A stretch of DNA of 64,000 nucleotides, from assembly GCA_046757885.1 (NCBI GenBank), contig JBHHZD010000009.1, forward strand, positions 1,779-65,778. The letters are read 5' to 3'. Positions within the stretch are counted from its first letter, which is position 1; each line of letters opens with the position of its first letter. The notes under the pieces are model-generated. The model made no database searches. It saw only the letters and a list, made by a program, of their open reading frames with translations, and had not been told where the DNA came from. Source of the stretch: Gemmatimonadota bacterium. GTDB lineage: Bacteria; Gemmatimonadota; Gemmatimonadetes; Palauibacterales; Palauibacteraceae. Positions 1 through 64,000 of the stretch are shown here, piece by piece. A program made the translations under genes and the position numbers.

Positions 1-1
1 C

Positions 2-814
2 CTCACGGCGGGCCTCGAGGGGGTGACGTTCGACCGGGGCGCACACACCGCGGCCTTCGACGGCGAGTCCTTCTGGGGCTCCGCCCAGTACGGGAGCCTA
101 CGGCGCAGCGCCCGGATGTGGAACTTCAACGTCTCCAACCAGGCCCTGAACCCCACCTTCCGGACGGACAACGGCTTCGAGACGCGCAACGACAGCCGCC
201 GCGTCTCGGCCTGGAACGGGCTGAGCTTCTGGCCGGAGGCGAGCGCCCTGTTCGACCAGATCCAGCCGAGCCTGTTCGCGAGCCGGACGTGGAACTTCGA
301 CGGCGTCCGCAAGCGGGACGCTCTCGAGCCCCAGATCTGGATGCAGCTGAAGGCCCAGACGGGCGTGAACTTCTGGTACGACTTCGGACGCGAGCGCTTC
401 CGGGACGTCGAGTTCGAGGGCATCCGCCGCTGGGGGCTGTTCGTGAACTCGCGCTTCTCCGATCCGGTGAAGCTCGGCTTCTTCCTGTCGCACGGGAAGT
501 CGATCGCGCGGAACCTGTCCACGCCGATCCTGGGCGACGGCACGGACGCGGAGATCTTCGCCACGTTCAAGCCGACGAACCGCCTCGTCATCGAGCCGTC
601 CGTGAACGTCTCGAGCCTCAGCCACCCGAACGGGGGACCCGAGATCTTCAGCGGATACATCCTGCGCACGCGCACGAATTTCCAGTTCCCGTTCACCCTG
701 TTCTTCGTCGGCTCGTCCCTCTCGTACCGGGACTTCGACGATCCGCGGGCCTCCGCGCTCACGCAGACGGGCCGCCAGGTCTTCGCGAAGTTCCAGTATC
801 TCCTGCGGATGTGA
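2..814 (+). CDS. C-terminal part of a large outer-membrane beta-barrel-type protein (5' end outside window)
   Basis: Frame is open from the window edge. Alternating aromatic/hydrophobic beta-strand pattern (NFWYDFG, GFFLSHG, TNFQFPF) and an aromatic-rich C-terminus ...FAKFQYLLRM. Family not assignable without a search. Confidence 0.55.
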   Translation, partial: LTAGLEGVTFDRGAHTAAFDGESFWGSAQYGSLRRSARMWNFNVSNQALNPTFRTDNGFETRNDSRRVSAWNGLSFWPEASALFDQIQPSLFASRTWNFDGVRKRDALEPQIWMQLKAQTGVNFWYDFGRERFRDVEFEGIRRWGLFVNSRFSDPVKLGFFLSHGKSIARNLSTPILGDGTDAEIFATFKPTNRLVIEPSVNVSSLSHPNGGPEIFSGYILRTRTNFQFPFTLFFVGSSLSYRDFDDPRASALTQTGRQVFAKFQYLLRM

Positions 815-1946
815 CCCCGGGGCGCACGTCCCGGATGACGACGGTCTCCGCGACCTTGTCGTGCAGGGCCTGGCGGTTGCGGTCCCACAGGACCTGGAGG
901 AAGCCGGTCAGGCCCGTGAACACGGACGCGGCGTAGCCACCGAAGCGCTCGAAGGCGATCCACCAGCTGATCGGCTTGCCATCGAGGCGCAGCACACGAA
1001 TGCCCAGGAGGCGCTTTCCCGGGGTCCGGCCGCGCCACAGGCCCGTGAAGAACGTGAAGTAGAGACCGGACCAGCCGATCCCGAGACCGAGCTCGTCGGC
1101 GAACTTCAGCGCCCGGCGGACGAATCCCTGCTTCCGCGCCTCTTCCGCCTCCCGCCTCGCGACCGCCGTCTCTTCGGCCAGCCGTTCGTTGCGCGCGGAC
1201 AGGCGCAGGATGTCCGCGTCCCGGTCCGCGAGCTCGGGCTCCGCCAGCACCTGCGCGAGCCGGGACCGGCTCTCCTCCGCGCCGGCGGAGTCGGCCGCCG
1301 CGCGAGCCCGCACGTAGACCGCCAGGAGGGAATCCAGGGACGGGGCCTCCGGCGCGTCCGCCTCGTTCTCCGCACGATCCAGGGCGGCCTCGATGGCTGC
1401 GGCACCGCCTCCCTCGACATCCCCGAGAGCCGTCCTCGCGTCCGCAGCGTCGATGCCCTTCTCTTCCAGCAGCCGGACGAGTCGATCGGCCGCTCCCGCG
1501 GCCGCCGCGGAGTCATCCCCCGAGCTCACGAGCCGCGCCACGTCGCTCAGCGCCATGCCGGCTTCCCCGATCGTGACGGGAACGGCCTCGCCTCGCGGAC
1601 CCGTGGCTTCCAGGATCACCCGATCCTGTCGGAAGAAGCGGCTCCCCCACATGACCGTCCCGGCCGTGAACAGCACGACCGCGCCGAGGCAACCGAACGT
1701 GGCGCGGGTCAGGCGGCCGAGGGTGCCCGTCTTTCCGCCCCGGATGGAGAGGCGAAAGAAGAAGACGCCGGCGGCGAGGGCGAGAAAGATCGCCGGCACG
1801 TTCGCCAGGAGGCCGATGAGGAGCAGGTCGAGCAGTATGGCCGCGAGCCGGCGCCACGGACGGGCCAGCGGAAGGCCCAACAGGTCCGGAGCCACCGAGA
1901 AGGCATCGGGCGTGATGATCTCGCGCGGATCGTTCTGGCGGGCCAT
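759..1946 (-). CDS. RDD-family membrane protein with long Ala/Glu/Asp-rich central insert
   Basis: ATG at 1946. TM segments at both ends. C-terminal RTPGKRLLGIRVLRLDG...ALHDKVAETVV fits the RDD-domain signature. The 3' end overlaps the previous gene convergently by 56 nt. Confidence 0.7.
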   Translation of the reverse strand: MARQNDPREIITPDAFSVAPDLLGLPLARPWRRLAAILLDLLLIGLLANVPAIFLALAAGVFFFRLSIRGGKTGTLGRLTRATFGCLGAVVLFTAGTVMWGSRFFRQDRVILEATGPRGEAVPVTIGEAGMALSDVARLVSSGDDSAAAAGAADRLVRLLEEKGIDAADARTALGDVEGGGAAAIEAALDRAENEADAPEAPSLDSLLAVYVRARAAADSAGAEESRSRLAQVLAEPELADRDADILRLSARNERLAEETAVARREAEEARKQGFVRRALKFADELGLGIGWSGLYFTFFTGLWRGRTPGKRLLGIRVLRLDGKPISWWIAFERFGGYAASVFTGLTGFLQVLWDRNRQALHDKVAETVVIRDVRPGVTSAGDTGTSRRPGGPSA

Positions 1947-2040
1947 GGGTCCCCCGGTCTTGGTCGGGGCGCGGGAGGATGCGCCTGCCCGAAGATCCCG
2001 CCCGTGGAGGAGCCACGCAACTCGGGTCTGGCCGCGAAGG

Positions 2041-2070
2041 AAAAGGGGCGGCCGCTCTCGCGCCCGCCCC
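2041..2070 (-). terminator. Intrinsic terminator downstream of the PDZ gene
   Basis: On the minus strand: GGGGCGG-N12-CCGCCCC (7-bp GC stem) followed directly by UUUU, starting 27 nt after the stop at 2097. Confidence 0.55.
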
Positions 2071-2096
2071 GGGTGTGCCGGCCCGCAGGGAGGCCG

Positions 2097-3245
2097 TCAG
2101 GTCAGGCTCACATCCTCCGACCGGGAGACCCGGCGCGGAACGGTCGGGGCGGCGTTCGGATTCGCCCGAATCAGGCGATCCTCCAGGCGCTCCATCACGG
2201 GCCCGAACCGGAAGTCGAAGGCCGGCTCGAAGTCGAAGTCCATGTCGAGGTCGAGCCCGGGCGCCTCCACCGGACCGAAGTGAAACTCGTTCGGGCCGAA
2301 CTCCACATCGGGCGCGTAGAAGAGGCCGTGCTCCTCTCCGTCCTCGTCGCTCCAGCGGAGTCCCTTGCTCTCGGGCAGGTCCACCGTCAGCGTCCGCTCC
2401 CGCCTGTCGCGGAGGATCTTCACCTCGATCGGCCCCTCATCGGCCTTGCCCACGATTCGCATCACGTCGCCGGGATCCTCGATCTCATCGCCGCCGATGG
2501 AGAGGATCACGTCGCCGGCCTTCAGGCCCGCGTCTTCCGCCGCCGAGCCGTCCGCCACGGACGTCACGAGAACGCCGCTGCGATCTCCGAGGCCGAAGTA
2601 CGCCCCCAGCTGATCACCGAGCGTCTGGATGGCGACGCCCATGCGACCGCGCCCTCCGAACGCCATGTAGGTCATGAAGCCGTTCTCGCCCGGCCGGGCG
2701 AGCACGCGCAGGCTGCGCTGCAGGCGCGGACCCAGCTCCCTGAGTCGATCGCGGATTCTGCCCGTCTCCACGGTCGGCGCGAAGGAGAACAGCCCGCGCG
2801 CGCCCTCGCCTTCGCCCAGCTTCACCGACACGTCCCGCGCGCGTCCGTCACGGAACACCCGCAGGGAGACCGTCCGGCCCGCGGGCGTCTCGGCCAGGTG
2901 TCGCCGAAGCGATGCCGTTCCCTCGATCGTCTCGCCGTTCCAGGCCATGATGACGTCGTCTTCCTCCAGCCCCGCATCCGCCGCGGGTGAATCCTCGGCG
3001 ACCTCGTCGACGAGCACGCCGCGCTCCGCCGGCAGGTGGAGACGATCGACCGCGTCCCGGTCGACTTCGTCGATGTAGACTCCGAGGAAGCTCCCGCCGG
3101 ATCCCGACATCACGAAGGGCGGCGCCCGGTGATGCGCCCGGTCCTTCCCGTCGGTCTTCTCCTGCGCGGACACGGACCCGGCGGCCGCCACGATCCCTCC
3201 CAGCGTCAACACGGCCAGGACGACCGCAATCAGCCTCTTGTTCAT
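2097..3245 (-). CDS. Secreted protein with two PDZ domains and an acidic Asp/Phe-rich tail
   Basis: ATG at 3245 with AAGGAGGAG upstream. Signal peptide MNKRLIAVVLAVLTLGGIVAAAGSVSA. Two PDZ-like segments (GVLVDEVAEDSPAADAGLEEDDVI..., GVLVTSVADGSAAEDAGLKAGDVILSIGG). No protease domain. Confidence 0.8.
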   Translation of the reverse strand: MNKRLIAVVLAVLTLGGIVAAAGSVSAQEKTDGKDRAHHRAPPFVMSGSGGSFLGVYIDEVDRDAVDRLHLPAERGVLVDEVAEDSPAADAGLEEDDVIMAWNGETIEGTASLRRHLAETPAGRTVSLRVFRDGRARDVSVKLGEGEGARGLFSFAPTVETGRIRDRLRELGPRLQRSLRVLARPGENGFMTYMAFGGRGRMGVAIQTLGDQLGAYFGLGDRSGVLVTSVADGSAAEDAGLKAGDVILSIGGDEIEDPGDVMRIVGKADEGPIEVKILRDRRERTLTVDLPESKGLRWSDEDGEEHGLFYAPDVEFGPNEFHFGPVEAPGLDLDMDFDFEPAFDFRFGPVMERLEDRLIRANPNAAPTVPRRVSRSEDVSLT

Positions 3246-3338
3246 CGTCTGCTCCTCCTTGCTCTCCCGTGGGTCCCGTCCGGGACCTCCCGTCTCGCTG
3301 TGTACGACACCCGGGTGGGTGCGGAGCGTTGCCCGCGC

Positions 3339-4229
3339 TCAGGGGACGACGAAGGACAGGACTCCCGGGAGGACCTCGAGGGAGAGGGGCGCCGGGGGGA
3401 GGGTCTCGCCGTCCACGTTCATCCACATGGGAGGATCCGCCTCCACGGACACGGATCGGCCCGTCCGGTGGATGACGGCCGGATGCGCCAGCTGCCGTCC
3501 GGCGAGCACCCGGGGCAGCAGCGAGGCGAAGCGCCATGGGGTGAGCGGGGGCAGGATCACGAGGTCCAGGCGACCGTCGTGCGGGCTCGCCCGCGGTGCC
3601 AGCGGCAGGCGTCCGCCGGCAAACCGTCCGTTCGCGACGACGACCATGGACGCGCGCTCCGCGATGGCCTCGCCGTCGATGCGGATCTTCACCTCGTGCG
3701 CGACCGCGTCCGCGAGCTCGTCCAGGGCGGCCCTGAGGTAGGAGAAGCGGCCCCAGCGCCGTCGTCTGGCCGGCGGCAGCCGGTCGGAGATCCGTCCGCA
3801 GAAGCCCAGGATCGCGGCGTTCGCGAACGCCCGCACCTCGACGGGACCCTCGCCGTCCCTTCCCCTGCGAAGCCGAACGACGTCCATGGGGCGGGTGCGT
3901 CCGCGCGCCAGGATCTCCAGCGCCCGATCGGGTCGGCTCGGGATCCCGAGGCCGTGGGCGAGGTCGTTGCCCGTCCCCAGCGGGAGAACACCGACGGCCG
4001 GTCGGCTCTCCTCCTCGACCGGCAGGAGCCCGTTCACCACCTCGGAGACCGTTCCGTCCCCGCCGGCGGCCACGATGATCGCGTGATCGTGTGCCGCCTC
4101 GCGTGCGAGGCGCGTGACGTCGCCCGGCCCCACGCTCAGGCGCACCCCGATCCCCCGCGCCTCGAGAAGCCCGCGAACGCGAGCGGCGGCCCCGCCGCCT
4201 CCGGCCGCGGGATTCAGGATCACCTCCAG
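3339..4229 (-). CDS. Diacylglycerol-kinase-family lipid kinase (YegS/DagK-like)
   Basis: ILNPAAGGG N-terminus, GGDGT motif (AAGGDGTVSEVVNGL), LPLGTGNDLA. The ORF-track start at 4646 would overlap the upstream gene by 400 nt. In-frame Val codons near 4250-4380 are GTA, so the start is probably the CTG at 4229 or remains unresolved. Confidence 0.75.
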   Translation of the reverse strand: MEVILNPAAGGGGAAARVRGLLEARGIGVRLSVGPGDVTRLAREAAHDHAIIVAAGGDGTVSEVVNGLLPVEEESRPAVGVLPLGTGNDLAHGLGIPSRPDRALEILARGRTRPMDVVRLRRGRDGEGPVEVRAFANAAILGFCGRISDRLPPARRRRWGRFSYLRAALDELADAVAHEVKIRIDGEAIAERASMVVVANGRFAGGRLPLAPRASPHDGRLDLVILPPLTPWRFASLLPRVLAGRQLAHPAVIHRTGRSVSVEADPPMWMNVDGETLPPAPLSLEVLPGVLSFVVP

Positions 4230-4246
4230 GTCGGAGGCCCGGCGGC

Positions 4247-5869
4247 CTACAGGCGGTCCGTCAGCCAATCCGCGATGTCGTCGAGAACGCGTGGAGGCAT
4301 CGCCCGTGTCGGAAGGCGGGGATACCCGGCCGGATCCCCGTCCGGGTCTTCCAGGAAGAGGTGGTTCAGCTCCGGATACACCCGCAGGGTCACGTCCGGG
4401 TTGCCCGCCTCCCGCATCGCCGCCGCGAGCTCGCGACCCTGCTCGACCGTGACCTGCCTGTCCGTCGCTCCGTGCAGGACGAGGACGGGCACCCGGACGC
4501 GCCGGGCCGCCGGAAGCGGATCGTAGTCGAGAAAGTACCGGATCCACGGCCGGTCCCGAGCCATCGAGTCGAGACGCGCCATCGAGGCCTCCAGCAGCGA
4601 GTCCCGCGCGGCCTCGGGCACCTTCGCATCGTTTTCGATCACCCACCGGTTCTGGTAGCGCAGGATGCCGCGTCCCGTGCGGGACGGGCCGGCCATGATC
4701 ACGATCGCCGCGATGCCGGGATCGGCCGCGGCCACCATGGGAGCGATGATGCCCCCCTCGCTGTGGCCGAGCAGTCCGATCCTCGTGGCATCGATGTCGT
4801 CCCTTCCCCGAAGGTAGGCGACCGCCGTCTCGATGTCCCGGGCCAGATCTTCCGTCGTCGCTTCCCCGAGGCTCCCGGTCGAGCCGCCGATGCCCCGGTC
4901 GTCGAGGCGGAGCACGGCGATGCCCCGGCGGGACAGCGCGTCCGCGATCTGTCGAAAGGGCGTGTATCCGGCGACGAACCGGATCCTCTCATCGCGATCC
5001 TGGGCCCCGGAGCCGGTGATGAGAACGACCGCGGGCAGCGGTCCTTCCCGATCGGACGGCCGGGTCAGGGTCCCCGCGAGCTCGTGCCCCGCCGGGACGG
5101 GGATTCTCACCTCTTGCGCGTCGTACGGGGCGTCCGCGGGGGCCGAATAATCCGGCGGATGCTCCGACAGCGCGTCCGGCGATGGCGCCTCGATCCGCTC
5201 GACCCGAACGCCCTGCGACGGCACCGTGGCGCCGAGTAGACGACCGCTCCCATCCAGGGCGGCCCGGAGCTCGGTGCCACCCGTTACGACGGCGATGGAA
5301 TCTCCGCTCAGGCGATGAATCTCCGCCGGTAGAGTCGCTCCGTTGGAGAGCAGGAACAGGGGCACCGTGTCCCGGCCCGCCCGCAGCGCGAACCGGATCA
5401 CGTGCTCGACGAGAGCGAAGGACAGGTTCAGGAACGGGACGGCGCCCTCCGAGGTGGGCAGACGCTGGTGGGGAGGCGCGTTCCCACCCTCGAGTTCCAC
5501 GAAGGCACTGTCGCCCGCCAGCCGCGTCGTCGTCCGGATGCGCGGTTCCGATCCGGCCGGGGCGCTGAGGGTCCTGATGTCCGCCTCGAACGAGGTCGCA
5601 CGGAGATCCGGATCGAACGCGAGGCGATACGTGTAGCGGGTGCCCGTCGTGCGGTCGGCGAGCTCGCCCCGGAGCGCGCCGGGCAGCGAGGAGAAGCTCT
5701 CGACCGCGATCGTGTCGGAGCCGAGGCGAACCAGGAAGCCCTCCGCCGGCGACCACTCCTGAGCGACGGAGACCGCGGGCCTGAGCGCCGCCACCGCCAC
5801 GGTGGCGAGGATCGCTCCGCACCGGACGATGCGGCCGGGAGCGTCCGGCTGCCGATTCTTGCGGGACAT
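4247..5869 (-). CDS. Secreted alpha/beta hydrolase with N-terminal non-catalytic domain
   Basis: ATG at 5869 preceded by GGAGGTGG. Signal-like AILATVAVAALRPAVSVAQE. GHSEGG nucleophile elbow. C-terminal LVLHGATD...NHLF context. Confidence 0.8.
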   Translation of the reverse strand: MSRKNRQPDAPGRIVRCGAILATVAVAALRPAVSVAQEWSPAEGFLVRLGSDTIAVESFSSLPGALRGELADRTTGTRYTYRLAFDPDLRATSFEADIRTLSAPAGSEPRIRTTTRLAGDSAFVELEGGNAPPHQRLPTSEGAVPFLNLSFALVEHVIRFALRAGRDTVPLFLLSNGATLPAEIHRLSGDSIAVVTGGTELRAALDGSGRLLGATVPSQGVRVERIEAPSPDALSEHPPDYSAPADAPYDAQEVRIPVPAGHELAGTLTRPSDREGPLPAVVLITGSGAQDRDERIRFVAGYTPFRQIADALSRRGIAVLRLDDRGIGGSTGSLGEATTEDLARDIETAVAYLRGRDDIDATRIGLLGHSEGGIIAPMVAAADPGIAAIVIMAGPSRTGRGILRYQNRWVIENDAKVPEAARDSLLEASMARLDSMARDRPWIRYFLDYDPLPAARRVRVPVLVLHGATDRQVTVEQGRELAAAMREAGNPDVTLRVYPELNHLFLEDPDGDPAGYPRLPTRAMPPRVLDDIADWLTDRL

Positions 5870-5904
5870 GGCCACCTCCGACCCCGTCGAAAGCACGTCG
5901 CCGG

Positions 5905-5952
5905 ATATTTAGACAATGATCAAAATATTGCCGGCGGCCGGCCCCGTGTCAA
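5905..5952 (-). promoter_or_regulatory. Sigma70-type promoter for the hydrolase gene, with downstream TCTAAATAT element
   Basis: Minus strand reads TTGACA (5952-5947), a 17-nt spacer, AATATT (5929-5924), 10 nt, then TCTAAATAT (5913-5905). This lies about 40-80 nt upstream of the ATG at 5869. Confidence 0.45.
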
Positions 5953-6070
5953 CCGGCACCGGGTCCGGATCTTGCTTCCCTTCCCACCTCACACCCGCGG
6001 GGGCGACGGGCCGGACGCGGCCGCTGCCGGCGGGAACGTGGCGGATCAAGTCGGGGGTTGCAACCGAAAA

Positions 6071-6086
6071 TCATTATCGATATTGA
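6071..6086. promoter_or_regulatory. Near-perfect 16-bp palindrome upstream of aceB (candidate operator, Fur-box-like half)
   Basis: TCATTATCGATATTGA, with 7 of 8 symmetric pairs, about 95 nt upstream of the aceB ATG. GAAAATCATTATC matches 12/13 of the 3' part of the E. coli Fur consensus. Confidence 0.3.
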
Positions 6087-6181
6087 CGATACGGAGCCGA
6101 CGCATGGGGGCGGCGAGCGCACGACTCGCCCTCGAGAGGCCGGCGAGCCGGGCCTCTGGTGAGCCGTGGGGAGAATCCGAC

Positions 6182-7795
6182 ATGTCCGATCTGGAAGCCG
6201 CGATGGAAGGGATGGCGGGCGTCGCCGTGACCGGCACGCGCGGGGAGGCCACGGAGCTCGTGCTGGAGCCCGGGGCGCTCGGCTTCGTGGCGGATCTCAC
6301 GCGTGCGTTCCGGCCCCGGATTCGAGACGCCCTCGCGGCGCGCGACCGGCGACGCGCCGCCCTCGCGAAGGGCGGGACGCTCGACTTCCTCGAGGAGACC
6401 CGGGACCTGCGGGAATCCGATTGGTCGATCGCCCCCGTCCCCGCCGACCTCGAGCGGCGGATCGTCGAGATCACGGGCCCGGTGGACCGGAAGATGATCA
6501 TCAACGCCCTGAACTCCGGCGCCGACGTGTTCATGGCGGACTTCGAGGATGCGAACTCGCCGACGTGGGCCAACATCGTCGAGGGCCAGCGGAACCTCCG
6601 GGACGCCGTGCGGGGCGAGATCGAGTACGATGACCCGCGCACCGGCAAGCCCTACCGACTCGCGGAGCAGACCGCCACGCTGTTCGTGCGACCGCGGGGC
6701 CTTCACCTCCTCGAGCGCCACGTGACCGTGGAGGGTGACCCGGTGCCGGCCGCCCTGTTCGACTTCGGGGTCTTCTTCTTCCACAACGCGTCGGAGCAGT
6801 TGCGGCGCGGCACGGGCCCCTATTTCTACCTCCCGAAGCTCGAGAGCCATCGGGAGGCCACGATCTGGAACGACGTCTTCCTGCGCGCGCAGGACGCGCT
6901 CGGCCTCCCGCGGGGCACGATCAAGGCGACCGTCCTCATCGAGACGCTTCCGGCCGCCTTCGAGATGGACGAGATCCTCCACGCCCTGCGGGAACACTCC
7001 GCCGGCCTCAACTGCGGGCGATGGGACTACATCTTCAGCTTCATCAAGACCGTGCGAGACGACCCCGCGGCCGTGCTGCCGGATCGATCCCAGGTCACGA
7101 TGGAGCAGCCGTGCCTGCGCGCCTACACCCAGCTGGCCGTGCGAACCTGCCATCGGCGGGGTGCGCACGCGATCGGCGGCATGGCCGCGCAGATTCCGAT
7201 CCGGTCCGACCCGGAGGCCAATCGCGTCGCCCTCGAGAAGGTTCGGGCGGACAAGCTCCGGGAGGTCCGCGACGGACACGATGGGACCTGGGTCGCCCAT
7301 CCGGGCCTCGTTCCGGTCGCACGGGAAGTCTTCGAGTCTCACATGGAAGGCCCGAACCAGCTTCACCGCATGCGGGAGGACGTCCTCGTGAGCGCGGAGG
7401 ACCTCCTCCGCCTGCCGGAAGGGACACGAACCGAGCGCGGCCTGCGCTGGAATGTCCGGGTGGGCGTCCAGTACCTGGAGGCGTGGCTCCGGGGATCCGG
7501 CTGCGTCCCCCTGTACCACCTCATGGAGGACGCGGCGACGGCGGAGATCTCCCGCGCCCAGGTGTGGCAGTGGATTCGGCACGGCGCCACGCTGGAAGAC
7601 GGCCGGGTCGTCACCCCGGAGCTCCTGCGCACCGTCCTCCGGGAGGAGCTCGCGTCGATTCGGGAAGAGATCGGCGAGGAGCGCATGGCATCCGGCCGCT
7701 TCGAAGAGGCCGCGCACCTGTTCGCGCGTCTCAGCGAGTCGAGGGAGCTCGTCGAGTTCCTCACGATCCCCGCCTACGAGCAACTCGAGAGCTGA
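6182..7795 (+). CDS. aceB: Malate synthase A
   Basis: ATG at 6182, 537 aa. Motifs [22 protein letters not shown] and AHPGLVPVA are typical of malate synthase A. The upstream part of the 797-aa ORF is a shadow extension. Confidence 0.95.
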
Positions 7796-7832
7796 CGAGC
7801 GGGCGGCGCCCGCCAGGCAAGGAGGCATCACC

Positions 7833-9110
7833 ATGGCCAGGATGGTCACCACTCCCCAGCGCCGAAGCGGCGCGGCCCCCGCCGGCCGCTGGGCCGGCGT
7901 CGTCCGCCCGTACGGCGAGGACGACGTGGCGCGACTCCGATGCTCCGTGCGCATCGAGCACACGCTCGCACGGGTCGGAGCGCAGCGGCTGTGGCAGCTC
8001 CTCACGACGCGGGAGGTCGTGCCGGCGCTGGGCGCCCTGACCGGGAATCAGGCGGTCCAGCAGGTGCGAGCGGGCCTGCCGGCAATCTACGTGAGCGGGT
8101 GGCAGGTCGCGGCCGACGCGAACCTGTCCGGACACACCTACCCGGACCAGAGCCTCTACCCGGCCGACAGCGTCCCGAAGCTCGTCCGCCGCATCAACCA
8201 GGCCCTCATCCGCGCCGACGAGATCGTCCAGGCCGAGGGCAGAAGGAACGGACGATACTGGCTCGCGCCGATCGTGGCCGACGCCGAGGCCGGGTTCGGA
8301 GGCCCGCTGAACGCTTTCGAGCTCATGAAGGCGATGATCGAGGCGGGCGCGGCCGCCGTGCATTTCGAGGACCAGGTCTCGGCGGAGAAGAAGTGCGGCC
8401 ACCTGGGCGGCAAAGTTCTCGTTCCCACCGCGCAGTTCATCCGCACCCTCGTCGCCGCCCGTCTCGCGGCGGACGTGCTCGACGTCCCGACCCTCCTCGT
8501 GGCCCGGACGGACGCCAACAGCGCCCGGCTCATCATGAGCGACTCCGACCCGGCGGATGCCCCGTTCCTGACGGGCGAGCGGACGCCCGAAGGGTTCTTC
8601 CGGCTCCGCGGAGGCCTCGACTGCGCGATCGCGCGCGGGCTGGCCTACGCGCCGTATGCGGACCTTCTCTGGTGCGAGACGTCCACGCCCGACCTGGCGG
8701 AGGCAAAGCGCTTCGCCGAGGCGATCCACGCCGAGCACCCGGGAAAGTTGCTCGCCTACAACTGCTCGCCGTCCTTCAACTGGCGCAAGAACCTGGATGA
8801 CGCGACGATCTCGCGCTTTCGGCGTGAGCTCGGCGCGATGGGGTACCGCTTCCAGTTCGTCACCCTGGCAGGCTTCCACGCCCTGAACTACGGCATGTTC
8901 GAGCTCGCGCGCGCCTACCGGGAGCACGGGATGGCCGCGTACTCCGCCTTTCAGCAGGCCGAGTTCGAGGCGGAGCGCTTCGGGTACACGGCCACCCGGC
9001 ACCAGAGGGAGGTCGGGACCGGCTACTTCGACCAGGTGAAGGAGGTCATCACGGGCGGGCTCACGGACACTCTGGCTCTCGAGGGCTCGACCGAGGCCGA
9101 GCAGTTCTGA
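7833..9110 (+). CDS. aceA: Isocitrate lyase
   Basis: ATG at 7833 with AGGAGG 9 nt upstream, 425 aa. KKCGHLGGK catalytic loop and [10 protein letters not shown] motif. Lies 37 nt after aceB. Confidence 0.95.
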
Positions 9111-9124
9111 CGCGGCAGCGTCGG

Positions 9125-10021
9125 TTACGAGGCCGGGTCCGCGTCGGCGCCCAGCGCGGCCCGGCAGGCGCGGACGGCGGAATCCACGAACGCTCCGGCA
9201 CGCTCCGGCTGGTCCGTCGCGGCGGCCGACACGAGGTCGGGGCCGGTGAGCACGGCCCCGAACCAGCCTTCCAGATGCCAGCGGCCGCCTCCCGCGAGGG
9301 CGGACAGGGCCTCCACCCGCGAGGCCTCCGGTGCCGGCCACGCGTTCACGTACAGGTACGGCTCGAGGTACACCTCGTCGCCCAGGGACAGGCCCGCCCC
9401 CACGGAGCGTGCCTCCTCCGGATCCGACCCCGGGTCCAGGACGATGAGGGTCGCGATGTCCAGATGGTGTGGCCAGCACCGCACCGGCGTCGCGGCGGGG
9501 TTCAGCTTCCGAAGCGCGCCGAGCAGGGCATCCGCGTCCTCGATCCACGCCTCCAGCTCCTCGAGCGCTTCCGTGTCCGCCGAAGCGAACCTCTCGGGCA
9601 GGCCGTCGGCAGCCGGCAGATGCAGGTCGCGCCGACGAAGCGGGACGTCCCCGGCCGCCGGCACGCGATCGGCAAGCGACCCGCGGAGCCACGTCCAGAC
9701 CTCCTCGACGTCCCGACCGGAGAGAGGGAGCACGGCCGGCGGATCCTCTCCTTCTTCCGCGAGCACGAGCTCCAGACCCGCTGGACGAAGACCGGCCCGG
9801 ATGGCGGGACACGAGCGCGTCGGGGCGCCCATCAGGGCCCGTGCCCGCGGGTCCCACGCGAGGCTCACGTGCCCGTAGTCCGGCTCGGGCTCGGAGTGGG
9901 CCTCGCCGACGGATCCCGCCATGCCGGCCGCGACGTGAAGCTGGACCCGGGCCGCGCGCAGGCGGTCGAAGGAAAAGGCCCCGAGCTCCCGCCACGCCCG
10001 GACCGGCCCGAGACGGGTCAT
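9125..10021 (-). CDS. Hypothetical protein
   Basis: ATG at 10021 directly preceded by GGAGGTGGAGGA. 298 aa with protein-like composition. Lies 19 nt downstream of trpF on the same strand. Family not recognised. Confidence 0.55.
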   Translation of the reverse strand: MTRLGPVRAWRELGAFSFDRLRAARVQLHVAAGMAGSVGEAHSEPEPDYGHVSLAWDPRARALMGAPTRSCPAIRAGLRPAGLELVLAEEGEDPPAVLPLSGRDVEEVWTWLRGSLADRVPAAGDVPLRRRDLHLPAADGLPERFASADTEALEELEAWIEDADALLGALRKLNPAATPVRCWPHHLDIATLIVLDPGSDPEEARSVGAGLSLGDEVYLEPYLYVNAWPAPEASRVEALSALAGGGRWHLEGWFGAVLTGPDLVSAAATDQPERAGAFVDSAVRACRAALGADADPAS

Positions 10022-10040
10022 CCTCCACCTCCCATCGGGT

Positions 10041-10703
10041 TCAATCGGGATTCCCCGCCCGGGCGACGGCCCCGAAGAACGCGTCCAGAATCGTATCGTC
10101 CAGCTTCCCGCCCCGGCGGACGCCCGAGCACACATCGACGCCGTACGGGCGTACGGTGCGAATCGCGAGCTCCACGTTCGCCGGCGTGAGACCGCCCGCC
10201 AGGTAAACGGGAATGCCCACGGACTCCCGGATGTTCCGGCTCAGCCGCCAATCGTGCGTGCGGCCCGTGCCCCCGAGCTCCCTGACGGCTCCGTCCGGGT
10301 TCCCGGAGTCGAGGAGAAGCCGGTCCACGCGGGGGGCGAGAATCCTCGCCTCCTCGAGGGCCTCCGGGCCGCGGACGTGGATGACCTGCACGAGCCGGAC
10401 GCCCGTGAGCGCGGCTCGAAGCCGCGGGTACTCGCCGTCCGGAAGACGGTCACAGAGCTGGATCGTATTCACGCCGGTGCGGGCCTGTTGCCCCGCGATG
10501 GCTTCCGCGTCGGTCCGGCTCGTGAGCAGGAACGTCTCCACCGCCGGCGGTAGCGCGCGAACGATCTCCGCGATCCTCTCCTCCGGGATCACGCCCGGGC
10601 CGCTCGGCATCTCCGACACGAGGCCGATGGCCGAGGCCCCGCGGGCCAGGGCGGCCCGCGCCTCGGGCACGCTCCCGATGCAGCAGATCTTCACCCGCGG
10701 CAT
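10041..10703 (-). CDS. trpF: Phosphoribosylanthranilate isomerase
   Basis: ATG at 10703, 220 aa. MPRVKICCIG start, LDSG...GGTG and YLAGGLTPANV motifs are characteristic of TrpF. Confidence 0.85.
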   Translation of the reverse strand: MPRVKICCIGSVPEARAALARGASAIGLVSEMPSGPGVIPEERIAEIVRALPPAVETFLLTSRTDAEAIAGQQARTGVNTIQLCDRLPDGEYPRLRAALTGVRLVQVIHVRGPEALEEARILAPRVDRLLLDSGNPDGAVRELGGTGRTHDWRLSRNIRESVGIPVYLAGGLTPANVELAIRTVRPYGVDVCSGVRRGGKLDDTILDAFFGAVARAGNPD

Positions 10704-10717
10704 CGTCCGCCCCTGGG

Positions 10718-12358
10718 TCACGGCGTGCCGAAGCCCGCGTAGGGGACCCCCGACAGGAGGGCCATGTCCCGATCCCAGGTGCACAGATCCTCGGGGCCGA
10801 GATCGCCGAGCGACGAGCGCCCGCACGCCCGGACCAGGAGTTTCATGAGCTCGACCGTCGCCTCGAGATAGCGCGTGAGCCGACGCGCCGACTCCTCGAC
10901 GACGAGACGGGCCCTCAGGTCCTCTCGCTGCGTCGCGATCCCCACGGGACAGTTGTTCGTGTGGCACGCGCGCATCGCGAGGCAGCCGATGGCCTGCAGG
11001 GCCGCGTTGGAGATCGCGACCCCGTCGGCGCCGAGGGCCAGCGCCTTGAAGAAATCCGATTCCGTGCGAAGACCTCCCGTCACGAGCAACGTGACGCCGT
11101 CCGCTCCGCATCGATCCAGGTGGCGACGGGCTCGCGCGAGGGCCGGGATCGTGGGGATCGAGATGTTCGCCTTGAAGATCTCCGGGGCCGCTCCGGTCGC
11201 TCCGCCCCGGCCGTCCAGGATCACGTAATCGACCCCGACCTCGAGGGCGAAATCCAGATCGGCCTCGACGTGCTGGGCCGACATCTTCACGCCGATGGGG
11301 ATCCCCCCGGACGCCTCCCTGACCTCCTCGGCCACCTCGCGAAATTCCTCCGGCGTCGTCAGATCCGGGAAGCGGGCCGGACTGATCGCCGGCTCCCCCG
11401 CCACGAGCCCCCGAACCTCCGCGATCCTGCCGCTCACCTTCGAGCCCGGCAGGTGGCCGCCGGTTCCGGTCTTCGCTCCCTGACCCGCCTTGAAGTGGAA
11501 GGCCTGGCACGTGGCCGCCTTCTCCAGGCTCCAGCCGAAGCGCCCGGAGGCCAGCTCGTAGAGGTAGGCCGCGCTAGCCTCCTTCTCCTCGGGAAGCATG
11601 CCCCCTTCCCCGGAGCAGATGCCCGTGCCCGCGGCCGCCGCGCCGGTCGCGAGCGCCACCTTCGCCTCCTCGCTCAGGGCCCCGAAGCTCATATCGCTCA
11701 CGAGCAGCGGGATCGCGAGCTCGAGCGGGCGCGCGGCCGCGGGGCCGACGACGAGCTCCGTGTCCACGGGCTCGTCCTCCAGCAACGGCGGTCGGGCGAG
11801 CTGAGCGGTGAGAATCTGGATCGAGTCCCAGCGGGGCAGCTCGGTGAGCGGGACGCCCATCGCCGATACTTTCCCGTGGTGGCCCCAGCGCTCGAGGCCG
11901 TGCGCCGCGAGCTCCCGGATGTAGGCGACGTGCGGCTCCACGGGCGTCCCGTGGGGATCCGAGTACAGGCCCTGGTACTCGTCGCGGCGGTAGGGCTGCG
12001 GGTTCCTTGCGGCCCACGCTTCGATCTCCGCCTCGTCCACGAGCACCTCGTCGCGGACGGGGTCCACCCGCGCCCCGAATCTCGGGAGGGCTTCGTCGTT
12101 GTCGTACTCGCTGATGCCGGTGTCGAGCCGGTAGTCCCACGAGTGAAGGCCGCACACGAGGTTCCGTCCCTCCACGCGTCCGTCGGCCATGAGTGCGCCG
12201 CGATGCAGGCAGCGGCCGTAGAGAACCGACACCTCGTCGTCGTATCGGACGACGACGAGATCGACCCCGGCGACGAGGGCGTAGGCCGGCTTCCGGTCCC
12301 TCAGCTCGCTCCAGGTTGCGACCGCCACGGGGCGGCGCAGGCCGGGCTCGGTCCGCAT
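10718..12358 (-). CDS. Rieske [2Fe-2S] domain fused to a glutamate-synthase-like FMN domain (GltS-related protein)
   Basis: ATG at 12358 with GGAGGAAG upstream. Rieske ligands CLHRG...CGLHSWDY. C-terminal GGEGG, KAGQGAKTGTGGHLPG, DGRGGATGAAP and CHTNNCPVGIATQ are typical of GltB domain 2. Confidence 0.85.
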   Translation of the reverse strand: MRTEPGLRRPVAVATWSELRDRKPAYALVAGVDLVVVRYDDEVSVLYGRCLHRGALMADGRVEGRNLVCGLHSWDYRLDTGISEYDNDEALPRFGARVDPVRDEVLVDEAEIEAWAARNPQPYRRDEYQGLYSDPHGTPVEPHVAYIRELAAHGLERWGHHGKVSAMGVPLTELPRWDSIQILTAQLARPPLLEDEPVDTELVVGPAAARPLELAIPLLVSDMSFGALSEEAKVALATGAAAAGTGICSGEGGMLPEEKEASAAYLYELASGRFGWSLEKAATCQAFHFKAGQGAKTGTGGHLPGSKVSGRIAEVRGLVAGEPAISPARFPDLTTPEEFREVAEEVREASGGIPIGVKMSAQHVEADLDFALEVGVDYVILDGRGGATGAAPEIFKANISIPTIPALARARRHLDRCGADGVTLLVTGGLRTESDFFKALALGADGVAISNAALQAIGCLAMRACHTNNCPVGIATQREDLRARLVVEESARRLTRYLEATVELMKLLVRACGRSSLGDLGPEDLCTWDRDMALLSGVPYAGFGTP

Positions 12359-12561
12359 GGGCTTCCTCCGCTCGAGAGTCGATCCTTCGCCCGGACGTCG
12401 GTCCGGCCCCGGGCCGGGGAGACGGAACGGTCGCATCATCGCCCCCGGCAATGAATATTGCTCGACCTTGCGCCCGGCCAGTCGCGGCCCGGCGGCCGAG
12501 TCGGTGCCGGGGCGCCGCGCCGCTCGGCGGCGAGAGAACGCCAACGCACGTGAGGAGGACG

Positions 12562-13292
12562 ATGATGACGACGTGGGGAATCGCGGCGGCGGCCGCCCTG
12601 TCCGTCACGGGGGCGGACACGATCTCGACGGGCCGGGACCTGATCCAGGCCATGCACGACCGTTACGCGGACTCCTGGTACGAGACGGTCCGCTTCGAGC
12701 AGACGACGACGTTCTTCGGGGCGGACGGGTCCGTGGCGCGCTCCGAGACCTGGCAGGAGTTCCTTCACCTTCCCGGGCGACTGCGGGTCGAGCTTCCCGG
12801 GGGCCGCGGCCTCATCTTCCGCAACGATTCCATCTATCAGCTGCAGGACGGAGCCGTCGCGAACGCCGCTCCGCAGATCCACTCCCTTCTCGTCCTCGGC
12901 TTCGACATCTACCGCCAGGATCCCGAGGCGACGATCGCCCGCCTCGAGCAAGCCGGCTTCGACCTCGACCGTCTCCGCGCGGATCGGTGGAACGGGAGAC
13001 CCGTCTGGGTCGTCGGGCCGAGGAAGGGGACGAGCGGACGGCTCAGTTCTGGGTCGACCGGGAACGCCTCGTGTTCGTGCGGCAGCTCTCGGCGACCGGG
13101 GAGGGCGTCTCGGAGGTCCGGTTCGAAGAATACGAGCCGCTGGCGGGAGGCTGGATCTCGCCCCAGGTCCTCTTCCTGGTGAACGGGTCTCTCAGGCTCA
13201 GGGAGGAGTACAGCGAGATCCGGGCCGGCGACGAGCTCCCGGAGGCTCTCTTCGACCCGGCGGCCTGGGCGGAGGCCGACGGCGCTCCCTGA
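12562..13292 (+). pseudogene. LolA-like / lipoprotein-sorting-fold protein gene with a 1-nt frameshift near 13015-13020
   Basis: ATG at 12562 with GAGGAGGA upstream. Frame 1 reads ...RADRWNGRPVWVVG, then degenerates into Ser/Gly/Arg junk. The -1 frame continues with AEEGDERTAQFWVDRERLVFVRQL...EYEPLAGGWISPQVLF to the stop at 13292. The junction lies at the GGG run 13015-13017. Confidence 0.6.
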
Positions 13293-13301
13293 CCCGCGAC
13301 C

Positions 13302-13952
13302 TCAGGCCGGCGACGACTCGCGCGACCGGCGCCAGCTGAAGTACGAGTGAAGGGCGGGCACGCCGACGGCGAGGATCAACGCGCCCAACATGATCTTCCA
13401 GCGCAGATCTGCGGGCGCCGCGGCGGCACCGAGCAGGATGATGAGGCCGCCCGCCATGAACGTCCGTCCACCGAGGCGGTGCGTGCTCCGCCACACCTCG
13501 TCGCTGTCCAGCGTCCACGGCGTCCGGATGCCGATCCACCAGGTCGAGCGGAGGCGCGGGAGGACGTTGCCCACCATGAGGAAGAGCGCCCCGATGGCGA
13601 CGAAGATCCCTCGCTCCATGCCGATCGGCCACTCCAGCGCCGTCCCGTAGGAGAAGACCTGTAGCAGGGCGACGAAAACGACGAGAGAGTTCAGGAAGAT
13701 CCAGTACGTCTCCCGGAACTCCTCGTAGTGCTCGCCGCGCGGATCGATCCTCGGGATGACACGGAGAAGTCCCCACGCGGCGAAGGCGATGATGGGCAAG
13801 ATGAACGCGCCCGGCCAGCGGGCCATCCAGCCATCCGGCTCACCGGACATTCCCCAGTGCGTTGGGATGCGCGCGGGCAGAGACGGGAAGGTGACGACGG
13901 CGAAGACGAGCATGCCCACCAGGATCGCGGGGCCCAGCCACGGACGTTTCAC
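13302..13952 (-). CDS. SdpI/YhfL-family membrane protein (immunity/signal-transduction type)
   Basis: GTG at 13952 overlaps the sdpR-like stop (GTGA). 216 aa, multi-TM. IPTHWGMSGEPDGW (DUF1648-like N-terminus) and a C-terminal SdpI-like region (IGIRTPWTL.SDEVW...H). Confidence 0.75.
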   Translation of the reverse strand: MKRPWLGPAILVGMLVFAVVTFPSLPARIPTHWGMSGEPDGWMARWPGAFILPIIAFAAWGLLRVIPRIDPRGEHYEEFRETYWIFLNSLVVFVALLQVFSYGTALEWPIGMERGIFVAIGALFLMVGNVLPRLRSTWWIGIRTPWTLDSDEVWRSTHRLGGRTFMAGGLIILLGAAAAPADLRWKIMLGALILAVGVPALHSYFSWRRSRESSPA

Positions 13953-14224
13953 GGTTCCTCTCCGATTCGCAGGAAGTCCAGAAGTTCCTGCACCGTCTCC
14001 TGGAAGACGGTGCTGTTCAGGGAGTACACGATGTGCCTGCCGCTCCGGACCGAGGTCACGAGCCCGGCGTCGCGGAGCACGTTCAGGTGATGCGAGATCG
14101 ACGCGGCCGTAATCGGGAACATGTCGGCGATCTCTCCGGCCCGGAGATCCCGGGAACGAAGCGCCTTCAGGATTCCCCGGCGCGTCGGGTCGCCCAGGAC
14201 GCGCACCGTCCGATCCAGCCGCAC
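13949..14224 (-). CDS. ArsR/SmtB-family transcriptional regulator, SdpR-like autorepressor
   Basis: GTG at 14224 with GGGAGGAGGGGG upstream. 91 aa with winged-HTH (LGDPTRRGILKAL...AGEIADMF.ITAASISHHLNVLRDAGLV). No Cys, so not a BigR- or metal-thiolate-type sensor. Confidence 0.85.
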   Translation of the reverse strand: MRLDRTVRVLGDPTRRGILKALRSRDLRAGEIADMFPITAASISHHLNVLRDAGLVTSVRSGRHIVYSLNSTVFQETVQELLDFLRIGEEP

Positions 14225-14240
14225 GGCCCCCTCCTCCCAT

Positions 14241-14288
14241 ATATTTAGATTACTGTCTAATTATTGGAACTTCCCGGCGAGGCGTCAA
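14241..14288 (-). promoter_or_regulatory. Sigma70-type promoter plus palindromic operator for the sdpR-sdpI-like operon
   Basis: Minus strand reads TTGACG (14288-14283), 17 nt, AATAAT (14265-14260). The palindrome TTAGACAGTAATCTAA (14260-14245) overlaps the -10 and the expected start site. TCTAAATAT lies at 14249-14241. Confidence 0.5.
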
Positions 14289-14316
14289 GCGTCGGGGCGA
14301 GGAAGGCGGGGCCCCC

Positions 14317-15711
14317 TCAGGCTCTCTCGATGGGAAGGCCGGCTCGAATCCAGCCCGTGACCCCTGCCTCCACGTTCAGGACGCGCCGGACGCCCGCCCG
14401 AAGCAGGAGGCTGCCGGCGACCGTCGAGCGATAGCCTCCGGCGCACACGACCGCGAGCTCGGCCTCGTCCGCCGCGAGCTCGTCCAGCCTCGAGGGAAAC
14501 TCCTCGGCCATGATGTGGATGGCCCCGGGGATCCTGCCGCCGGCCCACTCCTCGTCCCCGCGGACGTCGAGCAGCCGGACGTCCCCTCCCCGCAGGCGCC
14601 CGGCGAGCGTCATCGGATCGATCGCGTCCAGCCGTCGCAGCTCGAGACCGGCCTCCTGCCAGGCCGCGATCCCGCCGTCCAGGTAGCCCTCCACGGCGTC
14701 GAGGCCGACACGGGCGAGCCACGCTCTCGCCTCCTTCACGGTCTCATCCCCATCCGCCACTAGAAGGAGGGGACGGTCGTACGGCAGGACCCACGATCCC
14801 CAGACGGCGAGATCCGGCCCGAGGCCGATGCCCAGCGAGCCGGGCACGTGACCACTCCCGAATCGCGTCGGCGCGCGCAGGTCCACGACGACAGCGCCCC
14901 GTCGCACACGATCGCGCAGGTCCCCCGGGGGGAGCGCCTCCGGCGCCGGCAGCGCACCGGTCGGGGCCGGGCCTTCGCTGTTCAGTCGTTTCATCCGGGC
15001 GTAGTAGGCCGGGCGCGGTGGCACGCCCGCCAGGAGACGCGCGACGAACGCGTCCTCCGAGAGACGCGGGTCGAGGTAGGGATTCGAGGCGCGCTCGGCG
15101 CCCAGCGTCGAGCTGGAAGCCGAGGCCATGCCGCCTCCACACATCGATCCGGCACCGTGCGCCGGGCAGATCGCGAGGCCGTCGGAAAGCCCGGTCAGCT
15201 TCTCGCGGACGCTGGCGAAGAGCCGCCGCGCGAGGCCCGGTGCGTGCTCATCCCCGAGGAGGTCGGGACGTCCCACCGAGCCGACGAAGAGAAAGTCACC
15301 CGAGAGGAGATGGCTCGCCGATCCGTTCTCTCGCACCAGGAAGGCCAGATGCTCCGGCGTATGCCCGGGCGTGTAAAGGACCTCCAGCTCCACGCCGCCG
15401 CAGGCCAGTCGCTCGCCGTCGCGGAGTTTCCCGTGGGGGAAGGCGACCTCGAAGATCTCGCCCTCGTCGTACGCCGACAGGTGCAAATCGGCTGCGCTGC
15501 GCTCGGCGAGCTCGCGAGCCCCCGAGGCGTAGTCGGCGTGGATGTGCGTTTCGAGCACGTGCGCGATCCGGAGACCCTGCGCCGCCGACCAGTCGAGGTA
15601 GCGATCGACCCAGCGCTCCGGATCCACGATCACCGCTTCACCCGCGGCCGGACAGCCGAGGCCGTAGGAGAAGTGTGCGAGCCCCGCCACATCGAAGCGT
15701 TCGAACAGCAT
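14317..15711 (-). CDS. MBL-fold hydrolase (persulfide-dioxygenase-like) fused to tandem rhodanese domains
   Basis: ATG at 15711 with AAGGAGG 7 nt upstream. THIHADYASG and TPGHTPEH metal motifs. First rhodanese-like domain lacks the Cys; the second has the active loop CAGGYRS. Confidence 0.85.
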   Translation of the reverse strand: MLFERFDVAGLAHFSYGLGCPAAGEAVIVDPERWVDRYLDWSAAQGLRIAHVLETHIHADYASGARELAERSAADLHLSAYDEGEIFEVAFPHGKLRDGERLACGGVELEVLYTPGHTPEHLAFLVRENGSASHLLSGDFLFVGSVGRPDLLGDEHAPGLARRLFASVREKLTGLSDGLAICPAHGAGSMCGGGMASASSSTLGAERASNPYLDPRLSEDAFVARLLAGVPPRPAYYARMKRLNSEGPAPTGALPAPEALPPGDLRDRVRRGAVVVDLRAPTRFGSGHVPGSLGIGLGPDLAVWGSWVLPYDRPLLLVADGDETVKEARAWLARVGLDAVEGYLDGGIAAWQEAGLELRRLDAIDPMTLAGRLRGGDVRLLDVRGDEEWAGGRIPGAIHIMAEEFPSRLDELAADEAELAVVCAGGYRSTVAGSLLLRAGVRRVLNVEAGVTGWIRAGLPIERA

Positions 15712-15859
15712 TCCACCCTCCTTCACGGCCCGGATCATGGGGTCCGGAGGCGCGGGGCCGTCCCCCGGGCTCCACCCCAAGGTAGAAAAGGCCCCGGAAT
15801 CGGTACAGGCGGGAGAGGAACGGACGCGAAGGCCGGGAAGAAGGGTGTCGGCGGGAGGA

Positions 15860-16084
15860 TCAGACGCGACGCACGAAGCGGTGAGGAATCTCGGTCTCCC
15901 CCCGGTAGAGGACGCGAGCCGGGCAGAAGTCCACGATCGTGTAGCCGCCGCAGCCGTCCCGATACGACGTCTCGACGCGCCAGCGGTGCGTGCCGTTCTC
16001 GCCCACGTCCACGATGACCGCTTCGTACGGCCGCTCGCAGTGCGGGCAGGTCTCGACGACGACGTCGAACTGGAGTCTTCCCAT
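15860..16084 (-). CDS. Small (74 aa) four-cysteine protein, function unknown
   Basis: ATG at 16084 with GGGAGG 5 nt upstream. High third-position GC. CPHC...GCGG...FCP pattern. Lies 148 nt upstream of the MBL-rhodanese gene on the same strand. Confidence 0.5.
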   Translation of the reverse strand: MGRLQFDVVVETCPHCERPYEAVIVDVGENGTHRWRVETSYRDGCGGYTIVDFCPARVLYRGETEIPHRFVRRV

Positions 16085-16402
16085 GCTCGCCTCCCGAACG
16101 CGGGCCCGTCGCGGAGCCCGCCACGGGCTCGCTCGTGCAAGGGACCGGCCAGCGCGCAAGCGTCTGCCGGTCGTTCTTGCATCGGACACCGCGCCAGACG
16201 CTTACAGCCCCCTTCCGCCGTTTTTCCACATCGCGGCCGGGCCGCGGGCCGCCGGCGGGGTGGGCGAGTTGCAACAGATGGGCTCGCCGGCCGGTCCATG
16301 CCGGCCGTCACGGTTGCCACGGCTGGCGACCGGAGACAGCTTGGGGAGAGTGGATGCCGACCCATCGGCGCCTGGCAACACCGAAAACGATCGAGGCGAA
16401 GC

Positions 16403-16900
16403 ATGTTGAGTCAGAAGCTACAGGACGCGTTCAACGAGCAGATCAACGAGGAGCTGTACTCCGCGTACCTCTACCTCTCGATGTCGGCCGTCTGCGCCGA
16501 CCGGAACCTGAACGGCTTCGCGAGCTGGATGCGACTCCAGGCTCAGGAGGAGGTCGCGCACGGGATGCGTCTGTTCGACTACCTGCTGGAGCGGGGTGGT
16601 CGCGTCGAGCTCCAGCAGGTCGGCCAGCCGCCGGTGGAGTTCGGATCGCCGCTCGAGATCATGGAGGGAGCGCTCGAGCATGAGAAGAAGGTGACGGGAC
16701 TCATCCACCGGCTGTACGAGGTGGCCGTCGAGGAAGGCGACTACTCCGCCCAGATCGAGATCCAGTGGTTCATCACGGAGCAGGTCGAGGAGGAGAACAG
16801 CATCGACGCGATCGTGCAGCGCATGAAGATGTTCGGATCCGATGGCGCGGCCCTCCTCATGGTCGACAGCCAGCTCGGAGGCCGGAGCTCCGCCGAATGA
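16403..16900 (+). CDS. ftnA: Non-haem ferritin
   Basis: ATG at 16403, 165 aa. LNEQINEELYSAYLYLSMS...LQAQEEVAHGMRLFDYL ferroxidase-centre pattern. Confidence 0.9.
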   Translation: MLSQKLQDAFNEQINEELYSAYLYLSMSAVCADRNLNGFASWMRLQAQEEVAHGMRLFDYLLERGGRVELQQVGQPPVEFGSPLEIMEGALEHEKKVTGLIHRLYEVAVEEGDYSAQIEIQWFITEQVEEENSIDAIVQRMKMFGSDGAALLMVDSQLGGRSSAE

Positions 16901-17367
16901 GGCGGGGTGCGATCTGCTGGCTCGCCGGGCTCGCGGTCGTCGCCTGCCGGGGCGAGCCGCCGGCGGACACGGCGGAGAGCCGGAGCGATCTGCCGGCGAT
17001 CGACCTCGCCTCCATGACGAAGACGTCGACCGGCCTCTACCACCGTGACGAGGCCGTGGGGACGGGAGAGCCGGCGCGACCCGGCGACCGGGTCACGGTC
17101 CACTACACGGGCTGGCTCACGGACGGGACGCGCTTCGACAGCAGCCGCGACGGGGGCGAGCCATTCACCTTCCCGCTCGGGGCGGGACGGGTCATCGCGG
17201 GCTGGGACCAGGGCGTGGCCGGAATGAGGACGGGCGGGCGCCGCACGCTGTACATCCCGCCCGAGCTGGGGTACGGCGAGCGAGGCGCCGGGGGCGTCAT
17301 CCCGCCCGGCGCGACGCTCGTGTTCGACGTGGAGGTCCTGGAGATCGGCGCCGACGCGGCGCCGTAG
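16897..17367 (+). CDS. FKBP-type peptidyl-prolyl isomerase, probable lipoprotein
   Basis: The ATG overlaps the ferritin stop (ATGA at 16897-16900). Lipobox-like LAVVAC. FKBP core YTGWLTDGTRFDSS...FPLGAGRVIAGWDQGVAGM...IPPELGYG. Confidence 0.9.
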   Translation: MRRGAICWLAGLAVVACRGEPPADTAESRSDLPAIDLASMTKTSTGLYHRDEAVGTGEPARPGDRVTVHYTGWLTDGTRFDSSRDGGEPFTFPLGAGRVIAGWDQGVAGMRTGGRRTLYIPPELGYGERGAGGVIPPGATLVFDVEVLEIGADAAP

Positions 17368-17382
17368 GAACCCGGATTCGAC

Positions 17383-17679
17383 TCAGCGGGCGGGCCGGAT
17401 GTCGGGCATCCTCGCGGTCGGACGAACGGCCGCGAGCGCGAGGGCCGCGGCGGCCGCTCCCCCGTACACGACGCTCACCGGCACCCAGGTGCCCCAGACG
17501 CCGAGCGCGTACCACGGGGACGCCGCCAGCGTGAGGGGAAAGAGGGCGGAGGCCAGGACGATGCCCCATGACCCGAACAGACGTCCCGCGATCTCCAGTC
17601 CGAGCGCGAAGCCGTAGGTCGCGGCCGCCAGCCACGTCGCGTAGGCGCCGGCCCGGATCGCCGTCGTCGGAACTCGCAT
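17383..17679 (-). CDS. Small hydrophobic membrane protein (98 aa)
   Basis: ATG at 17679 with AAAGGAG 8 nt upstream. Three predicted TM stretches. No recognisable family. Confidence 0.5.
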   Translation of the reverse strand: MRVPTTAIRAGAYATWLAAATYGFALGLEIAGRLFGSWGIVLASALFPLTLAASPWYALGVWGTWVPVSVVYGGAAAAALALAAVRPTARMPDIRPAR

Positions 17680-17863
17680 GACCCCAACTCCTTTCTGCCG
17701 TCGCCTCGCGAGCGGCGCGGGGAGGGGGCTGCACGTTTCCTTCCATGCCCGGGTACCGGGCCCGTAACTCGTTTGGCGACAACGGACTCAGAGACTTATC
17801 CACACGGTCGCCAGAGACCGGCCTCACCCAGATTCTGCACGGATTCGCGCATTCTGGCGCCGG

Positions 17864-18343
17864 CTACTCTCGCTCGAACCCGCCCGACGCCTCCTCGATC
17901 TCCGCCGTCCACCGGACCTCGACCGCGCCACGGAGCGAGCGCGCGGTCGGGCACTTCGCCGCGTGTCTCTCCAGGGCCCGGTCCACGCGCTCCCTCGATC
18001 CCGCGGGAATCCGCAGTCGGTAGTGGACCGCCACCTCGGTGAGGACCGGAATCCCGTCCCGGATCTCGTTGATTCCCTCTACATCCGCCACGATGTCGTC
18101 GGGGCCCAGCACGATCTCGCGCGCCTCCAGCGCACCGTTCAGGGTCCCCAGCATTCAGCCGCCCGTCGCGGCCACGATGTAGTCCACGGGAAGGGGCAGA
18201 TCTCTGGCATCGATCCTGTAGTGCTCCTTGATCGCCCCGTGGACGCCCATGTCGACGACGGCGTCGGCCGCGATCGCGGCCCTCCGGTGCACGCCCTCGA
18301 TCTTGTTGACCGTCGCCCGCGCGGTGTAGAAGGGGGAGTCCAT
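17864..18343 (-). CDS. OsmC/Ohr-family peroxidase-like protein with in-frame TGA (18155-18157) at the first catalytic Cys position
   Basis: ATG at 18343 with GGAGGAA upstream. Two same-frame ORFs are separated only by the TGA. The joined product reads ...PVDYIVAATGG[TGA]MLGTLNGAL...ERHAAKCPTARSL, matching the OsmC GGC and CP motifs. Confidence 0.7.
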
Positions 18344-18482
18344 GGCCGTTCCTCCGGAAGGGGAATCGTGCGATGCGCCTCCGCATACTAGGATCCGGCT
18401 TCCGGACGGGACAGAGCGCGCGTAGCGGCGGCGCCTGCGGCTCCTATATTGGTCGCCGTACCGCCGTCGGACGGGAGGAGAC

Positions 18483-18881
18483 ATGCCGAAGCGAGTCGAG
18501 CGCTCCGATGCGGAGTGGCGCGAGCGCCTGACGCCGGAGCAGTACTGGATCACCCGCCGCAAGGGAACGGAGCCTCCGTTCAGCGGACGATACGCCGCGT
18601 GCTCCGAGCCGGGGACGTATCGGTGCGTCTGCTGCGGAAGTGAGCTGTTCCGTTCGGGCGACAAGTTCGAGTCCGGCAGCGGATGGCCGAGCTTCACGGC
18701 GCCCGCGGCTCCGGAGGCGGTACGCGCGGAGGCCGACCGCACCCTGCGCATCGAGCGCACCGAAGTCGTCTGCGCCTCGTGCGATGCCCACCTGGGCCAC
18801 GTGTTTCCGGACGGCCCGGAACCGGACGGCATGCGGTACTGCATCAACTCCGCCGCCCTGGACCTGGACCCCGACTCGTGA
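18483..18881 (+). CDS. msrB: Peptide-methionine (R)-S-oxide reductase
   Basis: 132 aa. Zn-binding CxxC pairs (CVCCGSELF, CASCDAHLGHVF), GWPSF and catalytic RYCINS. Confidence 0.95.
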   Translation: MPKRVERSDAEWRERLTPEQYWITRRKGTEPPFSGRYAACSEPGTYRCVCCGSELFRSGDKFESGSGWPSFTAPAAPEAVRAEADRTLRIERTEVVCASCDAHLGHVFPDGPEPDGMRYCINSAALDLDPDS

Positions 18882-19468
18882 CCGGGACGGAGGCGGGCGC
18901 CGGCCCTCCCGTCCTCCACACCGAGCGCCTCGCACTGAGGCCCTTCACGGCGGAGGACGCGAACGACGTGCGGCGGCTGGCGGGCGATCGGGAGATCGCG
19001 GGCGGCACCCTCACGATCCCGCATCCGTACGGACCCGGGGTGGCGGAGGCGTGGATCGCCACGCACCCGGAGGCCTACCTGCGGGGCGAGCAGGTCGTGT
19101 TCGCGGTCGAGAGGCGCGGCGACGGGGCGCTCGTGGGCTCGGTCGGCCTCGACATCGCGCCGCAGCATCGCAGCGCGGAGCTGGGCTACTGGATCGGCCG
19201 ACCGTACTGGGGAAGCGGATTCGGGACCGAGGCGGCGGCGCGCGTCCTCGCGTTCGGGTTCGCGGACCTGGCCCTGAACCGGATCAGCGCGCGGTGCTTC
19301 GCGCGGAATCCGGCGTCCGGCCGGGTGCTGGAGAAGCTGGGCATGCGGCACGAGGGCTGCGGCCGCGGTGAGATCCTGAAGTGGGGGGTGTTCGAGGACA
19401 TCCACCACTACGCGATGCTCAAGGCGGAGTTCGAGGCCGCGCTGGCCGCCGGGGCCGGGAGCCGCTAG
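18878..19468 (+). CDS. GNAT-family N-acetyltransferase (RimJ/RimL-like)
   Basis: GTG overlaps the msrB stop (GTGA at 18878-18881). LRPFTAEDA..., GYWIGRPYWGSGFGTEAA acetyl-CoA-binding region. Confidence 0.85.
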   Translation: MTGTEAGAGPPVLHTERLALRPFTAEDANDVRRLAGDREIAGGTLTIPHPYGPGVAEAWIATHPEAYLRGEQVVFAVERRGDGALVGSVGLDIAPQHRSAELGYWIGRPYWGSGFGTEAAARVLAFGFADLALNRISARCFARNPASGRVLEKLGMRHEGCGRGEILKWGVFEDIHHYAMLKAEFEAALAAGAGSR

Positions 19469-19511
19469 TCTCCGCGCGGAGAGTCATGGGTCGCCAGCTC
19501 GAGGAGGACGG

Positions 19512-19886
19512 ATGCTGCCCGCCAGCGCCTACAAGATCCTGCACCTGTTTGGAATCCTGTTCGTCTTCGCGTCGCTGGGAGGGCTCAGCCTTCACGCGCT
19601 CAACGGCGGAACCCGGGCGACGAACGCCTCGCGGCGGCTCGTCGCGTGGTCCTACGGTGGAGGGCTCCTCCTCATCCTCGTGACGGGGTTCGGCCAGCTG
19701 GCGCGCCTCGGGCTGATGGAGGGAGGCGTGCCGGGTTGGGCCTGGGGGAAGCTCGTCGTGTGGCTGGCCCTGGGCGGCCTGCTCAGCGTCCCGTATCGCC
19801 ATCCGGAGCGCGCCCGGCTCCTGTGGTTCGGGGCACCCGTTTTGGGTGCGGCCGCCGCGTACCTGGCTCTCTACAAGCCGTTCTGA
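19512..19886 (+). CDS. Small integral membrane protein (4 TM)
   Basis: ATG at 19512 preceded by GAGGAGGA. 124 aa, strongly hydrophobic. Family not recognised with certainty. Confidence 0.6.
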   Translation: MLPASAYKILHLFGILFVFASLGGLSLHALNGGTRATNASRRLVAWSYGGGLLLILVTGFGQLARLGLMEGGVPGWAWGKLVVWLALGGLLSVPYRHPERARLLWFGAPVLGAAAAYLALYKPF

Positions 19887-19895
19887 CGCCTTTCC

Positions 19896-20702
19896 GTGGG
19901 CGCGCCGCGGCTCGCCGGGATTTTCGTTCATCCGGTCAAGTCCACGCGCCGGATCGAGGTCGAGACGGCCGAGCTCGACGAGTGTGGCCTCGTCCTGGAT
20001 CGGCGCTGGATGCTCGCCGATCCGGAGGGCCGTGCCGTCACGCAGCGGGAACGGCCGGCGCTCGCCCGGGTCCGGACGCGCGTCGCGGGGGATCGAATCG
20101 TCGTGAGCGCGCCCGATCGGGAGGATCTCGTCCTTCCGGCGCGACCGGTCCCCGGTGGAGAGGTCCGGGTCGAAGTCTGGGACGACCGGTTCTCCGCGCG
20201 CCTCGTCGAGGGTCCCGGGTCGGCCTGGTTCAGCGAGCATCTGGGGACGCCGTGCCGGCTCGTCTGGATGTCGGACGATCTCGTGCGGCCCGTCGATGCG
20301 CGACACGGGAGAGACGGCGATCGGGTCGCGTTCACGGACGGGTATCCTCTCCTGCTCATCGGCCGGGCGTCCCTGGACGATCTGAACAGCCGGCTCGACG
20401 TACCCGTCCCGATGGACCGCTTCCGCCCGAATCTGGTGGTCGAGGGGTCGGAGCCCTTCGCAGAGGACGGGTGGGCGAGGGTGAGGATCGGGCAGGCGAC
20501 CTTCCGGGTGGCGAAATCCTGCGCGCGCTGCTCCGTGACGACGATCGATCAGGCGACCGGTGAGAAGGGCCCGGAGCCGCTCCGCACTCTGGCCACGTAC
20601 CGGAAGAGGAACGGGAAGGTCCTGTTCGGGCAGTACCTGCTGCACGACGCCCCGGGGTGGCTCCGCACGGGTGACCCCGTCGACGTCCTCGAGATCCGCT
20701 GA
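19896..20702 (+). CDS. MOSC-domain protein (N-terminal beta-barrel plus MOSC)
   Basis: GTG at 19896. FVHPVKS start, RFRPNLVVEG, and the conserved Cys context AKSCARCSVTTIDQ. Confidence 0.85.
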   Translation: MGAPRLAGIFVHPVKSTRRIEVETAELDECGLVLDRRWMLADPEGRAVTQRERPALARVRTRVAGDRIVVSAPDREDLVLPARPVPGGEVRVEVWDDRFSARLVEGPGSAWFSEHLGTPCRLVWMSDDLVRPVDARHGRDGDRVAFTDGYPLLLIGRASLDDLNSRLDVPVPMDRFRPNLVVEGSEPFAEDGWARVRIGQATFRVAKSCARCSVTTIDQATGEKGPEPLRTLATYRKRNGKVLFGQYLLHDAPGWLRTGDPVDVLEIR

Positions 20703-20718
20703 GGCCGCGTCCGTTCGA

Positions 20719-20943
20719 TCAGCGCAAGCGCTCGAGGTGGATCTCGCGCGCCATCGCCTGGGCGGCCTCGGAGAGCGCCTCTTCCACCCGAGACAGCGCG
20801 AACTGAAGGACCGTCTCGATCTCGTCCGGATCGCCGAGCGTGCCCGCGGCGAACTCGGCGTATTCGACGATGTGATCGACCCGGCTGCGAAGGTCGCTCT
20901 TGATCGCGTGGAGCAGCGCTTCTGTCGTCCCGCTGTAGGCCAC
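20719..20943 (-). CDS. Small (74 aa) helical acidic protein, hypothetical
   Basis: GTG at 20943 with AAGGAGGG 8 nt upstream. Protein-like composition, in contrast to the Arg/Ser-rich alternative frame. Confidence 0.45.
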   Translation of the reverse strand: MAYSGTTEALLHAIKSDLRSRVDHIVEYAEFAAGTLGDPDEIETVLQFALSRVEEALSEAAQAMAREIHLERLR

Positions 20944-21276
20944 GGTGCCATCCCTCCTTGGGGTCGTGCCGCCCCGGTCCGTCGCGGAGTCCCCGCCGGC
21001 CCGTCCACGGCGCCGGAAGAAGAGGTGAGCAAGGCCGAAGCCATCCGGAGGGGGGCGCGGGAACCGCCCGCCAACCCGTTTTCCGCCAAGATGATACGGC
21101 ACCTCGCCCGGACAGACGTCGCGCCCGTGCAACGGTCTGCGCCCGTCCGGGTTCGGCAAAAAGCCAAGCCGCCGTGGGAAAATCCCCCGGCCGGGCGTTG
21201 ACGGCCCGTTGAGCGCGCCTTCGACCCTCGAGGCGACGGCGGGCCGCACCGGAAGTCAGAACGGAGGGAGGAGCCT

Positions 21277-21696
21277 GTGCCGCGGATCGGGCATCGAGGA
21301 GCGATCCTTCCCATCGTGTTGCTCGTCCTGCTCGCGCTGTCGGCGCTCGGGACGGGCGCCTTTCTCGCAGCGAGCTTCGAGAGGCGCATCAGCGAGGCGC
21401 ATCGTGCCGGCGTGATCGCGCTCTACGTGGCCGAATCCGGGCTCGCGCACCTCCTGGCGGAAAACCCCCCCTCGTTCCCTGCCCTCCGGAGCTACGCCTT
21501 TCCGGACGGCGACGCCGTCGTGCGCGCGGACCGGCTCGTCACGATCGACTCCACCCGGGCGCTGGTCCTGGTGACGAGCCGCGGCACGCACGGCGTCGGT
21601 CGCCAGGCGATCGGGGTTCGGAGCGTCCAGATCGTGGCCGAGTTCGGAGCCGGCCCTCCACGGCCCCGGCGGGGGAGCTGGCACGAGCGGTGGTAG
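21277..21696 (+). CDS. PilX-N-like (type IV pilus minor pilin/assembly-like) protein, orphan
   Basis: GTG at 21277 with GGAGGGAGGAG upstream. Single N-terminal TM helix, then ERRISEAHRAGVIALYVAESGL, resembling the PilX N-terminal domain. Confidence 0.5.
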   Translation: MPRIGHRGAILPIVLLVLLALSALGTGAFLAASFERRISEAHRAGVIALYVAESGLAHLLAENPPSFPALRSYAFPDGDAVVRADRLVTIDSTRALVLVTSRGTHGVGRQAIGVRSVQIVAEFGAGPPRPRRGSWHERW

Positions 21697-21715
21697 AAGA
21701 TGCGTCCCGACGGCC

Positions 21716-22519
21716 TCAGGGCAGGAGACGGGCGAGGAGATCCCGCAGCCCCATCGGATTGTCGGCGTTCAGCCAGTGCCCACCGTCCAGTTCGTGCACC
21801 CGCACCCGGCCGGTACGCCGGGCGGCCCGCGCCGCGCGTTCCAGGTCGGCGCGGCCCAGCGCTCCGGAGCGAAGGGCCCGCACGAGGTGCACCTCCGCCG
21901 TCCCCGGCGGCGTCTCGACGACCCGCCACAGGTCCGTCTCCCGGAAGCTCTCGAGCAGCGCATCCATGTCGGCGGGCCGGAACCTCCACCGCCAGCCGGC
22001 CCGGCGCTCCTCGAGGTTCGTGGCGAGCCAGCTCGCGACGGCAGGCTCGAGACCCTCCTCCACGAGGCGGTGCACCGCTTCCCTCCGACTCGGGAAGGAG
22101 GCGGGAAGCCGTCTCACGAGGTCCAGAACCCGCCTCGCGCTGCCCACGCCCTCGAGCCGCGAGGGAGAGGCGTCGATGACCCAGACCTGCCGGAGATGCC
22201 CCGGCGCCGCGAGGGAGGCGGCGAGCGCGACCTTTCCCCCGAAGGAATGGCCGAGCAGGACGAGGTCCTCCGGGCCCCGGGTCTCGATCAGCGGCCCGAG
22301 GTCCGCCGCGCACGCCTCGAGCGTGTGCGGAGGCGACGCGCCGAGCGAGCGGCCGTGCAGCCGGAGGTCCACGAGGACGCATCCCCAGTCCGGTCGAGCC
22401 TCCACCAGGGCGTCCGCCACGCTCCGCCAGTTCCGGCCCGCACCGAAGATCCCGTGGAGCACGAAGACCCAGCGCGTCGGCGCGTCCGGGCCGCGAGCGA
22501 CATCGACAGCATGCAGCAT
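21716..22519 (-). CDS. Alpha/beta hydrolase
   Basis: ATG at 22519, 267 aa. VLHGIFGAGRNW, GHSFGG nucleophile elbow, C-terminal DGGHW. Confidence 0.8.
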   Translation of the reverse strand: MLHAVDVARGPDAPTRWVFVLHGIFGAGRNWRSVADALVEARPDWGCVLVDLRLHGRSLGASPPHTLEACAADLGPLIETRGPEDLVLLGHSFGGKVALAASLAAPGHLRQVWVIDASPSRLEGVGSARRVLDLVRRLPASFPSRREAVHRLVEEGLEPAVASWLATNLEERRAGWRWRFRPADMDALLESFRETDLWRVVETPPGTAEVHLVRALRSGALGRADLERAARAARRTGRVRVHELDGGHWLNADNPMGLRDLLARLLP

Positions 22520-22524
22520 CGGCC

Positions 22525-23499
22525 TCAGAGCTGGTTGCGCATCCCGAAGGGCCCGATGATCGCCTCGATCCGCTCGAGGGTCTCCGCATCGAGCTCGATC
22601 TCGGCGGCCGCGACGTTCTCCTCCACCTGACCGATGCGCGTGGCCCCCACGATGGCCGATGCGATGCCGGGCTGGCGCAGGATCCACGCGAGCGAGAGCT
22701 GGGCGACCGTGATGCCCATCGGAGTCGCGACTTCCCTCTCCAGGCGGGCGACGGCCTCCAGGACATCTCCCTCCAGCACGTTTCCCATGAACATGTTGCT
22801 GGTCGAATCCGCACCCCGGCTGCCCTCGGGCGCGGCCCGACCGGGACGGTACTTCCCCGTCAGGGCGCCCCCCGCCAGGGGGCTCCACACGACCTGCCCG
22901 ATCCCGTGCTCCATGGACAGCGGGATCACCGCCTCCTCGATCCCGCGCGCGAGGAGGGAGTACTGAGGCTGATTGCTCACGAGGGGACGAAGTCCCAGCT
23001 CGCGCCCGATCCTGGCGGCATCCTCGAGCGCCTCAGCCGGCCATTCGCTGACCCCCGTGTACAGGACCTTTCCCTGCGTGACGAGATCATCGAGCGCCCG
23101 CAGGGTCTCCTCCAGCGGGACCGACGGATCGAACCGGTGACACTGGTACAGATCGACGTACTCCAGCCCGAGTCGGCGCAGCGAGGCCTCACACTGCTCC
23201 ATGATGTGCTTCCGCGAGAGCCCCCTGTCGTTGGGCCCCTCGCCCATGGGGAAGAAGACCTTCGTCGCGACGACGAGATCCGACCGGGGGAGGTCCGCGA
23301 GCCAGCGCCCGAGCGTGCGCTCGGCCTCTCCCGCCCCGTACACGTTCGCGGTGTCGAAGAAGTTCACTCCGAGCTCGTAGGCCCGCGTGAGGCATCCGTG
23401 GGCCACGCCATCGTCTACGGAACGGCCGTACGTGAGCCAGGACCCGAGACCGATGGCGCTCACGCGCAGTCCCGAGCTCCCGAGGTTGCGGTAGATCAT
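22525..23499 (-). CDS. Aldo/keto reductase (Kv-beta-like subgroup)
   Basis: 324 aa. MIYRNLGSSGLRVSAIGLGSW, FFDTANVYG, LDYVDLYQCHR-like and GASR-like motifs. Confidence 0.9.
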   Translation of the reverse strand: MIYRNLGSSGLRVSAIGLGSWLTYGRSVDDGVAHGCLTRAYELGVNFFDTANVYGAGEAERTLGRWLADLPRSDLVVATKVFFPMGEGPNDRGLSRKHIMEQCEASLRRLGLEYVDLYQCHRFDPSVPLEETLRALDDLVTQGKVLYTGVSEWPAEALEDAARIGRELGLRPLVSNQPQYSLLARGIEEAVIPLSMEHGIGQVVWSPLAGGALTGKYRPGRAAPEGSRGADSTSNMFMGNVLEGDVLEAVARLEREVATPMGITVAQLSLAWILRQPGIASAIVGATRIGQVEENVAAAEIELDAETLERIEAIIGPFGMRNQL

Positions 23500-23563
23500 T
23501 CACGACTCCTCTCTCGAGCTTCGTCGCTTGCTCGCGCCGGGGCCGGCGGCTCAGCTTTCGGAC

Positions 23564-24631
23564 GTGAAGAATCCGTTTCGCGACCGATCGGGACAAGGGA
23601 CGGGTGACTTCGTGCCCGTGCGCTGGCTGCCGGGCCCTCACGCCCAGACGATCGTGGGGCGACTGCTCCGGGGCGCCGCCCCGACGCCTTCCGTCCGGCG
23701 GGAGCGCGTGGAAACGCCCGACGGCGACTTCCTCGATCTCGACCTGTTCGGCGGCCGGTGGCCCGAAGCGGGCGATCCGCCGAGCGACGCGGACCTCCCC
23801 GTCGCCATCCTCCTGCACGGGCTCGAGGGCTCCGCGCGATCCGGTTACATCCGTGAGACGGCGCGCCGCCTGTCCGAGCGGGGCGTGGGCTCGATCGGGC
23901 TGAACTTCCGGTCCCGGAGCGGGGAGCCGAACCGAACGCGCCGGTTCTACCATTCGGGCGAGACGGGGGACCTCGCATTCGTCGTTGAGTGGACGGCGAG
24001 CCGTCGGCCCCGCGCGCCCATCGGGCTCGTCGGCTTCTCGCTCGGGGGCAACGTGCTCCTGAAGTACCTGGGCGAGCGGGGCGACGGCGTGGATTCCCGC
24101 CTCACGGCCGCCGTCGCCGCCTCCGTCCCCTTCGACCTGACGGCCAGCGCCCGCGTGTTCGACTCGGGCGCGGGCAGGATCTACGGGAGCTTCTTTCTGC
24201 GCTCGCTGAAGGCAACGCTTCGCAGGAAGGCGGAGCTGTTTCCCGATGCCTACGATCTGCGGCGCGCCGAGGCCGCCCGGACCCTGCGCGAGTTCGACGA
24301 GGCCGTGACCGCCCCCGTCCACGGATTTCGGGATGCGGCCGACTACTATCGCCGCTCGAGCTCGGCCCGCTTCCTCGGCGACATTCGACTGCCCACCCTC
24401 CTCATCCAGGCATGGGACGATCCGTTCGTGCCGCGCGCGTCGGTCCCTGCCGCGGCGATCCGGGAGAATCCGGCGCTCCGGACCCGATTTTCGGAGCGGG
24501 GCGGACATCTCGGCTTCGTGGGTCGGCGCTCCGCGTGGGTCCCAGCGCTCTGGGCCGAGCGGACGGCCGCCGACTTCCTCGCGGCCGCCCTGGCGAGGGC
24601 ACATCCGGGCCCCGGACGCGTATTCGAGTAG
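23564..24631 (+). CDS. YheT-type alpha/beta hydrolase
   Basis: F.P..WLPGPHAQT N-terminal motif, LLHGLEGS, GFSLGG. The start is uncertain: in-frame TTG at 23528, GTG at 23564, GTG at 23612. Confidence 0.8.
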   Translation: MKNPFRDRSGQGTGDFVPVRWLPGPHAQTIVGRLLRGAAPTPSVRRERVETPDGDFLDLDLFGGRWPEAGDPPSDADLPVAILLHGLEGSARSGYIRETARRLSERGVGSIGLNFRSRSGEPNRTRRFYHSGETGDLAFVVEWTASRRPRAPIGLVGFSLGGNVLLKYLGERGDGVDSRLTAAVAASVPFDLTASARVFDSGAGRIYGSFFLRSLKATLRRKAELFPDAYDLRRAEAARTLREFDEAVTAPVHGFRDAADYYRRSSSARFLGDIRLPTLLIQAWDDPFVPRASVPAAAIRENPALRTRFSERGGHLGFVGRRSAWVPALWAERTAADFLAAALARAHPGPGRVFE

Positions 24632-24668
24632 ACATTCCGGGGGATTCCGTACGAAAGGACACCTGAGG

Positions 24669-25148
24669 ATGGCGAACTCGAACGCGAGCGAGACGAAGAC
24701 CGCGGGGCCCTCGGGCGCCCCGGCCACCCTGCGCTGCCCGTTCTGTCTCACGCTGAACCGCGTCGATGTGAGCCGGGCGGACGAGCGGCCGAGATGCGGA
24801 AGCTGCTCCCGCCCGTTCCTGCTCGACCGGCCCATCCACGTGGCGGGCGAGGACCTCGACCGGCTCGTGCAGGACGCCGGGGCGCCCGTGGTGGTGGACT
24901 TCTACGCGGACTGGTGCGGACCCTGCAAGATGATGGCGCCCGTTCTGGACGAGTTCGCCCGCGACCACGCAGGGGCGGTCCTCGTCGCGAAGCTGGACAC
25001 GGATCGGAGTCCCGACGTGTCCGGGCGCCTGGGCATCCGGGGGATCCCGACGCTCATCCTGTTCCGGGAGGGAAGGGAGGTCGCCCGGACGACGGGCGCC
25101 GTGCCCCGGGAAGGACTCGAAGCGCTCCTCGGCGGAGGGGAGGCGTGA
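24669..25148 (+). CDS. trxC: Thioredoxin 2 (N-terminal zinc-finger thioredoxin)
   Basis: ATG at 24669. CPFC...CGSC zinc finger followed by a WCGPC active site. Confidence 0.9.
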   Translation: MANSNASETKTAGPSGAPATLRCPFCLTLNRVDVSRADERPRCGSCSRPFLLDRPIHVAGEDLDRLVQDAGAPVVVDFYADWCGPCKMMAPVLDEFARDHAGAVLVAKLDTDRSPDVSGRLGIRGIPTLILFREGREVARTTGAVPREGLEALLGGGEA

Positions 25149-26335
25149 GCCGGGCGGGACCGCGGGCCTGGATGCCTCCCGCGGTCGCTCTCCTGGCCGT
25201 CCCGTGGGTCGTGGGATGCGGCGAGGCATCGCCGCAGGGGACGACGGGCGGCGGCGGACCGCCGCCGCCCGGACCCGCCCCGACGCTGCGGCTCACGGCC
25301 ATCGCCACGGGCCTCTCGAGCCCCGTTGACCTGCAGAGCCCACCGGGCGACCCGCGCCTGTTCATCGTCGAGCAGTCCGGCCGCATTCTCATCCTGGAGG
25401 GGGACTCCGTCCGCAGCACGCCGTTCCTGGACCTCACCGGCCGGGTCGTGACCGGAAGCGAGCGGGGGCTCCTCGGGCTCGCCTTCCATCCGGCGTACGC
25501 CGCCAACGGGTTCTTCTACGTGAACTTCACGGGTGCGGGCGGCGAGACGCGCGTGGAGCGCTTCACGGCCGGCCCGGATCCGAGCGCGGCGGATCCGTCG
25601 AGCGCGAAGCTCATCCTCCGGGTCGCCCAGCCGTTCGGGAATCACAACGGCGGTCAGGTGGTGTTCGGGCCCGACGGCATGCTCTACGTGGCGCTCGGCG
25701 ACGGAGGCAGCGGCGGGGATCCGCTCGGGAACGGCCAGAACCGCCAGACCCTCCTCGGGTCCATCCTCCGCATTGACGTGGATGGCGGCGATCCGTACGC
25801 GATCCCCCCCGACAACCCGTTCGTCTCCGACCCCGCCGCCCGGGACGAGATCTGGGCGTATGGCCTGCGGAACCCGTGGCGGTCCGCCTTCGATCCGGCG
25901 GACGGCCTTCTGTACATCGCGGACGTCGGGCAGAACCGCCTCGAGGAGATCGACGTGATCCCTGCCGGCACGGGCGGTCGAAACCTGGGCTGGAACGTGA
26001 TGGAGGCCGGCGAGTGCTTCGGGAGCTCCTCCTGCGACCGCACGGGCCTGACCCTCCCCGCGCTTCAGTACGATCACGGCGAGGGGTGCTCGATCATCGG
26101 TGGACGCGTGTACCGCGGTCGCTCGATCCCCGCCATCGTGGGCCACTACTTCTACTCGGACTTCTGCGCCGGCTGGCTGCGATCGTTCCGGTTCACCGGC
26201 GGAACCGTCACGCAGGCGCGCGAGTGGAGCCTTCCCGCCGTGTCCGACCCGGCGGCCTTCGGGGAGGATCGCGACGGAGAGCTCTACGTCCTGTCCCTGG
26301 GCGGGACGGTCTTCCGGCTCGACTCCGCGCCCTGA
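25145..26335 (+). CDS. PQQ-dependent sugar dehydrogenase-like beta-propeller lipoprotein
   Basis: GTG at 25145 overlaps the trxC stop (GTGA); an alternative ATG is at 25172. Lipobox VVGC. GLLGLAFHP, NHNGG, GDGG and YGLRNPWR motifs. Confidence 0.85.
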   Translation: MSRAGPRAWMPPAVALLAVPWVVGCGEASPQGTTGGGGPPPPGPAPTLRLTAIATGLSSPVDLQSPPGDPRLFIVEQSGRILILEGDSVRSTPFLDLTGRVVTGSERGLLGLAFHPAYAANGFFYVNFTGAGGETRVERFTAGPDPSAADPSSAKLILRVAQPFGNHNGGQVVFGPDGMLYVALGDGGSGGDPLGNGQNRQTLLGSILRIDVDGGDPYAIPPDNPFVSDPAARDEIWAYGLRNPWRSAFDPADGLLYIADVGQNRLEEIDVIPAGTGGRNLGWNVMEAGECFGSSSCDRTGLTLPALQYDHGEGCSIIGGRVYRGRSIPAIVGHYFYSDFCAGWLRSFRFTGGTVTQAREWSLPAVSDPAAFGEDRDGELYVLSLGGTVFRLDSAP

Positions 26336-26443
26336 CCGCGCCCGCCCGCGAGTCCGTGGACACGGGGGTCGGGGAGAGGCGCCGTTGACCTTTTCGCCGG
26401 TTCGATCGTCTTCCATGTAAGACCCCCGATCGAAAGGCGAGCC

Positions 26444-28063
<1,620 letters not shown>

Positions 28064-28109
28064 CCGGGTCCGCCCTCGTGGCCCACCGCCATTCGACACG
28101 GAGGACGAG

Positions 28110-29435
28110 ATGAGGACCATCGAGCGACGGATCTTCCTGAAGGAAGGCGCGGTCGCCCTCTTCGCCCTGGGCCTGCCGCCGGCGTTCCTGTCGCGGCCGC
28201 TGCTCGCGGGCACCGGGGGAAGCGACCGCCGGCGCACGCTCGTGTGCCTGTTCCAGCGCGGCGCGGTGGACGGCCTGAACATGGTCGTGCCGTTCGGCGA
28301 CGCGGCTTACTACAAACGCCGGCGATCCATCGCGATCCCCGCTCCCCGGCGGGGGAGCGATGAGGCGGCCCTCGACCTCGACGGCCGCTTCGGTCTCCAC
28401 CCCGCCCTCGCGCCCCTGCGGGATCTGTACGCGCGCTCGGAGCTCGCCGTCGTGCACGCCGTGGGATCCCCTCACCCGACGCGGTCACACTTCGACGCCC
28501 AGGATTTCATGGAATCCGGCACGCCGGGCGAGAAATCGACCCGCGACGGATGGCTGAATCGCGCGCTCGCGGCGACGCCGTGCGCCTGCGAGGGCCGCAC
28601 CCTGGCCTCGCCGGCGGCGCACGCCGCCGACCACGCGGGGGGCCAGGTCCTGATGGCGGATTCCCCCCTGCGGGGCATCGCGGTCGGTGGTGAGCTCCCC
28701 CGGATCCTGCGGGGAAGTCAGCCGACGCTCGCGATCCCGGACCTGAGCGGATTCGGGCTCGCCGGAGGCCGGGACCCGGGCCTCGAGGACGTGTTCGGGC
28801 GCATGTACCGGCGGGAAGGCGGCGACCTCATCGCATCCACGACGGACGGCGCCTTCGAGGCCGTCGAGAGGCTGCGGCGGGCGGATCCGGCGCGCTACCG
28901 GCCCGCGAGCGGAGTCGAGTACCCGCCGGGGACGTTCGGGCGCGCCCTGCGGCAGATCGCCCAGCTCATCAAGGCCGACGTGGGAATGGAGGTCGCCTTC
29001 GCCGACGTCGGGGGCTGGGACACGCACGTGGCGCAGGGCGGCACGCGAGGCCAGCTCGCGAACCGGCTCCGTCCGTTCGCGCAGGCCATTCGCGCCTTCC
29101 ACGACGATCTCGGCGATCGGATGGAGGATGTGGTCGTGCTCACGATGTCGGAGTTCGGCCGCACGGTGGCCGAGAACGGATCCGGGGGCACCGATCACGG
29201 CCACGCGAACTGCGTGTTCGTGCTCGGGGGCTCCGTGAAGGGCGGCCGCGTGCTCGGCGAGTGGCCCGGCCTGGAGCCGGAGCAGCTGTACGAGCGCCGC
29301 GACCTGGCCGTGACGACGGACTTTCGCGACGTGTTCGCGGAGGTCATCCGCCGCCACCTGGGCACGACCCGGCTCGAGGACGTCTTCCCCGGCCACTCGA
29401 TCGGCGCCCGGGAACCGATCCGCCTGTTCGGGTAG
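28110..29435 (+). CDS. DUF1501-family protein (sulfatase/alkaline-phosphatase-like, Tat signal)
   Basis: ATG at 28110 with GGAGGA upstream. ERRIFLKEGAVALFALG Tat-like signal. SHFDAQD, GWDTH and GTDHGH motifs. Confidence 0.85.
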   Translation: MRTIERRIFLKEGAVALFALGLPPAFLSRPLLAGTGGSDRRRTLVCLFQRGAVDGLNMVVPFGDAAYYKRRRSIAIPAPRRGSDEAALDLDGRFGLHPALAPLRDLYARSELAVVHAVGSPHPTRSHFDAQDFMESGTPGEKSTRDGWLNRALAATPCACEGRTLASPAAHAADHAGGQVLMADSPLRGIAVGGELPRILRGSQPTLAIPDLSGFGLAGGRDPGLEDVFGRMYRREGGDLIASTTDGAFEAVERLRRADPARYRPASGVEYPPGTFGRALRQIAQLIKADVGMEVAFADVGGWDTHVAQGGTRGQLANRLRPFAQAIRAFHDDLGDRMEDVVVLTMSEFGRTVAENGSGGTDHGHANCVFVLGGSVKGGRVLGEWPGLEPEQLYERRDLAVTTDFRDVFAEVIRRHLGTTRLEDVFPGHSIGAREPIRLFG

Positions 29436-29455
29436 GCCGCGGGTGCCGGATGTGA

Positions 29456-29489
29456 CGCGGGGGCGGCCACGCTCGTGACCGCCCCCGCG
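29456..29489 (+). terminator. Strong GC hairpin after the DUF1501 gene (terminator-like, no U tract)
   Basis: CGCGGGGGCGG (29456-29466) pairs with CCGCCCCCGCG (29479-29489): 11 bp with a 12-nt loop, 20 nt after the stop. Confidence 0.4.
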
Positions 29490-29807
29490 GCTCGGGTCCT
29501 CCTGCCGCCGCGAAGCACCTGGCCCCGCAGCTCGATGTCTCTATCGGCTCAGCCGAGCAGCCGCACGTGCAGCATCCGCGGCCGGCGCTCCAGCCACTTC
29601 GAATACAGCATCTTCCCTCCCCTGTCGCATGTATGGCCTGTCACCAGGCGAAACGGACGATCGGATCGTCCGGTCGTGCTTCCCTACGTGGAGACGTGAG
29701 GACGGGTTTCAACGCGCGGGCTGAGACCGGTCGTGCGACTTGCCGCGCAGCGCACGCCACCCGACCATCATCGCGGCGGCGCGCGACGATTCGGAGGGAG
29801 CGAACTC

Positions 29808-30632
29808 ATGCCGAAGCGCGAAGACACGGTCGTCATCACGGGCGCATCGACGGGGATCGGGGCCGCCTCGGCCGCCCTCCTCGTCGAGAGGGGGTACCGG
29901 GTGTTCGGCTCCGTCCGGCGAGACGAGGATGAGGCGGCGCTGAGGGAGAGGGGAGCCACACCCATCCGGATGGACGTGACGGATCTCGAGAGCATCCAGC
30001 GTGCGGCGGCCGCGGTGGCCGACAGCCTGGACGGGGAGGGCCTCGTGGGTCTCGTGAACAACGCCGGCGTGCCGGGCGGAGGCCCGCTCGAGCTGCTCCC
30101 CCTCTCCGAGCTCCGTCGCGTGCTGGAGGTCAACACGATCGGGGTCCTCGCGGTCACGCAGGCCTTCCTCCCCCTCCTGCGGCGGGCGGGCGGACGCATC
30201 GTCAACGTGAGTTCCGTCTCCGGCCGGGTCGCGATGCCGTTCATGGGCCCCTACGCCGCGTCCAAGTTCGCCCTCGAGGCCCTGTCCGACTGTCTGCGGC
30301 GTGAGCTCGCGCAGGCTGGCATCCGGGTCATCGTCCTCGAGCCGGGCCCCGTGGAGACTCCGATCTGGGAGAAGGCGGCGTCCCTGGATACCGGGCACTA
30401 CGCCGAGAGCGAGTACGGGCCGCCTCTCGAGCGCCTCCTGCGGCAGGCCACGGCGGAAGGCGGTCGCCTGCCGGTGGAGACGATCGCGAGCGCCGTCCTG
30501 GACGCCCTCACCCGGCGGCGGCCTCCGACCCGGGTTCTCCTCGTGCCCGGGAGCCGGCTCATGGCGCGCCTGGCGCGCCTTCTGCCGGACCGATGGCTGG
30601 ACGGGATCGTCGCCCGGCGGCTTCGGACCTAG
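29808..30632 (+). CDS. Short-chain dehydrogenase/reductase (SDR)
   Basis: ATG at 29808 with GGAGGGA upstream. TGASTGIG cofactor motif, NNAG, YAASK catalytic motif. Confidence 0.9.
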   Translation: MPKREDTVVITGASTGIGAASAALLVERGYRVFGSVRRDEDEAALRERGATPIRMDVTDLESIQRAAAAVADSLDGEGLVGLVNNAGVPGGGPLELLPLSELRRVLEVNTIGVLAVTQAFLPLLRRAGGRIVNVSSVSGRVAMPFMGPYAASKFALEALSDCLRRELAQAGIRVIVLEPGPVETPIWEKAASLDTGHYAESEYGPPLERLLRQATAEGGRLPVETIASAVLDALTRRRPPTRVLLVPGSRLMARLARLLPDRWLDGIVARRLRT

Positions 30633-30874
30633 GTCTCGCCGGCAGTCCCCGCGGCGCGAATGCGTCGCCTCTGCCCCCCGGTCGCCATGTCGCGGGCGAC
30701 GACCTCTCCGACGATGGACACCCTTCCTCCGAGCACGGCGGCTGCGATGAGGGCGGCCTGCGAGTCCAGCCACTCGGCATCGTCGACTTGAATGAGGATG
30801 GGCTGCTCTTCCGCAGCGGCTCGCAGGACCTCGCTGAGAGCTCGGGCCGGAGCGCTGGACTTCGAGTCCGACAT
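30629..30874 (-). other. Possible gene remnant: 81-aa ORF resembling the Walker-B region of AAA_16/LuxR-type large ATPases
   Basis: ALSEVLRAAAEEQPILIQVDDAEWLDSQAALI resembles the ...PLVLVLDDLHWAD..S..LL segment. No Walker A upstream, a weak SD, and a 4-nt overlap with the end of the SDR gene. Confidence 0.3.
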
Positions 30875-31051
30875 CTCGTCGGCGAACGCATCGGCCCAGG
30901 CGGACGAGAACTCGTCAGACTAACCAGCGGGATCCCGGAGGGTCAACCGGGCGCTCGCAGGAGGGTCGGGGGAATTCGGCGAGGATTCTTGCCCGAATCG
31001 GAGCCCGACGCCTAGCTTCCGGATCGCAGCTCGCTCCGCTCCGGTCCGCTC

Positions 31052-31477
31052 GTGCTCCATCAGAGGGTCGGTCCATTGCCAGATGCCCCGCCGCTTCCGC
31101 GCTCGCCGTTCCGAGCCGTCACGCGGAGCTTCGTGCCCGAGGCGGGCGACCTGTCGGAGGCCCAGTGGCGGGACGTCGAGGCGCTCGTCGCGCGAGCCAT
31201 CTCGCGGCGCCCCCCCGGGATCCGGCGCCGGGTCGCCCTCCTGCTTCGGCTTCTCGACGGGCTCGCGTTCCTCGGGCACGGCCGGCGCCTGGCCCGCCTC
31301 GATGCCGGCCGCCGAACCCGCTTCCTCGAGCGGCTCCAGGACTCGGGATCGCCGACTCTGCGGAGCGGCATCTGGGGCCTTCGCACGCTCTCCTTCCTGG
31401 GATACTACGGCCGTGCCGAGGTGGCGACCGAGCTCGGCTACGCGGCCCGGGCGGGCGGCTGGAGCGCGCTCGAGTGA
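31052..31477 (+). CDS. Small accessory subunit typical of GMC-oxidoreductase operons (gluconate 2-dehydrogenase subunit-3-like)
   Basis: 141 aa from GTG at 31052. The stop overlaps the GMC start (GTGA). C-terminal ...LRTLSFLGYYGRAEVATELGY pattern. No clear Tat signal, so the start is uncertain. Confidence 0.55.
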   Translation: MLHQRVGPLPDAPPLPRSPFRAVTRSFVPEAGDLSEAQWRDVEALVARAISRRPPGIRRRVALLLRLLDGLAFLGHGRRLARLDAGRRTRFLERLQDSGSPTLRSGIWGLRTLSFLGYYGRAEVATELGYAARAGGWSALE

Positions 31478-33012
31478 GGCTCGAATCCTGCGACGTTCTC
31501 GTCATCGGCTCGGGCGCGGGTGGGGGCACCGTGGCCCGGGAGCTCATCCCCCTCTCGCGGGACGGCCGGCGCGTGATCGTCCTGGAGCAGGGGGCGAAGC
31601 TCGCCGACGACGAGTTCACGGGCCGCGAGCTCGAGATGGCCGAGGCGCTCTACGAGGCGGGGGGCGGGTTCCTGACGGCAGATCGGACCATGACGCTCGC
31701 GTTCGGGCGCACGTACGGCGGATCCACTGCCGTCTACACCGGCACGTCGCTCGTCGCCCCGAAGAGGATCATCGAGGGGTGGGACGTGCCCGGGCTCGCG
31801 CACGCGGACGTGGCGCGGCGCGCGGCGCGCTACATGGCCGAGAACCACGTGCACCTGCTTCCCCCCGAGGAGATCAACGAGAACAACGACCGGTTCGTGG
31901 AGGGCTGCGACCGGCTGGGCCTCCGGGCCGAGCAATTTCCGGTCAACGTGAAGGGTTGCCGCGGATCGAGCCTGTGCAACCTGGGCTGCCCGAACCGCGC
32001 GAAGCAGGGGACGGATCGCGTGCAGCTCCCGGCGGCCGAGCGGGCCGGCGTGGAGGTCGTGACGAGAGCCGAAGTCGTGCGCCTGGAGGAGCGGGCCGCC
32101 GTCGTCCGGGTCCGAGAGGGGCAACCGGGCGAGAAGGGCGGACCGTCCGAGTGGGCGCCGGGCGACGTGCGCGTGCGCGCCCGGATCGTCGTGCTGGCAG
32201 CGGGGGCCGTCGGATCGCCCGCCCTGCTCCTCCGCTCACCGACCGTCGCGGCTCCGCGGCGCACCGGCCTCGGCTTCACGTGCCACCCGGCCCTCATCCT
32301 GGTCGCCGAGCACCCCCGCCCGATCACGAACGACGTGGGGCACCCGAAGAGCTTCTACCTGGACCGGAGCGCCGAGGAAGGGTTCGTCCTGGAGACCTGC
32401 ATGTACTTCCCGTTCGTGACGGCCAAGAACCTCACCGGCTTCGGCGTCGATCACGGCCGCGTCATGCGCGCGTTCCCGCGCCTGCAGATGATCCTCGTTC
32501 TCGCGTGCGACCGCGCGAGGGACGAGAACCGGGTGACGGTCGACCGGTCCGGGGCGCCCGTCGTTCACTATCGCTGTTCCGACGAGGTCATCCGATCCCT
32601 CGCCCGCGCAAACCGGCTGGCGACCCGGATCTTCTTCGCGGCGGGGGCCGTCCGCGCACACGCCCCGCTCGCCCGTCCCCACGTCATCGAGCGGGAGGAG
32701 GCGGATCAGCTCGAGGCGCGGGTTCACGAGCGTCACTTCCTCCCCGGGACGACGTCCCTGTCTGCCGCGCACCTGATGGGGGGCTGTGGCATGGGCCAGG
32801 ACGAGAGCAACTCCGTGACGGACGGCCGCGGCCGGGTGCACGGCCTGCCGTGGCTCCGGGTCGCGGATGCGAGCCTGTTCCCGGATGCCCTCCACATCAA
32901 TCCCTACCTCACCGTGATGGTCCTCGCCGGAAGAGCGGCGGACGGTGTCCTCGGGGACCTCGGGTCGATGCCCGATCGAGACGACGCGGCGCCGGGAAGG
33001 GAGACCGCATGA
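31474..33012 (+). CDS. GMC-family FAD oxidoreductase
   Basis: GTG at 31474. DVLVIGSGAGGG Rossmann motif. C-terminal HLMGGCGMG...VADASLFP GMC signature. Confidence 0.9.
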   Translation: MRLESCDVLVIGSGAGGGTVARELIPLSRDGRRVIVLEQGAKLADDEFTGRELEMAEALYEAGGGFLTADRTMTLAFGRTYGGSTAVYTGTSLVAPKRIIEGWDVPGLAHADVARRAARYMAENHVHLLPPEEINENNDRFVEGCDRLGLRAEQFPVNVKGCRGSSLCNLGCPNRAKQGTDRVQLPAAERAGVEVVTRAEVVRLEERAAVVRVREGQPGEKGGPSEWAPGDVRVRARIVVLAAGAVGSPALLLRSPTVAAPRRTGLGFTCHPALILVAEHPRPITNDVGHPKSFYLDRSAEEGFVLETCMYFPFVTAKNLTGFGVDHGRVMRAFPRLQMILVLACDRARDENRVTVDRSGAPVVHYRCSDEVIRSLARANRLATRIFFAAGAVRAHAPLARPHVIEREEADQLEARVHERHFLPGTTSLSAAHLMGGCGMGQDESNSVTDGRGRVHGLPWLRVADASLFPDALHINPYLTVMVLAGRAADGVLGDLGSMPDRDDAAPGRETA

Positions 33013-34814
33013 TACCCGTGGGCGCGAAGGCCGTGGTCCGAGCCCTGGAAGACGAGGGCGTCCCGTTCGCGTTCGGCATCCCGGGCACGCACAACATAGA
33101 GCTGTACGACGCCCTCGGGCGATCCTCCTCCGTCCGCCCGGTCCTCGTGACGGACGAGCGGAGCGCCGCCTTCATGGCCGACGGACTCTGGCGGGCGTCG
33201 GGACGGCTCGGGTGCCTGAACGTCGTGCCGGGCGCCGGCCTGACGCACGCGCTCTCCGGCGTGGCGGAGGCCTACCTGGACAACGTCCCGGTGCTCGTGC
33301 TCGGGTGCGGCGTGCGCCGGGACTCCGGGCGCGCGTTCCAGCTCCACGACATCGACCAGGCGGCCCTGGCCCGTCCCGTGACGAAGGCCGTCGTTCGGCC
33401 CCTCGAGGGTGCCGAGATCTACCCGGCCGTGCGGCGGGCGTGCGCGCTGGCCCGCGAGGGCGCGCCCGGTCCCGTCATGGTCGAGATCCCGGCGGACCTC
33501 TACCTCGTGCCCGGCCGGGGCGCGGCGGGCGGAGCCCCGGGGTCGGCGGAGGGAGCTCCCACGAAGGCGCCCGGTTCCCCGGGGGGGGGCGACCGGGATG
33601 GCGGTGCCCGGGCGACCGGCCCGGCCGAGCCCGCCGCGGAGCTCGTGGAGCGAGCCGCGGCCCGGCTCCGGGCCGCGCGTCGTCCGCTCCTGTACGTGGG
33701 CGCCGGAGCGGCGGCGGCCGCCCCGGAGCTCGTCCGGCTCGCGGAGCGCCTCGAGATGCCCGTCGCCTCCACGCTCCAGGGAAAGGGCGTGTTTCCCGAG
33801 TCGCATCCGCTCTTCCTGTGGCCGGGCTTCGGCGACGCCGCCCCGGCGTTCGCGCGGCGCGCCGCCCGCGGCTGTGACGCCACGCTCGCCATCGGGTGTC
33901 GGTTCAGCGAGGTCGGGACCGGCAGCTATGGGATCGACCCGCCCCGACCCCTCGTGCACGTGGACATCGACCCGGTTGTCTTCGGCAGAAACTATCAGGC
34001 CGACGTCGCGATCCGGGCGGACGCCGGCGCCTTCGCGCGGGCCCTGCTCGAACGGATCGGCACCGACCCGCCGCCGGCGCCCGACGAGGCACTGCGGCGG
34101 GCGATCCGGGAGGGCCACGAGGAGGTGTGGAGGAAGTGGCTGGAGGCGGCCCGGGGGGACGGCGTGTCGCCGGCGCGCCTCCTGCGGTCCCTGCAGGAGG
34201 GCCTCGGAGGCGACGCCGTATTCGTGACCGACAGCGGGAACGGCACGTTTCTCGCCGCCGAGTGCCTGCGGTTGGACCGGCCCGGTTGCTTCCTCGCTCC
34301 GGTCGACTTCTCCTGCATGGGCTACTCCGTCCCCGCCGCGATCGGGGCGAGCCTCGGCCGGCCCGGCGACCCCGTCGTGGCGCTCGTCGGGGACGGAGCG
34401 TTTCTCATGACCGGGCTCGAGCTCCTCACGGCGGCCGGGAGCGGGATCGGAGCTGCGTTCCTCGTGCTTCGGGACCGGGAGCTGGCGCAGATCGCCCAGT
34501 TTCAGCGAACGGCCCTGAACCGCCCCACGTGCAGCCGGCTCCCGGACTACGACCTGGAGGCCCTCTGCCGGGGAGTCGGCGTCGAGCACCGGAAGCTCGC
34601 CGCGAACGACGGGATCGATGCCGCCGTCGCGCACGTGGCGGACCGCCTTCGCGCGGGCGATCCGATCGTCCTGGAGGTCCAGATCGACTACTCGGAAAAG
34701 ACCTATTTCACCCGCGGCGTGGTGCGAACGAACTTCGCCCGCCTGCCCTGGGCCGACCGGCTCCGCTTCCTCACCCGGGCCCTGACCCGCCGGCTTTCGG
34801 TCAGCGGCCGCTGA
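33009..34814 (+). CDS. Thiamine-pyrophosphate-dependent enzyme (acetolactate-synthase-large-subunit-like)
   Basis: ATG at 33009 overlaps the GMC stop (ATGA). N-terminal VRALEDEGVPFAFGIPG, central domain, and the C-terminal GDGAFLM TPP motif. Unusual Gly/Ala/Pro-rich ~40-aa linker at about 33514-33640. Confidence 0.9.
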   Translation: MIPVGAKAVVRALEDEGVPFAFGIPGTHNIELYDALGRSSSVRPVLVTDERSAAFMADGLWRASGRLGCLNVVPGAGLTHALSGVAEAYLDNVPVLVLGCGVRRDSGRAFQLHDIDQAALARPVTKAVVRPLEGAEIYPAVRRACALAREGAPGPVMVEIPADLYLVPGRGAAGGAPGSAEGAPTKAPGSPGGGDRDGGARATGPAEPAAELVERAAARLRAARRPLLYVGAGAAAAAPELVRLAERLEMPVASTLQGKGVFPESHPLFLWPGFGDAAPAFARRAARGCDATLAIGCRFSEVGTGSYGIDPPRPLVHVDIDPVVFGRNYQADVAIRADAGAFARALLERIGTDPPPAPDEALRRAIREGHEEVWRKWLEAARGDGVSPARLLRSLQEGLGGDAVFVTDSGNGTFLAAECLRLDRPGCFLAPVDFSCMGYSVPAAIGASLGRPGDPVVALVGDGAFLMTGLELLTAAGSGIGAAFLVLRDRELAQIAQFQRTALNRPTCSRLPDYDLEALCRGVGVEHRKLAANDGIDAAVAHVADRLRAGDPIVLEVQIDYSEKTYFTRGVVRTNFARLPWADRLRFLTRALTRRLSVSGR

Positions 34815-36624
34815 CGTAGGCGTGATCGAGGTATTGATACATGTCCTGCACGATCGTGTCGCCGGTGCCACCCCAGGTGGGATTGAACTTCACGATCGAC
34901 CACCAGTGCGACACGCCGGTACCGCTGAAGCGTACGTTCGTGTAGTTGATCACCCGCACGCCGTCGATCCACAGACGGGCGATGCCGTCCGCGTTGCCGC
35001 CCGTGTTGTACTTCAGGTACACCTCCCAGTGTACCCACTGGCCGCGCGCCAGAACGGCCGAGGCCTGGTTCTCGTTGGGACCCAGGTTCCGGGCGAGTCC
35101 CGCCTCCTGCAGTCGAATCTGGGGCTCGAACGGCCCCGCTCCCGTGCCCTGGAAAGAGAGATACGCGGGGCGGGAAGAGGAGCCTGGCCTCTGCAGGAAG
35201 AACATCTTGTTCACCCCCGATTTGTGCCCCTGCCAATTCGCGGATACACGGTGCCAGAAGGAGAGGTAGATCTCCCTGGACTGCCGCAGGCCGGGACTTC
35301 CGACGTTGGTCCCGTGCGCGACGCCGCCGGATCCGCCGGCCGGGAACAGCGCCGCCCCGACTCCGGAGGGCGAGGCCGGCGCGCCCGGGTCCGACACGAT
35401 GGACCAGTTCGCGTTGCTGAAGTTCGTCCAGCGGTCTTCCCCGAACGCGTCGAACGGCCGCTCCGTGATCGGCGTCATCCCCGCCGGCTCGTTCGGGTGC
35501 CCCGCACTCTGCGACGGCGGGGGGGGCGCGCTCGTGCGAGCCGAGGCCACGTTCGAGAGCGGCCCGTCCACCCGGCCGACCGCGTCCACCCGGAAGGCGA
35601 CGAGCGCAAATTCGTAGTCCGTGGAGGGGTTGAGCCCGTCCACCCGGCAGAGCACGAGCGTGCCCGGCCCGGATCCGGCGAGCGAGCCGCAGCTGCCGCT
35701 CACCGGGGCGGCCGCGTCCCAGCCGAACGGCGGACTTCCGGCGCGCACTTCGTAGGTGGCCGCCGCTCCCGTCCCGTCATCGGCCTCCGTGAAGGACAGG
35801 GTCACCCCGCTCGCGTCCACGCCCGTCACCCAGAGGTCCGTCACCTGCCCGGGCGGCGGATCCGGCACGCGCACCGAGGCCGTGTCGGCGTGGCTCCCGC
35901 CGGCGGCCATGACCGTGACGGAGCCCGGAGCCAGGGCCCGCACGACCCCACTGTCGTCCACGATGGCGACGGCCGGATCCGAGGACGACCACGAGACGCC
36001 CGCGTCCAGGGTGTCGCCGGCCGAGCCGAGCAGGGTCGCTGAGAGAGCGACGGTGCGGCCGGTCGGAAGCTCGACGGAATCCGGCCACACGACGACGGCC
36101 ACGACCGTGTCCACCGGCGGCGGAGCAGCCGAGCCCGGGGCGGACGGGCCGCTCGAGGAGTCCGCCGGAGGCGCGGAGGGCGTAGCCGCCCTCACCCGAA
36201 TCGTCGCCGTCGCACGTCGCTCCTCGTGCGACGCCGTGATCACGACCTGCCCCTGCCGCCGGGCCCTCACGACGCCGCTGTCCGAGACGGAGGCGATGTC
36301 GACGTCCGAGCTCTTCCAGCGGATCCTCCGGTTCTCCATCGGGTGGGAGGCGGCGTCCAGCACCGTCGCCCGGAGCGCGACCGTCTGGCCCGGGTCCAGC
36401 GTCACGCTGGCCGGCGCGACCTCGACCGAAGCGATGGCGGGGGCGGGAGCCGTGGCAGGCGGATCGGCAGCGGGGGGCCCGGCGATCGAGCTCGACCCTC
36501 CGCTGCACCCGACGACCCCGAGCCCCGCGATCCAGGCGAAGAGGGCGTTCCGTCCCCGACGGCGGAGAAGGGAGATCGCTCGCGCGTGAGCGAGAAAAGA
36601 GAGGAGCAGGTGAACGGCCGACAT
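34801..36624 (-). CDS. Lipoprotein with two Big_2 domains, an FN3-like domain and a C-terminal jelly-roll (polysaccharide-lyase/LamG-like) domain
   Basis: ATG at 36624. Lipobox GVVGC. Two repeats of the type V.P..V.L..G.T..L.A...D..G......V.W.SSD..IA.V...G. The FN3-like segment is followed by ...WVHWEVYLKYNTGGNADGIARLWIDG. The 3' end overlaps the TPP gene convergently by 14 nt. Confidence 0.8.
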   Translation of the reverse strand: MSAVHLLLSFLAHARAISLLRRRGRNALFAWIAGLGVVGCSGGSSSIAGPPAADPPATAPAPAIASVEVAPASVTLDPGQTVALRATVLDAASHPMENRRIRWKSSDVDIASVSDSGVVRARRQGQVVITASHEERRATATIRVRAATPSAPPADSSSGPSAPGSAAPPPVDTVVAVVVWPDSVELPTGRTVALSATLLGSAGDTLDAGVSWSSSDPAVAIVDDSGVVRALAPGSVTVMAAGGSHADTASVRVPDPPPGQVTDLWVTGVDASGVTLSFTEADDGTGAAATYEVRAGSPPFGWDAAAPVSGSCGSLAGSGPGTLVLCRVDGLNPSTDYEFALVAFRVDAVGRVDGPLSNVASARTSAPPPPSQSAGHPNEPAGMTPITERPFDAFGEDRWTNFSNANWSIVSDPGAPASPSGVGAALFPAGGSGGVAHGTNVGSPGLRQSREIYLSFWHRVSANWQGHKSGVNKMFFLQRPGSSSRPAYLSFQGTGAGPFEPQIRLQEAGLARNLGPNENQASAVLARGQWVHWEVYLKYNTGGNADGIARLWIDGVRVINYTNVRFSGTGVSHWWSIVKFNPTWGGTGDTIVQDMYQYLDHAYVSGR

Positions 36625-37087
36625 GTTCCGACTCCCGTCGACGGCGATCGTGTGGCCGGAGCCGGCCTTTCCGGCTCCGGCGTGGCCGTCCACGACCTGC
36701 GTCGCATCGGGAATCGGACGGGAGGCGCACACCCCTCCCGTTCGATCCGAAGCTCATCCCACTGGCAGCCCGACCGGCGTGGCAGCAAGCGCTGCGGTAG
36801 CCTCGCGGCTTTGCGTCCCCGGCTTTCGCCGGGTTTGCCCTGAGACAGCGGACGGCTCGCGGGCGCTCTCGCACCCTGCACGGATTCCTTGCGAAATGCG
36901 TGCCTCTCTGTATCAGACGATGAAATAGAGACTTATGATCCCGGCACTCCGGGGCCGGGCGAAAGCCCGTTCACAGGTGTGCTACTTGTTGACCCGACCC
37001 GGGGCGGCCGACTTTACACCCGGCGGCCCGCTTCCTATTCTGGCGGGGCTCGAGTTCCTGCTCTCCCTCTGACGCCGGAGGAGTACC

Positions 37088-37648
37088 GTGACCCTGTGGC
37101 TCGTCGTCCTCCTCGTCGTCGCCGCCGGCACCGTCGTCGTCTACAACGGGCTCGTGCGTCTCCGCGTCCGGAGCGAGAACGCGTGGGCGGACATCGACGT
37201 CCAGCTCAAGCGCCGCTACGACCTCATCCCGAACCTCGTCGAGACGGTGAAGGGCTACGCGAGCCACGAGAGAGAGACCCTCGAGGCGGTGATCGAAGCG
37301 CGGAATCGGGCCATGGGTGCCGCGGGACCCGCCGCGAAGGCGCAGGCGGAAGGGGCCCTGACGAACGCCCTGAAATCTCTGTTCGCCCTCGCGGAGGCGT
37401 ATCCGCAGCTCCGCGCCGTGGAGAGCTTCACGCAGCTCCAGGGGACGCTGCAGGACATCGAGGAGGCGGTTCAGAACGCCCGCCGCTACTACAACGCGGT
37501 CGTGCGGGACCTGAACACGAAGATCGACCAGTTCCCCTCCAACCTCGTCGCGAGGGCCTTCCGCTTCGAGAAGGAGGAGTTCTTCGAGCTCACGGACGAG
37601 ACCCAGCGGGAGGCACCACGCGTCCGCTTCGACGAGACCGGCGACTGA
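37088..37648 (+). CDS. LemA-family protein
   Basis: GTG at 37088 with GGAGGAG upstream. N-terminal TM, then YNGLV.LR...NAWADIDVQLKRRYDLIPNLVETVKGYA.HE, a canonical LemA sequence. Confidence 0.9.
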   Translation: MTLWLVVLLVVAAGTVVVYNGLVRLRVRSENAWADIDVQLKRRYDLIPNLVETVKGYASHERETLEAVIEARNRAMGAAGPAAKAQAEGALTNALKSLFALAEAYPQLRAVESFTQLQGTLQDIEEAVQNARRYYNAVVRDLNTKIDQFPSNLVARAFRFEKEEFFELTDETQREAPRVRFDETGD

Positions 37649-37691
37649 CTCGACGGGGACGCGCCGCCCCGGCTCGGGGAGAGCGCTTCGC

Positions 37692-39527
37692 GTGAGGAAG
37701 CTGCGCCTCGCGGCCGCTCTCGTGGCCCTCTGCGCTGCCCCCGGACTCGCGGGGGCGGTGCGCCCGGATGTCGCCGATCCCGGACGCACGGCGGACGCCG
37801 CGGCCGTCCGGTCGTGGGTCATCGAAGACTTCGCGGTGGACCTTCACGTTCTCCGCAGCGGCTCGATCGACGTGACCGAGACCATCCGGGTCCGGTTCCA
37901 GGGGGCCTTCAACGGCATCTTCCGCACGATCCCGATCGAGTACCGGGACCCACGGGGCTTCGCGTACACCCTGCGCGTGGACGTCCGCGAGGTCACCGAC
38001 GCGGAGGGGCAGCCGCTGAAGGTCGAGTCGAGGCGCCGGGGCGGGATGCGAAACCTGAAGATCTGGGTGCCCGGAGCCCGGGACGCGACCCGGACCGTGA
38101 TCCTCCGATATCGCGTGGCGAACGGCCTCCGGTTCTTCGAGGAGAACGGGCTCGCCTGGGACGAGCTCTACTGGAACGCGACCGGGAGTGAGTGGCCGGT
38201 GCCCATCGAGTCCGCGAGCGCTCGGGTTCGGCTCCCGTCGCAGGCGTCGGGCGTGCGGGCCCGGGCGTTCACGGGCGCCTACGGCTCGTCCGAAGAAAAC
38301 GCCACAGTCCGCGCGGACGGGCCACGGATCGACGTGATCGCCGGAAGGCCGCTCGGGATTCACGAGGGGCTGACGGTGGACGTGGCCTGGGACTCCTACA
38401 TCGGGGCCGGGGGAGGGCCGGGCGCGGGGCCAGCCGCCGAGCTCCTCATCCGCCGCCCCGGCAAGCTCGAGGCGGCGGTGGCCTTCCTGCGCAGCAACTG
38501 GCTCCTCGTCCTCCCCATCCTCGTGTTCGTCCTTCTCTACCGCCGCTGGCGCCGGGTCGGACGCGATCCGCGCCGGAGGCCGATCACGACGCGATACGAT
38601 CCGCCCGAAGACATGACGCCCTCGGAAGCGGGCGTCCTCATCGACAATCGGCCGGACATGCGGGACATCACGGCGATGCTCGTGGATCTCGCGGTGCGCG
38701 GCTATCTCCTCATCGAGGAGACGGAGTCCGAGAAGCTCCTCGGGCTCGTGAAGCAGACGGACCACGTGTTCGAGCTTCGCCGCAGCCCGCACGAGGCGGC
38801 GGACCTGAAGCCGCACGAGCGAAAGATGATCTCGGCGCTGTTCGATGGTGGGGGCGTCGGCGCGCGAACCTCGGTGTCGGATCTGGAGAACAGCTTCTAC
38901 CGGGACCTCCCGGGCATCCGCGCCGCGATCTTCGAGGAGCTCATCGCCCGCGGGTTGTACGATCGGCGGCCCGACCGGGTCACGAGACGGTACGTCGTCG
39001 CCGGCGCGCTCATCGCGGGCGGCCTCCTCGGGCCCGGCATCGCCCTCGGGGCCCGGTTCGGCCTTCCCCCGGTGACCGTGGTCCTGGCGGGTCTTCTCTC
39101 CGCCGCCCTCATCATCGGCTTCGGATTCGTGATGCCGGCGAGGACGGTGGCCGGGACGAGGGCTCTGGAGGACGTGCTGGGCTTCGAGGAGTTCCTGGAT
39201 CGGGTGGAGGCGGACCGCTTCCGCAAGATCATCACGGGACCCGACATGTTCGAGCGCTATCTGCCCTACGCCATGGCGTTCGGCGTCGAGAAGCACTGGG
39301 TCTCCGCCTTCGAGGACATCTGCAAGGAGCCGCCGGACTGGTATCGCGGCACGGCGGTGACGGGGTTTCACCCGAGTCTGTTCGTGAGTCAGCTGTCCGG
39401 GATGGCGGGGAGAACGGCGACGGCGATGGCGTCGGCGCCGCGCAGCTCCGGCGGATCGGGCTTCGGGGGCGGAGGCGGCGGCTTCTCGGGAGGGGGCTTC
39501 GGCGGCGGAGGCGGCGGCGCCTTCTGA
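37692..39527 (+). CDS. DUF2207-family membrane protein with Gly-rich C-terminal tail
   Basis: GTG at 37692 with a signal peptide. An N-terminal extracytoplasmic domain (F.G..R.IP..Y), central TM helices, and the C-terminal GGSGFGGGGGGFSGGGFGGGGGGAF. This is the usual partner of LemA. Confidence 0.85.
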   Translation: MRKLRLAAALVALCAAPGLAGAVRPDVADPGRTADAAAVRSWVIEDFAVDLHVLRSGSIDVTETIRVRFQGAFNGIFRTIPIEYRDPRGFAYTLRVDVREVTDAEGQPLKVESRRRGGMRNLKIWVPGARDATRTVILRYRVANGLRFFEENGLAWDELYWNATGSEWPVPIESASARVRLPSQASGVRARAFTGAYGSSEENATVRADGPRIDVIAGRPLGIHEGLTVDVAWDSYIGAGGGPGAGPAAELLIRRPGKLEAAVAFLRSNWLLVLPILVFVLLYRRWRRVGRDPRRRPITTRYDPPEDMTPSEAGVLIDNRPDMRDITAMLVDLAVRGYLLIEETESEKLLGLVKQTDHVFELRRSPHEAADLKPHERKMISALFDGGGVGARTSVSDLENSFYRDLPGIRAAIFEELIARGLYDRRPDRVTRRYVVAGALIAGGLLGPGIALGARFGLPPVTVVLAGLLSAALIIGFGFVMPARTVAGTRALEDVLGFEEFLDRVEADRFRKIITGPDMFERYLPYAMAFGVEKHWVSAFEDICKEPPDWYRGTAVTGFHPSLFVSQLSGMAGRTATAMASAPRSSGGSGFGGGGGGFSGGGFGGGGGGAF

Positions 39528-39624
39528 CCCCGAATCGCCGTCGGGTCTCGTTGCTGGACGGGAGGCGATAGGTTGGTGCCTCCGGGGAGGCCGGCGAGAT
39601 CGGGCGACCGGTCGAGGCTCGCGC

Positions 39625-40113
39625 ATGGAACATTCGGAGAATGGAAGCATGGTAGATGTCGGCGATGTGGCCCCGGGATTCGAGCTGCCCTGCGCGCCGG
39701 GAGAGCTCGTGGACGTCGAGGGCCATCTCGGCCGGGAGAAGGTCGTCCTCCTCTTCTTCCCGCTCGCGTTCAGCCCGGTGTGCACGACGGAGCTCTGCCG
39801 GGTGAGCCGGATGTGGGACGAGCTCGAGGGTCTCGACGCCCGCGTGTTCGGGATCAGCGTGGACAGCCCGTTCGTGACCGACAGGTTCCGGCGCGAGGAG
39901 GGCATCGGCTTTCCCCTCCTCTCGGACTTCAATCGGCGGGTCGCGGAACGCTATGGCGTTCTCTACGAGGAGCTCCTCGGCCTTCGGGGCGTCTCGAAGC
40001 GCGCCGTGTTCGTCGTGGGCGCGAACGGACGCGTGGCCTGGCGCTGGATCGCGGAAGAAGCCGGCATGGAGCCGGATTACGACGAGGTCGTGGCCGCCGT
40101 GGAGGCGGCGTGA
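39625..40113 (+). CDS. Peroxiredoxin (AhpC/TSA family, AhpE/Bcp-like)
   Basis: FPLAFSPVCTTE peroxidatic Cys motif. An alternative start is the ATG at 39649 (MVDVGDVAPGF, GGAGAA upstream). Confidence 0.85.
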   Translation: MEHSENGSMVDVGDVAPGFELPCAPGELVDVEGHLGREKVVLLFFPLAFSPVCTTELCRVSRMWDELEGLDARVFGISVDSPFVTDRFRREEGIGFPLLSDFNRRVAERYGVLYEELLGLRGVSKRAVFVVGANGRVAWRWIAEEAGMEPDYDEVVAAVEAA

Positions 40114-41462
40114 GAGCGCCCATCGGGGGCGGCCCGGCCCGCCTCCTCATCGCCCTCTGCGTCACGGCGCCGCTCTGGCCCGGCCCGGAAATCGCGGCTC
40201 AGGAGACGGGCGGCGCGAGCCCGCACGCGAGCCCGCCGAGCACGGGCTTGGCCGCCGCGGCCGAGCGGTACATGGAGAACGTTCGCTGGCTGGCGGCGGA
40301 CGAGCGGGGCGGGCGCAAGGTCGGGAGCCCGGGGATCGCGGAGGCCGCCGACTGGCTTCAGGCACGCTTCGAGGCGCTGGGACTCGAGCCCGCCGGAGAC
40401 GCCGGGACGTACCGTCAGGCGTTCCGCGCGCCGCTCGATCCCGGCGGCGCTCACGGAACGGGCGCGGCGGAGACTCGTGTCGATGCCTACAACATCGTGG
40501 GGCGCCTTCTCGCCGGCGCGGAGAACGTCCGCCCCGGCACCCTCGTCATCGGAGCGCACTACGACCACCTCGGCATGGGGGGCTTCGGCTCGCTGGAGCC
40601 GGACACGCAGGCCGTCCACAACGGAGCGGACGACAACGCCTCGGGCACGGCGGCGCTGCTCGAGGTGTCGCGCCTTCTCGCGGACCGGAGGAAGGAGCTG
40701 AGGCGAGACGTGTACGTGGTCGCCTTCTCCGGCGAGGAGGAAGGCACGATCGGATCCACGGCGTTCGTGAACGCGCCTCCGGCCGGCACGGCCGTGGCCG
40801 ACATCCGGGCCATGCTGAACATGGACATGGTCGGGCGCCTGAGGGGACGGCGGCTTTCCGTGCTCGGCGGCGCCTCCGCGCAGGAGTGGCCGGAGCTCGT
40901 CGGGCCCGCGTGCGAGGACCACGATCTGATCTGCGTGATCGGGGGGGACGGGTTCGGCTCGTCCGACCAGAATCCGTTCTTCGCGGCCGGCGTTCCGGTC
41001 CTGCACTTCTTCACCGGTGCGCACTCGGAGTACCACCGCCCGTCCGACGACGCCGACCTCATCAACGCGCCGGGCGCCGTGAGCGTGGCGCGCCTCGTGG
41101 CGGACGTGGCGCTCGCGGTCGCGGCCCGCGAGACGCCGCTCACGCTCGTCGCCGCGGCGGCCGCGCCGCAGCGCGAGCGCATGCGGGGGGGAGCCCGGCT
41201 GGGCACGATCCCGGACTATGCCGGGCCGGCGGACGGGAGCCCGGGTCTTCTGCTCTCGGCCGTGCGGCCAGACAGTCCCGCGGAGAAGGGTGGGCTCCGT
41301 CGAGGCGACCTCATCGTCCGAATCGATGACGAGGAGATCGCCGGCATAGAGGACTTCATGCGCGTTCTGCAGGCCGCGACGCCGGGCCAGAAGGCCAGGG
41401 TCACGGTCATCCGGGGCGGCGAGCGGGTCGAGCTCGCCGTGACGTACGGCGCACGGCGCTGA
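40110..41462 (+). CDS. M28-family metallopeptidase with C-terminal PDZ domain
   Basis: GTG at 40110 overlaps the peroxiredoxin stop (GTGA). Signal peptide present. HYDHLG, HNGADDNASG and FSGEEEG metal-ligand motifs. C-terminal PDZ (GLLLSAVRPDSPAEKGGLRRGDLIVRIDD). Confidence 0.85.
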   Translation: MRAPIGGGPARLLIALCVTAPLWPGPEIAAQETGGASPHASPPSTGLAAAAERYMENVRWLAADERGGRKVGSPGIAEAADWLQARFEALGLEPAGDAGTYRQAFRAPLDPGGAHGTGAAETRVDAYNIVGRLLAGAENVRPGTLVIGAHYDHLGMGGFGSLEPDTQAVHNGADDNASGTAALLEVSRLLADRRKELRRDVYVVAFSGEEEGTIGSTAFVNAPPAGTAVADIRAMLNMDMVGRLRGRRLSVLGGASAQEWPELVGPACEDHDLICVIGGDGFGSSDQNPFFAAGVPVLHFFTGAHSEYHRPSDDADLINAPGAVSVARLVADVALAVAARETPLTLVAAAAAPQRERMRGGARLGTIPDYAGPADGSPGLLLSAVRPDSPAEKGGLRRGDLIVRIDDEEIAGIEDFMRVLQAATPGQKARVTVIRGGERVELAVTYGARR

Positions 41463-41508
41463 GAGGCTCGATCCCGGACCGAAACGGATCGACATCCAGG
41501 CGTAGGCG

Positions 41509-43041
41509 ATGAACGAACTGGCGGCGTTGACGGCGCTGTACGAGACGACCCGCGCGATCGGGCTGCGCGACACCTTCGACGAGCTGCTGGACGAGGTCCT
41601 CGAGAGAGCCCAGGCGCTCATCGGCTTCCAGCACTGCGCCCTCATGTTGTACGACCGGGAAGCCGGGACGCTGGCGGTCACCCGGGCCCGCGGCTACGGG
41701 GATCGCCTCGACGAGATCCTGCGGCTTCAGATCAGCGCGGGCCAGGGTCTGTCCGGATGGGCCGTCGAGCACCGCGAGGCCGTCCGCGTCGATGACGTCC
41801 GGAAGGACGGCCGGTACGTCCCGGGCCTGCTCGAGGCGCGCTCCAACCTCGCGGTCCCGTTGATCATCGGAAACGAGGTCGCCGGCGTGATCAACGTCGA
41901 GTCCGAGCGCGTCGGCGCGTTCACGGAAGAGCACGAGAAGATGCTCACGGTTCTCGGTGCGCAGGCGGCGCTCGCGATCCTGACCCAGCGAGCTCAGGAC
42001 GACCTGAAGCAGCGGATCGAGCAGCTGAGCGCGCTGTACCGGATCAGCCAGCTCGCGAGCGACGGCGACGACCTCAAGGCCACCCTCCAGGCGATGCTCG
42101 GCATTGCCCAGGAGGTCATTCCACAGGGCCCCGTCGCGATCCTCCTGGCGGACGAGGGACGGCGCTGCCTCCGGCTGGTGGCCGGACACGGCTACACGTC
42201 CGACGCCTGGGAGCTCGAGATCCCGATCGGACGGGGGGTTACGGGCCGTTGCGCGGAGACCGGCCAGATCGCGGTCATCGGAGACGTGCTGGACCTCGAC
42301 CCGGACGACTACATCCGGGGCGTCCCGGGGGCTCGCAGCGAGATCGCCGTCCCGCTCGTCATCGAGGGCCGGGTCATCGGCGTCCTGAACGCGGAATCGC
42401 TGGAGCCGTGGGCGTTCAGCACGATCCACCAGCAGACGCTCTCCGTCATCGCAAGGCAGGCGGCCGTCGTGATCCGGAGCGCGCAGCTCCACGACGAGAC
42501 CCGTCGGCTCTCCATCACCGACGCGCTCACCGGCGTCTACAACCGCCGGTACTTCTCCCAGCGGCTCGACGAGTGCATCCAGCGCTCCCGGCGGTACGAC
42601 GAGCCGCTCTCGTTCATCCTGCTCGATCTGGATTACTTCAAGTCCGTCAACGACCGGTTCGGTCACCACGCGGGTGACGAGGCCCTCGTGACCCTGGCCG
42701 GGACGCTCCGCGCCGAGGTCCGGGAGACGGATTTCATCTCCCGCCTCGGCGGCGAGGAGTTCGGGATCGTGCTCGTGCAGACACCCCGGGAGGCCGCCGT
42801 CGAGGTGGCGGAGCGGATCCGGAACCGCATCGAGGAGCAGGTGCTTTGGCCCAGCTCCGACGAGACGCTGGGCCTCACGGCCTCACTCGGCGTCGCGTTC
42901 TTCCCGGAGGACGGCGACGATCCCAAGGCCCTGTTCGCGTCGGCGGACCGAGCCCTGTACGAGGCGAAGCGTGCGGGACGAAACCGGGTCGTCTCCAGCG
43001 CGGCGCTCGCCGATGACGAAGGGGGAGAGACGGATGGGTAG
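41509..43041 (+). CDS. GAF-GAF-GGDEF diguanylate cyclase
   Basis: Two GAF-like modules, then DALTGVYNRRYF and GGEEFGIVL (GGEEF active site). Confidence 0.9.
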   Translation: MNELAALTALYETTRAIGLRDTFDELLDEVLERAQALIGFQHCALMLYDREAGTLAVTRARGYGDRLDEILRLQISAGQGLSGWAVEHREAVRVDDVRKDGRYVPGLLEARSNLAVPLIIGNEVAGVINVESERVGAFTEEHEKMLTVLGAQAALAILTQRAQDDLKQRIEQLSALYRISQLASDGDDLKATLQAMLGIAQEVIPQGPVAILLADEGRRCLRLVAGHGYTSDAWELEIPIGRGVTGRCAETGQIAVIGDVLDLDPDDYIRGVPGARSEIAVPLVIEGRVIGVLNAESLEPWAFSTIHQQTLSVIARQAAVVIRSAQLHDETRRLSITDALTGVYNRRYFSQRLDECIQRSRRYDEPLSFILLDLDYFKSVNDRFGHHAGDEALVTLAGTLRAEVRETDFISRLGGEEFGIVLVQTPREAAVEVAERIRNRIEEQVLWPSSDETLGLTASLGVAFFPEDGDDPKALFASADRALYEAKRAGRNRVVSSAALADDEGGETDG

Positions 43042-43366
43042 CGAAGACCTGGCCCGGAGAGAGTGTGTTCCCTGCCGCGGAGGCGTTCCGCCCCTGCAGG
43101 GTGAGGCCCTGGGCGAGCTGGCGGCCCGCCTCGGCGGAGGCTGGGAGGTCGTCGACGGCCATCATCTCGAGAAGACCTACCCCTTCCCGGACTTCGGCAC
43201 GGCCCTCGCCTTCACGAACGAGGTCGGCCGGGTCGCCGAGGAGCAGAATCACCACCCCGACATCCACCTCTCCTGGGGGGCCGTGCGGGTGACGATCTGG
43301 ACCCACAAGATCGACGGACTCACGGAGAGCGACTTCGTCTTCGCGGCGAAGATCGACGCGCTCTAG
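43034..43366 (+). CDS. Pterin-4a-carbinolamine dehydratase
   Basis: ATG at 43034, an 8-nt overlap with the cyclase gene. 110 aa. ...EEQNHHPDI...W..V.V.L.TH... signature. Confidence 0.9.
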   Translation: MGSEDLARRECVPCRGGVPPLQGEALGELAARLGGGWEVVDGHHLEKTYPFPDFGTALAFTNEVGRVAEEQNHHPDIHLSWGAVRVTIWTHKIDGLTESDFVFAAKIDAL

Positions 43367-43370
43367 CCGG

Positions 43371-43388
43371 CCGCGGCACGCGCCGCGG
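43371..43388 (+). terminator. Short GC hairpin after the dehydratase gene (weak terminator candidate)
   Basis: CCGCGGC-ACGC-GCCGCGG, a 7-bp stem 5 nt after the stop. No U tract. Confidence 0.3.
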
Positions 43389-43498
43389 GCCCGCCAACTT
43401 GCTGTCCGGCGCGGATCGCCGCGATATTGGGCGCACATCGCCGGGCACGATCCCGGTTCGCCAGTGACGCTCCACTCCAGCGGAGGTCGTGACGAGGC

Positions 43499-44995
43499 AT
43501 GGGTGCAATGACACGAGTCGAGCCGATCGAGGGCCGGGAGAAGCACTTCTTCGGTCACCCGCGCGGCCTCTCCACGCTCTTCTTCACGGAGCTCTGGGAG
43601 CGGTTCAGCTACTACGGGATGCGGGCCATCCTCGTCCTGTTCATGACGGCCGCCGTCGTGGACGGCGGGATGGGCCTGAACACCGTTCGGGCGACGGCGA
43701 TCTACGGGCTCTACACGGCGTCGGTGTACCTGCTCGCGCTCCCCGGCGGCTGGGTGGCGGACCGTCTGCTCGGACAGCGTCACGCCGTGTTTCTCGGCGG
43801 GTCCATCATCGCGGCCGGGCACTTCAGCATGGCGATCCCCGCGACCCCGACCTTCTACCTGGGCCTGTTTCTCATCGTGATCGGCACGGGGCTCCTGAAG
43901 CCGAACGTGAGCGCGATCGTCGGGGACCTCTACACGGCGGAGGAGGGAGAGCGGCGGGACGCCGGCTTCTCGATCTTCTACATGGGGATCAACCTGGGCG
44001 CCCTCGTCGGACCGCTCATCTGCGGCACGCTGGGCGAGCGCGTGAACTGGCACCTCGGGTTCAGCGCCGCGGGCATCGGGATGGTGTTCGGCCTCATCCA
44101 GTATCGGCTCGGAGGCGCGTTCCTCGGATCGGCGGGGATGCTTCGCGACGAGGCGCGGGAGACGCGCGGGGCCGCGCTGCGGACGCTGATGCTCGGGATC
44201 CTCGGGGTCGTGGGCCTCACGCTCGCCGTCTACCTCCTCGGCCGCACCGGCATCATCGGGATCACCGTGGAGGGAGTCGCGGACGCGACCGGCTACATCA
44301 TCGTCTCGCTCGCCGTCCTCTACTTCATGTACGTGCTCTCGTTCGGGCACCTGGCGACGCCCGAGAAGAAGCGGGTCATCGTCATCTTCTTCCTCTTCCT
44401 CGGCGCGGCCCTGTTCTGGTCCGGCTTCGAGCAGGCCGGCTCGTCCATGAACCTGTTCGCCCGGGATCTCACGGACCGCGTCGTACTCGGCTGGGAACAC
44501 CCGGCGAGCTGGTACCAGTCGGTGAACCCGATCTTCATCGTCCTCCTGGCGCCGGTGTTCGGCTGGCTGTGGGTCACCCTCGGATCGCGGTCGCCTTCCC
44601 TGCCCGTGAAGTTCGGGCTCGGCCTCGCCCTGCTCGGAGTCGGGTTCTTCGTCATCGCGTGGGGGGCGTCGTTCGCGACTCCGGAGAATCCCGTCAGCCC
44701 CATGTGGCTCGTCGTGATGTACTTCCTCCACACGACCGGAGAGCTGTGCTTGAGCCCCGTCGGGCTGAGCAGCGTGACGAAGCTGTCACCCAAGAAGCTC
44801 GTGGGTCAGATGATGGGGATCTGGTTCATGGGGGCGGCGCTCGGCAACCTCATCGCCGGCCGGCTCGCCGGCCAGTTCGAGTCCATGTCCCCGTCCCAGC
44901 TCTTCTTCTGGGTCGCCGTGATCGCCGGCGGATCGGGTGTCGTCTTCTTCCTCGCCAGCCGCCCCATCAAGAAGCTGATGGGGGGCGTGCACTAG
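43499..44995 (+). CDS. POT/PTR2-family di/tripeptide:proton symporter
   Basis: FFGHPRGLSTLFFTELWERFSYYGMRAILVLFM is the canonical POT N-terminal motif. 498 aa, multi-TM. Confidence 0.9.
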   Translation: MGAMTRVEPIEGREKHFFGHPRGLSTLFFTELWERFSYYGMRAILVLFMTAAVVDGGMGLNTVRATAIYGLYTASVYLLALPGGWVADRLLGQRHAVFLGGSIIAAGHFSMAIPATPTFYLGLFLIVIGTGLLKPNVSAIVGDLYTAEEGERRDAGFSIFYMGINLGALVGPLICGTLGERVNWHLGFSAAGIGMVFGLIQYRLGGAFLGSAGMLRDEARETRGAALRTLMLGILGVVGLTLAVYLLGRTGIIGITVEGVADATGYIIVSLAVLYFMYVLSFGHLATPEKKRVIVIFFLFLGAALFWSGFEQAGSSMNLFARDLTDRVVLGWEHPASWYQSVNPIFIVLLAPVFGWLWVTLGSRSPSLPVKFGLGLALLGVGFFVIAWGASFATPENPVSPMWLVVMYFLHTTGELCLSPVGLSSVTKLSPKKLVGQMMGIWFMGAALGNLIAGRLAGQFESMSPSQLFFWVAVIAGGSGVVFFLASRPIKKLMGGVH

Positions 44996-45014
44996 GTCGG
45001 GCGGGAGAGAGGCC

Positions 45015-46964
45015 GTGGGAGAGAAGGCGGTCAGCCGGGACGCCGACGCCGAGCGTCTGCGTGTCTTCACCCAGTACCTCCTGCGCGACGTCCGTGCGCT
45101 CGAGCGGCTCCTGGAGAGCGACCTCATCGAATCCGGGGTCCGGCGCATCGGATGCGAGCAGGAGCTGTTCCTGGTCGACTCCGCCTGGCGGCCCGCCCCC
45201 ATGGCCGTCGAGCTCCTGCAGCGACTCGAGGATCCGAGGGTCACGAGCGAGATCGGTCGCTTCAACCTGGAGTGCAACCTTCCGCCTCTCGTCTTCGGGG
45301 GCGACTGCCTGCGCCGTTTCGAGGTGAGCCTGAACGAGCTCCTTGACGACCTGCGCTCCGCGGCGGATCCGCTCGGCGTGAGGATCGTCCTCACCGGGAT
45401 CCTGCCGACCCTGCGGAAGTCAGATCTCACGCTGGACAACATGGTCCCGGAGGAGCGGTATTTCGCCCTGAACGAGGCACTCACGCGCCTGCGGGGGGAA
45501 CACTACGACCTCCGGATCAAGGGCACCGACGATTTGAACATCACGCACGAGTCGGTCATGCTCGAGGCGTGCAACGCGAGCTTCCAGGTCCACTTCCAGG
45601 TCTCGCCCGCGGAGTTCGCCCGGTTCTACAACATCGCGCTCGCCGCGACGGCGCCCGTGCTCGCGGCGGGCGTGAACTCGCCCCTGCTCCTCGGACGCCG
45701 GCTGTGGCACGAGACGCGGATCGCCGTGTTCCAGCAGTCCGTGGACACGCGGAGCTCGATGCCGGAGGCGCGGGACATCAGTCCGCGGGTGAGCTTCGGC
45801 CGCTCCTGGGTGGACTCGTCCGTCCTCGAGATCTTCCGCGAGGACATCGCGAGGTTCAAGGTGCTTCTCGGAAGCGAGATCGAGGAAGACCCGTTCGAGG
45901 CCCTGGAAGCCGGACGGGCGCCCAAGCTCCGCGCTCTCCAGCTTCACAACAGCACCGTCTACCGCTGGAACCGGGCCTGCTACGGAGTGGCGGACGGCGT
46001 CGGGCACCTGCGCATCGAGAATCGCGTCCTTCCGTCCGGACCCACTCCGGTCGACGAGATCGCGAACGCGGCTTTCTGGTTCGGTCTCGTGAGCGGCCTG
46101 GCGGAGGAGCACGAGGACATCCGCACGGCGATCGAGTTCGACGACGTGCGGACGAACTTCGTCGCCGCCGCCCGGCTCGGGCTCGATGCCCATCTCGCGT
46201 GGCTCGGAGGGGAGACGCGAACGGCGGCCGACCTCATCCGCGAGCGGCTCCTGCCCCGCGCGCCCCCCCCCCGCGGCGCGCGGCCCCCCCCCCCCCCGCG
46301 ACGCGGGCTGGAGGCCGGAGGCATCGACAGATCGGACGTGGACCGCTACCTGGGCGTGATCGAGGACCGAGTGCGGTCGCGGCAGACGGGCGCCCGGTGG
46401 CTTCTGGGATCCCTCGCCGCCATGAAGGACGCCGGGAGTCTGGAGGAGCGCCTGGGGGCCGTGACGGCCGCCACGGTGGCAAGGCAGGCGACGGGTGAGC
46501 CGGCGCACACGTGGGCCCTGGCGGAGCACGCGGAGGCCGGCTGCTGGAAGCCCGCCTACGTCACCGTGGGACAGTACATGACGACCGATCTCCTCACCGT
46601 GAACGAGGACGAGCCCATCGATCTCGTGGCGAACCTGATGGACTGGCATCGGATCCACCACGTGCCGGTGGAGGACAACAAGCACCGCCTCGTAGGCCTC
46701 GTCTCCCATCGCCCGCTGCTGCGCTTCCTCGCGAGCGACGAATGCCGGCGGGCCGAGGCCCCGATACCGGTCAGCGACGTGATGCAGAGGGAGCTCGTCA
46801 CGGCCGAGCCGGATACGGGCACCCTGGAGGCCATCGAGACGATGCGCTCTCACCGCATCTCGTGTCTCCCGGTCGTGCGGGATGGCCACCTCATCGGCAT
46901 GGTCACGGAGCACGATTTCATGCGGATCGCGGGCCAGCTTCTCGAGGAGATGCTGCGGGAGTGA
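45015..46964 (+). CDS. Glutamate-cysteine-ligase family 2 (carboxylate-amine ligase) fused to a CBS-domain pair
   Basis: GTG at 45015. N-terminal RIGCEQELFLVD and downstream GCS2-like core. C-terminal tandem CBS (VGQYMTTDLLTV...HHVPVED; VSDVMQRELVTA...SCLPVVRDGHLIGMVTEHD). A Pro-rich insert is encoded by the poly-C tracts. Confidence 0.85.
   Translation: MGEKAVSRDADAERLRVFTQYLLRDVRALERLLESDLIESGVRRIGCEQELFLVDSAWRPAPMAVELLQRLEDPRVTSEIGRFNLECNLPPLVFGGDCLRRFEVSLNELLDDLRSAADPLGVRIVLTGILPTLRKSDLTLDNMVPEERYFALNEALTRLRGEHYDLRIKGTDDLNITHESVMLEACNASFQVHFQVSPAEFARFYNIALAATAPVLAAGVNSPLLLGRRLWHETRIAVFQQSVDTRSSMPEARDISPRVSFGRSWVDSSVLEIFREDIARFKVLLGSEIEEDPFEALEAGRAPKLRALQLHNSTVYRWNRACYGVADGVGHLRIENRVLPSGPTPVDEIANAAFWFGLVSGLAEEHEDIRTAIEFDDVRTNFVAAARLGLDAHLAWLGGETRTAADLIRERLLPRAPPPRGARPPPPPRRGLEAGGIDRSDVDRYLGVIEDRVRSRQTGARWLLGSLAAMKDAGSLEERLGAVTAATVARQATGEPAHTWALAEHAEAGCWKPAYVTVGQYMTTDLLTVNEDEPIDLVANLMDWHRIHHVPVEDNKHRLVGLVSHRPLLRFLASDECRRAEAPIPVSDVMQRELVTAEPDTGTLEAIETMRSHRISCLPVVRDGHLIGMVTEHDFMRIAGQLLEEMLRE
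46263..46297 (+). repeat. Two homopolymeric C tracts (C10 at 46263-46272, C14 at 46284-46297) inside the GCS2-CBS CDS
   Basis: Counted directly: GCG C10 GCGGCGCGCGG C14 GCGACG, translated as APPPRGARPPPPPR. Confidence 0.9.
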
Positions 46965-48268
46965 GGGAGAGCGCTCGAAGAGAGGAAGGCGAGCCCGACG
47001 CGAAGGATGCCCAGCCGTTCCCGCGGGTCCTGGGGCGTCTGGGCAGGAGGGGAGACGCCCCGCTCGTCCTCTGCGTGGCGGGCCTGCACGGCAACGAGCC
47101 CGCCGGCGTCCTCGCCCTCCAACGCGTCTTCTCCACGCTGCGGGACGGCGATCGGGACCTCCGGGGGCGCCTCGTGGGGCTTGCCGGCAACTTGACCGCG
47201 CTGCGCCAGGGACGGCGCTACGTGGACCGGGACCTGAACCGCTGCTGGGGGCCCGATCGGATGCGCCGGCTGCGGGAGACACCGGAGCCGACGGGTCGCG
47301 TGCCCGTCGAGGACCGCGAACAGAGAGAGCTGCTCCGCGAGCTCGAGGCGGAGCTCGCCGACGCCGATCCGGCCCGCAGCTTCGTCCTCGACCTCCACAC
47401 GACCTCGGCTCCCAGCCCGCCGTTCCTGACGCTCGGCGATACCCTCCGCAACCGGGCATTCGCGGAGAGAATCCCCCTCCCCCTCGTCCTCGGCATCGAG
47501 GAGCGCATCGACGGCTCCCTGCTCGAGTACATCAACGGACACGGACCCGTCACGCTCGGGATCGAGGCCGGGCAACACGAGGATCCGGCGGCGGTTCGTC
47601 ATCACGAGTGGGCGTTGTGGCTCGCCCTCGTGGCGGCGGGTGCCCTCACCCGAGGGCAGGTTCCCGGCGAGCGCGACATGCGCCTCGCCCTCGCGCGGGC
47701 GGTCGGCGCGGTGCCCCCGGTGTTCGAGGTCCGATACCGCAAGGCCGTCGCCGATGGGGATGGGTTCGCGATGAGGCCCGGGTTCCGCAACTTCCAGCCG
47801 GTGCGGGCCGGTGAAGCTCTTGCCGCCGACGAGCGGGGCGTCGTCGCGGCGCCGGAGGAGGGACGCGTGTTCCTCCCGCTGTATCAGGATCAGGGGAGCG
47901 ACGGGTACTTCCTCGTCCGCGCCATCCGGCCGTTCTGGCTCCGGGTTTCCGCCATCTTGAGGCGGCTTCGGGCCGACGCCGTCGTCCACTGGCTGCCCGG
48001 CGTTCGGCGCTCCGACTCCGATCCGGGCACCCTCATCGTGGATCGCCGCGTGGCGCGCTGGCGCGTGGCCGACGTGTTCCACCTGCTCGGGTTCCGAAGG
48101 GTCCGCGAGGCAGGCCCCAGGGTCACGTTCAGCCGCCGCTCCCATCCCTCCGGCAGGCGGCCCGCAGGACCTCCCGCAGGGCCTCGAGATCCGACGGATC
48201 GTTGTACAGGTGGGGGGACACGCGAAGAGCGCTTCCGCGAAGCGCCACGTGGATCCGGCGCCGCGTGA
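46961..48268 (+). CDS. Succinylglutamate desuccinylase/aspartoacylase-family zinc deacylase
   Basis: GTG at 46961 overlaps the GCS2-CBS stop (GTGA). GLHGNEPAG zinc motif and DLHTTS. The last ~47 codons are Arg/Pro/Gly-rich and overlap the convergent aminotransferase gene by 140 nt. Confidence 0.8.
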   Translation: MRESARREEGEPDAKDAQPFPRVLGRLGRRGDAPLVLCVAGLHGNEPAGVLALQRVFSTLRDGDRDLRGRLVGLAGNLTALRQGRRYVDRDLNRCWGPDRMRRLRETPEPTGRVPVEDREQRELLRELEAELADADPARSFVLDLHTTSAPSPPFLTLGDTLRNRAFAERIPLPLVLGIEERIDGSLLEYINGHGPVTLGIEAGQHEDPAAVRHHEWALWLALVAAGALTRGQVPGERDMRLALARAVGAVPPVFEVRYRKAVADGDGFAMRPGFRNFQPVRAGEALAADERGVVAAPEEGRVFLPLYQDQGSDGYFLVRAIRPFWLRVSAILRRLRADAVVHWLPGVRRSDSDPGTLIVDRRVARWRVADVFHLLGFRRVREAGPRVTFSRRSHPSGRRPAGPPAGPRDPTDRCTGGGTREERFREAPRGSGAA

Positions 48269-49301
48269 GCTCCCGGTGCAGCCCATCGATGTCGATCCCG
48301 GCGGGGAGCCGGAGCCCCACGAGGTGGGCGGCCCTCCAGGCCGGATCCTCCACTTCGATGCCGAGATCCACGACCTCCCGGCAGAAGTCCGCGGTCAACG
48401 ATTCGCAGTAGGCCTCGATCGCGCCGGGGCTCCAGGTCAGGACCAGCTCGAGCGCGGCCCGGAGCATCGGCACGAGCGTGAAGTTCGCGCGCTCGCCCAC
48501 ATCGAATCGGTCCGCGCCCGGGCGCAGCTCGTCACGGTAGTCCGCCACGCGCCGAAAATCCTCGCTCCCCGGCCGCGAGATCCAGGTCTCCTCGAGCGGC
48601 CGCCCATCCACGAGGCGCTCGCCGAACCAGGCGACCCCGATGGAATATGGCCCGAGGAGCCACTTGTAGCCGACGCACACGAGCGCGTCGGGCGCGATCT
48701 CCCGGACGGAGAACGGCACGGCGCCCACGGACTGCGACCCGTCCACGACGAACAGGGCTCCGACCTCCCGGGCCCGGTCACCGACCGCGGCGAGGTCGAA
48801 GCGACTTCCGTCCGTCCAGTGGAAGGCGGGGACGGCGACGACGGCGGTCACCTCGTCGATCGCGGCGAGGATCTCAGCGTTCCAGGCCGCCGCCCGCCCG
48901 ACCCCGGACGGGGGTGGGGCCACGGCCCGAACCTCCGCCCCCCGCCGGCGGGCGAGCGACCGCCACGGATAGGCGTTGGAGGGAAACTGCTCCGCCGTGA
49001 GCACGAGGTTCTGTCCGGCGCTCACATCGACGTTCGCCGCGACCGTGCCGATCCCGTAGGAGGCGGCGGGGATGATCGCGACGGCGGCCGCCTCCGGGGT
49101 ATCCACGAGCCGGGCGAACGCCCGCCGCACGGCGTCCGGCTCCTCGAAGAAGTCGGGCGCCGTGATGCGCGAGGGATCCAGCTGCCGTTCGATGCCCGCC
49201 CGTCCCGCCTCGGCAACGACGCGGGGAAGAGGCGACATGTACGCGCAGTTCAGGTACCGGACCCCGGCCGGCAGATCGAACGCCGCGCGCCCATCGATCA
49301 C
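48129..49301 (-). CDS. Class-V (cysteine-desulfurase/epimerase-like) PLP aminotransferase
   Basis: GTG at 49301 overlaps the lnt stop (GTGA). YLNCAYMSPLP start. VCVGYKWLLGPYSIG contains the PLP-lysine context. Confidence 0.85.
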   Translation of the reverse strand: MIDGRAAFDLPAGVRYLNCAYMSPLPRVVAEAGRAGIERQLDPSRITAPDFFEEPDAVRRAFARLVDTPEAAAVAIIPAASYGIGTVAANVDVSAGQNLVLTAEQFPSNAYPWRSLARRRGAEVRAVAPPPSGVGRAAAWNAEILAAIDEVTAVVAVPAFHWTDGSRFDLAAVGDRAREVGALFVVDGSQSVGAVPFSVREIAPDALVCVGYKWLLGPYSIGVAWFGERLVDGRPLEETWISRPGSEDFRRVADYRDELRPGADRFDVGERANFTLVPMLRAALELVLTWSPGAIEAYCESLTADFCREVVDLGIEVEDPAWRAAHLVGLRLPAGIDIDGLHRELTRRRIHVALRGSALRVSPHLYNDPSDLEALREVLRAACRRDGSGG

Positions 49302-50947
49302 GCGCCTGTCGCTCCCGGGAACCCGTCATCCGGCCGACGCTGGCGGCGTCGCATCCGCGACCCCGCCAGGACGCCGACGAGCGAGGCGAGGGCGGCCGCC
49401 CACCCGACGACGTCTCCGAGCCGCGCGTAGGCCGTGAGTCCATCCGTGGTCAGGACCTGCGCGGTGAAGGCGTCCGGCTCGAACAGCGCCGTCCGCTCGG
49501 TCCACCGCCCGCGCGGATCCACGACGCCGGATATCCCCGTGTTCGCCGAGCGCGCGATGCCCACCCGGTTCTCGATCGCCCGCATCACGAGATGGGCGGG
49601 GTGCTGCGAGAGCGCGCTGCTCCGGCTCCACCAGGGCTCCGCGCGACCGAACCACGCGTCGTTCGTGATGTTCACGAGGAACTCGGCTCCGTCACGCCGG
49701 TGGGCCCGGGACTGCGCGGCGAAGATGGACTCGTAGCAGATGAGGACCCCGAACCGGTGCCCACCCGCCTCCAGCCGGGGGCGCTCCCGCCCGACGCCGA
49801 ATCCGCCGAAGTACTTCAGCTTCCGGAATCGGGCCGGATCCACGAACGGGACCCTCTCCACGATCGGCACGAGGTAGCGCTTGTCGTACCGGCCCGCGCG
49901 CGCCCCGGTGCCGTCCACCAGGAAGGCCGAGTTGAAGTACTCGTAGTCGCCGTCTCCGAGGTCACGGGACCCGATGGCGCCGTAGAGGACGGCGGCATCG
50001 AACCGACGGGCCAGGTCCGCGACCCAGCGCCTCAGGCCCTGGCGACCCGGCCAGTCCAGTGACGGGATGGAGTCGACGAACACGGGCAGGACGGTCTCCG
50101 GGAGCACGACGAGATCCGGACGGACCTCGCCGGCGGGGAGCGAGCGGACGAGCCGGCCGATCGCGACGACGGCGCTGTCGGCCGCGATCGTCGGCTTCAT
50201 CTTCAGGTCTTCCGGGATGTTCGGCTGAAAGACGGCGACCGTCGCGGCGGGCCGGGTTGCCAGCGTCCTCCAGCGAACGGCGGAGTACGCGATCGGCACG
50301 AGAAGCACGACGAGAGCCCCGGCCGCAAGCCGGCCCAGGGGGCGCGGGAGGGCCTGGCCCCCACCGTCCCACCGGCGCTCCCGCGACCGCAACACGAGGG
50401 CCGCCCCGAGACCGTTCAGGAGGACGAGCCAGAACGTGATCCCCCGCGCCCCGACGACGTCCGCGGCGCCGACGAGCCACGGGTACCCCGTGAGCGTGTC
50501 GCCGAAGCCCATCCACGGGAAGGCGACGTCCCCCAGATGACCGCGCAGCCACTCGGCGCCGGTCCAGAAGACGGGAAGCGCCAGCCACACGGGCCAGCGT
50601 CCCTTCTCCATGGCCTCATGCGCCCCCGCCGTCGCGAGGCCCAGGATGCCGGCCAGGATGAGCACGGGCGCCGCGAACGCGAGGATGGCGAGCTTCGTGT
50701 AGAAGACGAGGGCCACGAGCAGCCAGTAGAAGACGAGGCTGTAGTAGATGACACCCAGCAGAAAGCCGCCCCGCAGGGCGGCACGCCGCCCGCCGTCGCC
50801 GGCCGGCAGGCCCGCGAGCCAGATCCCGAACGGGATGAGGGCCGTGAACGACGGGAAGAGCAGATCGAACGGCGGGTGGGCGAGCCCCAGAAGCAGGGCG
50901 CTCACGAGGACAAGGCCCGGACGGGGCGGGAGTGCGGGGCGCCTCAC
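49298..50947 (-). CDS. lnt: Apolipoprotein N-acyltransferase
   Basis: GTG at 50947 overlaps the upstream stop (GTGA). N-terminal multi-TM region plus a C-terminal nitrilase-fold domain with VLPE, KRYLVP and the catalytic VLICYES. Confidence 0.9.
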   Translation of the reverse strand: MRRPALPPRPGLVLVSALLLGLAHPPFDLLFPSFTALIPFGIWLAGLPAGDGGRRAALRGGFLLGVIYYSLVFYWLLVALVFYTKLAILAFAAPVLILAGILGLATAGAHEAMEKGRWPVWLALPVFWTGAEWLRGHLGDVAFPWMGFGDTLTGYPWLVGAADVVGARGITFWLVLLNGLGAALVLRSRERRWDGGGQALPRPLGRLAAGALVVLLVPIAYSAVRWRTLATRPAATVAVFQPNIPEDLKMKPTIAADSAVVAIGRLVRSLPAGEVRPDLVVLPETVLPVFVDSIPSLDWPGRQGLRRWVADLARRFDAAVLYGAIGSRDLGDGDYEYFNSAFLVDGTGARAGRYDKRYLVPIVERVPFVDPARFRKLKYFGGFGVGRERPRLEAGGHRFGVLICYESIFAAQSRAHRRDGAEFLVNITNDAWFGRAEPWWSRSSALSQHPAHLVMRAIENRVGIARSANTGISGVVDPRGRWTERTALFEPDAFTAQVLTTDGLTAYARLGDVVGWAAALASLVGVLAGSRMRRRQRRPDDGFPGATGA

Positions 50948-51975
50948 ACCTCGACCTCGCGTCCCTCCTCCGCCGACCGGTAGCAGGCCTCCACGACCCG
51001 AAGCAGCTCGACCTGATCGGCCGGCAGGCACATCGGCTTTTCCCCGCGCACGAACCGCAGGAATTCGGCCCACTCCTGGCGGTACGAGTCCGTGTACAGG
51101 TCCGCGCCCGAGCGCTCGAGGGGCGGGGTCACGTCCGCGAGCCCTGTCTCCATCGTCGTCCGCACCCGGAACGGGGCCGAGCTCGCCGAGCCCTTCGTGC
51201 CGAGAACGGTGACGCCGTGCTGATCCCGATCGTCCAGCAGCTCCCAGGAGACCTCGACGCTCATCGTCGGCCCGCCTTCCACCGCGAACAGGGCGGCTGC
51301 CGTGTCGTCGACGTCGTCCGGTCGATGCAGCCGGCTGGCCACCCGGAGCACCCGCGGAAAGCCGAGCAGCCAGAGCGCCACGTCGATCGCCTGGGTGCCG
51401 AGATCCATGAGCACCCCACAGCCACCGCGGCCCGGGTCGCGGCGCCAGCCCGACCGCGGTCGGCGCGAGCTCCGGTTCAGCCAGGTGCTGCGCAGGAAGA
51501 ACACGTCCCCGAGCTCGCCACTGGCGATGAAGCGCCGGATCGTCCGCAGGTCGTAGCGAAACCGCTGGTTCATCGCCACCATGAGCTGGCGCTCCCGCCG
51601 GGCCGCCTCCGCGAGCATGCGCGCCGCGGAGGCGCTGGACGTCGCGAGGGGGCGCTCGCACAGGACGTGCGCCCCGAGCTCCAGGGCCGACAGGACGGCC
51701 GGCTCGTGGGCGTCGTTGGGCGAGCACACGAGGACGGCATCGAGGGCCTCCGCTTCGGGCAGCTCCCCGACCGACCCGGCGATGGCCGGGATCGAGAACC
51801 GTTCGGCGATCGTCTCGGCCTTCACCTGGTTCGTCTCCACGAGCCCCGTGACGGAGACTCCGGGGAGACGCATGAGGATGGGCAGATGCACGACCTGGGC
51901 GGCGCTGCCGGCGCCGACCACGGCCACGCGGAGTTCCCGCCGGGTCCTCCGGCCGCCCGGGCCTCCGTCCGCCAC
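50944..51975 (-). CDS. Gfo/Idh/MocA-family oxidoreductase
   Basis: GTG at 51975. LRVAVVGAGSAAQVVHLP Rossmann N-terminus and the EKP-equivalent CERPLA motif. Confidence 0.85.
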   Translation of the reverse strand: MADGGPGGRRTRRELRVAVVGAGSAAQVVHLPILMRLPGVSVTGLVETNQVKAETIAERFSIPAIAGSVGELPEAEALDAVLVCSPNDAHEPAVLSALELGAHVLCERPLATSSASAARMLAEAARRERQLMVAMNQRFRYDLRTIRRFIASGELGDVFFLRSTWLNRSSRRPRSGWRRDPGRGGCGVLMDLGTQAIDVALWLLGFPRVLRVASRLHRPDDVDDTAAALFAVEGGPTMSVEVSWELLDDRDQHGVTVLGTKGSASSAPFRVRTTMETGLADVTPPLERSGADLYTDSYRQEWAEFLRFVRGEKPMCLPADQVELLRVVEACYRSAEEGREVEV

Positions 51976-51979
51976 CGAG

Positions 51980-52645
51980 CTACCGGTCGCGGAAGTAGTA
52001 GGAAACTCCTCCGCCGATCGCGACGTTGCTCACGTCCGTCACGAGCGTGCCCCTCACGTCGCCGGACAGCCGCCAGTGGCCGTCGAGCGGCACCTCGAGC
52101 CCGGCCACCGCCGAGACGCCGGCCGTGACGACCGCGTCGTCCAGGAACGTGTTCTGGATCGCCTGCCCCGAGTCGTTCAGCACGTAGACGTCGGCCCCCA
52201 GCCCGATGTACGGCGCCACGACCGCGTTGGGCAGCGTCCACTGGAAATCCACGCCGCCGATGACGACGTCGCGCTCGATCGCCCCCAGGTCGATCGTTCC
52301 CCGCGCGAGTCCCGCCACATCCTCGAGGCGGGAGGCGAGGTTCGTGACCTCGCTCTGCTCCACGTCGGCGCTCCAGAAGGAGAAGCGCGGGACGACGCGG
52401 ATGTATGGGCCGAGGAAACCCAGGTCCACCCGACCGCCGAAGGCCGCCGTCCCGTCCACCTGCGAGGCGTCCACGAACGACACTGTCGCGCCGATCCCGC
52501 GGAAGCCGAGGTTCGCGTAGTCATACTGCTCGAGCCCCTGCGCCCGGAGGGGAGCGGCCGCGAGCCCCAGCGCGGCGCCCGCCATCCCCAGCATCCCGGC
52601 TCCCTTCGCACCTCCGCGCCCTCTCCTGCGCCCCCGTCCGATCAT
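51980..52645 (-). CDS. Small outer-membrane beta-barrel protein
   Basis: ATG at 52645 overlaps the spoIID stop (ATGA). Signal peptide ...GLAAAPLRAQG, alternating beta-strand pattern, C-terminal ...GGGVSYYFRDR. Confidence 0.7.
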   Translation of the reverse strand: MIGRGRRRGRGGAKGAGMLGMAGAALGLAAAPLRAQGLEQYDYANLGFRGIGATVSFVDASQVDGTAAFGGRVDLGFLGPYIRVVPRFSFWSADVEQSEVTNLASRLEDVAGLARGTIDLGAIERDVVIGGVDFQWTLPNAVVAPYIGLGADVYVLNDSGQAIQNTFLDDAVVTAGVSAVAGLEVPLDGHWRLSGDVRGTLVTDVSNVAIGGGVSYYFRDR

Positions 52646-53937
52646 TCTCCCCCCGGTCCGTATGCGTTCTCGATCGCCGCCCCCGCGTAATAGTGGCGGA
52701 GGATCTCCTCGGCCGACTGTCCGGCTCGCGCCCGGCCGATGGCGCCCCACTGGCACATCCCGGCGCCGTGCCCGTAGCCGCGGCCCTCGATCTCCACGCC
52801 ACCCCCCGGTCCCGGCCGGAACTCGAAGTCCGTCGAGTACAGGATCCGGCCCGCGCTGTCGGCCAGCGCGACCCGGATGTCCAGACGCGAGAGCACGTAC
52901 TCGCCGTCCGGTCCCTGAAAGGCCACCTCGGCCACCCGCCCCGACGGCGTGCGGCTCAGGACCCGCAGGCTGTCGATGCGTCCGATCTCGGCGGCATCGA
53001 CCCCGTAGTAGCGCGCGATCGCCTTTCGGACGCGCCCGTTCAGCTCGTCCGGACCGAGGCGTGCCGTCCAGCGATAACGCGGCGAAATCGCGCAATAGTC
53101 CGTCCCGTCCGGGCCCCGATCCGACACGGATCGAAGATACGGAGCGGCCGGTCGATCCAACACCTCGTCCACGCCCGCCGTGCGTCCGCCGCAGGTGGAA
53201 TGGTAGTAGGCCCGGATCGGACGACCCTCGTACACCAGGATCCGACCGGCCGTCCGGCGAACAGCCTCCCGCGCATCGGGCCGCTCGGCCAGCATGCCTC
53301 CGTAGGCCTGGTCCTCCACGGTCGCGTACAGGTCGAACCCCAGCTCCCGGCGCGCACCGAGGTTCGCGAACGCGTACGTGCGGGCCGCGATCGCCTGCGC
53401 CTCGACCGCCGCGAACTCCTCCTCCGTCCTGGGGCCGATCTCGATCGGCACGACCCCGAGGAGGTAGGCCTCCATGCGGACGACGTTGCGCACATCCAGC
53501 GTCTCCCCGCCCGCCGCCACGACCTCCGCCGAGCCCCGATACGGCCGCCCATCCAGAAACAGCGGGGCCCAGGCCTCCGCGGCCGTGATCTCGAGCGCGC
53601 CCCACCCGGCAACCCCGGGCTCCGGTGCGGACCAGCCCAGCCCGCCCGCGGCCGCGCCGAGGCGCAGGACGTCGTGCGGGGCGACGGCCAGGACCCGACG
53701 TCCATCGACCGGGTCCGTGATCCGGAGGCCGGCCGGGGACGAGACCGTCACGCTGTCCGCGCCCAGGATGAGGCCGATCCGGAGGGTCGGCTCCAGCGGC
53801 CCCGGCCCGCCGGGGCCCGCGGAGGGGGCCGCCGCTTGCCCCTCAGCCGGCAGGGGCACGGACGTGGACGGTCCGGGGCCGTGGCACGCGAGGCCCGCCA
53901 GCCCGAGCCACAGAGCGGAGCGAGGCGGGCGGATCAA
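52642..53937 (-). CDS. SpoIID/LytB-domain protein (peptidoglycan-remodelling amidase enhancer / lytic transglycosylase family)
   Basis: TTG at 53937 overlaps the rimO stop (TTGA). Lipobox/signal LGLAGLAC. EAQAIAARTYA, YHSTCGG and GHGAGMCQWGA motifs. Confidence 0.85.
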   Translation of the reverse strand: MIRPPRSALWLGLAGLACHGPGPSTSVPLPAEGQAAAPSAGPGGPGPLEPTLRIGLILGADSVTVSSPAGLRITDPVDGRRVLAVAPHDVLRLGAAAGGLGWSAPEPGVAGWGALEITAAEAWAPLFLDGRPYRGSAEVVAAGGETLDVRNVVRMEAYLLGVVPIEIGPRTEEEFAAVEAQAIAARTYAFANLGARRELGFDLYATVEDQAYGGMLAERPDAREAVRRTAGRILVYEGRPIRAYYHSTCGGRTAGVDEVLDRPAAPYLRSVSDRGPDGTDYCAISPRYRWTARLGPDELNGRVRKAIARYYGVDAAEIGRIDSLRVLSRTPSGRVAEVAFQGPDGEYVLSRLDIRVALADSAGRILYSTDFEFRPGPGGGVEIEGRGYGHGAGMCQWGAIGRARAGQSAEEILRHYYAGAAIENAYGPGGE

Positions 53938-55370
53938 CGGCCGCGCGCCGTCTCGAGACCGAGGACCGGGAGGCGGCGTCCGGACCCGGAGCCTCTCCGT
54001 CGCGATCCGGCCGCCGGGGGCGGCCGCGGCGCCTCCCGCGTGACGCCGAGCAGGCGAGCCGCGAGATCGAAGTCGTGGGCCGCCGTCACCTCCGCCTCCA
54101 CGAGAGTGCCCGGGGCGAGACGGACGTCCGATTCGAGCCAGGTGAGGCCATCGACGTCGTCGGCCTGGCCTGTCGTGCGGCCCACGAGGCCGGAGCATTC
54201 CGCGAACGGCCCCTCCCCGTCCTCTCCGTCACGGTCCACCAGCACCTGGCACCGGCGTCCGACCTCCCGGCCGAGTCGATCGGAGCTGATGGATCGCTGG
54301 ACCTCGAGCAGCTCCTCCAGGCGCTCCCGTCCCACCGCCTCCGGCACGGCCTGCGCGCGCAGTGCCTCCGCCCGGGTGCCGGGCTGGCGCGAGAAGGCGA
54401 AGGCCCCGAGCCGGTCGAACCGGACCTCCTCGAGAAAATCCAGCAGGGCGCGGAAGTCCGCCTCGGTCTCGCCCGGAAACCCGACCATCACGGTCGTGCG
54501 CAGGGTGAGCCCGGGGATCGAGTCCCGCAGCCACCGGATCTTCGCCCGCAACCGATCCTGCCTCTCGGGGCGCCGCATGCGCTCGAGCACCGGATCGCTC
54601 GCGTGCTGGATCGGCATGTCGAGGTAGGGGAGCACCCTGGGCTCGGCCGCCATCAGCTCCACGAGCGGCTCCCGGATCCCGGCCGAGTAGATGTAGAGCA
54701 GCCGGAACCACGGGATTTCGGTGCCCTCCAGGAGCCGCCGCAGGAGCGCCGTGATGTCCGTCCCGTCACGGCGGTCTCGCCCGAAGTGGGCCAGGTCCTG
54801 GGCCACGAGGTTCAGCTCCACGACCCCGCGCGCCTCCAGGCGGGCCGCCTCCTCGACGAGGGCCTCCGGCTCGAAGGAGCGGTGCCGGCCGCGCCAGAGG
54901 GGGATCGCGCAGAACGCGCAGCCGTGGTCGCACCCCTCGCTCACCTTGAGGTAGCTCACGTGCCGGAGGCGCCCGAGGGGAAGGCGCGTGCCGGGGTGCT
55001 CCTCCCCGCCCCCGTCCAGGAGGCCGCGGGCCTTCAGCTCGGGCACGAGACGCGGGAGATCGGACAGGCCCAGGAACAGGTCCACTTCGCCCAGCTCCCG
55101 CTCCAGCTCCGGCCGATAGCGCTCCACCAGGCAGCCGACCGCGACGAGCGCCCGGCAGCGCCCCTCGTCCTTCCAGCGGCCGAGATCGATGAGGGTGTCG
55201 ATGGACTCCTGCTTCGCGGCGTCGATGAAGCCGCACGTGTTCACGAGCAGGATGTCCGCCTCGCGAGGGTCCTCCGTGGGCTCCGCCCCCTCCCCGACGA
55301 GAGCGGCGAGCATGCGCTCGGAATCGACCGTGTTCTTGTCACAGCCCAGACTCACGAGCCCGAGCTTCAT
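53934..55370 (-). CDS. rimO: Ribosomal protein S12 methylthiotransferase
   Basis: MKLGLVSLGCDKN...VNTCGF UPF0004 domain, radical-SAM CDHGCAFC, C-terminal TRAM domain. Confidence 0.9.
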   Translation of the reverse strand: MKLGLVSLGCDKNTVDSERMLAALVGEGAEPTEDPREADILLVNTCGFIDAAKQESIDTLIDLGRWKDEGRCRALVAVGCLVERYRPELERELGEVDLFLGLSDLPRLVPELKARGLLDGGGEEHPGTRLPLGRLRHVSYLKVSEGCDHGCAFCAIPLWRGRHRSFEPEALVEEAARLEARGVVELNLVAQDLAHFGRDRRDGTDITALLRRLLEGTEIPWFRLLYIYSAGIREPLVELMAAEPRVLPYLDMPIQHASDPVLERMRRPERQDRLRAKIRWLRDSIPGLTLRTTVMVGFPGETEADFRALLDFLEEVRFDRLGAFAFSRQPGTRAEALRAQAVPEAVGRERLEELLEVQRSISSDRLGREVGRRCQVLVDRDGEDGEGPFAECSGLVGRTTGQADDVDGLTWLESDVRLAPGTLVEAEVTAAHDFDLAARLLGVTREAPRPPPAAGSRRRGSGSGRRLPVLGLETARGR

Positions 55371-56059
55371 CCCTCGAACACGTCGGCGTCCGCGGGGGGC
55401 GTGAACCGGAAGACCGAGTCGGGTATCGCGGCGTTGGGCTCCAGGTCGCGGAGGATGACCGTGCGCACGGTCTCATTCCGTTCCCGGATCTCGAACTTCC
55501 GCACGAGGGAGCTCTCCACGCCCACCCACACGCGGACCCGCTCGTAGGGCGACGCCCCCGTGGGCGTGAGCACGATGAGGCGGGTCCGGGTTCCGGCCAC
55601 GTCCTCGACGCCCCCATCCTCGGCCACGTACCCGTCGTGCGCTTCCTCGAAGATCCGACCCTGGAGGTCCACCATGCCGGATCCGGTCACGTTCGCATCG
55701 ATCCCGCTCCGGATGACCTGTCCCGGATGGGTGCTCGGGTAGTAGAGCCAGAGGTGGGAGCCGTCCGCGACGATGAGGTCGCCCTCCGGATCCCGGAAAT
55801 CCATCTTGAAGCGGCCGCGGCCCTTCTGGTACCAGGTCCCCGTGCCCGAGCGGCTGCGTCCGAGCAGAGGCACCTCGATCGTCTGATCGAACGTCGCCCG
55901 GAGGGACTCGAGCGATCGGTAGACCCGCTCCGCCCGCTCGAGCACGGACTCGATGTCGCCGGGCCCGGAGGCCGTCGTTTGCGCCGCCAGCCGCGGCGCG
56001 ACCGACCAGACGGCGGCGCACGCGAGGAGCGGCCCGATCCGCTGGCCGTTCCGTCGCAT
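55367..56059 (-). CDS. lolA: Outer-membrane lipoprotein carrier protein LolA
   Basis: The stop overlaps the rimO ATG (ATGA). Signal peptide, then L.A.F.Q...........G....KG.FKMDF..PEG.LIV.DG..LW.Y motifs. ATG at 56059, with an alternative at 56083. Confidence 0.8.
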   Translation of the reverse strand: MRRNGQRIGPLLACAAVWSVAPRLAAQTTASGPGDIESVLERAERVYRSLESLRATFDQTIEVPLLGRSRSGTGTWYQKGRGRFKMDFRDPEGDLIVADGSHLWLYYPSTHPGQVIRSGIDANVTGSGMVDLQGRIFEEAHDGYVAEDGGVEDVAGTRTRLIVLTPTGASPYERVRVWVGVESSLVRKFEIRERNETVRTVILRDLEPNAAIPDSVFRFTPPADADVFEG

Positions 56060-56186
56060 CCGGGCTCCGCCGGGGCCTGTCATCGCGATCCGGTGCACCT
56101 GGACCTCCGTCCCGCCCGCCTCCGGGCCGTGGGGGCTTCCTCTCCCCGGCCAGTACCCGGCCCGACCATCCGCCGTTCCGGCGGCC

Positions 56187-58499
56187 TCAGGCATCCGCCT
56201 CGTCTCCATCGGTCCCCGCGTCCCCGCCGGGCGGCTCCTTTCCCCGCATGGCCGCGAGCTGATCGAGCCCGATGAGGACCTCGCGCGGCCTGGACCCGTC
56301 CGGCGGGCCCAGGACGCCCGCATCCTGAAGCTGGTCTATGATTCGCGCCGCGCGGCCGTATCCGATCTTCAGCCGCCGCTGCAGGAGGCTCGTGGATCCC
56401 GACTCGTTCGTGATCACGATCTCCGCCGCCTTCCAGAAGAAGGGATCCCAGTCGCCCTCGATCGCCTCCGCCCCCGTCCCCGCCTCTTCGGCCTCCCGCT
56501 CGCGCATGACCTCGAGGATGTCGGTCTCCCCCGCGTCCGCCGCCTCGGCCCGGTCTCTCGCCGCCGCCTGCTCGCGGTACCACGCGAGGAGACGCTCCGT
56601 GTCGTCCGTCGCGATGAAGGCGCCCTGGATCCGGATCGGGTCGGACTCGCCGGGCGGCAGGAACAGCAGGTCGCCGTTGCCGAGCAGGCTCTCGGCGCCG
56701 TTCTGGTCCAGGATCGTCCGGCTGTCCGTCTTCGAGGCGACCCGAAAGGCGATGCGACTCGGGAAGTTCGCCTTGATCAGGCCCGTGAGCACGTTCACGG
56801 AGGGGCGCTGGGTCGCCACGACGAGGTGGACCCCCACGGCGCGGGCCTTCTGGGCCAGCAGGGCGAGGGGCGTCTCGACCTCCGCCTGCACGGTCATGAT
56901 GAGGTCCGCGAGCTCGTCGATGAGAAGCACGATGTACGGCAGCGTCCCCTCGTCGTAGTCCGACCGTCCCCAGTCCTTCGGCGTGCGGATCTCTTCTCCG
57001 CGGCGGATCCGCCCGTTCAGCTCCACGATGTTCCGGCACGCGTTGGCCGAGAGCAGTGCGTACCGCCGGCCCATCTCGTACACGGTCCATTTCAGCAGGG
57101 TCGCCGCGTCGTGATTGTCGGTCACCACCGGGTGCCGCAGGTGCGGCAGGTCGTTGTACACGATGAGCTCGACCATCTTCGGATCCACCATGAGCAGGCG
57201 AAGGTCCCGCGGCGAGTACCGATAGATGAGGCTCGTGATGATCGTGTTGATGCAGACGGACTTTCCCGAGCCCGTCTGGCCGGCGATGAGCAGGTGAGGC
57301 ATGCGCGCGAGGTCCGCGCAGTAGGGGCTGCCCGACAGGTCGCGTCCGAGGGCCAAGGGAAGGAGGGCCCGCGAGCCGCCGTACGTTGGCGTCTCCAGGA
57401 TATCGCGCAGGTGCACGATCTCGGGCTCCGGGTTCGGAACCTCCACCCCCACGGCCCCCTTGCCCGGAATCGGGGCCACGATCCGGACCGATGGCGCCTT
57501 CAGGGCCAGGGCGAGGTCGTCCGCCAGGGCCGCGATCTGCCCCACCTTCACGCCCGCCGCCGGGATGACCTCGAACTGCGTCACTACGGGTCCCGTCGTC
57601 CAGCCCCCGATCCGCCCGTCCACCCGGAAGGTCGCGAGCTTGTCCACGAGCACGCCGCCCAGGTCCCGCAGGGCCCGCTCGCTCAGACCCGACCCGCTGC
57701 GGGCCGACGACGTGAGGAGATCCAACGGCGGGAGGGTCGTGAGGTCGAGATCTCCCGGATCCGCCGACAGAGCGGGGCGCGGTTCCGAATCCTCGGCGGG
57801 ACCGGGTGGCGGGACAGATTCCCCATCCTCGACCGGGGCCTCCTCCGTCGCTCCGATCCCGTTACGGGCCTCCTCCTCCAGGCTCTCCCACGGCGAGGCG
57901 GTCTGCTCGCCCGTCCGTTCCCGCCACCGTCCGATTCGCGACGACAGGCCCCGGCTCACGGCGCCCGAGGCGGCGCGAAGCGATGCGGCGCCTCGCGACC
58001 CCAGGCGCACGGCGCCCCCCGCGCTCCGCACGGGCGAGAAGCCGATCGTGAGCACGGCGAGGGCGAGCAGGGCCGAGGCGACGATGAGCCCGGCGCCCAC
58101 GGATCCGAAGGCCGCCGACAGCCAGCCGCCCGCCGTGACGCCGAGCCAACCCGCTGCCCCGCGGGCGGCGTCGTCGCCCAGGAGCCACCACCCGATCGGA
58201 ACGAGGAGGAGCAGCCCTCCGAGAAGGGCCGACCAGCGCGCGGCGCGGCCCGTCCCGACGACGCCCAGGAACCGGAGACCCCACACGAGGGCCGGGAGGG
58301 CCGCGGCGAAGGCGATCCAGCCGAAGACGCCTACGAGCCATCGCTCGAGCGCCGCACCGGCGGGGCCGATGAGGTTTCGGCCCCCGCCCGGAATCCCGAG
58401 CGCCGGGCCGCCCACGGCGAGCAGGACCAGGATCCCGAGCGCCGTGAGACCCACACCCAGCGCCTCTACTCTCTGCCGTTCGTCGAGCCACGCGCTCAC
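56187..58499 (-). CDS. ftsK: DNA translocase FtsK
   Basis: GTG at 58499 overlaps the upstream stop (GTGA). N-terminal TM helices, a Pro/Glu linker, the motor domain with Walker A GQTGSGKS and LLIDELADL, and a C-terminal gamma wHTH (LLQRRLKIGYGRAARIIDQL). Confidence 0.9.
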   Translation of the reverse strand: MSAWLDERQRVEALGVGLTALGILVLLAVGGPALGIPGGGRNLIGPAGAALERWLVGVFGWIAFAAALPALVWGLRFLGVVGTGRAARWSALLGGLLLLVPIGWWLLGDDAARGAAGWLGVTAGGWLSAAFGSVGAGLIVASALLALAVLTIGFSPVRSAGGAVRLGSRGAASLRAASGAVSRGLSSRIGRWRERTGEQTASPWESLEEEARNGIGATEEAPVEDGESVPPPGPAEDSEPRPALSADPGDLDLTTLPPLDLLTSSARSGSGLSERALRDLGGVLVDKLATFRVDGRIGGWTTGPVVTQFEVIPAAGVKVGQIAALADDLALALKAPSVRIVAPIPGKGAVGVEVPNPEPEIVHLRDILETPTYGGSRALLPLALGRDLSGSPYCADLARMPHLLIAGQTGSGKSVCINTIITSLIYRYSPRDLRLLMVDPKMVELIVYNDLPHLRHPVVTDNHDAATLLKWTVYEMGRRYALLSANACRNIVELNGRIRRGEEIRTPKDWGRSDYDEGTLPYIVLLIDELADLIMTVQAEVETPLALLAQKARAVGVHLVVATQRPSVNVLTGLIKANFPSRIAFRVASKTDSRTILDQNGAESLLGNGDLLFLPPGESDPIRIQGAFIATDDTERLLAWYREQAAARDRAEAADAGETDILEVMREREAEEAGTGAEAIEGDWDPFFWKAAEIVITNESGSTSLLQRRLKIGYGRAARIIDQLQDAGVLGPPDGSRPREVLIGLDQLAAMRGKEPPGGDAGTDGDEADA

Positions 58500-59238
58500 G
58501 TCACGTCCTCCCGGGCGCGAGCGTCCGCCACGAGCCCGCCGTTCACGAGCACGGGCACCGTCTCGCTCGCGTCGAGCTCCGCGCAGAACGCCAGGTCCGC
58601 CCCGAGCCCGATGTCGGTGAGGGCGGCGCCCGCTGCCGTGCGGGACAGAAATGCCTCGTCCGGGGCCCCGAGCGCCGGGCCGAGGGCTGCCGCCGACCGT
58701 GCTCCATCCGTCAGCTCGCAGACGGACTCCCCGTTCGTCAGGGCCTGCACGAGCAGACCCGCGCACAGCGCGTCCTCGAGGCTCACGCGCCCCAGGCGGC
58801 CCGCGCAGGCCACGATCGTCGGACGGCCGGCCCGCCGCACGGCGTCGGCGACGGCGGCGAGGTTGCGGAAGCACCCGATGAGCACGGCCTCCGCCTCGCC
58901 GGCTCGTCGCATCGCGACGGTCCCGTTCGTCGTGCTGCAGATGAGGGTGGCCCCACGAACCGCATCGGCACCGTACTCCAGGGGCGAGTTCCCGAGGTCG
59001 TATCCCTCGATCCTGCGTCCCTCCCGCTCGCCGCACAGCAGCACGTTCCCTCGGCCCAGCGAGTCCGCCATGCGCAGCGCATCCTCCGTGGACTCCGCGG
59101 GTATGGCGGTTCGCGCTCCGGCCTCCAGCGCCGTGAGGATGCTCGTCGATGCCCGCAGGACGTCGATGACGACGGCCGTCGTCCCCTTCCAGACCACTCG
59201 CTCCGCCTCGCCGGGCGTCCACAGCACGTCCACGCGCA

Positions 59239-59239
<1 letters not shown>
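58496..59239 (-). CDS. comB: 2-phosphosulfolactate-phosphatase-family protein (ComB-like)
   Basis: ATG at 59239 shares 1 nt with the accC stop (TGATG). 247 aa. VVIDVLRASTSI... and ...TNGT motifs typical of the family. Confidence 0.75.
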
Positions 59240-60579
<1,340 letters not shown>

Positions 60580-60585
60580 GACGGA

Positions 60586-61068
60586 TCAGGACGATCCGTC
60601 CGGCTCGACCCGGAAGAGCACCTGGCCGAACTCGACGGGCTCCGCGTTGTCGGCGCAGATCTCCCGGATCGTGCCACCGATCTCCGCCTCGAGCTCGTTC
60701 ATGAGCTTCATCGCCTCGAGGATGCAGAGGGTCTGGCCCTTCCGGATCGTGTCGCCCGTCTCCACGTACGGGGGGGCATCGGGCGCCGGAGCCCGGTAGA
60801 ACGTGCCGACCATGGGCGAGACGACGTCCACGAGGCCGCTCTCCGCCGTGGGGGAGGAGGAGGGTGGAGCCGACGCCGCCTCCCGGCCGGCCGTCGCCGC
60901 CGGAGGGTCGGCGACCGGAGCCACCGGGCCTCCGGCCCCATCCAGCAGCTGCACGATGGGGGACTTGGAGATGCGGATCCGGGTCCCGAACCGGGAGATC
61001 TCCAGCGAGTCGATTTCCGCCTCGTCAACCATGTCGATCAGGCGACGGACCCAGTCAAGATCGATCAT
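60586..61068 (-). CDS. accB: Biotin carboxyl carrier protein
   Basis: The ATG overlaps the efp stop (ATGA). Pro/Ala linker. C-terminal lipoyl-like domain with the EAMKLMN biotinylation motif. Confidence 0.9.
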   Translation of the reverse strand: MIDLDWVRRLIDMVDEAEIDSLEISRFGTRIRISKSPIVQLLDGAGGPVAPVADPPAATAGREAASAPPSSSPTAESGLVDVVSPMVGTFYRAPAPDAPPYVETGDTIRKGQTLCILEAMKLMNELEAEIGGTIREICADNAEPVEFGQVLFRVEPDGSS

Positions 61069-61631
61069 TTCGCAACCCGTTCAAGGTACTTGTCCACCGT
61101 CCGGTCCACCTTGATCACGTCTCCCGTCTCGATGAACAGCGGAACCTGGACCACGGCACCCGTCTTCAGGCGGGCGGGCTTCGTGCCCCCCTGGGCCGTG
61201 TCGCCGCGCACACCCGGGTCGGTCTCGACGACCTCCAGCTCGACGAACTGCGGGAGCTCCAGGGCGAGGACGGTTCCGTCCCGGGTCAGGCCCTCGCACT
61301 CCATGTTCTCCTCGAGATACGCGAGCTGATCGGCGCCGATCGTCTCCGCGGACAGGGGAATCATCTCGTACGTCTCGAGATCCATGAAGTAGTGGAGGTC
61401 ACCATCCCGGTAGGAATACTGGATCGGACGCCGCACGAGCCGGACTTCCATCACTTTTTCGCCGGCGCGGAAGGTCCGGTCGATCACGGCTCCGGACAGC
61501 ACCGACTTCAGCTTCGAGCGGACGAAGGCGCCCCCCTTTCCGGGCTTCACGTGTTGAAAGTACGTGATCGTGTACAGGGTGCCGTCCAGCTCGATCACCA
61601 TCCCGTTTCGAAAGTCAGATGTATCCGCCAT
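61065..61631 (-). CDS. efp: Elongation factor P
   Basis: ATG at 61631, 188 aa. FRNGMVIELDG..Y.I..FQHVKPGKGGAFVRSKLK is a canonical EF-P N-terminus. Confidence 0.95.
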   Translation of the reverse strand: MADTSDFRNGMVIELDGTLYTITYFQHVKPGKGGAFVRSKLKSVLSGAVIDRTFRAGEKVMEVRLVRRPIQYSYRDGDLHYFMDLETYEMIPLSAETIGADQLAYLEENMECEGLTRDGTVLALELPQFVELEVVETDPGVRGDTAQGGTKPARLKTGAVVQVPLFIETGDVIKVDRTVDKYLERVAK

Positions 61632-61672
61632 TCCGCCTTTTCTCGCAGAGCTTCCGGCCGATTCGCGCCGGC

Positions 61673-62782
61673 TCAGAGTTCGAGGAGCTCTCTGGCGGCG
61701 TGCGTGAGCACCCGGCCGCCCTTCGCTTCCACGAGGACATCGTCCTCGATTCGCACGCCGCCTCGCCCCGGAAGATATGCACCCGGCTCGACCGTGACCA
61801 CGTTTCCCTCCCGGAGGACGTCGTCGGAGCGCGAGTTCAGGCCCGGGACTTCGTGGACCTCGAGGCCGATCCCGTGGCCCGTTCCGTGTCCGAATGCGTC
61901 TCCCAGCCCATCCGCCTCCAGGCTCGTCCGCGCGGCTCGATCCACGTCGCGAGCCGGCGCGCCGGCTCGCAGGACGGCGAGCGCGGCCTCGAGGGCCTTC
62001 GACACGGCAGCGTGCAGCTCCCATTGCCAGTCGCTCGCGGGCCCCACGACGAACGTGCGTGTGATGTCCGAGGCGTATCCGTGCACCGAGGCCCCGAAGT
62101 CGAGAAGGAGCAGGTCGCCCGCCTCGATCCGCCGGGCCGATGGGCGAGCATGCGGCAGCGACGTTCGGGGCCCGGACGCCACGATGGTCTCGAACGGCAC
62201 GGGATCCGATCCCTGGAGCCGGAGGAGGTACTCGAGGCGGGCTGCGACCTCCCTCTCCGTCATGCCCGGCCGGATCTCGGGCAGGAGCGCGGCGAGCGCC
62301 CCGTCCGCCAGGCGGGCGGCCCTCGCCATCGAGCGGATCTCCGCCCTCTCCTTGACGGAGCGCAACGTGCCGACGGGATCGCCCGCCGGCTTCCAGGCCA
62401 CGTCCTCGCAGGCCTCCTCGAGGCGCGCGCGATCGGCCACCGTGAGATGCGCATCCTCGAAGCCGAGCCGCAGTCCCCGCCGCCCGTCCCGGAGGACGGA
62501 CGCGAGCGCGGCGTAGGCGCTCCCCTTCCGGACGTGTACGGTAACCTCCGGAGCCACCTCGGCCCCTGCCTGCTCCGCGTAGCGGGCATCCGTGACGAGG
62601 GCGGCTTCCTCCGGCCTCACGAGCAGGAGGGCGCTGGAGCCGCTGAATCCGCTCAGGTACCGGACGTTGGGCCCGTGCGAGATCAGGTAGCCGTCGAGAC
62701 GGGCATCCACGGCCGGAGACCTGAGCGCCTGCAGCCGCCGGCCGTGATCCGGCCCCGCCGGACGGTCTCCGCCCGCGCTCAC
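61673..62782 (-). CDS. M24B Xaa-Pro aminopeptidase (aminopeptidase P family)
   Basis: GTG at 62782. Creatinase-like N-domain plus the pita-bread domain with DFGA...GY.SD.TRT, HG.GHG.GLEVHE and EPG.Y....GGVRIED metal ligands. Confidence 0.9.
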   Translation of the reverse strand: MSAGGDRPAGPDHGRRLQALRSPAVDARLDGYLISHGPNVRYLSGFSGSSALLLVRPEEAALVTDARYAEQAGAEVAPEVTVHVRKGSAYAALASVLRDGRRGLRLGFEDAHLTVADRARLEEACEDVAWKPAGDPVGTLRSVKERAEIRSMARAARLADGALAALLPEIRPGMTEREVAARLEYLLRLQGSDPVPFETIVASGPRTSLPHARPSARRIEAGDLLLLDFGASVHGYASDITRTFVVGPASDWQWELHAAVSKALEAALAVLRAGAPARDVDRAARTSLEADGLGDAFGHGTGHGIGLEVHEVPGLNSRSDDVLREGNVVTVEPGAYLPGRGGVRIEDDVLVEAKGGRVLTHAARELLEL

Positions 62783-62794
62783 CCGAGAGGTCCT

Positions 62795-63235
62795 TCAGGC
62801 CGTCCCGGCCAGGTGCCCGACGAGCGCCTCGAGCCCGAGGAGATAGCTGTTCGCCCGAAACCCCGTGATGACCCCGACGGCCAGATCGGCGAGCACGGAA
62901 CGGTGCCGAAACGCTTCGCGCGCGTACACGTTCGAGAGGTGGACCTCCACGAAGGGTCGTCCGGTCGCCTCCAGCGCATCGCGAAGCGCGACGCTCGTGT
63001 GCGTGAGGGCGCCCGCGTTCACGAGCCAGCCGTCCACGGAGGCGCTCTCCCCCTGCACCCACTCCACGAGCTCGCCCTCGTGGTTCGACTGAAAGCTGAC
63101 GACTTCCGCGTGCAGGCCCTCCGCCCGGCGCCGGATCGCGGCATCGATGTCCGCCAGCGTGTCCGTGCCGTAGTGCTCCGGCTCGCGCTCGCCCAGCCGG
63201 TTCAGGTTCGGCCCGTGCAGGACGCCGATCCTCAT
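62795..63235 (-). CDS. aroQ: Type II 3-dehydroquinate dehydratase
   Basis: [23 protein letters not shown]...[11 protein letters not shown]...[15 protein letters not shown]...VEVHLSN is canonical AroQ. The ATG overlaps the upstream stop (ATGA). Confidence 0.95.
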
Positions 63236-64000
63236 CGAGGCTCCCTCAGCCGTCGAAGCCAGCGCTCGAGGACGGGACTCGGCCCGGACCCCTCGGGGGC
63301 CGCCTCCTCCTCTCCGCCGATTCCTTCCGCCCCCGCCTGGCCCGCGAGCGTCTCCCGCACGGCCTCGAGCCGGTCGCGGAGCTCCGCATCGTCCGGCGTG
63401 TCCTTGAGCAGCTCCGCGTAGATCTCCGCCGCCTCTTCGAACAGGCCCTGGCTCGCGTACAGCTCGGCCATCGTCCGGGTGAGCATGTCCGCGTCGGGCG
63501 AGGGCTCGAAGGCCTCCGGCTCCGCGGTCGCAGACCCCGGAGCTGCCCCGGCGCCCTCCGGCGCCTCTGACGCCTCTGACGCCTCCGGTTCGCCCAGCAC
63601 CGCCCCGAAGGCCTCCGCGCTGAAGGTCTCGGCCGCGTCGCCCGACCCGGCATCCCCCACGGCGTCCAGGACCGCCCCGGGCTCGCCCTCTCGCACGGGC
63701 CGCGCCTGGGTTCCGCCCAGCGAAGGATCGAGCGCGAGGAGCCGCGCGTACGTCTCGCGCGCCGTCTCCGGATCTCCGCGCTCCTCGGCGATCTCGGCCA
63801 GGGCGCGAAGCGCCACGAGGTTCTCGGCGTCGAGAGCCAGGACCCTCTCGAACGACGCGACCGCCTCGTCGATCCGCCCCAAGTCCCGGAAGGCTCGCGC
63901 GCGCACGATGTGGGCGCTCGGATAGTCCGCGTGGCGCTCGATCCCGGCCGCGAGGATCTCCAGGGCCCGGTCCGGGTCCCCGGCCTTCCGATGCGCGTCC
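63232..64000 (-). CDS. TPR-repeat protein, C-terminal part (5' end outside window)
   Basis: The frame stays open to the window edge (...[45 protein letters not shown]...). TPR-like helices, an acidic Glu/Ala/Ser/Pro low-complexity middle, and a second TPR-like helix pair. Confidence 0.7.

Follow-up and report, generated by a model that had tools for sequence, protein, structure and literature searches.

OsmC and Ohr are organic hydroperoxide reductases of the two-Cys type, in which the first Cys is the peroxidatic residue and the second is the resolving one. In 2005, three sequences from the Sargasso Sea, which belonged to COG1765 and carried the motif UxxT, were described as OsmC-like selenoproteins (PMC1088965). 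Such proteins were described once more in 2008, from GOS, and they are included in the catalogues of 2022 and 2026. The NCBI-curated model for such proteins, NF041052 ("OsmC-related (seleno)protein", OsmC_like_Se), is the best NCBIfam match of the protein described here. Its cut-off of 95 bits is missed, however, both by this protein (23.5 bits) and by 10 diverse orthologues (20.4-33.6 bits). The models for OsmC itself (TIGR03562, 15.9 bits versus a cut-off of 85.8) and for Ohr (TIGR03561, 12 bits versus 88.85) do not accept the protein either, and the orthologues score at most 24.6 bits on these two models. In the literature, no paper was found on the clade to which the protein belongs or on the use of selenocysteine (Sec) in Gemmatimonadota, and the phylum is unmentioned in a 2026 selenoproteome review and in a 2016 comparative-genomics paper, including the supplements examined.

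The protein is encoded in the window (i.e., the whole stretch of 64,000 nucleotides of Gemmatimonadota DNA that was analysed). A first-pass annotation of this DNA had pointed to an OsmC-family gene with an in-frame TGA at the position of the first catalytic Cys, the second Cys being kept, and had proposed a selenoprotein, with a fresh nonsense mutation or an assembly error as the alternatives. The selenoprotein reading is strongly supported by the conservation of the TGA, by its place in the conserved Cys column and by a covarying hairpin that follows it. Very probably, the locus is one intact gene for a predicted selenol peroxidase of ∼17 kDa, a member of the OsmC/Ohr superfamily, in which UGA codon 63 is decoded as Sec.

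The interrupted gene and its predicted product

The minus strand has an ATG at 18343-18341, which opens a run of 62 codons; the TGA at 18157-18155 comes next, and 96 further codons lead to a TAG stop at 17866-17864. The two ORFs share one frame and are parted by this TGA, which is the only one in the joined frame from 18343 to 17864. When joined, they comprise 159 sense codons (Sec being codon 63) and the TAG. All of the coordinates given in the first-pass annotation, together with the GGAGGAA upstream of the ATG, were re-read and hold. The joined product reads ...LPVDYIVAATGG*MLGTLNGALEAREIVL...HAAKCPTARSL... (the asterisk being the TGA). The features of the locus are the following:

17864..18343, minus strand: OsmC-like selenoprotein gene, predicted (translation; PF02566 match spanning the TGA; same architecture in 80 genomes)
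18349..18355, minus strand: Shine-Dalgarno-like GGAGGAA, 5 nt upstream of the ATG at 18343-18341 (sequence inspection)
18284..18286, minus strand: Arg codon 20 in the N-terminal beta-strand region, candidate catalytic Arg (invariant in full-length homologues)
18155..18157, minus strand: UGA codon 63, predicted Sec (TGA in 80 of 80 loci; aligned with the peroxidatic Cys of OsmC/Ohr)
18119..18135, minus strand: SECIS-type hairpin GUGCGCU-GGA-GGCGCGC (99.6% paired in 74 distinct sequences; covariation)
17951..17953, minus strand: TGC codon 131, the Cys of KCPTA, putative resolving Cys (invariant in alignments A1 and A4)

The joined product matches the Pfam family PF02566 (OsmC) with 49.6 bits, versus a cut-off of 27.5. 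This match covers residues 50-145 and thus spans the TGA, in keeping with the 159-codon OsmC-family product that had been proposed. In terms of sequence, the nearest solved structures are those of OsmC from T. thermophilus (1UKK, E = 3e-5) and Ohr from P. aeruginosa (1N2F, E = 2e-3). In both alignments, the reactive Cys (AHAGCF in 1UKK and YSACF in 1N2F) falls opposite residue 63, and the second Cys, i.e., that of the CP motif, falls opposite Cys131, within KCPTA. Cys131 is invariant in alignments A1 and A4. Upstream of the UGA, the gene encodes an Arg at position 20, which is invariant in the full-length homologues. A phmmer alignment places it within one residue of Arg18 of Ohr, the catalytic Arg of that enzyme, and by this correspondence Arg20 is a candidate for the same role.

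The fold was considered with the AlphaFold model of a Cys homologue (P0002, 62% identical) as a stand-in for the window protein. The model (pLDDT 94.7) has the alpha/beta fold of OsmC/Ohr, with TM scores of 0.67-0.80; in Foldseek, 2ONF gave a TM score of 0.80, and OsmC and Ohr entries gave 0.67-0.72. The segment encoded before the TGA contributes three of the beta-strands (residues 10-32), and a helix (residues 52-74) with residue 63 at its centre extends across the TGA, so that, to judge from this model, neither half-ORF would constitute a domain alone. Given the established roles of the two Cys residues in OsmC and Ohr, the window protein would be a selenol-based hydroperoxide reductase, which would cycle through a selenenylsulfide between Sec63 and Cys131.

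The divergent neighbour of the gene encodes MsrB (TIGR00357, 172.8 bits versus 113), and the surrounding genes encode a GNAT protein, a MOSC protein, a ferritin, an FKBP and an MBL-rhodanese protein. A redox-repair context had been read into this arrangement at the outset. The divergent msrB itself is confirmed, but the neighbourhood is no trait of the family: msrB adjoins the gene in 9 of 75 informative orthologous loci, and the linkage was rejected as a functional clue for this lack of conservation. A further scan of the window sought coding segments that share a frame and are linked by one TGA, and it gave three pairs. Those at 60586 and 2097 are ordinary adjacent genes (accB and accC in the former, genes for a PDZ protein and an RDD protein in the latter). 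In the third (19380-19886 and 19887-20702), the upstream segment has weak coding statistics and the downstream segment is the MOSC gene. At gathering scores, the only Rfam family detected in the whole window was a c-di-GMP-I riboswitch.

Conservation of the TGA and of the downstream hairpin

When the bridged protein was used as the query, ∼100 of the 120 closest database proteins were fragments of 89-102 aa, with 70-84% identity. All of these begin at the Met after the TGA and cover only the C-terminal 55-60% of the query. The full-length relatives (152-161 aa) are merely 49-66% identical to the bridged window protein. The fragments that bear names are called "OsmC family protein", "organic hydroperoxide reductase OsmC/OhrA" or "uncharacterized OsmC-like protein", and never selenoprotein. 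Each would represent the 3' part of a selenoprotein gene, lacking the 62 codons before the TGA as well as the catalytic residue. The clade is widespread and systematically mis-annotated, since gene callers cut the predicted selenoprotein genes in two.

The DNA of the orthologues was drawn from a collection with one genome per species, and comprised the best 80 loci, from 80 genomes. Nearly all of these genomes are Gemmatimonadota MAGs, including Candidatus Palauibacter, Candidatus Benthicola and Longimicrobiales. Two of the orthologues (L037 and L044) lie on complete chromosomes of Candidatus Palauibacter, NZ_OZ253465.1 and NZ_OZ250143.1. The 80 loci differ by 21-37% at the protein level, and all of them carry TGA, rather than TGC or TGT, at the identical codon, preceded by ...LPVDY.VA..G. 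and followed by [ML]LGTLNG.L. In the alignment with full-length homologues, the TGA falls in the column of the Cys in GGC-MLGTL, i.e., the conserved Cys to which the first-pass annotation had assigned it, and the homologue loci L084-L086 have a Cys codon (TGC/TGT) at this point. The entropies at the first, second and third codon positions are similar on the two sides of the TGA (0.51, 0.42 and 1.19 bits in 21 codons upstream; 0.63, 0.52 and 1.30 bits in 90 codons downstream), which indicates that both halves are under the same purifying selection at the protein level. Two further sequences show another residue at codon 63. The source protein of P0009 has Trp, and its DNA has TGA with the hairpin kept. 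In P0001, which lies on a contig of 906 bp, the hairpin accompanies a Gly codon (GGA), a combination that points to a change that happened very recently or to an error in the reads.

The hairpin proposed earlier, in which 18135-18130 pair with 18124-18119, is present in the window. It starts 19 nt after the UGA, and the distance from the UGA to the loop is 26 nt. An extra U.G pair (18129/18125) leaves a loop of GGA, and the structure can be described either as 7 bp with a GGA loop or as 6 bp with a UGGAG loop. The first-pass annotation had given the hairpin alone little weight, and the figures agree: the 66-nt fold of the window, in DNA of 71% GC, is not significant by itself (z = -1.65; 14 of 200 shuffles fold as well). 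The significance of the hairpin comes only from the comparison with other genomes.

This comparison was made in an alignment (A2) that extends from the TGA to +66 nt and contains 81 sequences, 74 of them distinct. The stem is formed by columns 23-29 and 33-39, with the GGA loop between them, and 99.6% of the cells are standard pairs. One pair changes from C-G to U-A in 4 sequences, and another changes from A-U to G-C in 18. The doubly changed cells thus number 22, versus 5.6±1.7 in column shuffles, none of which (0 of 500) reached 22. As a control, the 3' partners were slid by 1-3 columns, whereupon pairing was 15-71% and the covariation was lost.

The covariation also extends to the encoded residues. 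The A-U/G-C change joins a synonymous third position of an Ala codon (GCA/GCG) to a nonsynonymous second position that distinguishes Val from Ala (GUG/GCG), and the rarer C-G/U-A variants exchange Ala and Val on both arms (GUG...GCA, GUA...GUA). The covarying pairs cross codon positions and swap Ala and Val, and the RNA pairing thus constrains the amino-acid sequence. The third-position entropy is 0.50 bits in the hairpin versus 1.29 outside it. Two third positions in the stem are variable, namely the covarying one and one that toggles between U.G and U-A.

The published consensus of the bacterial SECIS element (bSECIS) comprises an apical loop of 3-9 nt, a stem of 4-16 bp, a G in the first two loop positions, the loop pattern N1-G-[G/U]-N-N2, a UGA-to-loop distance of 16-37 nt and an MFE of at most -7.5 kcal/mol (PMC13188914, Fig. 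2). The window hairpin conforms to this consensus in every respect (7 bp, 3-nt loop, U-GGA-G/A, 26 nt and -10.9 kcal/mol), and the MFE is at or below -7.5 kcal/mol in 73 of the 74 distinct sequences. The orthologues retain the structure after the TGA and show compensatory changes in it, and an equivalent hairpin is absent at the homologous place from the three Cys forms with retrieved DNA (TGC, TGT and TGT), whose local folds of -1.9 to -6.9 kcal/mol involve other pairings. In one orthologue (L076), the TGA is kept and the canonical hairpin is absent. A search of Rfam at the locus gave no SECIS family or other relevant RNA, the matches being at chance level (E ≥ 0.13).

Sec machinery and the reading of the TGA

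The statement in the first-pass annotation that selA, selB, selD and tRNA-Sec are missing from the window was borne out. In tblastn searches with E. coli queries, which served as search seeds only, no selA, selB or selD was found in the window or in the 80 orthologue loci. ARAGORN found no tRNA genes in the window and no tRNA-Sec in the 80 loci. In the phylum, SelA genes were detected in three Gemmatimonadota MAGs by means of a high-GC back-translation of the motif GDKLLGGPQ. With the SelA proteins of the MAGs as queries, SelA was found in at least ∼45 genomes of the Gemmatimonadota lineage, including Longimicrobiales, among the matches listed. Again among the matches listed, at least 2 of the 80 MAGs that bear an orthologue also hold SelA. 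These are SRP195330_co1_27 (CAZEUW01; orthologue L035, SelA L287/L289), the SelA of which scores 532 bits on TIGR00474 versus a cut-off of 268, and SRP195330_co1_41 (CAZSKS01; orthologue L046, SelA L292). SelA is not known to have a role besides making Sec-tRNA, and the gene and SelA together place Sec decoding in many Gemmatimonadota MAGs. No selB, selD or tRNA-Sec was found in the flanks of the Gemmatimonadota selA genes (10 kb for the first query and 4 kb for the second); the sel genes are therefore not linked over that flank in this phylum.

A lone in-frame stop in an intact frame, in a window from which the Sec machinery is absent, has the look of a recent nonsense mutation that made a pseudogene of an OsmC-family gene. 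Such a recent lesion cannot be common to so many species, and the comparison of 80 genomes, in which 80 of 80 orthologues from different species have the TGA, refutes this explanation; the purifying selection on either side of the TGA and the covarying hairpin after it also stand against it, and we accord it practically no probability. An assembly or sequencing error that turned TGC or TGT into TGA would have required a change of a single base from a Cys codon. The exact split gene of the window, with the same TGA, is nevertheless found in three assemblies that were made independently, from separate sequencing runs, and the TGA recurs in 80 other genomes from many projects, so that an error of this kind is hardly conceivable.

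The TGA could alternatively be a true stop, after which translation restarts at the adjoining ATG (UGAAUG) and the resulting polypeptides of 62 and 96 aa assemble. An ATG directly follows the TGA in 78 of 81 sequences, and these are precisely the two ORFs that gene callers predict. However, the Met is ancestral, since the Cys forms too read C-M-L-G-T, and in three orthologues the codon after the TGA is CTG or CTA, the latter being outside the starts (ATG/GTG/TTG) accepted by the ORF tool. Moreover, an SD-like sequence is absent before the ATG that follows the TGA, the chain would be broken halfway along helix 52-74, exactly where the catalytic residue stands, and would lose that residue, and the covarying hairpin and its absence from the Cys forms would be left unexplained. 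Two assembling polypeptides are thus highly unlikely. We also consider it very unlikely that the UGA is recoded without Sec, whether by hairpin-stimulated read-through with a near-cognate tRNA (Trp, Cys or Arg) or by a lineage-wide reassignment of UGA. Read-through can indeed be promoted by structures downstream, the searched loci and the selA flanks yielded no selB, selC or selD, and one source translated P0009 with Trp at codon 63. On the other hand, TGA is the commonest true stop in the window, where it ends 24 of 33 confident coding ORFs, and it is the true terminator of the same gene in 52 of 80 orthologues; UGA has therefore not been reassigned. The site is the redox Cys column, at which an exchange of Sec and Cys is the documented pattern (PMC13188914), the hairpin fits the SelB-type SECIS model in both loop sequence and spacing, and SelA is present in at least two MAGs that bear the gene. 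Taken together, the TGA in 80 of 80 loci, the selection on both of its sides, the three assemblies and the normal use of TGA as a stop exclude nonsense mutation, assembly error and reassignment of the code.

With Sec at codon 63 as the preferred reading, the hairpin 19 nt downstream would act as a bacterial SECIS for a ribosome that arrives at the UGA. SelB-GTP-Sec-tRNA(Sec) would presumably be recruited by the GGA loop, whose closing pair is U.G or U-A, whereupon Sec would be inserted at codon 63 and translation would run on to the TAG at 17866-17864. In the protein, Sec63 would occupy the peroxidatic-Cys position in the long central helix, and Cys131 the resolving position. By peroxidase chemistry, the selenolate would then attack a hydroperoxide, as the putative substrate, to give a selenenic acid. 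Cys131 would resolve the latter to a selenenylsulfide, and a cellular thiol would be the probable reductant of this bond.

Wider reading and relation to known systems

On balance, we lean slightly towards the view that the conversion of Cys to Sec in this clade was independent of the known one, i.e., that Gemmatimonadota contain a phylum-wide, unannotated clade of Sec-dependent OsmC-type proteins that is separate from COG1765/NF041052. Such a clade would include the sponge-associated Candidatus Palauibacter, and its SECIS could lie deep in the active-site helix, with the RNA pairing dictating correlated choices of Ala and Val. If the lineage is largely aerobic, the clade would also run counter to the idea that selenoproteins are seldom retained in aerobes. 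The selenoproteome of Gemmatimonadota would be undercounted, and a dedicated profile, flagged as selenoprotein, would correct the annotation.

The hairpin would represent an unusually clean case of a short, covarying SECIS that imposes correlated amino-acid changes on its own coding sequence. It may be useful for training predictors of SECIS elements and selenoproteins on high-GC genomes, in which chance hairpins are common. In addition, the natural Sec/Cys pairs, at 49-66% identity, would allow a direct test of the gain of Sec at the peroxidatic position of OsmC/Ohr.

In terms of the catalytic residues, the predicted protein resembles several groups of known selenoproteins, including Sec-peroxiredoxin, glutathione peroxidase and AhpD-like proteins, which are thiol oxidoreductases with widespread Cys homologues and in which Sec likewise stands for a catalytic Cys and the SECIS lies within the coding sequence (PMC13188914). 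Their folds and active-site motifs are, in contrast, unrelated to those considered here. Among the two-Cys hydroperoxide reductases, the model of the Cys homologue superimposes on OsmC (E. coli 1QWI/1NYE and T. thermophilus 1UKK) and Ohr (P. aeruginosa 1N2F and C. violaceum 6EB4) with TM scores of 0.67-0.72. With both enzymes, the protein shares two aligned redox positions, of which one lies within the central helix and the other in a CP motif near the C terminus, together with the invariant N-terminal Arg. In contrast to both, its identity to these enzymes is only 13-21%, and a predicted Sec replaces the peroxidatic Cys.

The closest described system is the OsmC-like selenoprotein family (COG1765/YhfA type, NF041052), which counts MCS5647933.1 among its NF041052 members. 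It belongs to the same PF02566 superfamily, its bSECIS is located directly downstream of the UGA, within the coding region, and its Sec probably occupies the first conserved Cys, a position deduced from its UxxT motif and compared here by description. The window protein differs in its motif, U-M-L-G-T (i.e., UxxxT), versus the published UxxT, and in the distribution of its clade, which, among the best 80 loci, is essentially confined to Gemmatimonadota MAGs. Judged by sequence, the predicted mode of working of the clade is that of the known OsmC-like selenoproteins, but the clade falls outside the curated family NF041052.

Variant, masked and unexpectedly labelled orthologues

Two orthologues of the OsmC-like selenoprotein gene depart from the combination of a selenocysteine (Sec) TGA and a bacterial SECIS-type hairpin. 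In a 906-bp Logan contig (L087:366-833), the Sec TGA is replaced by GGA, encoding glycine, and the hairpin of this glycine form is still intact (-11.3 kcal/mol). Either Sec was lost very recently at this locus, or the GGA codon is a read error. The TGA is kept in an orthologue from Longimicrobiales (L076:3190-3255), in which GALAVR occurs in place of GALEVR; this locus is without the canonical hairpin (-5.1 kcal/mol), and a longer, different structure is predicted farther downstream.

In the homologous protein P0009, the Sec position is occupied by tryptophan in the JGI product, while the underlying DNA (L088:283-768) carries TGA. Evidently, the JGI source applied to this contig a genetic code in which UGA is a sense codon, thereby hiding the Sec codon.

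Four of the orthologue-bearing metagenome-assembled genomes (those of loci L050, L061, L071 and L080) are not labelled as Gemmatimonadota but as Gammaproteobacteria or Acidobacteria(ota), which may reflect mis-binning, mislabelling or horizontal transfer.

Other elements of the window

A second stretch of the window, 59239-61080 on the minus strand, resembles a TGA-interrupted gene. This candidate was rejected, being an ordinary pair of accB and accC, in which accC (biotin carboxylase) begins directly after the accB stop codon and in the same frame.

60586-60588, minus strand: terminal TGA of accB (biotin carboxyl carrier protein)

A riboswitch aptamer was also detected, immediately upstream of a 650-residue ORF (34801-36753, minus strand).

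36761-36849, minus strand: c-di-GMP-I riboswitch aptamer (RF01051; 71.7 bits versus a gathering score of 35)

Neighbours of the OsmC gene

A small ORF, encoded by the same strand as the OsmC gene and lying ∼185 nt 3' of it, is conserved at the equivalent position in eight orthologous loci; no family match was obtained for it.

17383-17679, minus strand: 98-residue ORF with a hydrophobic N-terminus

At a distance of 2-4 kb from the selenoprotein gene is a set of genes with the appearance of a cluster for sulfur or persulfide stress.

13949-15711, minus strand: fusion of a metallo-beta-lactamase fold with a rhodanese domain; next come an ArsR-type HTH regulator and an SdpI-like membrane protein

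Among the 80 orthologous loci checked, none of these three genes was present within 3 kb of the orthologue. The metallo-beta-lactamase-rhodanese fusion itself shows only weak similarity to the Blh-type sulfur dioxygenase/sulfurtransferase, scoring 37.8 bits where the cut-off is 625.
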